DNA from: Piedraia hortae CBS 480.64
Lineage: Eukaryota
DNA: 51,104 nucleotides
NCBI GenBank assembly: GCA_010093745.1
Contig: MU005959.1
Location: 62,001 to 113,104, forward strand
Direction of reading: 5' to 3'
Shown here: positions 1 through 51,104 of the stretch, piece after piece
How the letters are laid out: every line of letters starts with the position of its first letter
Position numbering within the stretch: the stretch's first letter is position 1
Program-made: the position numbers and the translations under genes
Notes under the pieces: generated by a model
Database searches by the model: none
What the model saw: only the letters and a program-made list of their open reading frames with translations
What the model was told of the DNA's origin: nothing

Positions 1-616
1 TTTTGCCCAGCCCTAAGCTGAGCCAACGTGCGAAGTTCATGATTATGGACTTGCAGGATTTGTACAAGTCAGGGTGGAAGGGCACAGCTGACAAGGGTCC
101 CAAGACGATTAGCGAAATCCGTACCGAAGCTGCGACGGCCCAAGCCAAGGCGGAGGCAGAGAAGGCGCGGACGGGCCAGCGTGGTGGGGGTGGTGGACGG
201 ATGGGTGGTCGTGGTGATGCTCGTCACATCTCCGGCGTGGGACCACCAGTTGATTATCATAGAACTAACGTTGCTGCCGACGATCTCAGGCGGCTTCAAC
301 GCGGCACATCTAACCGCACAACAGGCAGCGGGCTTGGTCCAGGTGGAAGTCTAGGCCCCGGTGGCGGATTGATGAGCACGCGCACAGGCAGCCGTCGTGG
401 ACTCGGCATGTCTGGAGCAAACTCGAGCCGAACAGGCACACCACCTGTCAACGAGAAGAAAGAAGAGCCTGCTCAACAAAATGCATTCAGGTAAGACAGA
501 TCTCTCTCCAGGAAGATTTGTTGCTAACATGTTGAAGTGCTCTCGCAAGTCTTTCCGGAGACGGGGAAGATATGGAGGCATCGGAACCGGCCAAGTCTCC
601 ACCAGCAGACTCCTAA
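1..616 (+). CDS. TIF4631: Translation initiation factor eIF4G, 3' part (partial; exons <1-490 and 538-616)
   Basis: MIF4G C-terminal helix LSQRAKFMIMDLQDL..GW and the conserved KGPKTISEIR motif, followed by an RG/GS-rich tail. Intron 491-537 (GTAAGA...GCTAAC...AAG) joins NAFS-ALASL; stop TAA at 614-616. Confidence 0.9.
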
Positions 617-1069
617 ACGGCCTTAGATACCCATTTCCTTCTTTACTGTGTTGACACTAATGTTTCCCTTGTGTAATTGTATGGCATGGGCACTGCTTCA
701 GGAGCATGGGCTACACTTTCGGGCTTTGTTTATTATTAGGTGACAGTGCTGGCGTTGCAATCAAAAAGTTTTGGAATGTCAGATTGAACAGAGAGTTAGC
801 TGTGGCTACTTTTATTACTGTATCTTTATAGTGGTTTAGGCTTTCAATGTGATAGTGTTGCAGGTACATCGGCTGGGAAGAGCTGCGAAGTCCTTCAAGC
901 CCACCATTGAAGATGGCATTGAGGTAGGAGTCTTCGAAGATCAAGATTGAATGCAAGTTTGGCTGTATCACTGCAACGTAGTAAAGTTAGTTGAACTCTG
1001 ATAGGAATGCGGGTATATCGACTTGGGAGAGCAAGTCTGTCATTCAAAACTCGAGTTTGGTTAATTCTA

Positions 1070-1974
1070 TCAATGTACTTTCATGGCATCAATTCGTCCT
1101 GTTCCCCGACTGCTAAAGATGGCCATGATGCCGAATCCGACGTAGAACAGCGCAAGTGGATATGCCACTAGACCCCTCATATTCGTCATGCGCCCGACGA
1201 CGCAGAACATGGCAGAGCTGGAGTATGTGCACCAGGCTATAGCCAGCGTGACGAGGGCGTAGCCCGCAAGACTGTCGAGAGGAAGCACGACGCCGAGCCC
1301 GCTGGCAAAAACAAGCGGAAGCAGACAATAGCCCAGCACGGAGCTGCTGCGACCAAACGACAGGGAAGAGCCCCCGTGTACGCTCTGTACATCTTCGCCT
1401 GTTGGGGGGGACGACATCATGGAGAAGATGGAATAAAGAGATGCGGCTCCAAGGGCTGCCAGACCACACACGTAGCCGAACCACAGCTTTCCAGAGAGCA
1501 GTAGAAAGGTGCCGAACAGGGCGCAAAAAAGAAAAGGCCCTGCCAAGTCCGCATCGTCCATGATATTGTTGTCAATTCGCGCCAATGGATTGAGCACAGC
1601 CAATGTCTATTTTCCTCTCCTTAGCCCTTTGGGAGGACGCTCAGTTTGACCTTTGAACAGCTTACCTTTGTCTGAATATGTCTGAAATTAACTCCCAACT
1701 CCTCCAGTAGAGGGGGTTCCCCTTCGTAGCCCTCGGTTCCAAACGCTGCAAGCCAACCCGTCCTCAGTCCACCTCCGGTATTGCTCCCCATCTGCCCACT
1801 AACGCCTCCAAAGCCATAGTTGTCCCCGTACACTCCCGAGCCCGCGCTCGCGCCAAACGATTGCGGCTGTGGGCTTGGGCCATTGATCCCGGACGCAGAC
1901 GGATATGTGGACTGGTAGAAGTTTAGATTATTGACAGCGTATGGCGGGGATGCAGCGTAAGGGTATTGCGACAT
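1070..1974 (-). CDS. YIP1: Yip1 domain Golgi/ER membrane protein (exons 1974-1666, 1606-1070)
   Basis: GWLAAFGTEGYEGEPPLLEELGVNFRHIQTK joined via intron 1665-1607 (GTAAGC...GCTAAG...ATAG) to TLAVLNP...DDADLAGP...SVLGYCLLPLV...LVAYPLALFY. Confidence 0.95.
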
Positions 1975-2119
1975 TGTTTTTTTCCTTCCAGAAACTGCTT
2001 TCCACTGCGCAAGTTGGGGGGTGACGTGCGGAGAAGTCAATGTCGTGTAAAATACCGTAAAGTCACCGTCACACACTCTCGCGGAGAACCGAACAAGTCA
2101 CTGCGAAATAGTCCAGGCA

Positions 2120-2728
2120 ATGGGTTGGTGGTGGTCCTTTTCTTCTGATGATAAATCCAGCAACAGCTCCGTCGCTTCTTTGACAGATGGGCAAAAGGAG
2201 CGCATCTTTGGCGTCTGTCCACAACCACAACCGCAACCGCAAGGCGCAAACCCCAACCCCAACCCCGACGAAGAATGGACCGCCCTAATCAAATCTTTCG
2301 AAGCACCCTCCTCCACTCCAGAACCCAGCACCCAAACACCAAACCCCCATCCCCCCGAAGATAAACCCCAACCCCACGACCGCTACCTCCCAGACGGCAG
2401 TCTGAACATCCACCCGGACAGCCTCTACCCAGTAGCCATGTCCTGCCGGCAGGCATTCGACCAAGTCTTCTACTGCCAGTCTCTAGGTGGAAAGTTCAAC
2501 GACGTCTACCGCTTCGGCAGCGTGCAGGACTGCTCTGATCAGTGGGCTGCATTTTGGTTCTGCATGCGGAACCGCACAATACCCGCAAAAGATAAGCAAT
2601 GCATGGTTCGGAATTTTTACAAAGAGAGGGACGAGCGGAGGAAGAGGGAAAAAGGGAGTAGTGAGGATATCTGGCCCTTGAGGACGAAAGCCCTTGAGAG
2701 GGCGTTTGATAAAGACCCGGGGTTTTGA
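2120..2728 (+). CDS. EMI1: Emi1-like twin-Cys protein (early meiotic induction protein 1 family)
   Basis: MSCRQAFDQVFYCQSLGGKFNDVYRFG..DCSDQWAAFWFCMR and C-terminal SSEDIW.LR motif; intronless 202-aa ORF divergent from YIP1. Confidence 0.85.
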   Translation: MGWWWSFSSDDKSSNSSVASLTDGQKERIFGVCPQPQPQPQGANPNPNPDEEWTALIKSFEAPSSTPEPSTQTPNPHPPEDKPQPHDRYLPDGSLNIHPDSLYPVAMSCRQAFDQVFYCQSLGGKFNDVYRFGSVQDCSDQWAAFWFCMRNRTIPAKDKQCMVRNFYKERDERRKREKGSSEDIWPLRTKALERAFDKDPGF

Positions 2729-3007
2729 GCTGGCATTACATATGGAAGGGGGTGATTACTTTGTTGTCTGATCAACTACGAAAGAGGCAGAGGGTTGATA
2801 GCCGTATAACTACTGTACGAACTACAAAGAGACACGACTGCTTTTGATCGTGTACATCCGTAATATTGTATGTATAACTTACCTTCATGCTACTCTACAA
2901 ACAGAATACATATGAGAGGCCGCATTGAGGGGGCGAACGTTTGTGTTGTGTTTTTTCGTCTACGGTATGAATATAATAAATATTCCGCCCAATGAAAGTA
3001 TGCAACA

Positions 3008-3126
3008 GCGAGCGTGGTGCAGTTGGTTACCACATCTGTCTAACAGAACGTGGCTCTGGGATTTCAACTCAGAGCATACACCTGTCAGTGCACAGAAGAT
3101 CCCCGGTTCGAGCCCGGGCGTTCGTA
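3008..3126 (+). tRNA. tRNA-Val(AAC) with 45-nt intron (3046-3090)
   Basis: Acceptor GCGAGCG/CGTTCGT, D arm TGGTGCAGTTGGTTACCAC, anticodon stem TCTGT/ACAGA with loop CT-AAC-A[intron]C, T arm CCCGGTTCGAGCCCGGG; AT-rich upstream box and a T run downstream. Confidence 0.93.
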
Positions 3127-3127
3127 G

Positions 3128-3137
3128 TTTTTTTTTT
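3128..3137 (+). terminator. RNA polymerase III terminator (T10) of tRNA-Val
   Basis: Ten consecutive T immediately downstream of the tRNA discriminator base. Confidence 0.85.
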
Positions 3138-3267
3138 CTGTCAAAATTCCTCGTTCGCCATCATAGACTTCGAAAATATCAAATCAGGAAAATCTTGGCG
3201 GTTTTATTTTTTTGTCTATAATAGCTACTATTAACGCGGCATGTGAATGTAAGAAATCCTGTATGGC

Positions 3268-3771
3268 CTAAATTGGTTGTGGCGTATCATCATGGCTCGT
3301 CTCCAGGCACGATCTGGATTCCAGGCTGGCGGTGGAGGCGATGGCCAGAATTCCGGTTGGTGGGGGGGTTTCTTCCCAGATCTTCTCTCCATAGTAAGGT
3401 CGCTCACATTCGTGTGGTGGCTTTTCGTCGCATGGTGGGCGTTCTTCCCAACTATCTTCATTATATGGTGGCTGTTCTCCCTCTGATTGTTGTCCTTCGT
3501 TTGATGTCCCCCCAGTATTCCCACGCATTTGGAAGATCATTTGCATGAGGAGTGTTATGATCAGGAGAACGAGGAGAGGGACGAAGGAGAGGCTTGCTGT
3601 TGCTGGTCCTGCTGCTGCTGCTGATGAGGAGGAGGAGGAGGAGGAGGAGGAGGAGGATGACAACGATGACGACGGCGACGACGAAGGGGGCGACAACGGT
3701 GTGGATTCGTAGTCGGAATACCAGTCTGAGTCATAGTCATTAGGAAGTCTGGCTCGTGGTGGGTATGGCAT
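3268..3771 (-). CDS. Hypothetical low-complexity protein (poly-Ser, one hydrophobic segment, acidic/Pro repeats)
   Basis: 167-aa ATG ORF with an in-frame (TCC)n run, segment LSFVPLLVLLIITLLM and repeated E.PPY/E.PPC units; no family recognised. Confidence 0.35.
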   Translation of the reverse strand: MPYPPRARLPNDYDSDWYSDYESTPLSPPSSSPSSSLSSSSSSSSSSSSSAAAAGPATASLSFVPLLVLLIITLLMQMIFQMRGNTGGTSNEGQQSEGEQPPYNEDSWEERPPCDEKPPHECERPYYGEKIWEETPPPTGILAIASTASLESRSCLETSHDDTPQPI

Positions 3772-4791
3772 TATGTCGAGGGAGAGGGGGGAGAATGGGG
3801 CCTTTTAATGGGGTAGGTGCTGGGGCAGTGACTGGTTTTTGTGGAAGTTACCTTGAGGGGTCGGATTGATAGTTGAAGACTGGGTTGCTTAGTGGGTACG
3901 AGATAGGGATTCAGGGGTTGTGAATGTGGAACGTGATGCTTTGGCTTTTTGCGGTATAGTGTACTACTGTGTTACGATGGGTAAGGTGACTGGATAGCTG
4001 AGATGTAATTGATCAGGTCGAGTTGATATCATGGTTTGTGCGTTGGTTCTCTGATACTAGATCGTGGAACTGGTTTGGTTTATAACTGTCAGATACCCAC
4101 TGGTCGATAGATTACCGAGCGATATGGAATTTTAATTGGTGATGTGCTGTGTCGTTCGTTCACAGGCTAGTTCCAAGGGAGTTTTTGTAGATTCAGTGCT
4201 TACTGGCAAACCTGAAGAGGCTGGTAGTGTTTGAATAGAGAAGGGGCCGTATCGAGCGAGCCAAGACAAAGGTATAAATGCTAGGAAGTTGTTTTGTAAC
4301 TGATGATCAAGAAACTAGGTATCTTCGCTAGTGAGACTTTACATATCCACTGGCCCGACGACAGACCTTTTCAACATCAAATGAGACCAGCACAAGGATG
4401 AGCGTAAGGGTAAAGAGTGAAGTGCAGCAGGATGTTCACTTGGAACCTAAGCACCTGTGCCGACGACCACCAAGAGATTGACGGCAGCTGATCTATAACT
4501 TTCAAACCCCTTCACAATTATCTCCTCACTTTTGCACATACACTAGCATTGTCCCAATGTCCACCAATCGCTGTGCATCATCTCGCTTTGCAATGGGATG
4601 ACAAGAAGAAAATTGAGCAGATGAATTTGTAATTCTACAAAATATCTGGTTTACGGAATTTGCTCAACAGCACAGTGATAGGAGCTCAACTTAACTGTTC
4701 TCCTATCAAAGATGTGTAACTTTTACAGGAAGTGATTCTGTCGGAAGGATGTGGCACCCACCATGACCAGAACTTTAGCTAGAAGTCGAAA

Positions 4792-4836
4792 CTTCTCAGG
4801 GTTTTTACCTCTATAGAGGAAGTTTTCCCTGAGAGG
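4792..4836 (+). repeat. ENE-like stem / U-rich internal loop / stem in a degenerate dispersed repeat (homologous to 49243-49324)
   Basis: CTTCTCAGGG-TTTTT-A-CCTCTATAGAGG-AAG-TTTT-CCCTGAGAGG; flanks TTAG.TAGA.GTCGA.AC and CGTTCATG are shared with the copy near 49.26 kb. Confidence 0.7.
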
Positions 4837-5481
4837 GGTCGTTGTATCGTTCATGCTTAAGGGCATGGTTCGCTGACGTTGTCCTAGCGAATGCAGTTAG
4901 ACTGAGGTAGTGTGGAGAAGGTTTCGAAACTCATCTCACATAGAGATAGACATCTACATTCACTTTTTGGTCAGAGTTGAGTGCACACATTTGTCTTTGA
5001 CCTACTTCCCGCTTATTTCTCGAAGGTTCACCCCTCCGACAGGTCCCCTCTAAAGAGAACGTCAGATATATTTATGCGGAATCTTATCATTTCGAAACAA
5101 AAATCTCTGAATATGAAAGCTTTCCGAGATGGAATATTGACAATCGCCTATGTGGAAAAATTGTGCCTTCCCTCTTAGGGAGTTCAACAAAGATATAGTT
5201 GGATGGTGTCAGAAGTCTGCCGCTTGCAGAAGGATTGTTGAGACCGAATCCGTCTCCGAATAAGGAGATGATGATATGAAAGGATTTGAGGACAAAGTCC
5301 TCTCATTTATTCAGTCAGGAGGGTTTCCTCCCAGAACATCATTCATCCAGAGATGTTCACTTTGCTCTCTGCTGAGTTATGAGTTCTCTCCTCCCCCTCT
5401 GACAGATGGTGTCTGACGGGAGGAGACCAGTCACTGATCCAAGCTAACCGGAGACATGCAAAAAACAAGGGCCATTAGAAT

Positions 5482-5600
5482 ACGTACAGCAGCGGGGATT
5501 CCCGCGTGGTCACCCACCGTAGTACTAATCCGCCGGTTTGAAGATTAAGTTCAGGAGAGCGGACGGGATCCTCTGTTCTCTGCAACCTATGGCCGTACGT
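5482..5600 (-). rRNA. Dispersed 5S rRNA gene
   Basis: Reverse complement reads ACGTACGGCCATAGG...ATCCCGTCCGCTC...TTAGTACTACGGTGGGTGACCACGCGGGAATCCCCGCTGCTGTACGT (119 nt, complementary ends); a T6 terminator follows at about 5465-5460. Confidence 0.93.
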
Positions 5601-6299
5601 GATAGGTCAGTGGGGTGGGTGGTATATGTACTTGATGTACGGATTCATCTGTCTGACATAGCTACGGCTTGGTTTAGCGACTTTATGCGGCTTGATCCAG
5701 TCACAAACACGCAGCTGAGTCGGTCAGACTGGTGGGAATCATTTACCAAAAGCCAATACGACCCCGGTATATACCCAACAGCAACTCAATATGGATTCTT
5801 TTTGAAAGTTGACAGACTTGCACCCCTGCTAGCGCCCGTGAGACAGTAGGTGGGAGAAAGGCAAAACTAGATGGGTGGTCGTCATCTCCGCAGAAAGGGC
5901 AATGGTCAAAACAATCAGTTTAATTCTCCAGAGGCTCCATAGTTTGATAATGTGCTGGAGTATTCTCAACCGACTGGGTGCTCACAACGGCTTACAGCGC
6001 ATGTTAACAAGGTCCAGTTTTGGCAGGATGTCATGGTGATGGGAGGTAAGAGGTCAGCGGCAGGTGATGTTGCTCCGAGGGCATCTATCGAGCGGGTTTC
6101 ACTTGTCAAGACATCATCCACAATGCACGAGGCTGGACACACCAGACCATCGCTGAGGTTGCCTCAGCCTTGTCGTTGATATACTGCAGCCTCGTCTGAT
6201 TGTGACACCATGCATCATGCACTTAGCCACGACTACGTTACGCTTCAGATTGGCTGGGTCTGATTGCATCCTCTAACCATCACATACCAACCCAAAACG

Positions 6300-8158
6300 G
6301 GCTTGATGTTGATCGGCAAGATCGAACTAGCGTTAAAACAATCAGAGCTCTCAAGCACAGATTGACTTCGCAACACATTCAGATGATGGCTTTTGGCGGT
6401 GCAGTCGGGACTGGACTATTTTGGAGTACCGGCCAAGCATTAGCTGCTACTGGCCCTGCTGGGGCTTTGATAGCATATGTATTTGTCGGCTCGTTGGCTT
6501 GCAGCATAATCGTTGCGCTGGGCAAGATGGTGGCTTACATGCCCATCCCCAGCACACCGACAATTTATGTAACCGAATGCATTGGTCCGTCTTTTGGCTT
6601 CGTAATAGGCTGGATCTATTATCTCTCATGGTTCGGGACTTTTTGTGTCGAATCAGCCACGGTGAGCATGGTACTCAGCTTCTGGTACCAAGATACCCAA
6701 AGGGACTGGGGAATGATAGAGTTACCTCTTTTCCTGATGGTAATCATCTGCCTCGTCTGCGCTCCCTCAGTGTCTGTTTTGGGACCATTGGAGATCGGGT
6801 TTACTGGTCTCACGGAGATGTTGGAAGATAGTTGTTGCATAGCGTGACCGTTCTGAAGATTGAGTTGTACAAATTATTTCATCTGCTGTTCAGCAACGAG
6901 CTTATATACAAGTAGCTTCTTTGTTCAATCACTTTTACATATTACTCCATTGCCCCATTGTTCTCTTTATCATGCTCTTTGAGTATTTTGCTATACAGGA
7001 TTCTCCTTTGTATAGTCTCTGTTATCAGGCCGAGGTATGGCACCGATACTTCTCAACAGGATATAGCCATTTCTGGTCTATTCGTCTTTACAATTTGCAT
7101 CGCGGCTGGTACGGGACTCCATGGAAGAGCAGGTTTCCGTACTTGGGTAAACCGCGGTGGCTTTGCACCGTACACAAAAGGTGAAGGCATCCTTGCCTTG
7201 GAAAAACTCTTTGGTTTTTCTGCTGCTCCAGGAATTGCTGCATTTTCTTTCCAGGGAAGTAACATGGTGGCAATCGCGATGGGCGAAGCTAATGACCATC
7301 CTCGGGAACTAATTCATTCAACAACCAAAAAGATCTTTCGAATACTGGTTATCTTTGTGGGCACCGTGTTCTGTCCGAGGCTTCTGGTTCCCTACGGCAA
7401 TCAGAAACTCCAAAGAGGCCGAATCTCGGTCTTCGTCGCCGTCAAAGAGTCGGGCGTTCCCGTGCTGCCTCATATCAAAACGCTCTTATGCTCTGTGTTA
7501 CAATTTTAGCTGTGAATTCCAGCCTTTACAGTGCATCAAGGGTACTGTTCGGTCTTTCTAACGACGGATTTGCATGGAAATGCCTCAAACCAGTTTCGAG
7601 GTACAGCATCCCATACGCAGCGGGAATATCGACTGTAGTCGCTAGTATGTTGCCACTGATGCTCCTCGAATTCTTCAGTTGTAAAGGCATGTTTCCGGTA
7701 GTTTTGCAAAACATCACCACCATGGCGAACGCTCATATGTTGGTAAGCGTGTAACATCCCTAACACCGACCTTACTAACTTGATAAGGGTATATGTCTGG
7801 GTGTGTCTTATCTCGCATTCGGCCGGCTTCCCAAGTTTGCGAAGCTGAGCCACGTTGCTCATACACAGCTCCGCTACAGCCCTGGCTAATGTATTATGGC
7901 ATCTGTTTCAGCTCCATCATCGTCATCGTTGCACCGATACCCACGTTGAGGCGTTTTAATACCGCAAAGTTCTTCGTTGGGTATGGCAGCTTCGTCGCCT
8001 CTGTGCTGCTGTGTGTCGGGCGCTGGGTGGTCTCCAAGTACATTGCGCCGATCTGGAAGAAACATGAAGATTTTATTCGAGTCGCTATGTGGAAATCCTT
8101 TGCAAGGGCGCAGTGCGAGATGACGACGGTATGTGGATCAATCTGCCCAGGTGTCTGA
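6300..8158 (+). pseudogene. APC/YAT-family amino-acid permease pseudogene
   Basis: RLTSQHIQMMAFGGAVGTGLF, GPAGALIAY, AAFSFQG, VLPHI, NSSLYSASRVLFGL and YTAPLQPW motifs spread over several frames; interrupted by a solo LTR (6819-7058) and a frameshift near 7480; intron at about 7742-7787. 5' boundary approximate. Confidence 0.88.
6819..7058. mobile_element. Solo LTR (family X, copy 1) inserted in the permease gene
   Basis: TGTTG...CAACA termini, 5-bp flanks GGAGA/GGATA (one mismatch), end-to-end homology with 28924-29168. Confidence 0.88.
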
Positions 8159-8772
8159 GGTAAATCATTGTCTCCTATAGACTACGGACAGGAAGGGAGT
8201 ATACAGCGAAGAAGTGGCGGAGCACAGTGATCGCATTGGGTAAACACGGGGTGCAGACCCATAGGATACACCAGAGGTTATTAAACATCGGCGAATTTAA
8301 AACACTAAAGCGCAAATATTCTTCTCAGTAATTCGCATGAAGCGCGGTCGAAGAGTAAAACTCAGTGGTTGCATTTATTTTTGGTAGATTCGAAGTTGCA
8401 GGACATGGAAACCACACATACAACCATCGAAAAAGGACGCGCCATCTATCACGGAGCGTTCGACTTAGCTCCCCCATCCGATTGCTTACTGACACGTCTG
8501 TCTACCTTAACAAAACCCGGTGGCCACGTGCGCTACATGCGCACTCCACCAGCAGAACTTTTGCTGCTGAAGGCCAAGAATGTGAGTGCACAGGCACATT
8601 TAACACCTCTGTGCATCTCACTGCGTAATGCCAAGCCAAGCGATTCGGAACGTGCCCGAGCCGCACGCAGATCTAGCTTCATCCAACATCTATCACTTGC
8701 ACAGTAGTACTTTCATCAATGATGCTCGCATATTACCCCTTTCATCTTACACTTGTCTGCAGTATAGACATT

Positions 8773-10212
8773 TTACAGAAACTCTAATCCGACACCGAAG
8801 CTGAGCCCCTTCCTGCCTTCCTCTCCAGCCCTTACTATTAGCGGCAAACTAAAGTTAACCTCTACACGGGCAGCGGGGTGTGCATAGACCAAGCCGATGC
8901 CTGCCGCTGTGCTAGGCATTTCCACCGGTCCTCTGAGCATGTTCGCATCAGCAACCAACCGACCGCCGTTGATAAAGGCCTGTAGGCGCAAAGGAGTGTC
9001 CTTGCCAACACGTGGGACTGGAACAAGGAGGGAGGCACCGCCAGCAACGTATGCCTCGCCCCCAACGGCATCACGGCCGTCGCGAGGTCCTAATCCAGCA
9101 AGGCGGAAGCCTCGTACATTTGTTGGTCCGCCTAGTAGGAAGCGGTCGCTGATGCGGCTTGGCTCGTTGTTAAGTGGGCGGAGAAAGCCGCCGCGGAGCC
9201 CTGCTGTTAGAGAGATGCCGCTGTCGCCGCTCTGCCCAGGAATTGGCACCGGAACAGCGGCCTGACTCTCGACTTCAAATTTGCCAAAGGCTACGTCGCC
9301 CTTTAGAGGACCCCATCCCGCAAGCTCTATTGCCGTTTTGATCAGGTAGCCGCGGCTGGGAAGCATGGGTACATCACGCGTATCCCGCGTCCAGATGTGG
9401 CCGAGACTCGACTTGAAGGAATCACCTGCTTCGGCTCTTATCGTCGGGCTCGCGTTCTCTGCTAGTCCGGTAATCTGACGCCATAATCCCCGATAGATGA
9501 ACTCGTGATGACTCCAGGGTGATGTACGCCAAAGGAAGCGACCGTTACCGCCTTTGACAACCTCCTCGTGTGATGCAAAGTGCTTTAGCGTGCTACTGGC
9601 CAATCCGCCGACCTCAAGTCGTAGGTCAGGGTTGGAGAAGAGGGGCGTACCAAAGGTAGCACTGTAGGCGCTGCGGGTGCGCGTGCCCAGACTAGCATGA
9701 GCAGAGACGCTCTCGGCTCCCCCAAAGACGTTGCGCAGCTGTGCATCGACATATGCGCTGCCCTCGGCTGTGCCGGCCTCGGTGCCCGTGCGGATGGTAT
9801 AGCGTCCACGCTCACGCGCATTGATGAGTACGCTATAGTCATTGGGGTTTGTAGCCGGGTCTGAGGGTTCGGCCACATCAATGTATGTAGAGATTGGTTG
9901 GTGGAAGATGTCCAGCCGCGCCAACTTGTCGACAGCCCGCGAAACCTCGCCCAACGCCTCCTTCAGGGTAAAGGAGGGGGCATCGGAAGAGACTAGATTC
10001 CGGAAGATAGGCTGAAGGAAGTCATTGCGCGTGTTGGTGGCTCCGACAACACGAACCGAGGAGATATGGACGGGCTTTGTAGAGTTTTCGACAACAAGTT
10101 GGGTCTGACGGTTCAAAGTTTTTTGGTTGAGCTCTTGCGTGCGATGTTCTACTTCCTGCTGTCGCCGGGCACAGTGATCCGAATCATGACGGAGCTGCTC
10201 GAAGATGGCCAT
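8773..10212 (-). CDS. SAM50: Mitochondrial outer-membrane SAM complex beta-barrel Sam50/Tob55
   Basis: POTRA-like N-terminus (VRVVGATNTRNDFL), NVFGGAE, DRFLLGGPTNVRGF, beta-signal C-terminus GLSFGVGLEFL; first ATG (MAIFEQ) at 10212. Confidence 0.95.
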   Translation of the reverse strand: MAIFEQLRHDSDHCARRQQEVEHRTQELNQKTLNRQTQLVVENSTKPVHISSVRVVGATNTRNDFLQPIFRNLVSSDAPSFTLKEALGEVSRAVDKLARLDIFHQPISTYIDVAEPSDPATNPNDYSVLINARERGRYTIRTGTEAGTAEGSAYVDAQLRNVFGGAESVSAHASLGTRTRSAYSATFGTPLFSNPDLRLEVGGLASSTLKHFASHEEVVKGGNGRFLWRTSPWSHHEFIYRGLWRQITGLAENASPTIRAEAGDSFKSSLGHIWTRDTRDVPMLPSRGYLIKTAIELAGWGPLKGDVAFGKFEVESQAAVPVPIPGQSGDSGISLTAGLRGGFLRPLNNEPSRISDRFLLGGPTNVRGFRLAGLGPRDGRDAVGGEAYVAGGASLLVPVPRVGKDTPLRLQAFINGGRLVADANMLRGPVEMPSTAAGIGLVYAHPAARVEVNFSLPLIVRAGEEGRKGLSFGVGLEFL

Positions 10213-10324
10213 TATACAACTTGATGCGCGGCTGCGTTGATGGCGGTCGTACTTGATTACCAAATCACGCTAAGCTCTATTTACCGGCCAACTAGCCAGC
10301 CCTAGGGCCAAAAAAAAGAGACCA

Positions 10325-10406
10325 CGACACCGATGGGACTCGAACCCACGATCTTTGCCAGTTCCTGTTACCGGAAAGCAACGCCTTACCATTAGGCCAC
10401 GGTGCC
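10325..10406 (-). tRNA. tRNA-Arg(CCG) with 10-nt intron
   Basis: Reverse complement GGCACCG TGGCCTAATGGTAAGGCG TTGCT TT-CCG-G[TAACAGGAAC]T GGCAA AGATC GTGGGTTCGAGTCCCAT CGGTGTC G; T-run terminator downstream. Confidence 0.9.
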
Positions 10407-11194
10407 TGTATGCGACAATTGTTGTTGAGATTGAAAAGTAGATGTACGTACATTAAGAAAACTCCGAAACCCCTGTCTGAAACCACGAGATTAGCTTTGT
10501 CCAAACTTGCGACTAGCACGAGCATGGAAAAGCGACACACACAGAAGAGATCACAAGGAAGCAAACAGATGCACAAAGCAAACGATGGGTATAGTCATTA
10601 TCATGCCTCGGATGAAAATTTTGTGTGTGGAATGAGGGGGCGGAGTGCGATTGGATGGGGTTTGCAGAAGGGCTTGTTGGCCCGCGATGCCGTCCGTCCA
10701 GCCTACCCAGGCAGAGACAATTAGACCAGCCCTGACTCTATTTTTCCGCTTGACATTCTTTCCCTCCACACATCCTCCCTCCTCATCCCCTGCCCATCCA
10801 ACCGGTTGGGTTCTTTCCTATCGCATTCAGTCACGCTCTTTCCCTAAATTGGTCGCCCTATTCGCCCTGACCCGCCCAAGCAACACCCCTTGGTGGCGAC
10901 CTGTGAGCCCAACACTTTGCGGCCTGCTGCTCTGCGACTCAGCGCGAGTGGCGGTCGTGGAATTTTACTCACTTGGGTCAAGTTCTCCTCTTGGACCTTT
11001 TAACTAAGCTGTCCACTTGATTTCGTTCTCGCACTCGCACTCGCACAACCCCATTGCCACGGCGAGACGCATGCACTTTTAGCTGATCTTTTGTTCTTTC
11101 ATCGGCGCCCGTCGCATCACGAAGTACGCGAGTAGAGCGGTGCGACGGTCACAAGGCCATCACCAGGTCTGACGGTGGCCAGGCTACGACGGCC

Positions 11195-12475
11195 ATGAAC
11201 CAGGCGGTTGCGTCGCACTTCCGTGCCCACCCCATGCAGTTTCCGCTGACGCCGCCGAACTCGGGCGTGTCTCGCTACAGCAACATGCCGTATGGTGCGC
11301 AGAATCAGGCCGTTCCCTACCACCAGAGATACCATCATCCGCAACAGCTTGGCCTGGGTGGCACTCGAGTGGGCAACACGCTGCCACCAATCCGCACCTA
11401 CAACAGCTACGACGCGGTGCCGACTATGCTGCCGTCGCTGCGCATAGACGACTGCAAGCAGTATGAGCGTGAGGAACCAAGCCGCGAAGCGGAGAGCCAG
11501 GGAAAAACTGGAGGCGTTGCGGCCAAGCTGGACTACGAAATGCCAATGATGGTGACCTTTGTCATTGATGCAGTGCAGTCTCTGTAAGTATCTAAACTCT
11601 CCAAATGCTACAGGAACTAACAATTACGTAGATTGCATCGCGCGGCCAACGATCAAAACGCGTTCCGGAAATGGCTGCACCAGCTACTCACCGCAACGCG
11701 CCTTCCGCTGGCCACCATCTTGCTTGGTCTGCATTATTTGGATGAGCGTGTCCAACGCTTTCCAATGACGATTTCGCGCGACGACAGCGCCATGTGCCAG
11801 TTGCTGGTCGTCGCAGTTTTGCTGGGAAGCAAGTGCCTTGACGACAGTACTTTTATCAACCGGTCATGGGCCGATGTGTCGTCCATTCCGCTGGCGAACA
11901 TCAACGCCCACGAGGTGGAGTGGCTGAATCTTCTCAACTACCGCCTACACGTCGATCTCACCACTTCAGAAAGCCTGCGTGGATGGTTTGCGGCGTGGAA
12001 GCGATTCCAGATGGCGCCTGTTGAGCCAACTCGGCTCTCGCCCATTGACATGTACTACCGCCAGCCGGATCGTATGGTGTACGCAGCACCGCCTGTGGCT
12101 CCGTATTGCCATCAACACCCGATCATTGGCGTCGCAGCTCCACAGCCGTATGTACCGTACCGTCCGTACGAAAGCCCGGCCGATGCAGCGCCGCCTTCGT
12201 ATTCGGGACAGTGCCGTCCAGCTGCGTACAGCAAAACTTCACCAACCTTCAAGAAGACCCCAGACGAAGCGTCGGACCGCTTCCCCAGCAACGTGATGGC
12301 TTTTGAGCCCGAGACGAAGAGGACTCATGTGACGGCCTTGACCCCATCATCCTTCCGGACCGGAGAGCGACAATGGGGACCGGCGCACCGATCTGACTGC
12401 AGCTGCCTGTCCTGCCTGCAGCTAAACAAGCGGTACTCTATGCCGCTCGGCTCAACCATGGCCGTGGCGGTTTAA
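11195..12475 (+). CDS. CLG1: Clg1-like (Pho85/PCL family) cyclin (exons 11195-11583, 11632-12475)
   Basis: N-terminal PLTPP, GGVAAKLDYEM motif, cyclin box FRKWLHQLLTATRLPLATILLGLHYL...LLGSKCLDDSTFINRSWADVS...EVEWL; intron 11584-11631 GTAAGT...ACTAAC...TAG restores frame. Confidence 0.85.
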
Positions 12476-13527
12476 ATTCACTTCATCCATAGACGGCGCA
12501 CACATCCCGCGCATCGGGGGTCTGCGAGCATTATACACGGAATTAGCAAGGCGTTTAATCGGAACGGGGAGAGACTAGTTTTTCAGGCGCACATGGTTTT
12601 GAAGGGCCATGACTTTTTTTTTTTTATCAGAAATTTCGATGGGTGGTGTTGCTTGACTAATGCGAATTACTCGGAGCCCCGGATGAGGCAAATTGCTGGG
12701 CTTTGATGGGAGCAACACCTAGGGCAGTTTTTCAGGAGCATTGCGGATTATGGCGTTGGGAAGGATGAGCGGTCCTGGAACGGACGAATGTTTGGGAGCA
12801 GTATGCGTTTTCTTTTTGTACCAGTCAGAGGCATAGATAGCTCCTTATCCGAACAGAATTTGTACGGCCGGATCAGCAGTTCTTTATGAGTGGTTCTTGG
12901 ATGATTGGACAGGTCATCCATGAACCTACTACCCCGAAGTCAATTTGATAGAACTCTGGTGCTTTCATGAGTCGAGAGAGTTTACCTTTACCAACCCCAC
13001 ACACTCGGCTGGGCCCAATCTGGGTATGAATCAAAGTGAAGACTGAACAGATCCAGACGCTGAAGTCATCGTTGAACTTCAGGTTCGAGAGATACGTACT
13101 TTCGGTCAAAAGAATACGTAATAAATCATCAAATCATTGGATATCGCCTTTAATCATTTCTGGAGTTTCACTGTACAAATTCGGGATACTCAACTCAACT
13201 TTTCCCATCCTCTGGCAACAGATTCCTTGTCGGATGGATGATCTCTTGTAGAGTTCGTTGAGCAATCGAATGATTGAAGTAGAAGTTACTCGTGCTTTCT
13301 CGAAGAACTGACAACAATCATCCACAGATATGGGACTGCAGCTTCTCCGAATGTATCAGTCCAATTGAACTGGACTCACGAATGACCAACTGGACCAAAG
13401 TGCGTTTGCCTGACACATGTGACAATAATGCCTGAGGCATAACACATGAAACCTGAGGCAGCCACACACGACATTGCGCAAACTTTCAGTCGACGTAACG
13501 CGCAACGTTGCACCTGCGAAACCGAAG

Positions 13528-15061
13528 ATGCCGTTCCAGTGAGTTAAACGACACCTTTCCTTTACGGATACTTGCTGACTATTCACCCCGCAGAAAAGGA
13601 AACAAGGTCCGCAATAGCGAATTCCTGTTCACGTTTAGTACTGACAAGAGATGACAGTTTGGTGGCGGCCGACGCAGTCGCAAATCGGAACCCGTGCGCG
13701 AGGAAATGCCCGATACTGAAATTGCGGATCTGGCTGCTGGGGAAGGTGAAGAGGAGGAAGATGTGGACGAGGAAGAGGATGCGCGAGCTTCGCAGGCGGT
13801 CGATGACGATAGCGAGTCTGGGACGGCAGCCAAGCGTGGGTCAAAGAACGTGCGAAAAGGCCGGGGAACTGGGCGCGGGGGAAGGAAGAGAGGAAGGGTC
13901 GACACGGGCTCGGCTGTTGTGCTTGACAAGGACGGACAGGCGGCTGAGGTTATAGACGATGAGGTCCAGGTCGATGACGATGCCGAGGGTAACACCAAGG
14001 TCGATGAGCTGGGAAGACTCCAGGGCGGTCGAGAGTACCGCGTGCGGACGTTTACTGTCGGTGACAAGGGCCCGCGGCTGTACATGCTGTCGACTGAGCC
14101 GGCGCGCTGCTGTGGCTTTCGCGACAGCTACCTCTTCTTCGCCAAGCATCCGAAGCTGTACAAGGTCGTCCTGGGGGAGGAGCAGAAGAAGGATCTAATA
14201 GAACGCGCCATTCTGCCCAACTCTTACCGTGGACGTAACATTGCCGTTGTTACAGCGCGGTCCGTTTTCAAGGAGTTTGGGGCGCGCATTATCGTCGGCG
14301 GCCGCCGCATCATTGACGACTACAAGGTGGCCGAAGCGCGCGAGGCCGGCTTCGTCGAAGGGGAGTTGGCCGATCCAGAAGACATAGTTCCTGCGGACAA
14401 GAACAAGTACAACCGCAACCGCTACGTAGCATGGCATGGAGCCAGCGATGTCTACCGGACATCCATGAATGTAAACGCGCACAACAAGCAGACGGCAACC
14501 GTGAAGCGCAAGTCGCACGTCACACGGGAGAATTGGCAACTCGAGCACGCCAAAGAAGCGAGGTAAGCTCATCCCAACCCCTACAACCAACCAACTAACC
14601 CAAGTAACAGCCGGTTCAACTCACGACTTACGACTATGCGCCGCGCAAACCAAAACGGAATCTACGACGTCAACACCAACCTTATGTTCTACCCCCAAAC
14701 AATGCAACCCACGCACGCGAAATGGGAGCGCGTAACCAACTCCTCAAACAGCACCTTCCCGCCTCTCCCGGAGAAAATCCCCCAAAACTTCTTCGTCGCA
14801 GACATGCAATGCCTCGGCGCACCGCAGGCAGGAGCAGGCTATCCCGGGCCGGATGGGCACATCAGGGACGTTGCGTCGGGCAACGTGGGCGGCCTGTGCG
14901 GGATCGCGGACGAAATCATTGCCGAGCTCCCGCCCTCGTGTCGCAAAGCATTCCTCAAAGCCAAAAAAGTCGAGCAAGGCTGGAAGAATTACTGGTCTAC
15001 AGAAACCACTGATGCTCACCGTCAGGACTTGATCATCGGACTAAACGGGTACCCTCTTTGA
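13528..15061 (+). CDS. NPL6: RSC chromatin-remodelling subunit Npl6/Rsc7 (exons 13528-13538, 13594-13606, 13658-14562, 14611-15061)
   Basis: GNTKVDELGRLQGGREYRVRTF, YMLSTEPARCCGFRDSYLFF, VVTARSVFKEFGARIIVGGRRIIDDY, GIYDVNTNLMFYPQTMQPTHAKWE; three GT-AG introns with CTGAC/CTAAC branch sites give a continuous frame. Confidence 0.9.
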
Positions 15062-15736
15062 TGTTGTGACGGCGTTGGGGGAGTAGGGGCGTTTGTTTTA
15101 CTGTATTTTTATTACCTTTTTGGGGTTGTTATCCTTTGACTGGGAACTGCTTTTGTAGGAATATCATTTTTTGGGTGTGCTCTTTGTTTTCTGTGTGCAT
15201 GGGGATGATGGAGGTATTAGCCGAGTAAACGGGAACGGGGAAACGGGTACGAGCAAGCCAACGAGCGCCACCAAAACCCCATTTCCCAATTCCGATTCGC
15301 CAGAACTTGTTCAACCTGGTTTCAGGCCCTCTATTCTTAGAAAAAAGGGGACATGCATGTGGCAGCCATATGGGTTGGGAAACATTTGCATTACTGCCGG
15401 TGCTCGGAGATATATTTTCCTATGCTGATCACTCTATAAAGAACAATCACTCTATTCAATGTATACAACCCCTCCCTTCTAATCTATGTAGGGTCCCAAA
15501 CTTCTCCACCGCCCTATATCCATTTCTTTTTTTTTTCCCTCCGTTGCCCCGGAAGGGTTCAGTAGGATAACCGCCTCGGCTAACCAGCAAGCCATTCCAA
15601 CGGTCTGGCAGCATTTTCTTTTTTCGCCTGTTAGAATTAATCTCCTCGTTGAAACTTTTTTGTCATCATCATTGGGAAAGAAATTGATTGATATATCCCC
15701 CCGGGAAGGGAAAGCTGTGATGTGAACTGAAGAAAA

Positions 15737-17256
15737 ATGTCTTGTCCGAAACCTTTTCTCTCAGCTGCGGCGTATCCTTATACGCGTGGTGAGGAAGGGG
15801 CGAGGTTCTGTGTTCCGTTTCCAGAAGGGTTGGGGGGGGAGTGTTGTTTACCTTGTCCACTAAGTTCGTGGTTTTTCTCGGATGGGTTTGCGTCCCAGAC
15901 GAGGATTGCGTATGCGATCAATGCCCCAGCACTGGTGGGTCAGGTTTTTTTGTTGACGACATTTGTGATACTGCCGAGAGAGCGGAGTAAAGTGCATTAT
16001 CTCTCTGTCGGGCTGTGTTTGAGTCTGGCATTGTTGGAGGTGAGTTGATGTTACCCCTGTTGGGGAGGGGGGGGGAGAGGATTGGTGGGTTGGATTCCCC
16101 TCCATTCCACTTATCGAAATGTGCATTCGACTGACGAGATCAGCTCTCTTTTCTCGTTCCCTTGTTCAAAAATCCAAACCCATGCTCCGACGCGTTAACG
16201 CCGCACAACATCTACTCGGACATGACATGTGCTTGGTCCGGATCTTTGCTTCTGCTAGGCGGCATGTCCGCTACGCTCTGGATCCTGATGCGAAGCCTTT
16301 CTACCTTCCTCAGGGTCTGCTTCGATAAGGACATGTCGCGGGGTTGGATAACGGCTCTGCATGTCATGGCCTGGGGCGGAGCGGCGTCATTTATGGGAAT
16401 CTCCCTCAAGTTCGCAAGTCCAGTTTACGGACTCGGTCCGGTGTGCTCGCCCCGTGGGAAGCCGGCTTTTACGACATGGTTCGCCTGGGTGCTTGCGTTT
16501 AGCGGCCTGGCTGCCATCTTGCAATTCGTTACGAGCGTGTTTTGCTGTGGACTCTTCGCGAGACATAGGTTTTTTGCGAATGGAGTGTTGCCTGGACCAA
16601 TTGGTGGGCCACAACCCGGAGGTTTATCCTACGGGGGCGAACAGATGGCTGCCACCTCGGACAATTCCTCGGGAAAGAGACAGAGCATCTTCTCAGGCAA
16701 AGCAGCACAGCGGCTCTCAGCGCACATGAGCAGCAGCACATGCAGCAACAGCAGATGGACATACCCTCGCGTACGGAAACAGATGATGATGCAATGGCGC
16801 AGCGTCGCGTTGAGCATACTTGTTACCGTTGAGACGGTCTACTTTGCCCTGGTCTTTGTGGCTATCACGCATCAGAAACGCGATGCAGAAGAGACAAAAG
16901 AATGGATCCGCTGTCTTATTATCGCAAAGGGCGAGAAGGAAAAGTGCAGACATCTCATTTCCGGGCTCGGATTCGGCGAGAAGTTGATTGTCTCGTCGTT
17001 TTACATGTCTGCGATTATTGGAGTTGTGACGTTTATGCTCATGGTCAGGTGGGACATGTTTGTGGGATGGTGGGAACTCTTGGCAAGGAGGGGCAAGAAA
17101 AGGGAGGAGGACCAGTTTGTCATCTTAGATTCGATTCCGAAGAGGAATGCGGGTGGACAAGTCACAACTCTGCAGGCCTTTGTCAGTGACGACGAGGATG
17201 AAGATGGCAAGGAGTGGAGACGTAGTTCCACCCTGGCTGGAAAGAGTTTTGGTTGA
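15737..17256 (+). CDS. GprM-like 7TM GPCR (fungal class VII / secretin-like) (exons 15737-16039, 16144-17256)
   Basis: Cys-rich N-terminus with CCLPCP, HYLSVGLC, CAWSGSLLL.GG, multiple hydrophobic helices, QWRSV and WI.CL motifs; intron 16040-16143 GTGAGT...CTGAC...CAG is in frame. Confidence 0.75.
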
Positions 17257-17432
17257 GTCGTTAATTAGATACCCATAGATTTTGAGACAAATTCTTCACC
17301 AAGTGTTTCCATACAGACAACCTCGCTATACTAGACATCCCAATGCTAATGCAGGAAAGAAAAAAAAAAAGAAAGGAAAAAAAAAACATTAAACGATGGG
17401 ACTACCTCCATCGCATTAGTACATGTCCCCTA

Positions 17433-19787
17433 TCATATGTCCTCTGGAGGTCCATGAGAAAATTCAGCGTCGTCACCGTCAAAATCGTTATGGGCCATGC
17501 TGAAGTACTCGGGATCAGCTTCCTCTTCATTGGGCGCAATGAATGAACCTCGATTAGCAAACTGCTGCTCGAGAAGAGACTCGTCAACAAAGGTGAATCC
17601 CTTGAACTGGTTCTGCATCGTGGGGCTCAGGGGAGTGTTATCCTCACCGCTGACGCCACTTGCAAGAGCCGTTGTTCGCGCGCTGGCTAGAGATGGGTCG
17701 CCTAGGGCATTGGTGAATTCAGGGTCGAAGTTGCTCACATCAAGAGGGCCATTAACCTTTGGCTTGAACGGAGACAACATGAGTTTCTGCCCAAGAGCGT
17801 CCCAGTCAATGTCGCTAAAGAATGGATGCGCCATGAGTTCGTCGGCATCTCCTTTGGCCCCCAGTCGAGCTTGCGGGTTACGGTTGAGCAGCGACTTGAC
17901 CAAAGAACGCCCTTCTAGCGACAGGATGTCACGGGGAAAGCGGACCTTGCCAAAAGCAATGTTCTTGTACATTTGCTGCGTGTCTTCGGCGTAAAAGGGC
18001 GACCAGCCGCAGCACATCTCAAATACGAGCACTCCCAGCGACCAAAAGTCGACCATCTTGGTATAGCCTTGTTCGTCAAGTAGCACTTCTGGCGCGAGAT
18101 ACTCCGTCGTGCCGCAAAACGTGTTGGTCGTGTCGTCTTGGGCCAGATTCGCCTTGGAAAGGCCAAAGTCACATAGTGCAATGTGGCCGTTGGCATCCAG
18201 CAGAATGTTCTCAGGCTTCAGATCGCGATAGACAATGTTGTGTTGGTGCAAATGCCGCAATGCTAAGATGAGTTCCGCAATATAAAACTTTGCGCGCGAC
18301 TCGTGGAAGCGGCCTTCCTTTTGCAGGTGCCAGAAGAGCTCGCCGCCCGACATATAGTCTGTCACCAAATACAAATCGTGTTCCGTCTGGAAAGAAAACT
18401 TGAGGCTCACGATAAACGGCGACGTTGTGTTCGCGGTGCGCACGAGAATGTTACGCTCGCCGATTGTGTGCTGGATCTCTTTCTTCTGCACAATCACCTT
18501 CTTGGATAGCACCTTCATAGCGTAGATGCGTCTCGTATCCCGTTTCCGCACCTGGAACACCTGCCCAAACGTCCCCTTTCCGATGAGACGCAGTACCTCA
18601 AAATCGTCGGGACCGAATGCACGCTTCCCGCTAGGGTAGAAGGCCATGCGCAATCGGATCTCACCCGTCACTGTTTCCTTGCTTCCGGCCGGTGCCTGTA
18701 GCTTGTACCAGCCGTCCTGTGGCTGCAGGTAAAGTTGGAGGTCAAGCGGTATGCGCACATGTCCAATGGCGATGTCATGGTCTTCTTTCCGGTCATAGAC
18801 TGTAATGTCCAGCTCGTTGCTGTCACCGACAACATCAAAGGTTGCGTGATGCCGCCAGACAGGGTCCGTAATTGCGCCTTGATTGTTCATGCCGGCAATG
18901 TTTGTTTGGCTCGTCTGGCGGCTGCGTAGACCCGAAATCGCCCTGGCGCTTGACCCGCCAAGGGACCGCCGCAGCGCCGTCACCGCTTCTGCGCCCGTCC
19001 TTGCCTCGTCCCGAGGTCCGGCCGAAATGTCCTCGTTTGCTTGAAATGTGCAGACTACGTATGGCTCCGGGGACGGTCGCAACCCCCGTCCAGCCTCCAC
19101 GCTCACCTCCAGCTGACCCTTTGGCCGACCGACCGTGCCCGAGTTTGACGACGTGCCGGAGCTGGACCGGCTCATATCTACGCCGCGTCTGCTGCCATTA
19201 GAATCGGATCGTGAGGAGCCCGGCGGCGTGTTCTGCGGCGGCGTGGTCGCCACGGTCAGCCTATGGCTCATTGAATCGGCGTAAGCCACGGTGGCAGGGT
19301 TGGAGAGTTGCGCTGAGACGTCGGGGCAAGAGAGTTGAGACAGCGTATCCCGTCTCAGCGGCGATGGTGCGAAGCCCGACCTCTCCTCTGTGCCGCGTGG
19401 CGAAATGGCCGCAGGCAAAGGACGGCCGCCACTTGGTTCGCGGCTCATGGGCGCTGTGGAGGAGGCCGACGACTGCGGCGGCGTCGGGTAGGCCGGGGCC
19501 TTCCCCGTGGAGCCCATGCTTAGGCTGGGGAAGTATTCACACACCTGAGAAATCGAGGTCATCACCCCCGGCATTTGCCTGTCGCTCATGTCTGGCTGCG
19601 AAGTTGACGGACCGCCGCTAGAGCAGGTGGAGCCAATGCTGGTCAAGTGGCTGGATGTGTCTACTGTCATGTTCGTGGTGTTGGTGAAGGAAAGGTTGGA
19701 GCTTCGCAGGAAGTTAGCAAAAGCCGGTCCAAAGTGAATTTCTGAAGCGGAAGTGCCGGCGTTGTGGCTCGGGCCGGAGAAAATCAT
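17433..19787 (-). CDS. SCH9: AGC kinase Sch9/Sck1 with C2 domain
   Basis: C2-like PKGQLEVSVEAGRGL...PYVVC, kinase GKGTFGQV, YRDLKPEN, LCDFGLSK, TFCGTTEYLAPE, hydrophobic motif FKGFTF; no intron in the ORF; exact start Met uncertain. Confidence 0.95.
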   Translation of the reverse strand: MIFSGPSHNAGTSASEIHFGPAFANFLRSSNLSFTNTTNMTVDTSSHLTSIGSTCSSGGPSTSQPDMSDRQMPGVMTSISQVCEYFPSLSMGSTGKAPAYPTPPQSSASSTAPMSREPSGGRPLPAAISPRGTEERSGFAPSPLRRDTLSQLSCPDVSAQLSNPATVAYADSMSHRLTVATTPPQNTPPGSSRSDSNGSRRGVDMSRSSSGTSSNSGTVGRPKGQLEVSVEAGRGLRPSPEPYVVCTFQANEDISAGPRDEARTGAEAVTALRRSLGGSSARAISGLRSRQTSQTNIAGMNNQGAITDPVWRHHATFDVVGDSNELDITVYDRKEDHDIAIGHVRIPLDLQLYLQPQDGWYKLQAPAGSKETVTGEIRLRMAFYPSGKRAFGPDDFEVLRLIGKGTFGQVFQVRKRDTRRIYAMKVLSKKVIVQKKEIQHTIGERNILVRTANTTSPFIVSLKFSFQTEHDLYLVTDYMSGGELFWHLQKEGRFHESRAKFYIAELILALRHLHQHNIVYRDLKPENILLDANGHIALCDFGLSKANLAQDDTTNTFCGTTEYLAPEVLLDEQGYTKMVDFWSLGVLVFEMCCGWSPFYAEDTQQMYKNIAFGKVRFPRDILSLEGRSLVKSLLNRNPQARLGAKGDADELMAHPFFSDIDWDALGQKLMLSPFKPKVNGPLDVSNFDPEFTNALGDPSLASARTTALASGVSGEDNTPLSPTMQNQFKGFTFVDESLLEQQFANRGSFIAPNEEEADPEYFSMAHNDFDGDDAEFSHGPPEDI

Positions 19788-21568
19788 GACGCGTTGACGT
19801 CACACTCTCCACAAATTCCCATATTCGCCCGTGTTTGATTCGTTCCAGGTCCCGGCAGGTAAAATAGGCAAAGAAGAAGAACTAAAAATTCACTCACCAC
19901 GCACGCGTGCTCAGCCGCAACATATCGCTAGCGTTAGGTGTCGCAAAGGCTGATGTGTTGTTGGTGACGTAACACGTAGACAGCGTTGGTACCGCCGAAG
20001 TAGATTTTGTTGCTGTCGTCCACTGAAGCGGCCTTCTCTTACTTAGCTGTTCTGTTCGCCGCCCAGCCGAATGCGGCTGTCGCGCCTCGTGACGGTGCGC
20101 CTGTTCCCGAGGCGAATCTCGGCTTTCAGCCACGGCCGTATTACTGTGCCTGACAGCCGATTGGTTGGCCCTATCAGGCACGGTCGTGACCAGCAATATG
20201 CTTATAACCAACGAGCGGTCCATGGTCAGCTTCAGCCGCGGCTGTGCAACACATGCTGTGTAGGCGAGAAAGAGAATAGAAAGCAGGCAGCCAGACAAGA
20301 GTCTTGTTTTTCCCCAGAATGATAAAAAGCGGAACAACAGCACAGCCGTTCTTATTGCAAATTGTAATAAAGGAAATGAAACAAAGAAACATTTCTGTTA
20401 ACGAATCTAGCTTTGAGCGACTCCCTTCGGGTTACTCCGTACTCCAGGTTAACAGCGAGGAAGGCCTGGAGTCGGCCATTGATGATTCGGGTTCGTTCAG
20501 CTAAGCTGCCCTGGCGCACAGCCCGGTTGATTTTCTTTTTGGACGCCACATGCTAGTCGCAAGTAACCCGCGCTTGAGCGAATAATAGAGGCCGTTTTGG
20601 AGCAGGCGGTGGCGTTTCAAACTGATCTCGCAGCGCGCGGACCTTTGCAAATTCTTTGAGGTTCGCCTTCAGCATTGTGAGCTCGGGCATCTCGTAAAAG
20701 CCCGGGCTTTTGATTCCGATGGACCGTCCGCTTGTGCGATCTCGTTGCGCGACACGCACAATTCCGAGAGCTCGATAGGATCGGTGAGTTTCCTTCTTCC
20801 ACCTTCCGGCAGTCTGGTACCCTGGATCCTTAAGGGGTTCCAGCCTCACGGGAATAAAAGCATCCAAGTTCTCATGTGTGTTTCAAGGCTTGCTCCTTTT
20901 AAACGTTCGCAGCAAGGCGTGGTCCTTTCAAGGCCTCAAACTGCGCCTAGTTATTGCCCTTTTTCGTGTAGCCATTAGGTAAACCAGCCCTTTCTTCTGC
21001 ACAACAGCAATGGCCGTATGAAGACTTGCTAAGCAGGTGAAACATCAAAAACAAAATTCTCCACAAAATCCTTTCCAGATATCCTTTGACATGAAATCAT
21101 GCAGCCTCCTTTCTCCTTGGTAACTGCAGTAATCCTCCATTAGCCATAACAGCGATGATTTGATGCACTCATTGAGCCTTATCAAGAGGGATAGTAAAGA
21201 CGTACAGCCTAGCTCGAGTCTGCCAGAGAACACCATCTTCCATTTGACATAAAACTCGATCTCTCATCCGCCATGGAACGACGTCCCGCATAGTCCACCC
21301 AATGTAAGAAGATCACCAATTTAACCACATCCACAGCCTGAAAAAAAAAAATAATAATAATAATCCAGACCAGCCCTGAAACAAGGAGGGATGATACCAA
21401 ATCAAGCGCATCCGCCAAGATAACCCATTCAAGTGCACCAGTCCTCTCCACCTGCAAATAATATCCCCAACAAACGGGCTCAGAAGCCTAAACCTAACCA
21501 TAATGTAAACTCCACTCCCCTCAACGCTCCAATCCTCTGAAAGATAACCCTCAACCCCCAAACATCCA

Positions 21569-23747
21569 TCACCCCTCACCCCTCCCTCCCTCCTCCGCCG
21601 CAACCTCCAGCTCCTGCGCAATAAACTCCTCAAACTCCTCCAGCGAGCGCTGACAATGAATCTTGAACCTAATGATCTCATTCAACATCCTCTCGATCTC
21701 CGTATGCAGTTCCTCCCTCACCGCTGCCGCCTCGTACACAAGATGATCATACTCGACGGTGGTACTAATCTCCCTCTGTTCCATCAACTGCACAGACTCC
21801 ATCATCGACGTCCTAATCTTCGCTAACTCCTTCTCCATCCGCTCAATCTGCGCTTCCGACGTCATAGTCTGCGTAGACGTAACTTCTCTTATTCGCTCAT
21901 GTTCATCTTCCGCGGCGCGGTAGCGATGGTTCAATGCATCCATGTCGCGTTGTTTGTACTCTAGCGTTTCGGTTGTGGTTTTTAGTTGTTCAATGCGGGC
22001 GATGTTTTCTTCCTGGGCAACAGCGCGGCGGTCGGAGATGGATTTGCGGAGGTCGGTCAGGGTTTGGGCTAGGGAAGTGAGGTCAGTGGAGGGGAGGAGG
22101 GACTCGGCTTGCCAGCCGCTGAGACGGGATTCGTCGCCCATGTGATCACGGGTTGCGAGACGGAGTTCGTAGTCTTTTCCATGAGCATGGATGGCGGTGG
22201 AGGGAATGAGTTTGATGAGGTATGCTGCGCGGTTGAATTGTTGGACTGCAGAGTCGAGGTCTTCGAGTTTGGATGAGGCTTCGGCTTCTTTGGCTTTCAT
22301 GCGCGCGTGGCATTCTTGGCGGCGGGAGGAGAGAATCTCAGAGCCTTTTTCGAGTCGCTCGCGCTCGGCAACCATGCGATCGATTTCGGCAACGCTGAGG
22401 CCTTTTTGGTCGAGCTGTTGTTGGAGGGAGGTGCGGTCCGCTTCGGCTTCGAGGAGTTCGCGCTCACAGCGATCGAGTTCTTGCTGGAGGAGGCTGACGC
22501 GTTGCTCGTATTTGTCTACTTTGGCTTGCATCGAGGTGTTGTAGGTGTCGAATTTGACTCGGTCTTGTTCGAGGACGGTGATTAGTTCGTCCAATTTAGA
22601 TAATTGCGAGCCGGATTTGGAAAGCTGGGCGATTTCAGAGGCGAGACGTTGTGATTCTGCTTCCAGTGCGCGGAATTCCTCTAGATCGGCTTTGTCTTCT
22701 TCTTCGATTTCGGCTTTCATCTGTTCAACGTGTGGTTCGATTCGTCGCTTGGCTTCCTCTTCATCGTCATTTTCGTCTTCAATGTTGAGCCACTCCCGGT
22801 AAGAGTTGAAGAGGAAGCGCGTTACGATGCGCTCGATGCGCACGTTGAAACCCGCTTGTACGCTCGCAGCATCGTAGTCGCCCTGCGCATATCTCTCCAT
22901 CATTTTCGCAAGCACCATGAGCCAGTGCAGTAGACCCAGAAAGGTCGGCCAGTTGTTGCCTCCCACCGCCGCGAGCTGCGATTTAGATATATTCCGTTCG
23001 AATGGGTAGTGGCAATGCTTCAACAGAGGTGGGACTTCGGCCTCTGTGCTCTTCTGGAAGCGGTAATGGGGATCAAGCTGGAGATACAGGAACTGAAACA
23101 TCATATTGAAGTCTTTTTGCGTAGGGCTGGTCATGCATTTGGGAGAGAGCGTGTACTTCATCACCAGTTCGAAGTTGCGCACTGCGAGAAACTCTGTGAG
23201 CTCTTCGGCCATAGCTGCCCGTGTGTTGGGGTCGCGTAATCGACGAGGATCGCTGGGAATACCGCTGGATGGTGGCGCATTGGCAAAGAAAGACTGACGG
23301 CCGACCGACCCCAGGCCCATGGATGGCCTTGCGCTGTAGACGCTGCTTCGCCTCTGAACGCTTTCTCGCTGGGTTTGCTGTGCTGGTGTGCTGGCTCCAT
23401 GCGCATTACTTGTGCGGCGACTCGCTCGCATAAAATCTACTGTGCTCCGTCTGGGTCCGGCTGAAAAAGGCGCATCCGCGAGATTACCGCTGGATGACGA
23501 GCGATGAAAGTTGGGCTGGGCCGGTCGTCCGGGCGCAAGGGACATGCGTGAGGCTGATGTGCGGACATGATGGGTCGTTTGCGGAACTCCGCTCTGACGG
23601 TTCTGGGATGATGATGGCTTCATGGCCGATGTGGGAACTGGAATGGCCGAGCCTTGGGTCTTAAGTATGGTCAGTTCCGCGCGCAAACGAATACAGCTGA
23701 CAAACCTCGCGACGTCGCGCTGAGAATAGCCCTGTATCTTGCGACAT
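21569..23747 (-). CDS. NDC80: Kinetochore protein Ndc80/Hec1 (exons 23747-23706, 23659-21569)
   Basis: MSQDTGLFS start, intron 23705-23660 (GTTTGT...ACTGAC...TAAG), CH domain DPRRLRD...SPTQKDF...YPFERNISKSQLAAVGGNNWPTFLGLLHWL, then a long coiled coil. Confidence 0.95.
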
Positions 23748-23916
23748 GGTGATTTCTAGCACTCGTCGTTGTCGTCTGCCCCGCGCGGAGTAAACAGTGG
23801 ATCGGACCGGACCGCTGCAAGCTGCAACTCAAACTCCACGTGCGCTCGGGCGGAAGCGGCCGCCTCCGCGCTACATCCCGAGGTTCGTTCGGAGGTTAGA
23901 CGGCCGTCAAGGCATC

Positions 23917-24830
23917 ATGGTGCGCGAGTCTCTGGTTGAAGGCGCTGTAACCTGTACGCTGACCTACCATTGGGTTGTATTGGCTAACGCGATTTAGTCT
24001 TGCGAGACCCATCCGTCGCTTCGGCGCCTCTAGAGAGTCGCATTGCCTTCCTCAAGTCCAAGAACCTCACACAGGAAGAGATTGACGCTTCGTTGGCACG
24101 GGTTGGATCGCAACCGAGTTCTACTGCCGCTGCACCGCCTCCGGGTTATCCCTTACCACAATATGGCTACTGGGAACAAGCGCCTCCAATGCGACGGGAC
24201 TGGCGAGACTGGTTCATCATGGCCACGGTGGTCGGAGGAATGGGAGCAACGGCATACTGGGCTGCGAAACGCTACATATACCCCCTAATAGCGCCGCCAA
24301 CACCGCCGCAACTCGAACAGGACAAGGCGCATGTGGATGAGGCGTTCAACAAAACCTTTGCCCTCCTCGATCAACTCGCAAAGGACACGCAAGAGCTAAA
24401 AGATGCGGAAAAGGCGCGAACCGATCGCTTGGATTCGGCTCTAGCCGAGGTCGAGAACGTTGTCAGCCGCATGAAGGAGGCACACGAAGCGCGGGAAGCC
24501 GAAGCCAAACGCATGGCTCGTGACGTTGCAGATATCAAAGACAGCATTCCCAACGCCATTGAAAAGGATAAAAAGATTACCGACACCAAGATACAGGAAC
24601 TCACAGACGAAATGAAGAGTCTTAAGCTTCTCATCCAAGCCCGCATGCAGCAGCCGTCGAAGCCTGATGAGCAGCAGCAGAAGCAAGCGAATGGCACATC
24701 CGATACAGGCATCGAGACACCATTAGGCTCCGCTGGTCGATCAATGGTTGGTGGCCGTGTATCAATACCGGCTTGGCAACTCGCAGCCAAGAAGAAAGCC
24801 GAGGAACCAGAGGGTGAAGCAAAGTCATGA
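23917..24830 (+). CDS. PEX14: Peroxisomal docking protein Pex14 (exons 23917-23953, 23998-24830)
   Basis: MVRESLVEGAVTF-LRDPSVASAPLESRIAFLKSKNLTQEEID, RDWRDWFIMAT, coiled coil, SIPAWQLAA; intron 23954-23997 GTACGC...GCTAAC...TAG. Confidence 0.95.
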
Positions 24831-24880
24831 TGTCAATGTAATCCATCAATTCAGAAGGGGTATCATTCTATAATATTAAC

Positions 24881-25411
24881 TTACTGCGCACCAGGCGACG
24901 TGGCATTGTTATTGAACTTTGCGCTGGCGCTCTTGAAGAGACTTTCCTGTGCGCGAATCAACTCATCATTCGACATGCCATTTGGGGCATTTCGGTTGAC
25001 TCTCCTCTCTCTACCTTGCTATAATATTCGTCAGCAAATATGACTTTTTCCCATTTCAAAACATACCGCCTGCGTAACCTTGAAGTCGTTCGCAACGCGC
25101 TTCAACTCGGGAACATATTCCCCAAAACCCAAGTCTTCAAGGGCTTTGGTGACATGTTCACATGCAATTGTCTTCTTCGCCTCGCGCTCGGCAATCTCAT
25201 TTGCCTCTGCAGACAGCATCGTGATAAACTCAACGCAGCATTCAATCAGCAGATCGCGCGTGTCCTTTGAGAAAGTCGGCGGTGTCGTGGAGCCGCCGGC
25301 TGTAGCGGGCGTGGCTGCTAATAAAGTGCCCATTGCCGGCGAATAAAGCACTTCATTGATGATCTTTTGCACGGTCGCTTTTGGTAATGAGAGATCTTCG
25401 CCTGGAGCCAT
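24881..25411 (-). CDS. NCB2: Negative cofactor 2 beta subunit (Dr1), histone fold (exons 25411-25067, 25018-24881)
   Basis: EDLSLPKATVQKII, RDLLIECCVEFITMLSAEANEIAEREAKKTIACEHV; intron 25066-25019 GTATGT...GCTGAC...TAG leads to GMSNDELIRAQESLF. Confidence 0.93.
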
Positions 25412-26298
25412 GGGTTAAAGTGGACTCCATGATTATTTCGATGGTTGTTTACCTCCAAACTCTTTATCAGACATGGCGAGTTGTTATGGCTATGATGATT
25501 CCGGAAGTGGATGTGCCATTCTTGCGTTTGCGGTCGGTGATGACTGGCAATGGTCTGTGCGTATTACCTCCGCAATTAGGCAACATCTCACATCAACCAT
25601 CTTGATGACGTCGTGCATCTAGGGGGAATCGGTGACTTCTCAAGGTATACATCCCACATGTCGTCGAAACTCTTCACGTTCTCGATTCGCCTATTCTCCG
25701 TCACCTGTCCCACGCTTGCACATGTGTGAATGACGCCATTACGTAACAACTTTCGAGGCTTCCAGCAGCCTACAGTCGTGTCCACAGTCTCTAGTCAGGA
25801 TAGGAGGATGTTGAGGCCGCTGGTATTTGGCGGTGGACAGTCTGGTTCATATCAACTCTGAGTTCTGTAAGCTGTGAAACAATACTGCTGCGCTAAAGAT
25901 AATACATGACTTCAATAACGAGCGAACACAATACAAAACACTGGAACGCCTAGAAGCGAGGCTTTCCCGCCCCAGTTGGACCCTCTTGCATGGCCCTACA
26001 TCGAAGATTGGTACAAATATGTCCTCAGCCTTGTTATTGGGGCCAAGCACAAGAGCATAAGATTGCTTTCTGCACGCCTGACACTTTGCAGCTCCCCTCT
26101 CGAAATATCGTAGGCTGGTGCGCCGTCAAGCAGCTTCACCCTCCGTAAGGCTGCACCATATCTGGCAGTACAGCCCAAATGCTGACCTGATCCCTTCGCG
26201 TGCTCAGCCACGCCGCGGCTCTCCTGAAGTAGGTCTTATAGACCACACGAGGATCACTCGACACAAACCACAGCCTCAGCCCGCACCACGTAACAATC

Positions 26299-27213
26299 AT
26301 GACTTTCGCGGACGCCTACGGTAGCTACTACTGGCAAGACTGCGGATCAATGGGCTCCTGCTTGGCGAGGCGCTCAGACGAAATCTATCCGAGCAGCGTC
26401 GGTGGAAACACATTCCTAGCATGCATCTTTCTCGCCTGTCTTATCGCGCAGCTAGTCTTCCTGGTCGGCTTCCGCGGGCGACGAATTTTCTGCGCCTTCA
26501 TGTGTCTGGGTTTGCACATGGAATGTGTCGGCTACGGTGGCCGCATTGGGATCCACTACTCGTGGACCGAAGCTACGCCCTGGATCTATCTAAGCACCTT
26601 GCTCATTGCCCCGTCCTTTTTCCTCCTGGCCATATACATGATCACTAAGGACCTGATCATCTACTACGGCTCCGAAACATCCCGCTTCACACGAAAACCC
26701 AACCGCCTCCCACTCTCTCTAGCGATAACAACCTGCCTTATCATCCTCTTGTTCATCATTGGCTTGGCAACTCATGGTTATGGCCCAGGCCTCGTTGTAT
26801 CCATTGCTATGATCTTCCAAGCCTTCTCGATTCTTGTCGCCATTGGCTTCGCAGTGCACGTCTACCGCAAAGGCGAAAAGAGGAAGAATTCCCTAAGGCA
26901 CACCTCTCCGCCGCTGCCAAAGTATAGATACTTTGCCCTCGCGTGCGCGGGCGCAATGGTTGCTATTCTTGTACGCTCTATGTTCCGTTTTGCATGGATG
27001 CTTTATTATGATCACTCTGAACCTTTGGATCTCTTTTTTGATGGAGCGTAAGTTTTATCCCTAACGTAAATGCCTTTGCTAACAGAGTATTTCAGGATGA
27101 CTGCTCTCGCGGCAATACTACTAACGGTTGTGCATCCAAATGTCTTTTTCCAAGATGTTAGCCTGCTGCGAAGTTCAAGGTTGAAGAATGGAGAGGAGGA
27201 GATTGGGTTGTGA
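26299..27213 (+). CDS. RTA1-like lipid-translocating exporter, copy 1 (apparently intact; exons 26299-27047, 27096-27213)
   Basis: GLHMECVGYGGRI, LLIAPSFFLLAIY, AILVRSMFR and FDGAMTALAAILLTVVHP after intron 27048-27095. Confidence 0.85.
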
Positions 27214-27740
27214 ATCCTTCTCGTGTGTACTTGTGGTGATGATCTTTGCGGTGTACGACTGTACTTTGGTTACGAAAACGGCACAAAGAATGTCAAACTC
27301 GAGGGGCTGGAGAGAATTGTGGATCGAGCCATGAGGTGTTGTTGCCTCCGGGACTAGAAAAACGCATGGAGAGAAGAAAGCCAGCTGTCTGAACCGTGTC
27401 GGTTCCAGCGGCCGAAAGGGCTGTTCTGAGACTATATGACGGTTACTGGAGCTGAAATTTTGACAACTTGGTATCCCCAAAGTTCCTGGGTGAGGGGCAT
27501 CATGTAAAGCTTTGAAAGAACTTGATTCTCTTACTTAATCCACACCTGGCAGGTAATTGCCAGGAACTCGTTGTATTTATGGCTGCTGCGTTTCACATCG
27601 CAAGGCTGCAGCCCATCTTGCAGGATGGATTGATCCCTCACTGGCTCAGCCATGCCCCCGCCCCGATCGTAATATCCTTAAGACCTCGCTAGAAACCACT
27701 CAGCGCATATCACAGTGTTACCACCCATCCCGCAACAATC

Positions 27741-28666
27741 ATGTATCCCCTATACGCCGAGAAAGGCAGCTACGACCAAGACTGCACATCCTTGGGACCC
27801 GGTTGTCCGGCTTCTAGGTCGCCTATAGGCTACCAACCCAACCTTGGTGGGAATGTTATCCTAGCCTGCATTTTTGTCCTCTGCCTCCTTGCGCAGCTCG
27901 TCTTTTTAGTCGGTTTCCGAGGACGACGAGTCTTCTGCGCCTTCATGTGCCTGGGCCTTTTCAAAGAGTCTATCGGCTACGGAGGCCGCATAATGCTTCA
28001 CTACAATCCGTTCTCGATATCCGCCAGCTGGATCCAATTCAGCACCATTCTCATCAGCCCCTCTCTTTTCCTTCTGGCCATCTACACGACAACAAAAGAC
28101 TTGACCATCTACTACGGCTCCGCAACCTCTCGCTTTACACGGAAACCTAAGAAACTCACATTCTTGCTAGCACTAACAACCGGTCTCACATTGGTCCTGG
28201 TCATCGTCGGTTTATCAAGCAGTATAACCGGAATAGTCTTGCTTTTTCCCTTGATCGGCATGAGCCTTCAGACCTTAAACATGCTCATCGCCATCGGCTT
28301 CGCAGTGTACATTCGAAGAAAAGCCGAAAAGGAAAGGATTCCTTGAGATATACCTCCCCACCGCTGCCAAGATATAAATACTTTGCCCTCGCGTGCGCGT
28401 GCGCGTTCTCTGCTGTTCTAGTGCGTACTGTCTACTGTACCATTGTTATTATAATGTGGGATCTCCCAAAAGCGATGTTTATCGTTTTTGAGGGAGGGTG
28501 AGTTCTTGCTGTTCTTCCTGATGAGTTTTGCTAACGAGAAATCAAAAGGTTGATTGCTCTCGCGGCGATACTTCTTACAGTGGTGCACCCGAGTATCTTC
28601 TTCAATGACGTTAAGATATTGCAACAGATGAGGGCCAAGGGTGGTGAGGAGGGTATTGGGTTATGA
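27741..28666 (+). pseudogene. RTA1-like copy 2 with one frameshift near 28330 (pseudogene or assembly indel)
   Basis: Colinear with copy 1 (GYQPNLGGN, ESIGYGGRI). One base is missing in AAAAGGAAAGG, giving a premature TGA at 28344-28346; the shifted frame continues PLPRYKYFALACA...FEGG[intron]LIALAAILLTVVHP to TGA 28666. Confidence 0.8.
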
Positions 28667-28923
28667 ATTTTCTTGTTTACATGTGGTGATGATCTTTATC
28701 TTCTACTTACGAATTCTAGTTTCCGAAAGAGTATGAGAGGCTGGAAAATACCAATTGATCTGAGCTATTAGTGTGCGTTGCGCATTGCTGCCTAAATGAC
28801 TAGAACGGCGCGCGAAGAGATTCGTGATGTGGGGTTGGGCACCCCACTTTGTTTGTCTAAGTTTACCTTAGTTCGTCGACCATAGCCCTGCAACATCTCA
28901 CGCCTCGTCATATGCCTATAACC

Positions 28924-29168
28924 TGTTGGAAGATAGTTGTTGCGTAGCGTAATCGTTCTGAAGATTGAGTTTTTACAATGATGTATTTTCTGATGTTCAG
29001 CAGCGAGCTTATATACAACTAGCTTCTTTGTTCAAACAATTTCAAAAATTACTACATTGCCCCACTGTCCTCTTTATTATTCTCTTTGAGTATTTTGCTA
29101 TACAGGGCTTTTCTTTGTATAGTCTTTGTTATCAGGCCGAGGTATGGCACCGATACTTCTCATCAACA
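28924..29168. mobile_element. Solo LTR (family X, copy 2) between RTA1 copies 2 and 3
   Basis: TGTTG...CAACA termini, flanks TAACC/TTACC (one mismatch), homologous to 6819-7058. Confidence 0.88.
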
Positions 29169-29662
29169 TTACCCGAGTTCCGTAACAGAGGACAATTAAG
29201 ACTTTTTGTCTCTTATTCGTCTCTGAATCGGATGAATGGCATACTCCTACCTTGCACATCTCGACAAAGCACATCTTGTTCGCCCACATCTTGACGGTGT
29301 CTGTCCTAGAGGTCATGCCGAAAAGGCCGGACCGAGACCACATGATGGTCACTGGGCCAGAGATTCGCTAACTTTATACCAGCCAAGGTTAGCTAGTATT
29401 TACCACATAAGTACCAATATGAGGTGCGTGGTGTAATGCTTCAAAGGCACTTTATTCGCATAACCCACACGTGGCCGGCAGTTACCCTGAACCGCAGCAT
29501 CTTTGGCTGTTTCACCATTAAACAGTTTCCTAACTCAAGGATGCAGTTCCTCTAGCAGGATTTATTGATCCTTCACGCGCTTAGCCACTGCGCCACCATC
29601 TTCAGAGTGACTGCAAGACCACACAAGAACCAATCGACCTCACACCCCTCCACGCAACAATC

Positions 29663-30560
29663 ATGCCAAACACACACGCCTTCACCGAGTCCTACAACCG
29701 CGACTGCACATCCATGAGCCCGGTTTGTTCTCACCCACCGGCTACCAACCCAACTTCAATGGCAACATATCTTTAGCCAGCCTCTTCACCTTCTGTCTCC
29801 TCACAGAGCTAATCTTCTTAATCCTATCCCGTGCTCGACGACTCTTCAGCACATTCATGTCCCTCGCCCTTTTCACCTCCTCCATCGGCTACAGCGACCG
29901 CGTTATCCTCCACTACAACCCATATTCTCTCCCTGCCACCTGGCTCCAATCCAGCATTCTCATACCCGTCCCCTACTTCACCCCCCCCTAGTCATCTACA
30001 CCACAACTGCAGACCTAATCCTCTACCATGGAGCCCAAACCTCCCGCTTCACACGCAAACCCAACCGCCTCCCAATGATCCTCACAACAACAATCCTCCT
30101 CATCCTCGTCCACATAACCATAATTGGCTTATCAAGCAACAAAGCGGGAATGGCAGTCTGCCTCCGCTTCTTCGCGCAGCGCTCTCAATCCTCGTCTTTG
30201 CCTCCTTTGCAATACACATCATCCTCAAGGGAAGTAAAAGTAAAACATCCCTAAGGCACATGTTCCCACTGATGCCCAGGTTTAAGTACTTCTCCCTCGC
30301 GAACGCGGTAGCATTCCTCGCGATCTTTATCCGCACAACATTCCGCACTGTGGACTGGATGTTCAGGCAGGCCGAGGCGATGTTTGTGGGTTTTGAGGGA
30401 GGTGGGTTTAAACATCCATATTCGTAGGTTTCGCTGATGGGTTAAGGGATGATGGCTCCCGCGGCGGTTATGTTTGACGATCGTGCATCCGAATTTTTTC
30501 TTTGATAGTGTGGAGACTTTGAGGAGGGCGAGGTTGAAAGAGGAGGGGGTTGAGCTGTGA
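29663..30560 (+). pseudogene. RTA1-like copy 3, multiply frameshifted
   Basis: ATG context GCAACAATCATG as in copy 2; fragments TGYQPNFNGN, SIGYSDRVILHYNP, RFKYFSLA..AIFIRT lie in different frames; eroded splice donor near 30402. Confidence 0.8.
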
Positions 30561-30883
30561 ATGAATAATCTTGGGGGTGTTGTATATGGTTGTAGTAATC
30601 TTAGACGGATACATACCTCTGGCAGTAGCCGGGAGTGAAATTTTGCTCGCGACAGCTGACATTGACATAGTGCTCATAGACCTGCAGGGGAACCAGATAG
30701 CACTTTAATTTTGATTCATTATTATTATTACTATTTAAACGGATGTCGTGGCAAATTTCTCCCCCCCCCCCCCCCTTCCCCCCCAACACACACACCCCAA
30801 TTTGTGGGAGCTTGGCAAGCACGGCCCGCACCGTCCCGCACAGCCACGAACTTCTTCCACTGGACGATCCCTCGCCAGTGACA

Positions 30884-31510
30884 ATGGACACCCAAGATGA
30901 CAATAAGCCCTACGACCTCGACGCGGTAATCTTCAACCTTGTTAAACTGGGAGATGCGCGGCTAGCGGAGTATCTCCACTCTTGGATACGTGAACCTGAG
31001 GGGTATCAGGTCGGTAATGTTGGGGCTGATGGAGGAATGGAAAGTGGTGGGGAGGAAGTCTATGGAGGGGGTTTGGAAGGGATTGGGTTTAGAGGAATTG
31101 AGTATGAACCGGGGGGACAGGGGGACAAGGGAATGACGACGGCTGCACAGGATGATGAATTGTTCGAGAAGATGTTTGGTCGGAAGGCTGCGCTGGAGAG
31201 GAAGAGGGATGCGAAACGATTGGATGGTGGGAGGGGAGCGGAGGGGGGTAAAGCGGTAGGGGAGAAAGTTGCTGTGGGACAATCTGCGAGGGGAAAACCT
31301 GCTGAAGGAAGACAAGCTGTTGGACGACCTGCTGGTGAAAAACCTGCGGGGGAGAAACCTGCTGTAAAGCCACCGAAGGTTAAGAAGAAGAGGGTACAGC
31401 CCGAGTCCGAAGAAGAAGACGAAGAGAGCAAAACATCACTTGCGAAGCGAGCGAAAGTGGAGAAGAAGACAAGCTATCTTGATGAGATCTTGGGGAAGAG
31501 GAAACGGTGA
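30884..31510 (+). CDS. Conserved fungal charged protein, possibly DUF3245-like
   Basis: Open frame with ELFEKMFGRK, EEEDEESKTSL and C-terminal KTSYLDEILGKRKR, resembling a conserved Pezizomycotina family. Start taken at MDTQDD; an internal intron cannot be excluded. Confidence 0.6.
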   Translation: MDTQDDNKPYDLDAVIFNLVKLGDARLAEYLHSWIREPEGYQVGNVGADGGMESGGEEVYGGGLEGIGFRGIEYEPGGQGDKGMTTAAQDDELFEKMFGRKAALERKRDAKRLDGGRGAEGGKAVGEKVAVGQSARGKPAEGRQAVGRPAGEKPAGEKPAVKPPKVKKKRVQPESEEEDEESKTSLAKRAKVEKKTSYLDEILGKRKR

Positions 31511-31546
31511 GCTACTTTGATGAGGCAAGGGAAGGGTAAGGTTGCT

Positions 31547-32782
31547 TCATTCTCGAACGAACAGGGAGGCCATGCCCATGCCAGTACCGACACACATGCT
31601 CACTACGCCGAGATCGTGACCCTGGCGGTGCATTTCAGGGAGTAGTGTGGCCAGCTGTCTGGCGCCTGTTGCGCCGAGGGGATGACCAAGCGCGATTGCG
31701 CCTCCGTTGGGGTTGACTTTATCCTCATCGAGGCCAAGTTTCCGAATGCAATATACAGCCTGAGAGGCAAACGCCTCGTTGATCTCCCATACGTTTATGT
31801 CTGATGTCTTGAGGCCGGTATGGTCCAGGAGTTTCGGGATGGCCAAGGCGGGCCCAATGCCCATCTCATCTGGCCGACAGCCGGCGATTTGGGTTCCTGC
31901 CCATTTGCCGATGATGTCTCTCTCCAGGCCCAACACCGTTGCAGTGCTGCGTCGCATCATCAATGCTGCCGCTGCGCCGTCAGATACCTGGCTGCTGTTC
32001 CCTGCTGTTGCTGTTCCGGTCTCTTTGAAGACGGGATTCATCTTGGCGAGGCTCTCGGGCGTGCTGGTCGGCCGGATGCCATCGTCCTTTGTGACGGTAA
32101 TTTCCTCCACCATCTCTGGCGTTTCGGGGTTCGGATGCGTTCGTGTCGTTACAGGCACGATCTCCTTATCGAACCGGTTCTCTTTTTGCGCTTTGGCGGC
32201 TCTTTGATGGCTGCGCGCCGCGAACGCATCCTGGTCCGCCCTGCTCACTTCATACCGTTCAGCGACATTCTCGGCCGTAAGTCCCATGGACATAATGCAG
32301 TCTCTTGCATTTTCCACGGAACTCTTGCGTAGACTGTCCCAGAGTTGCGTCGGGATGGCTCGCGACCCGTAATTGCGCGTCATGCTCTCCATGCCACCGC
32401 CGATGCCGACATCAATCTGCCCAACCACAATACTATGTGCTATGCTGGTGATGGCTGATAGCCCGCTGCTGCAGGCGCGGTTGACCGTCTGGAAGCTGAC
32501 CGTCTCGGGATATCCTACATGACAGGCCGCCATGCGCCCAGCTTTGCTGCCGCCCAGCTCCGACAGCACCGTGCCAATGTGGATATCCTGCACCCTGCTG
32601 GGGTCGAGATTCGGATTCGCAGCCAGCGTAGCCCGTAGGACATGGGCCAGCAGCTCGTGGTCATACGCATCTTTGAAACCGCCCTTTTTGCTCTTCGTCA
32701 CAGGCGTACGGAGGGCGGAGAGAATCACAACATCGTTGGGGTTTTTGGTGAGAATGTTCCTTACGCCTCGCGGTAGAGCCAT
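31547..32782 (-). CDS. 3-ketoacyl-CoA thiolase (thiolase I, POT1/FOX3-like)
   Basis: VNRACSSGL (catalytic Cys), TAGNSSQVSDGAAA, EINEAFASQ, GGAIALGHPLGATGAR, SMCVGTGMG; intronless 411 aa. Confidence 0.95.
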   Translation of the reverse strand: MALPRGVRNILTKNPNDVVILSALRTPVTKSKKGGFKDAYDHELLAHVLRATLAANPNLDPSRVQDIHIGTVLSELGGSKAGRMAACHVGYPETVSFQTVNRACSSGLSAITSIAHSIVVGQIDVGIGGGMESMTRNYGSRAIPTQLWDSLRKSSVENARDCIMSMGLTAENVAERYEVSRADQDAFAARSHQRAAKAQKENRFDKEIVPVTTRTHPNPETPEMVEEITVTKDDGIRPTSTPESLAKMNPVFKETGTATAGNSSQVSDGAAAALMMRRSTATVLGLERDIIGKWAGTQIAGCRPDEMGIGPALAIPKLLDHTGLKTSDINVWEINEAFASQAVYCIRKLGLDEDKVNPNGGAIALGHPLGATGARQLATLLPEMHRQGHDLGVVSMCVGTGMGMASLFVRE

Positions 32783-32906
32783 TGTAGTTTATCCATCTGT
32801 CAGCCATCCCCAATGTCTTCCCATCTGAGCGGCATCTCTCATCGGCAGACGGTTTGGTACGGTATTTTACAGTAGTATACACATAATTAGTAAGCCATCC
32901 CGAACT

Positions 32907-33361
32907 TCAGAACTGCGACTTCTTGATCTCGGCAAAGCTCTTGCTCGTCCCCTTGAGCTGTTTGGCTGTGTCGTTGTCTAGACGTTGAGTGTGCTCGTGT
33001 ATTCGCAGTTTATATGTATCTTGGCCCTTGTTCTTACCCTGTACGACGTTCTCGCGTAAAATCTGAGCCACTCCCTCGGCGTGCTGGATAGCCTTGAGCG
33101 CGTCTTCGGTGCCGCTACCCAGGCCTTTGTTTTCGGCAAATGTCTGCTGTGCGAGCTTTCGCGAGGCATTAAAGGTGGCATCGTCGCCTGGTCAATGTTA
33201 GCTGGATTCCGGACGGTTGGTGGGATTGGCATGCCGCTGAACGCGATGCGCGTAGCCCTGAGCACATCTCGATACACGGACAGGGCTACAAAGCGGTTAT
33301 TGGCCGCTTCAACGGGCGTCAGACCCAAGGCTTTGGCAGCCGCATACTTCAACGTCGCCAT
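32907..33361 (-). CDS. MZM1: LYR-motif Rieske chaperone Mzm1/LYRM7 (exons 33361-33235, 33187-32907)
   Basis: ALSVYRDVLRATRIAFSG-DDATFNASR...AIQHAEGVAQILRENVVQG...YKLRIHEHTQRLDND; requires a 47-nt intron 33234-33188 (GCATGC...GCTAAC...CAG); spliced length 408 nt. Confidence 0.88.
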
Positions 33362-33470
33362 TTGGAAGTCACCATGTGGATTTTTGCATGGCACGTGCCA
33401 TGTTCTTAGGGTTTCTGTCCGCGCGCTTTTTTTTTTTTGACAGCGGCCTCGCCCAGCACATTGAACAACC

Positions 33471-34802
33471 ATGGACACAGTGTTGAAGATCGCCTTACCT
33501 GCACCGCCAGCAGAATGGTCTGCTCCGGAAGACTTCAAGGCAGTAAACGACATCTCCGCCCCTGTTGACCGCTCCGTCGAGCCCGTTGGCAAGTACTTTC
33601 TCGCCCACGCACGCCGCAAGCGACACCACCGCACCTTCAGCGAAGACGAGCGCATCCACGCGACGCAGACCGCAAGAAAAGCAAAAGACGACGATGCAGG
33701 TGAAATCAGCGAGGCCGAGGATCCTATGATGCTGCAGCGGGCGGCCAAGGACTGGAAGCAACAGGACCACTATGCCGTTCTGGGAATCACGCGCTACCGC
33801 TGGCGAGCGACCGAGGAACAGATCAAGCGCGCCCACCGCAAGAAGGTTCTCAAGCACCACCCAGACAAGAAGGCGGCCAGCGGCCAGGACGAGAACGACA
33901 ACTTCTTCAAATGCATCCAGCGCGCAACAGACATTCTTCTCGATCCTGTCAAGCGCCGCCAGTTTGACAGTGTCGACGAAGCCGCCGACGTCTACCCGCC
34001 GTCTAAGAAGGACGTGCAAAAGAAGCCTGGGAACTTCTACAAGCTTTGGGGTCCCGTGTTCGAGGCCGAGGGCCGCTTTAGCAAGAAACAGCCGGTTCCC
34101 AAGCTCGGCGGACCGGACTCGTCCCGCGAAGAGGTCGAGGCATTCTACAACTTTTGGTACAACTTTGACAGCTGGCGCAGCTTCGAGTATCTGGACGAGG
34201 AGGTCCCCGACGATAATGAGAACCGCGACCAGAAGCGCCACATGGAGCGCAAGAACAACAACGCACGCAAGAAGCGTAAGGTAGAAGACACCCAGCGCCT
34301 CCGTAAGCTCATCGACGAGTGTCTCGCTCTCGACGAGCGGCCCAAGTTGTTCCGCCAGCAGGGCAACCAGGCCAAGAACGCCAAGCGTGCGGAAAAGGAA
34401 GCTGCCGAAAAGGCCGCCCGCGAAGAGGCTCAGCGGAAGAAGGACGAAGAATTAAAACTCAAGGCTGAGAAGGAAGCGGCGGAGAAAGCCTCCCGCGAGG
34501 AAGGTAAAAAGGCTAAAGAGGCTGCCAAGAACGCCGCGAAGAAGAATAAACGTGTTATCCGCAGTGCTGCGAAGGAGGCTAATTACTTTGTTGCTGAGGG
34601 CGAGGCGTCTGCGCAAAAGATTGATGCTGCGCTTAACGATGTTGATGCGCTCATTGCGAAGATGGAGCCGGATGATCTTGCGGCTTTGGCAAAGAAAATT
34701 CAGGGTACGGATGCAAAGGGTGTCCTTCCTGTTTTCCAGGAGGAGGTTAAGAGACTTGCTGCGGCGGGGAAGGTGCAGGATGGGGAACTGAAGTGTTTTT
34801 AG
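33471..34802 (+). CDS. ZUO1: Zuotin, ribosome-associated J-domain chaperone
   Basis: RHHRTFSE, KDWKQQDHYAVLG, J-domain HHPDKK, FYNFWYNFDSWRSFEYLDE, charged RAC region. Confidence 0.97.
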   Translation: MDTVLKIALPAPPAEWSAPEDFKAVNDISAPVDRSVEPVGKYFLAHARRKRHHRTFSEDERIHATQTARKAKDDDAGEISEAEDPMMLQRAAKDWKQQDHYAVLGITRYRWRATEEQIKRAHRKKVLKHHPDKKAASGQDENDNFFKCIQRATDILLDPVKRRQFDSVDEAADVYPPSKKDVQKKPGNFYKLWGPVFEAEGRFSKKQPVPKLGGPDSSREEVEAFYNFWYNFDSWRSFEYLDEEVPDDNENRDQKRHMERKNNNARKKRKVEDTQRLRKLIDECLALDERPKLFRQQGNQAKNAKRAEKEAAEKAAREEAQRKKDEELKLKAEKEAAEKASREEGKKAKEAAKNAAKKNKRVIRSAAKEANYFVAEGEASAQKIDAALNDVDALIAKMEPDDLAALAKKIQGTDAKGVLPVFQEEVKRLAAAGKVQDGELKCF

Positions 34803-35290
34803 AGTAGACAGCGCGGTATCTCCAAGGTTTTTTTTTGGCCTGTGAGATATATTGCTTCTCGTGGTGCTGTATATGTAGAAGACGTGTGGCATCTCTGGGC
34901 TCATTAGGCTTGAAATTTGAGGAGAGTGAATACGACGCGTGGTGCCGGGAGACTTTCTAACGTGATTGTCGACAGAGGTTATTGTCTCTAGGGGAAATGT
35001 CATGAATATCCTTGACTACCAATAAGCCATCCCATTCAATGTGGAAGGTCGTATATATACCGGCTGACGACCAACTTGATACAAGTCGACGGATCGACCA
35101 TGGCACTTCCGCCCCAATTCAAGAAGATATGTACCCAAAAGTTTAAAACGTAAGTTTCGGGAATCCCTAGAGCACATGAGAAGTGAAGCTTGGAGCTACA
35201 AGATACCAATACTCTATCTGTATCTGAACCCCCTCTCAAAGAGATGCTACTGTCCTCTCCACTGTTTGGCTCATGTCTTCTCTCCATCAC

Positions 35291-36590
35291 TCATTTCAAA
35301 TGAGGAGGATCCTTAAACCAGTCCAACTCAAGCGCTTGCCTTGCCGAGATGCGCTCACCGGGCTCCAGCCGCCGTGTCTTAGCAAACAGCTCCCCTGCCC
35401 TGCGGAATACCTGGAGCGACAGATTCTCCCACTTTGGACCACCAAAACTCCCACAATACCTCCATATGAGGGCATTCATGCTATCAGGTTCATCATGGGT
35501 TGAATCCTCGTCGTCCAAATCCTTTTGGTGCAATTTCCTCTGCCAACGGACAGGGAGCCGTTCATGGCGATCTTTGATCTCGGCACCGCAGAGCGCATCT
35601 TGACCCAACAACGGCGAGTTGATTAGAAGCACGAAAAACTATTGACTTGAGCTTGCTGGAGTGTCAGAAAGATGGAGCCACATACCAACATTCCAGCACT
35701 CCACATTTCTATTTTCTCGTCAAGTGTCGCCAAAGTCCATCTCTGAACCACGCCAGATGGGAAATAATCTGAGATCGGCTGGCAGAGAAGACATATAAAA
35801 CGCATGTCCAAAGCCTGTGAGCTTGCTATCGTCCTCGTCCAGAACTTGCGTGGAATGATAGCTATGCCCCACAAGATATCTTGGCACAGACCCTGGAAGA
35901 GGGGTTCCGTCCTGGCTCCTCATTTCGAGGCTTTCCTCACTACGAAAGCAATGCGAGAACTCCTCTTCTGTAAGGTCAATGATGCCGCGCGCTGTCCATA
36001 CGAGATTGTCGGGATACGATTCGCCATGCACAGTGCCGTGTAGGTACAAACAGTCAACCGCATGCAGAACTTGGTGATGGAGTCCTCTGGTGGAACTGGC
36101 TTTGAATCGGTTATGATCAGCATTGAAAGGGCTCCAGTCTTTCACGAAATGCTGTCGGGCGGAAACACCATAAACATCAGTCACGGTGCAACGGTGTGTC
36201 CCATTTGGCCCCACAAGCTCAAAGTCTTTAAGATCGTAAAATCTTTTAAGATCCCTGCCTCTATGCTTGACGGAGGATTTGCAACGAGGATCTTAATCGC
36301 CACGAGCCTTGGCTTCCTGCAGATTCATGAGCTTATTCAGAGGACAGGATAGCAAGTGGAGGATCAACTCTTCATCTCTCGCTGCAGACAGTTGCAAAGG
36401 ATCCGAAGCCTAGTTTGTGCAATATTCTGTAACGCCCGTTATGCAGAATGTCCTCGAGATGCACGGGGTGAAACTCGTCCGGGGCATAGCGTCGGACGCT
36501 CTCACAGCTGGGTAAATCACACGCATAGGAAAAACGGTGAGGTCCCTTGTCCGCCACCAGGTTTCGATTTGTAGGTGATTGAGTAAACAT
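35291..36590 (-). pseudogene. SRPK/Sky1-like (CMGC) protein kinase pseudogene
   Basis: YAPDEFHPVHLEDILHNGRYRILHKLGFGSFATV, GPNGTHRC, VPRYLV, EMWSAG and LEPGERISARQALELDWF lie in separate frames; catalytic motifs degraded (VHGESYPDN, LTGFG). Boundaries approximate. Confidence 0.85.
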
Positions 36591-37370
36591 TGTTGCAGGG
36601 TAGTTTCGAAGAGCAATTTGAGGCGTGCGTGTTGGCCGCAAGATTGAGCGCACATTGGCACGGCGGTACGGCTGCTGCAGGTCGGAACCCTCGCAAGTTA
36701 CGAAGATTTGCGAGTTATTGTCTGCCACCCAGTTTTGGCAAGGTTTACGCTAAACAGAGGTCCATGTATTAGTGTCTCATTAGCGTGTCCTATTTGGGCG
36801 CGACTTTTCGACTGTCGTTCCGCCCCGCTCCCTTCCAGCGCTAGCAAGGGACCCTGTATCAGTTGCATACGCCAGAAAAGTCTGTATCCGTAACGCGGGG
36901 TTCCCCATGCTGGCCCACCACGTCCCCACTCTCATTCTTTTTCTCCTAAAACACCATGGAGGGAAAAACACACTCTGAAGAAAGTATGACAATACAGAAC
37001 GATACCAACAAATTGCCTGTTCTTACGTCAAGACACAATGTTGCTGGCCGCGTGGTGGCCATAAGCATGGAGGCCACCCCCGGTGAGTTTCCGGCATACC
37101 AGTCGGCCGTGGAGGCAACTTTAGAGGCCCTGGAGGATCCTGAGCTTGTTAAATACACTCGGGCATCTATAATGTAGTATTACAATGTCGACTACAAAGT
37201 TACCTGGTCAATAGCAAGATGCCTGGGTACGCCATGGTGAAGAGATCCCATGTCATCATCAAGTTGTACACCGACGATGCGGAGGAGCACCCGACTACCC
37301 TGTGCGTGAAACTCACATACTTCTATGCAGGACGCAGACTCTTTACGACTGAAAGGGCTGTTGGAGAAGT

Positions 37371-37717
37371 TGTTGGATTCAAGCACCGCCGCTAGCGCGT
37401 ATGCGGGGCAGTTGCATAGCAAGTCAGCGATACCTCCTACACTACCAGCTGCACCCTAGGTTTTTTCCTTCACAGAGTTTTTCCCCTCAGGGTCATGTCA
37501 TATGTGACATGGCTAATGCACCCTGCAGGTGTGCAACGTGACGTCACCGGCCCACCGGTACAGAATTTTTATAGTTATAGACACTGTCGTATCGACACTG
37601 GTATTGGCTCATATCCATCTGTATCTGTCCTGTCCCTGTTGTCGATTTTTGTCTATCGCTTCGTCCTCTTGGTTCGGGCCGCTGCGCACTCCCATCCATG
37701 AAAGCCCTATCACTACA
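37371..37717 (+). mobile_element. Solo/chimeric LTR of the copia family, inverted relative to the full element
   Basis: Begins TGTTGGATTCAAGC; the first about 200 bp are near-identical to the reverse complement of 38611-38808; ends ...CACTACA, with a 10-bp terminal duplication to 37727. Confidence 0.9.
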
Positions 37718-37899
37718 TATCACTACATGGTCAACGTTCTCGTCCAACGCCCCGCGGACCGTCGGTCAAATGTTGCATATGGCCAGAGCTTCAGAATATA
37801 TGCTTTGAGTCCTCGTTGCTCGCCCCATGCAGAAAATCAGCCTCTTTATACAGCATTCGTCTCGGGTTCGACGGACGTTATAAATGGGTGGGACAAGGC

Positions 37900-38035
37900 T
37901 ATGGTGAGCTTGGAGCATGTCGAGACCAACAGAGCCAGGAAGAAGTGGGACGACAAATAATACGGCCCCTACCAAGTCCTACAGGCATACCGAGGAGCAG
38001 TAACGGTCAAACTGCAATCAGAACACGAGTTTAAT
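37900..38035 (+). pseudogene. Ty3/gypsy integrase C-terminal (GPY/F) relic
   Basis: Translation VSLEHVETNRARKKWDDK*YGPYQVLQAYRGAVTVKL resembles the T.RP.KKLD.K..GPY.I motif of fungal gypsy integrases; contains an in-frame stop. Confidence 0.6.
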
Positions 38036-38219
38036 GACAGTTCAAGGCTTCGATGGCGCAGCTACAACACCAAAATGCTCAATGAACGATCATCTCTGTA
38101 CAGCCGCCAACAGTGTTCGTCTCACAGAATGCGCAAGCCTCGGTCATGGCAGAGGGCGCATGTGCCTCCAAGTCACTCAACGCAGTGAGAGGTGAAGTCC
38201 AGCAAAAACGAGACGTAAC

Positions 38220-38398
38220 ACCGTAGAGATTGGCAAGCAAGATATTCTGAGCTAAACCCTTTCGGGACTTGGGGAGCAAGCTGCGACCAATAGCATGCGG
38301 GAGCCCCGCCTGGATGTCGACGCCCATTGGTGTAATTTCACTCTTCCCCATTCCAATTAAGCTTAGCTCAGAATGTCTTGCTTGTCAGTCTCTACGGT
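38220..38398. repeat. 36-bp inverted repeat with 107-bp spacer
   Basis: ACCGTAGAGATTGGCAAGCAAGATATTCTGAGCTAA (38220-38255) versus TTAGCTCAGAATGTCTTGCTTGTCAGTCTCTACGGT (38363-38398); three mismatches. Confidence 0.9.
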
Positions 38399-38445
38399 AA
38401 TCGATCTACATATATCTATGTAGAGCATATTTACATCCCTACTTC

Positions 38446-38808
38446 TGTAGAGATTTTAGCTCCCGTGGGTGAGATTGCGCAGCGACCCGAAGAGGACGGA
38501 GCGATAGACAGAATCAGTGACAGGACAGATGTAGATGTATATGAGTCAATACCAGTGTCAAAATGACAGTGTGAATGACTATCTATCTCTACGAGGGGAC
38601 GTCAGAATCAAAATTCTGTACCGGTGGGCCGGTGACGTCACGTTGCACACCTGCAGGGTGCATTAGCCATGTCACATATGACATGACCCTGAGGGAAAAA
38701 ACTCTGTGAAGGAAAAAACCTAGGGTGCAGCTGGTAGTGTAGGAGGTATCGCTGACTTGCTATGCAAGTGCCCTGCATACGCGCTAGCGGCGATGCTTGA
38801 ATCCAACA
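38446..38808 (-). repeat. 3' LTR of the copia element (363 bp, mosaic)
   Basis: TGTTGG...CTACA in element orientation, directly after the PPT; contains the ENE-like motif (38687-38725), a CATGTCA/TGACATG hairpin and a GTGACGTCAC palindrome. Confidence 0.93.
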
Positions 38809-38818
38809 GTCCCCCTCA
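38809..38818 (-). other. Polypurine tract of the copia element
   Basis: TGAGGGGGAC immediately 5' of the 3' LTR TG in element orientation. Confidence 0.85.
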
Positions 38819-38849
38819 AGCAAGGTGCTAGCAGGCAAGTTGCGGAAGG

Positions 38850-38970
38850 AGCAAGATAGTCAGTGATATGGTGCTGCGAAAGCAAGATATCAGTGAGTAT
38901 GATGCGTGATTAGCAAGATGGTCAGCGAGACGGTGCCGAGAAGGCAAGATGTTACTGAGCATGGTGCAGG
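38850..38970. repeat. Four degenerate 31-bp tandem units in the copia 3' UTR
   Basis: Units start RGCAAGAT at 38850, 38881, 38912 and 38943, each followed by a TCAGTGA-like and an ATGGTGC-like block. Confidence 0.75.
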
Positions 38971-41900
38971 GCTAAACTGATGGCTGAAGCGAGCCTTTGC
39001 AAGGTTGGCTTGGGCAGTGCCTTCGTACAGATGTCTGCGAGGTTAATATTGGAGGGAGTGTGACTTACCACAAAACTCTTTCCGTTGTGGTCTCGAGCGA
39101 AATGGTAGTGATAAGCAATATGCTTGATCTTGGTGACGCTCTTTAGACCATTTATCAAAGTGATAGCCGCTTCATTGTCGAGGAGGAGTTGGTAGCGATC
39201 CAAGTCCCATTCTTTGGATGCGGGGATCAGTTCGTGTAGGCCGTGACGGACCCAGACGAGGTGGCTAGCGGCATTCGAGGCGGCCATGTACTCTGCTTCG
39301 CAGGTAGATTTGCCAACGTCGGATTGCCGGGAGCTGTGCCATGAAACGACACATTTTCCTACGAGGAGTAAATACCCGGCGTAGGATTTCGATTCCCAGT
39401 CCGAGAGCCAAGACGAGTCCGAAAACATCTCTATAGACGTATCGGTGCGTCGAATGGGGTATCGGAGTCGGTAATCGATGGTAGCCTTTAGGTACCGAAG
39501 AGTCTGGTTGACAAGTCCCATGTGTGCCTTTCCTGGGCGGGAGCTGAAAGCGCTGAGACGAGCAATCGTATATGCTAGGTCTGGGCGGGTTCCAGTAACA
39601 AGATAATTTAGTGAACCGATCTTCTGCTGGTAAAGGCGCACGTCGGCCAGGGTTTCATCACCACCGAGAGGTTCGGGCCGGCTGTTTGGGTCCATTGGTG
39701 TCATTCGCCCATTGCATTTTGACATGCCGAAGCGTTCCAACACTCGCTTGGCATAATCTCTCTGCGATATCTCGATGGTGGTCGGCGTGGTGGAGATTTC
39801 CAGGCCCAGGAGGTATTTGGCTGGGCCAAGGTCTTTACACTTGAAGGTGTTGCTCATGATTTCCTTGAAGGCTGTGACCGATTCTGGGTCCCCCACAATC
39901 AGAAGATCGTCGACATAGATGCCGATGTAAATCTTTTGATTAGTGTGCGTGAAGATGCACGGGTCCAGTCTTGTCTGTTCGTAGCCTTGTTGCTGGAGCT
40001 TTGAGGAAAGTGTTCCGTACCACTCTCGTCCAGATTGTTTTAGCCCATATATAGCTTTGTGTAGTCGGACCAGACCAATCTCGAATGTGCCTGGTGGCGG
40101 TCGCATATAGATTGTGTGTGACAGGGGCGCATTGAGGTATGCCGTGTCAAAGTCCATCTGATGCGGCACAAAGTTGAATTGGGCGGCTAGCGCAAGGAGA
40201 AGTCGCAGGGAGTCGAAGCGAGCAACTGGTGCGTAAGTTTCGGTGTAGTCAATTCCTTGAATCTGAGAAAATCCTTGAGCTACAATACGAGCCTTATGTC
40301 GAACCAAGTTGCCTTCGTGGTCAAACTTTTTAGCAAAGACCCATCTGCTCCCAACAATATTCTGGTCGACCCGTTCTGATGCTGATGACCATGTTCCATT
40401 TATTTCATGTGACTTTAGTTCAGTCTCCATGGCTTCTTGCCATTTGGGCCATTCCGAGGAGTTGCGAGCTTGGTTGTACGTGGCCGGAACGTCGTTGTCT
40501 AGAGCGGTAAGGGCAAAGTCTTCGAGCTCGATGTCGGTTGCGGTCATGGCAGCATCGGCTTGTTGCTTTCGCAAAGTTGGCTTGACTATCCGGCCTGATC
40601 GGGTAACAGTTGGCCTTGGTTCGTCTTCCGGAGAGGTGTCGACGTCCATATCAGCCGGTGGTGGGGATGTGCCGCGATCTAGCTCCGGCGATAGAGAAGT
40701 TTCTGGCTGAGCTGCTGGCTGAGTTGCCGGGGTTGTTGCCGGGGTTGTTGCCGGAGTTGATGCTGGAGTTGATGCAGTCGCAGAGGGTGAGTGCGCCTGG
40801 AACGGCGGAAAGGTCACGTTCTGTGACTGGATCAAAGCCTTGCGGTCCGGAACGTAGACCTTATAGATTTTTGTGCTCAGACCATATCCGACAAGGATGC
40901 CATCCTCCGCTCGCCAGAGAGCTTTGGAATCTGGTGCTCGGGCCTCTTTAGGGATGTGAACAAAACAACGTTGGCCGAAAGGGTGAAGGTGCCCGATAGT
41001 AGGGAGTTCGCCGGTTAGGGCTTGGTGTGGCGTTATCCGATCTTGTAGCGAAGAGTGCGGCTTAATGTTGCGCAAGTAGACTGCTGTGTTGATGGCTTCA
41101 GCCCAAAGCTTGAGGTGCGAGTCGTCTTGGATCATGGCCCTCATATCGTCAGTGATGGTGCGGTTGTAACGCTCTGCTACCCCGTTTGACTCATGATGGC
41201 GAGGAGCAATGGGCTCCCACTTAATGCCGTTTCTCTTGAGGATGTCGCGAGAGATCATGTACTCGCCTGCGTTGTCAGACCTGAATCGTTTAATTTTTCG
41301 GTCATATTGAACATCCACGAATGCCAGAAAGTCGCGGATTTCTGCTTTGGTGTCATCCTTTTGCTTGAGAAACCGAACCCAGGTATATCGGGTGTAATCG
41401 TCAATGAAAGTTAGGTAATATCGAGAGCCGCCGATCGACGGAGTCGCAAATTTTCCAGAGAGGTCCGAATGAATTAGTTCAAACGGTCGTGTAGATCTTC
41501 GGTACATTAATGACTTAGGTTTGTGGTATGTGGCCTTCGCTCTGGCGCAGTCGTCACAAAAGAAGTCCTTGGGTTTTGGTGGCACAAGGCTTCCATCGGC
41601 AAAGACCTTGGTAGGCAACTCAATGTTTGCGTGACTGAGGGCTTCGTGGAACTCTCTGTATGAGGAGAAGGATGCGTTGTTGGCTACCGCGCAGCTATCT
41701 TTTACCTGGACGAGGAATCCGCCATGACTGTACTTTCCCCAGATGATATCTACTCCGTCCTTGGATAGGTGCACATTGTCCCCAGTCCCCCTGAGCTCGA
41801 TGCCAACAGAGCGAATCTGCGGCCAGCTAAATAGGCGGGTCGTGTTTAGCTCGCTACTATAGAGGACGTTTGACAGCATGATGGTCTTGGTTTCTCCGTT

Positions 41901-42128
41901 GGGGAGCTTTGAGAGGAGTTTGACGGATCCTATGCCTTCTACGTTGAGTCTTCCCCCGCCGGCGACGCGAATGAAGCCCTGGTATGGCTTGAGATCAGTG
42001 AAGTCGTCGCGGCATCCTGACATGTGCTTGGTCGCTCCGGTATCGAAATACCATGCGGGCTGGGAAGGAGGGAGCTCGCTGAGGAAGGCGACATCAGCGA
42101 TCAGCGCGATAATCTCCTCGTCAACGGC
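38952..42128 (-). CDS. pol: Copia Pol (protease-integrase-reverse transcriptase-RNase H), uninterrupted
   Basis: PR WYFDTGATKHM; IN HEALSH...CDDC, LIHSDLSG, RSDNAGEY, SNGVAERYNRT; RT HQMDFDTAYLNA, YGLKQSGREW, YVDDLL; RH FSDSSW, STCEAEY, DNEAAI, NLADICTK. The frame is open from the codon after the gag TAA. Confidence 0.95.
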   Translation of the reverse strand, partial: AVDEEIIALIADVAFLSELPPSQPAWYFDTGATKHMSGCRDDFTDLKPYQGFIRVAGGGRLNVEGIGSVKLLSKLPNGETKTIMLSNVLYSSELNTTRLFSWPQIRSVGIELRGTGDNVHLSKDGVDIIWGKYSHGGFLVQVKDSCAVANNASFSSYREFHEALSHANIELPTKVFADGSLVPPKPKDFFCDDCARAKATYHKPKSLMYRRSTRPFELIHSDLSGKFATPSIGGSRYYLTFIDDYTRYTWVRFLKQKDDTKAEIRDFLAFVDVQYDRKIKRFRSDNAGEYMISRDILKRNGIKWEPIAPRHHESNGVAERYNRTITDDMRAMIQDDSHLKLWAEAINTAVYLRNIKPHSSLQDRITPHQALTGELPTIGHLHPFGQRCFVHIPKEARAPDSKALWRAEDGILVGYGLSTKIYKVYVPDRKALIQSQNVTFPPFQAHSPSATASTPASTPATTPATTPATQPAAQPETSLSPELDRGTSPPPADMDVDTSPEDEPRPTVTRSGRIVKPTLRKQQADAAMTATDIELEDFALTALDNDVPATYNQARNSSEWPKWQEAMETELKSHEINGTWSSASERVDQNIVGSRWVFAKKFDHEGNLVRHKARIVAQGFSQIQGIDYTETYAPVARFDSLRLLLALAAQFNFVPHQMDFDTAYLNAPLSHTIYMRPPPGTFEIGLVRLHKAIYGLKQSGREWYGTLSSKLQQQGYEQTRLDPCIFTHTNQKIYIGIYVDDLLIVGDPESVTAFKEIMSNTFKCKDLGPAKYLLGLEISTTPTTIEISQRDYAKRVLERFGMSKCNGRMTPMDPNSRPEPLGGDETLADVRLYQQKIGSLNYLVTGTRPDLAYTIARLSAFSSRPGKAHMGLVNQTLRYLKATIDYRLRYPIRRTDTSIEMFSDSSWLSDWESKSYAGYLLLVGKCVVSWHSSRQSDVGKSTCEAEYMAASNAASHLVWVRHGLHELIPASKEWDLDRYQLLLDNEAAITLINGLKSVTKIKHIAYHYHFARDHNGKSFVVSHTPSNINLADICTKALPKPTLQRLASAISLALHHAQ

Positions 42129-43043
42129 TTACTGGGCATTAGCAGATGCTGGGCGGGGAGGACGCACGGGGTTAGTTTGCGGCTTGCTCACGCGGTTACC
42201 GTCGCTGCGAAACTGTTGGAGTCGGCGACAGTTGCGGTGAGTATGGCCTTTAAAATTATGCCCACGCGATTTGCACCAGGTGCAGTGATCGCCCTCATTC
42301 GACCGCTTATTCTGATGGTGCTTGGCCTTATGGCGATCGGCTGTTGCCGTATGCAGGGCCATGTTGGGGGGCTCGCGGACAGTTTCCCGGTCCAGCATAT
42401 CTTGGAAGGGGTCCTGTAGCGCAGTGAATGAGACAATGCCCTGCGTGTGGAGATTGTGAACAAAGTTGTCGAGGGAGGCAGGGAGGGTGTTGATGAAAAA
42501 TGCCCCCTTTACAATGTCGCAGTCGAATGTATTGCGCAGAGCCTTAGCGACCACGTGCTCCGAAGAGGCGCACCGCATTTGCATGCGGCTCCAGAGGTTA
42601 TGGAACTTATCCATATGAGCCTGTAGTTCGCCGAGACTGGTGCCTTCGGCAAAGTGGAGGGTCATGATGGACCGGCAAAGCGAGGTCGTGTTGACGCCAC
42701 TGTCCTTGTCGAATCTCTTGGCCAGCTTGGTCCAGGCATCATGGGAAGTGGCAGTATTGTCAAGCAGCTCGTTGGCCGAGGTTGATACTGCGCTATACAG
42801 CATCATGCTCGCCTTCGAGTCTTTAGCTTCCCATGAGGAAAAGCTTGGATCATCATGGTCAGGTTGGGCGAATTCGCCGGACACAACGTCCCAGACGTCG
42901 TCAAACTTGAAAGCCTTGGTCCAGGCATTTCTCCAGTTATGGTATTGCTCACCCTTAAGGTTAAGCTGGGGCAGGCGGTTCGGATCGACTTTGAACGACC
43001 CTTGCCAATTCTGGCTGGTATTGCCTCGATTTGTGCGCGGCAT
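42129..43043 (-). CDS. gag: Copia Gag
   Basis: ATG (MPRTNRG) at 43043; L.GEQYHNWR...VWDVVSG, AWTKLAKRF gag motifs; Cys/His knuckle CTWCKSRGHNFKGHTHRNC; ends TAA 42131-42129 in frame with pol. Confidence 0.9.
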   Translation of the reverse strand: MPRTNRGNTSQNWQGSFKVDPNRLPQLNLKGEQYHNWRNAWTKAFKFDDVWDVVSGEFAQPDHDDPSFSSWEAKDSKASMMLYSAVSTSANELLDNTATSHDAWTKLAKRFDKDSGVNTTSLCRSIMTLHFAEGTSLGELQAHMDKFHNLWSRMQMRCASSEHVVAKALRNTFDCDIVKGAFFINTLPASLDNFVHNLHTQGIVSFTALQDPFQDMLDRETVREPPNMALHTATADRHKAKHHQNKRSNEGDHCTWCKSRGHNFKGHTHRNCRRLQQFRSDGNRVSKPQTNPVRPPRPASANAQ

Positions 43044-43099
43044 TGTCGATGAATTAGGTCGGTTAGCTAGGTCAACTTGTCCGGGGTTGCAGGCCACCC

Positions 43100-43111
43100 G
43101 GGCTCATAACC
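43100..43111 (-). other. Primer-binding site of the copia element
   Basis: GGTTATGAGCCC directly after the 5' LTR, the internal initiator-tRNA-Met (half-tRNA) type PBS typical of copia/Ty5-like elements. Confidence 0.85.
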
Positions 43112-43472
43112 TGTAGGTATTTAGCTCTCGTGGGTGAGAGTGCACAGCGACCCGAAGAGGGCGGAGCGATAGACGGAAACAGGGACAGGAAAGATGTAGA
43201 TGTATGTAAGTCAAAATACCAGTTGCAGCATGGTAGCGTGAATGACTATTTTTCAATAAGGGGACGTTCAGAATGAAAATTCTGTTCCGGTGGGCCGGTG
43301 ACGTCACGTCGTACACTAGCGGGGCGTATTCACCATGTCACATATGACATGACCCTGAGGGAAAACCTCTGTGAGGCAAAAACCTAGGGTGCAGCTGGTA
43401 GTGTAGGAGGTATCGCTGACTTGCTATGCAAGTGCCCTGCATACGCGCTAGCGGCGATGCTTGAATCCAACA
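43112..43472 (-). repeat. 5' LTR of the copia element (361 bp)
   Basis: TGTTGGATTCAAGC...ACCTACA followed by the PBS; ENE-like motif at 43353-43389. Confidence 0.93.
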
Positions 43473-45001
43473 AAGGCCGTGTTCGCCCTCCCGGCTGCAG
43501 GTGAAGTGGAGTCTAATACCCACCGACTTATATAAGTTTTGGGCAGTCCTAAACCACAGCACCTTGAGGCCTTTTTGCTTTGCCTCCTTTTCCAAGGAGA
43601 TGGTTGCTTGTGGGACCTATCTTGCGGGCCCCTTCTTTGGCTAGCGTGTGGGCCTCCTCGTCCTCTCAGAAGTCATCTCGTTCGCGAATACAGTGTGTTT
43701 CCAAGGGAAATGGGCCTTATAGACTTGCTTGCTAGAGTCCCGCAATGGCTAGTATATTGCGCCTTAAAATTAAGTAGAAATGCTGTTATACTTTCTCCCC
43801 CTTCCACACATATTCGTGGTGGATGCTGCTGACACGTGGCTCTCCCACTGCTGCTCGCGGAAGGCCTCAAGCTATCGCAGTCAACGAGATAGAATCGGCG
43901 GCTTCACGCCAAGAGAATCTGATTGGAAGAAGCTGACATATAAAAAAGGTGGGAGTGCGGAGCAAAACAGTGAAGATTGTGAGCTGCAGCACAATTGATT
44001 ACATCCGGCCGATTCATTTTCTTGGCACACTTTCTTGGCTTGTATATTACACATTTTGATGGAATTAAAAAGCTTGGCAAAATTCTCTTGATTGTTTACT
44101 GTGAGGTCTTTTTGACGTGCTACTTGTACTGTGGGTTTCAGCCACGAGGGCTTTTGACAGAATTATGATTCCGCTTGAAAAAGTTTTCTCGTCGGAAGAA
44201 CCCATCTAATTGAAAGGATTGTATCTGTGCAAAGTTTGTAATGTCTCTACGTACACTGCTTGTTCATTTGTAAGCTTGATGTGATTTAGCATCGCGTGCA
44301 ATGCAAAGATTTATCTGAAAGACTGCTATTCCTGCAAAGGGTGTAAACCTAGCGAGCTCTTCGCTACACAAAGTCTTCTCCTTTCTGGAAGTAAAATCTC
44401 AACCCTCATTTTCGACAGCCTCGCGCTTGATGGGCGCGAAAGATTGCTAAGTAACTGAAAACGAACCCCTAGTTATATGAAGACAGCCAGATGGAAACGC
44501 TATATTGTGCGGTCATAGTCTTTGGGTTTTTACGCAGCTCGTTTCAGCACAAAAGATCATCTAGCTATCAGTTGAAATGGAACCGGGAGATACGTGCAGA
44601 GAAACTGTTGGTGGGTTTATCTCTAATGCGGGGTTGCCACTATGTCCAAAAAACCATGGTGGGGTAAAGTCTACCTAGCCCCACATCTGCGTGTCAGCAG
44701 AGTTCTTATGACGGCACATTCAACACCAGACGGTTGCTTTTCAGTCTAGTGTTGCCCAAACTGCACCTCTGGGTCAAGATTTTTCTTGACGCCATGGGCG
44801 AAGCGGTAAGAACTTCTCCTACAGGCGCGTACTTATAGATTAGGTAAAATTGTCTGCGGGATATGCAGCCAGACGCGCTAAGACTTTACTGGAGCCAAGC
44901 ACGGGCGTTGATGCCTGAGCTTTCTTCCCTCATTCATTTCTGGCTTCATCATTCTTTTCCTTTAAAACTTACGTTCCCCCAGCAGACGTCTCTCAAGCAT
45001 C

Positions 45002-46522
45002 ATGTGGAACCTTCGGCATATCGATGACAGCCCCGCTGTCCCTTCTCGTGTGCGCCCTGGTGATGCGTTGATTGGTACCTTTGAAGATGTCCCGTTGGGT
45101 CTGCGCACTAGGAATCTATTGATTGGTAGCACCCCCGAGCTCCCATTTAGTATGCGGCCCTGCAATCCGGATTATCGTCGCCGCGGCGCCGAAATCCTTG
45201 AAGCCAGATATTTTGAAGTTTTTGAACCGCACTCCGAGGAGGTTTCCCGCACCGGAGAAACCGGATCTATGCGTACTCTTGGCCACCATTTCAACCACTT
45301 GAACATTGGATCGCATCCCGAGCCTCGCACTGGAGGGAGCGGCTCTATGCACCCCATTGGCAATCCTTTCGATCTCCATCGGTTTGACTCGCCTTATTTT
45401 GGCCCTTCTTTTGCTGAAGCCTTTGGACCGACGGACCAATACTACGGAGAGGACAGCATGTATGATTATCGCGGCCTTGCGCCCATATATGAAGTCCAGT
45501 CCAACAAGTTGCAGTCGAATACAGCTCCGCAGGATATTCGCTACGGCGTTGCTGGTGTCAGAGTTTCAGGTGCAATATGCGCTCGACTCAACTCAATCTC
45601 AATGGGAGCGTTTTCCCTTGACGTCCAGTCTCCAACTGCAAATGATCGCGCTGAGCGCTCGGCCATTCAGCCCATTCATATGAATCGCCCTGCCGGTAGT
45701 AATGCGTCAATTCTAACCGGAGAAGCCACCTCGGAACGCATTATGAATCTTGTCGGCGATGATTCACCGACTTCCAATCGCAATAAACAAGAACACTCTG
45801 CCGAGCCTGTGTCTACCCAGATGACTCCTCCCAGCCGTCAGAGAGCTCACGGAGCGGCCGCTCGTAACAGCGAGAACAATGAACCGCGCACTCCCGCACG
45901 CGATCTCGACAATACCTCTCCCACGACAGAACGGAAGATCAACGTTGATCGTATCATTGATGGAGTTGATGTCCGCACTACAATTATGATGCGCAACATC
46001 CCGACTACTATGACCAGCGAAGGACTCAAGAGACTGCTTGATGAGACTTCTCCGGGTCGTTTTGATTTTTCTTACCTTCGAGTTGATTTCTCGACAGGTA
46101 TCAACGTCGGTTATGCCTTCGTCAACTTTATCTCCGCCAACGACGTTGCCGCGTTCGCACTGACCTGGGAGAACAGGCGCTGGGTGCCCACTGCGACGCA
46201 TTATTCAAGCTTGGCCTACGCGACTATCCAGGGATTGGACGCGTTGATCGATAAATTCCGCAACTCTGCTGTCATGACGGAGGCTTCTGCTTTCCGCCCC
46301 AAGTTGTGGTATACCGAGGAAAATGCGCCGACTGCCAACTTAGTGGGACACGAAATGCCATTCCCCGGCCCGAACAATGCAATGCAGCATCGCCGTTCGA
46401 TCGAGCAGGCCCAGCGTGTCGGTCTGTCTCCGTTCCGTAGGGTTAACACCAGCAATCGTCGCCAGTCAACTGCAATTGCGGCTACTCCGGGACATGCTCT
46501 TAATGATGACGTGTTCGGCTAA
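45002..46522 (+). CDS. Mei2-like RNA-binding protein (C-terminal RRM3)
   Basis: INVDRIIDGVDVRTTIMMRNIP...GRFDFSYLRVDFSTGINVGYAFVNF...AYATIQGLDALIDKFRNSAVM...FRPKLWYT...EMPFPGPNN. N-terminus is divergent; upstream exons are possible (acceptor-like CCCCCAG at about 44982). Confidence 0.85.
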   Translation: MWNLRHIDDSPAVPSRVRPGDALIGTFEDVPLGLRTRNLLIGSTPELPFSMRPCNPDYRRRGAEILEARYFEVFEPHSEEVSRTGETGSMRTLGHHFNHLNIGSHPEPRTGGSGSMHPIGNPFDLHRFDSPYFGPSFAEAFGPTDQYYGEDSMYDYRGLAPIYEVQSNKLQSNTAPQDIRYGVAGVRVSGAICARLNSISMGAFSLDVQSPTANDRAERSAIQPIHMNRPAGSNASILTGEATSERIMNLVGDDSPTSNRNKQEHSAEPVSTQMTPPSRQRAHGAAARNSENNEPRTPARDLDNTSPTTERKINVDRIIDGVDVRTTIMMRNIPTTMTSEGLKRLLDETSPGRFDFSYLRVDFSTGINVGYAFVNFISANDVAAFALTWENRRWVPTATHYSSLAYATIQGLDALIDKFRNSAVMTEASAFRPKLWYTEENAPTANLVGHEMPFPGPNNAMQHRRSIEQAQRVGLSPFRRVNTSNRRQSTAIAATPGHALNDDVFG

Positions 46523-47550
46523 GATATGTAGACTTTGCTCGCATAGCTAGATATATAACCAGGCTGAATGCATACAAAAGATCCTCATCTCTTCGTTCGC
46601 TCTACACCATGTAGACTAAACAAGGATTAATTCGATGCTGCATTGACATATCCTATGTTTTCGAGCTATCATCTGAACTATGTCCGCAGCATTGGTCAGC
46701 AATGACGCTAATGAAACCTCCGCACGAACCACCGCCAAGTTACCGAATTTCAACCGACAAGAAAATATTCTTGCCCAAAAATCTCCACAACCCACCCACA
46801 ACCATGCACCTAGCAGCTCTACTGAGAGACGGCTGCAAATACGAAAGGCCAGCAGCTAATCCTGCCGCTCTGACGAGCACGGATGGCTTGAATATTACTG
46901 CGCGTCACTCTCTACCCTCTGCTGCGGCGTTGCGGGTCTCGGTGACACGACGCAACATCGTCGGTAGATACTGCACAAAAGTCCAACAACACATTAATAC
47001 CAAATTCGATGAACAGGCTTCGCTACAAATGCGCCATCGCAACAATTGATCAAATTCGACAACGGTCTTACTAAGGCTATCGCGCCACTCTAATCATTTC
47101 CGAGGAATCCTGACAGTGCGCTTGGACGACACTGCCGGCTTACGCTAGGTCGGTCGGCCAAAATTTACAGTCCGCGAAGAGGCTATTCACTCTGCCCCAC
47201 CTCCACATCTCTCGAACCATCACAGCAGGAGAATGAATCCGTTGCTTAGTTTCGACTATACGACGAAGGATGAGTGCATTCGTCAATGAGATTGGCTACC
47301 GGCATATTTATTGCCCGAAGGCTCAGGCAGCCTTGCGTCTCGGGATACGATGATGGGCATTGTTTCAATTAAAAGACTCAGTATCAAGGGGACAGAGCGT
47401 ATCAATTGCAATGGTAAAGGTTCAGGTGCAAACTCTGCAACAAACAAAACAGTGGCATCGATCAAAGAAATTTGTTTGCAGAATCGGAATACAATTCAAA
47501 CTCTGCGAACAAACCACTTCCACCTCATACACATATCGAAATCGCACGGC

Positions 47551-48385
47551 ATGACTTTCTCTACCATCAACTCTTCCGCCATTGCCCCAGGCAACAGCAA
47601 CTCGAACGCGGCCGCCACCAATGGTGCCTCCATTCCCAAAAAGACCGCCAAGCTCGTCAAGGCCACCACCGTCAAGGCAGTGGTCACGCACCCTATCCCG
47701 AGCCTCTTACAGTACCCCAAATGTTCAACCGAGCCCGCCCCCGAGTTACCTGTTGGGCCACCGGAAGCCGCAAGGCTGCCCTGAAGAATGCCATGGGCGA
47801 AACCAAGACTGCCAAGCCGACTGTTCGCTACGTCCACATGCTCTTGATGTGTGGGGCGCAAGCAGAAAAAACGTTCGTCCGCAAAGGCTACGTGAAGCCC
47901 TGCCACAAGCCGCATAACGTCCATTAGTGGATACTGAATGCGGCAGCCGACAAAACCAACGGAGAGGCGCACTTAGCCGCCAATGTCGCTCCACCGCCAA
48001 CTCCCCTGCCAACGCCAGCGGCAAGAGCACTTTTGATGTGGCACACCCCAGTGGTGCCGCCACTCTCGTCAAGCCCACCAAATCCGCAAAGGCCACCATC
48101 GTCAGGCGGTGGTTGCCCGGCCAAATACCTGGCTTCCTCAATTATCCCAAGCGCCCAGCCAAGCCCGCCCGCGAGCCAACTTCCGGGCCATCTGAGGTCG
48201 CGAAGGCTGCTTTGGAAAAGGCAATGGACGAGGCCAAGGCCACAAAGCCCACCCTCCGATACGTGCCCATGGTACTGCCGGGTAGGGATGACCGGCGGAA
48301 GCGCACCTGTGACACCCGTAAGGCTACGTCAAGCCGTGCCACCAGCTGCGCAACGTTCCCCGGTGGAAGCTGGATGCGGCGTTGA
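47551..48385 (+). repeat. Tandem duplication of an about 430-bp coding-like module with frameshifts
   Basis: 47551-47927 aligns with 47982-48385 (CTCGTCAAG, AAGGCCACCA.CGTCA, AAGGCTGC, CG.TACGT, GGCTACGT.AAGCC.TGCCAC); shared peptides YPK....PA.E...GP.E.A KAAL..AM.E.K..KPT.RYV. Confidence 0.75.
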
Positions 48386-49261
48386 ATGAGCAAGGCGCAG
48401 CATCGCCAGGGCCGCACCGAGCACCATCGCCGGTAGCGGCTTTTTAAAGTCGTTGCCTGACTACTCCAGCCGAAGCGCCATCATCTGCATGTCAAACCAA
48501 GAAGACCTGGAGGCGATCCGGGACTTGGAGGCTAGGCACGCCTTGAAGATGGTGGTGGAGTCGGAGACATTTGTGTCCTGCCACCAGAGTCAGCTTCTTC
48601 TGATTCTCCCGATCCTCCCTGCACCGTCATGAAAGCCCTCCATTTCCTCCGCCATGCCTGCCGCCGCTTCCGCTCCGCCCCGGCACCGTCAAATCAGCCG
48701 CCGCACAGCCAACCTTCCAATACCTCTGCAGCGACGTGTCGATTCCATACAACATTCTTCTCGATACAACATCGGCATCATTCGAATGTAAGAAGCTCTG
48801 TCCTGCATCTTTCAGTCTAACAATCAAGCAGTAAAGATGTTAAGTTTCCTGGCAGTTTTTTTCCTTTGTGTACAATGGCTCGTCGGAGACAGGCCCTCGT
48901 AATCCGAGTCTGAAGACAACAAGGATGAGCGCCGCGAACGGTAACAATACCTTTCAAGTCGACAATCAGCTGGCTAATACCATTCGCAGGCATCGTTCTC
49001 GTGAGCACGAACAGTAATATCGTTATCGTTAGTCGATAATCGCCGGTAAGTTGCGTTCACCCACTCAAAGCATGGTCTGACTTCCACGAATAGCTTAATC
49101 GCACCACGGGCTATGTTATTATCCGATAGGATAGGCCGTCGGGCTAACGTGTGTGGCATTGTTGTGCCAGGTAAAACTTGTCCGAGTTATGTGAGATAGT
49201 AAACCCTCTCATGTAGTATACACCCAGGTCTCAGCTGCGAGCTTAGATAGAGGTCGATACT

Positions 49262-49303
49262 TCTCAGGGTTTTTACCTCCATAGGAGGTGGTTTTTCCTG
49301 GGA
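49262..49303 (+). repeat. ENE-like motif in a degenerate dispersed repeat (homologous to 4776-4855)
   Basis: TCTCAGGG-TTTTT-ACCTCC-ATA-GGAGGT-GG-TTTT-TCCTGGGA. Confidence 0.7.
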
Positions 49304-50800
49304 CGAGGCACGGTGCCGTTCATGTTCTGTGCGATTTGATTTGATTTGATACGATTTACGTCTATATATAATCCCTAAAGAGGGCGAAAGACGGCAGGGG
49401 CATTCCCTCGCGCGTAGGAAATCGAACGCCTACGCATTCCCACAACAAACTACATTTAGCCGACCGGCTCTTTTACAGCCTCAGCCAGTCCGCGAACATT
49501 TTCGGGCGCCGTCTGAATCCCTTTGGGGCAGATCCCGGCGAAGAAGCGGGTGTACTCCAGGAATTTTTTAAGGCTACGGCACCTTCAGCAGTGCCGAGAA
49601 CTCAAGGAATGCCCTTCAAATTGGCGTACTCAAGGGTGTCAGATCTCTTGCGGCCAATGCCGCCATGCTCTGTGCATGATCGGCAACGTGGTCTCGGTGA
49701 ATGCCGCTAGACTAGGATTCGCGTGAGGTGCCGCTGCTTATTAGAACAGTAACAATTAATACATGGCAATCCGTAGCATTACCCACCCAGCAATCAACAA
49801 TGTCCCTCCCCCCAAAAAAACGTCGGCCCTCAATGCCTCCCAAAAAACGCAACCCCCCTCAAACGAAAATTCACACCCCTTCACTCCTTCCGCCTTCCCC
49901 AGCTGGATCGAACTGGAATTCGAACCCGTCTTCTTGACCGTGATGAGTTGAAGAGGGAGGAAAGGGAAGAGATGATCAAAGTGAGGAATCGGAGACACGA
50001 TTTTGAGGGGTTCATAAGGACTTGGTTACGTGTCCTGGCGGAGAATGGAACGTTGGGGGAGTTGGTTAGGTGGCGTTAGGCGGGGCAGAGTGGATAAACG
50101 CTGCGACATAGCGGGTGGTGGGGCGGAATGGAAGGGTGCTGAGAAAACAAGGCAGAGATTCTCATGAGTGTGTTGCAGTTAAAGGAAACGAGCTAATAGT
50201 ATATTGTATGTGCTGCATACATAAGGACGTTATACATGGTCATCACGTGACACATCCTTCAACTGTTGCTCATTGCGTCTCGAAGGCCACGAATGAACGG
50301 TGTAAGATGGTACGGTGAGCAATGGGTTGGTCATTTAGAGTGTAAACGTTATCCCCTACACAGAACACCTCAGTACTGTCACCCCAGTACTGTCAGTGTT
50401 TTGAGCAAATATCAGGCGCAGTTTAGAGAATAATGTGATCAAGGTTACGGAGCTACTTGAAAGGCAAGTCTAGACCCGAAGCCATCAGGATGAGCTGAAT
50501 GCCGCGCCTCAATTGTGCTTCCTGCCAACCCCTCCAGTTGGGAATAACTGTAGCTGCGCCCGATTGATCCCGGTCCATAAAGGCGGGGTAGTGTGGAGTA
50601 GGTTCGGGCCGTTTGCTGTCTGAGCTGCTACGATGCATCGACTTTATTAATATCCGCCAATTGGAATGGCTGCGCACTTTACCCGCGCGCGATCGGCGCG
50701 TCGCAGTTCCACCTCATCTGATCCAAACGTGCTGAAGTGCGCGCCTGAGCGAAACCTCGTGGCCTATCATTAAACGCCCAAATCTTAATAGGCACATCGC

Positions 50801-51104
50801 ATGGAAGGATCCGACCAGATAGCTGCAATCGTCGGTACCAAACGGAAGCGCGATGGGGACGCATTATCAGAGTCGGACAGATCCCCGAAACGCTTTGCTA
50901 CAAGTCTTTCGATTCGTTCTTTTGATATAAGCGGTCCGGATGACCCCGTTGCTCATTGGGTTTTAGCATCCAACTGGCCATCCAGCATGGGCGAACCTTC
51001 CAACCCCCGAAAGCGGACTGCAGAGTCTATAACCACAGTCCCGATCAACGAATACAAAAAGGTTATTGTTCAGCTTCCAACGAACGTCCAAAATTTGATG
51101 AAGC
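50801..51104 (+). CDS. Partial ORF running off the window end, hypothetical protein
   Basis: ATG at 50801 with an open frame to the end: MEGSDQ...KRKRD...DDPVAHWVLASNWPSSMGEPSNPRKRT. The DP..HW....WP...M...RKR pattern recalls a dispersed fungal accessory protein family. Confidence 0.45.
   Translation, partial: MEGSDQIAAIVGTKRKRDGDALSESDRSPKRFATSLSIRSFDISGPDDPVAHWVLASNWPSSMGEPSNPRKRTAESITTVPINEYKKVIVQLPTNVQNLMK

Follow-up and report, generated by a model that had tools for sequence, protein, structure and literature searches.

All three long terminal repeats (LTRs) of a Ty1/copia retrotransposon family in a 51,104-nt stretch of the Piedraia hortae genome (the window) carry a 37–39-nt motif in which two U tracts face each other between a lower stem and a small hairpin. 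We tentatively read the commonest, ancestral form of this motif, with confidence somewhat short of even, as a putative minimal single-domain ENE-like poly(A) clamp. In the available text of PMC7583470, an ENE is a stem-loop whose internal loop is rich in U and adjoins at least one G–C pair that permits A-minor contacts. The preliminary description of this DNA had noted that ENEs occur in the RNAs of plant and fungal transposons, and the accessible portions of three publications bear this out (PMC12501189, PMC13541005 and PMC7583470): about 200 such ENEs are reported, most of them tied to LTR retrotransposons (PMC12501189), and the legend of a 2026 review has some of them embedded in 5′ and 3′ LTRs (PMC13541005). 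The motif, if real, would be an added member of this published class, in which transposon ENEs, including LTR-embedded ones, have already appeared. Overall, we regard the ENE interpretation as plausible but unproven, with moderate support; the U3 assignment, the presence of the motif in RNA, the binding of poly(A) and an effect on stability are all points that we infer.

A Ty1/copia element and a solo LTR

The retrotransposon lies on the minus strand and encodes gag, protease, integrase and an RVT_2 reverse transcriptase in copia order, with Pfam matches in the copia frame to Retrotran_gag_2 (3.3e-15), Pol_BBD, rve, SH3_retrovirus and RVT_2 (4.8e-67). Together with this domain order, direct LTRs with TG...CA ends, a putative primer-binding site and a polypurine tract identify it as Ty1/copia. 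The gag frame (Retrotran_gag_2) occupies 42132..43043 on the minus strand, from its first ATG to an in-frame TAA at 42131–42129, and is followed at 38952..42128 (minus strand) by a pol frame comprising a protease barrel, integrase, RVT_2 reverse transcriptase and an RNase H region. A single in-frame TAA (42129–42131, minus strand) thus splits gag from pol. In the element's relatives the gag and pol domains lie on one protein of 1,350–1,550 residues, which suggests that the TAA is probably a defect, and this copia copy has probably been inactivated. Its nearest pol homologues among 5.8 billion proteins reach 46% identity at best, the named ones coming from Parastagonospora, Diplocarpon and Morchella, which identifies the host as one of the filamentous ascomycetes; the family therefore appears, at the level of protein sequence, to have no close sequenced relative in that collection.

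A blastn search of the LTR against the window returned exactly three copies, all of which contain the motif. The 5′ LTR (361 nt, TG...CA; 43112..43472, minus strand) has loose ends of read contigs at 43473, and the 3′ LTR (363 nt, TG...CA; 38446..38808, minus strand) has them at both 38446 and 38809. The third copy is a solo LTR of 347 nt (37371..37717, plus strand), inverted relative to the 3′ LTR and separated from it by 728 nt. Directly after the 5′ LTR, a putative primer-binding site, GGTTATGAGCCC (43100..43111, minus strand), could be read from the sequence, which may match the anticodon arm of initiator tRNA-Met, like that of Drosophila copia. At the other end of the element, the spacer that runs from the pol stop to the polypurine tract and 3′ LTR holds a tandem repeat of 31 nt × 3.3 with 74% matches (38850..38950, minus strand), and the polypurine tract itself, GAGGGGGA (38810..38817, minus strand), lies immediately ahead of the 3′ LTR.

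The target-site duplications in the 5-nt flanks of the full element are mismatched (GCCTT at 43473–43477 and GAAGT at 38441–38445), and the pentamer GAAGT recurs at the left-hand flank of the inverted solo LTR, whose flanks are at 37366–37370 and 37718–37722. We considered an LTR–LTR inversion as the cause of the common GAAGT; on this model GCCTT should form the right-hand flank of the solo LTR, but TATCA was found there, so that only half the model fits. Elsewhere in the window are a 5S rRNA gene (5481–5600, minus strand; 80.6 bits) and an 82-nt tRNA (10325–10406, minus strand; 55.9 bits), for which ARAGORN gave no anticodon, perhaps because of an intron.

Sequence and position of the motif

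The motif had been described as present in every LTR of the family, and we recovered all three copies (37–39 nt) with the positions and sequences given for them. Copy 1, in the solo LTR, lies at 37454..37492 (plus strand) and has U tracts of six and five (U6/U5) and a 3-bp upper stem; copy 2, in the 3′ LTR, lies at 38687..38725 (minus strand; LTR nt 84–122) and has U6/U6 and likewise a 3-bp upper stem; and copy 3, in the 5′ LTR, lies at 43353..43389 (minus strand) and has U5/U4 with an upper stem of CCUC/GAGG plus a G.U pair. On the minus strand, copy 3 is made up of a 5′ arm (43389–43383), a 5′ U tract (43382–43378), a hairpin (43377–43366), a 3′ U tract (43365–43362) and a 3′ arm (43361–43353). 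In element sense, copy 2 reads CCCTAGG, T6, CCTTC, ACA, GAG, T6 and CCCTCAGGG, and copy 3 reads CCCTAGG, T5, GCCTC, ACA, GAGG, T4 and CCCTCAGGG. Copy 1 differs from copy 2 by a single T-to-C change that ends the second T run, giving T6/T5 followed by CCCC. The motif is sense-oriented, with its U tracts on the sense strand of the element.

The distance from the pol stop to the motif, estimated earlier at about 230 nt, measured 227 nt from the end of the pol frame at 38952. The motif falls within the LTR's 5′ third, with another 241 nt of LTR after it, and because it is so far upstream of the LTR 3′ end it most likely belongs to U3. The RNA of an LTR element has the layout R-U5...U3-R, in which U3 sequence occurs only at the RNA 3′ end; the motif copy of the 3′ LTR should therefore sit in the 3′ untranslated region of the element RNA. 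This placement of two U tracts in an LTR part that would be present only at the RNA 3′ end also suits a different role in RNA, namely that of a U-rich upstream element that boosts 3′-end processing only at the 3′ LTR or, in a variant of the same idea, that of a site for a U-tract-binding protein, in either case without a triple helix. Upstream polyadenylation enhancers located in U3 are known in retroviruses such as HIV-1. However, by eye, the three LTRs hold no recognisable conserved AAUAAA-type hexamer downstream of the motif, and such a role leaves the enclosing stem and the G–C closure of the motif unexplained; we consider it improbable.

Predicted fold

The preliminary description had read a lower stem, opposed U tracts and an upper stem-loop from the sequence, and this arrangement was the minimum-free-energy fold of each of the three copies in isolation, consisting of a 7-bp lower stem with a bulged C, an internal loop formed by the U tracts and a small hairpin. 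The upper stem has only 3 bp in two of the three copies: the upper helix of copy 3 has 4 bp plus G.U, whereas in copies 1 and 2 the 3 bp include the G.U pair and enclose a 4-nt loop. In all three copies, two G–C pairs top the lower stem and a C–G pair closes the hairpin, and this matches the G–C pairs required beside the U-rich loop of an ENE (PMC7583470 and, from mutants of the Evade element, PMC12501189). The 3′ U tract is separated from the stem by one unpaired C, or by two in copy 1. At least five U on each strand and at least 4 bp in the upper stem occur together in none of the three copies, as copies 1 and 2 have U tracts of at least five but a 3-bp hairpin, and copy 3 has the longer hairpin but U5/U4.

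The stability of the isolated folds was unremarkable for copy 1 (−6.7 kcal/mol, z = −0.41, with 63 of 200 shuffled sequences folding as well) and copy 2 (−6.7 kcal/mol, z = −0.62; 49 of 200), and modest for copy 3 (−13.4 kcal/mol, z = −2.22; 6 of 200). Placed in its 328-nt LTR context, copy 3 kept pair probabilities of 0.93–1.00 with the U tracts fully unpaired, and copy 1 had pair probabilities of 0.26–0.46 in a 320-nt LTR context. For copy 2, the motif in the 3′ LTR of the one full-length element, the pair probabilities were 0.00 in the 472-nt context that runs from the pol stop through the 3′ untranslated region and LTR, where both arms pair elsewhere. Among the three near-identical copies, none of the 15 consensus pairs showed compensatory changes (covariation term of 0), and their consensus fold retained these 15 pairs but lacked the upper hairpin. 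The comparison with Rfam that had been proposed for the motif gave no support, as no Rfam 15 family matched at the gathering score or at E ≤ 10, including for 101-nt pieces.

The ENE reading offered earlier was thus sustained in its architecture, its sense-strand U tracts, its bordering G–C pairs and its position in the LTR. Counting against it are the lack of any copy with both long U tracts and a 4-bp upper stem, the loss of the fold in the 3′ LTR context, the lack of covariation and the lack of an Rfam match.

Rarity of the arrangement

To express how common the arrangement is, we used a descriptor, written after the motif had been seen, that calls for a T run of at least five, a hairpin of at least 3 bp, a T run of at least four and a lower stem of at least six pairs that ends in two closing G–C pairs and may contain a single bulge. 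On both strands of the window, this descriptor matched only the three LTR sites, and a looser version (T4/T4, five pairs) found nothing beyond them. Dinucleotide shuffles of the window matched at least once in 4 of 300 cases, with a mean of 0.013 matches per 51-kb window on both strands. A search of genome contigs with a pol alignment gave 26 distant copia loci with 26–38% identity and unrelated LTRs; these served as a background of real sequence, and in their 102,749 bases the descriptor had no match. The three copies of the motif descend from one ancestor and so count as one evolutionary event. The architecture is uncommon by this post hoc descriptor.

The contigs of these 26 loci (L002–L027) are filed as bacterial or archaeal metagenome-assembled genomes and most likely represent eukaryotic contamination of those bins. 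Searches of viral contigs and of prokaryote genome contigs with a 20-nt LTR word from beside the motif and with a degenerate motif pattern gave no matches in either set, and neither the pol protein nor a 13-sequence pol alignment found relatives in the viral contigs. A single metagenome match to the LTR word (L001) was an unrelated AT-rich stretch and was set aside as chance.

Copy number and the commonest form of the motif

Contigs from two public sequencing runs were placed on 36500–44500, one of them a DNA run (X1) and the other tentatively labelled as RNA. In this DNA run, the summed contig depth was about 3,900–4,300 over the 5′ half of the LTR, compared to about 12 over the internal region (38952–43103). 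With LTR depth so far above internal depth, the genome must hold hundreds of LTR copies, mostly solo, and the internal part is single-copy; the genome apparently holds one internal copia copy, and the family looks to have been once successful and to be now largely extinct.

The same depths bear on which form of the motif is typical. Depth in the DNA run was 9,020 at 43362, in the U5/U4 copy, versus 1,549 at 38696, in the U6/U6 copy, a roughly six-fold difference that makes the U5/U4 type the commonest motif form by read depth; a 3′ T run shorter by one T accounts for 10–14% of the depth at the U5/U4 copy. At 43377, 81% of the DNA-run depth has C (element sense) instead of the G of the window copy, and with this C the G.U pair is lost and a 4-bp CCUC/GAGG hairpin remains. 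Among the best 40 of 146 variant rows from the read contigs, this position was the best-supported variant within the motif, and the same 40 rows held no variant in the lower-stem arms. Because the commonest form is U5/U4, a typical family member would offer at most four U.A-U triples.

Next to the motif, at 43336–43352, an LTR variant carries ATGTCG/CGACAT in place of the hairpin arms ATGTCA/TGACAT, with both sides changed and the palindrome kept; this variant is the loose-end consensus, at 43363, of five contigs of the DNA run.

Conservation, duplication and palindromic boxes

U tracts and stems conserved no better than the neighbouring LTR had been named in advance as evidence against an ENE. 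This is what we found for the U tracts and upper stem, where conservation is lowest within LTR nt 1–122, but not for the lower-stem arms, which are invariant in all three copies. Copies differ from one another at 2.6–10.3% of positions in the motif, at 0–3.6% in the 83 nt upstream, at 3.8–16.2% in the next 80 nt downstream and at 20–41% in the rest of the LTR, and within the motif the differences concentrate in the U tracts and hairpin. Every change between motif forms adds a T to, or creates a T beside, a T run, a pattern that would fit slippage-type mutation. For the LTR as a whole, comparison of the 5′ and 3′ LTRs gave no differences in the first 83 nt and about 20% in the last 160 nt, a steep gradient that runs opposite to the usual pattern of a variable U3.

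In copies 1 and 2, each U tract together with the CCYUCA that follows it forms a 13-nt direct repeat at 17-nt spacing, with 85% and 92% identity, respectively (in copy 2, 38719–38707 and 38702–38690, minus strand), so that the two opposed U tracts represent a tandem duplication. No direct repeat was found in copy 3, and Tandem Repeats Finder returned no row for the motif of the 5′ LTR. The motif also contains palindromic sequence: the 3′ arm, CCCTCAGGG, is a 9-nt palindrome, CCTCACAGAGG in the centre is imperfectly palindromic, and CCTAGG occurs within the 5′ arm. More broadly, nt 61–215 of the LTR (38594–38748 in the 3′ LTR) contain 9–10 short palindromes compared to 2.2–2.4 in shuffles, none of 500 of which reached the observed number, and the motif opens this block. 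The part of the block 3′ of the motif (LTR nt 123–215; 38594..38686, minus strand) includes CATGTCA-TATG-TGACATG, the CRE-like GTGACGTCAC, ACCGG-CCCA-CCGGT and CAGAAT-TTTG-ATTCTG; the first of these is a 7-bp hairpin directly after the motif. If palindromic DNA sites are repeated in this way, the stems could be by-products, and RNA made from three related palindromic boxes spaced by T runs would adopt the observed fold without selection on RNA. An origin by duplication and palindromes is nevertheless compatible with a later co-option as an ENE.

These palindromes raise the possibility, which we hold to be only slightly less likely than an ENE, that the motif acts at the DNA level as a U3 enhancer: a dimeric transcription factor would bind the boxes CCCTAGG, CCTCACAGAGG and CCCTCAGGG, and the T runs would space them apart or keep nucleosomes away; as the boxes are complementary to one another, the RNA fold would then be a side effect. 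Consistent with such a function are the position of the motif at the head of a palindrome-dense region with a CRE-like site, the palindromes in both arms, the inclusion of the U tracts in a 17-nt tandem duplication, and a spacing between the arms that shifts by 2 nt between forms while the boxes are kept. In addition, the motif precedes a TGACTCA / TATACAT region (LTR nt 260–275) by about 150–200 nt, a position at which, from the established layout of promoters, upstream activating sites would be expected. Palindrome logic alone, however, does not account for same-strand T runs on either side of the central hairpin, nesting of this kind is rare among shuffles and among genuine copia sequences from elsewhere, and the sense orientation of the T runs would be a one-in-two coincidence. 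The present analysis assigned no known factor to CCCTNAGGG.

A motif of this origin might also have no function, being a neutral by-product of a duplicated unit of T run plus palindrome that came to lie near a third similar box and was carried along by a successful LTR. The 13-nt direct repeat at 17-nt spacing is what such a history would leave, and T-run lengths and the central hairpin vary among the copies and the read contigs, the folds of two of the three copies are weak, the fold is lost in context and there is no covariation. In a genome of tens of megabases, moreover, several chance cases would be expected at 0.013 per 51 kb. Nevertheless, we judge this explanation unlikely. The arms are invariant among the copies and free of variants in the best 40 of 146 read-contig rows, the motif falls within the best-conserved 200 nt of the LTR, and its position and strand suit a role in RNA.

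Last, the two levels may be combined, in that a duplicated palindromic U3 enhancer box was co-opted through its T-run spacers as a putative 37-nt ENE with four triples; we give such dual use little credence.

Comparison with known ENEs

Tycowski, Shu and Steitz reportedly surveyed ENEs in the RNAs of plant and fungal transposable elements in 2016 (Cell Rep 15:1266). Like the plant and fungal transposon ENEs of the accessible literature, the motif is a stem-loop with a U-rich loop bordered by G–C pairs, and it is predicted to lie close to the 3′ terminus of an intronless RNA. Most plant ENEs are double-domain according to the available text of PMC7583470, whereas this motif is single-domain and would form at most four triples in its commonest form. 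The ENE of KSHV PAN RNA likewise has a single domain with a U-rich loop between short helices, G–C pairs for A-minor contacts and, presumably in both cases, poly(A) as the partner. According to two sources (PMC7583470, PMC13541005), the PAN element has 79 nt and forms three A-minor triples in addition to five U.A-U triples. By comparison, the present motif has 37–39 nt, U5/U4 in its commonest form and a 3–5-bp hairpin, and it shows no similarity to Rfam covariance models.

Evade (Copia93) of Arabidopsis is also a Ty1/copia retrotransposon with a U-tract fold in its 3′ untranslated region, a position in RNA that is predicted in our case. In the available text on Evade (PMC12501189), the G–C pairs beside the U tracts are essential, the ENE protects against deadenylation by CCR4a, and it functions although it lies upstream of the 3′ LTR and so even further from the poly(A) site. 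The present motif differs in having its two U tracts inside the LTR, the spacer ahead of the LTR holding the 31-nt tandem repeat instead, and its role as an ENE is predicted, whereas that of the Evade ENE is experimentally proven. The ENEs of MALAT1 and MEN-beta resemble the motif in having a U-rich internal loop of the clamp type, but they bind an encoded A-rich tract in a blunt-ended triplex, according to the accessible part of PMC7583470, and no such tract is conserved after this motif. We considered a genomically encoded A-rich partner for the motif as well; none was conserved, and the only A5 run is in the 5′ LTR (43249–43253).

A possible poly(A) clamp and its meaning

In the mechanism that we tentatively favour, the motif, being in U3, would be transcribed only from the 3′ LTR and would lie in the 3′ untranslated region of the genomic RNA, with the poly(A) site at most about 240 nt beyond it. 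The acting form, a minimal ENE of one domain, would be U5/U4 with the 4-bp CCUC/GAGG hairpin. With the poly(A) tail folded back, its As would form Watson–Crick pairs with the 3′ U tract and Hoogsteen pairs with the 5′ U tract, for no more than four U.A-U triples in all, and neighbouring As would make minor-groove contacts with the two G–C pairs that top the lower stem. Such a clamp would be expected to slow deadenylation of the intronless RNA.

The readings differ in what they would mean. If the motif is a promoter module, it would warn that an ENE-like fold can arise from clustered palindromic sites spaced by T-rich sequence, and screens of LTRs by structure alone would give false positives. 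If instead it serves at both levels, it would indicate how small a poly(A) clamp can be and a simple route by which transposons acquire one, through duplication of a unit made up of a palindrome and a T run. If it is a true ENE, a fungal Ty1/copia family would join the transposons whose RNAs protect their own poly(A) tails, with an ENE that is very compact, confined to the RNA 3′ end by its U3 position and visibly derived from a tandem duplication, and this would help to explain how an intronless RNA escapes decay in fungi and how the LTR reached hundreds of copies.
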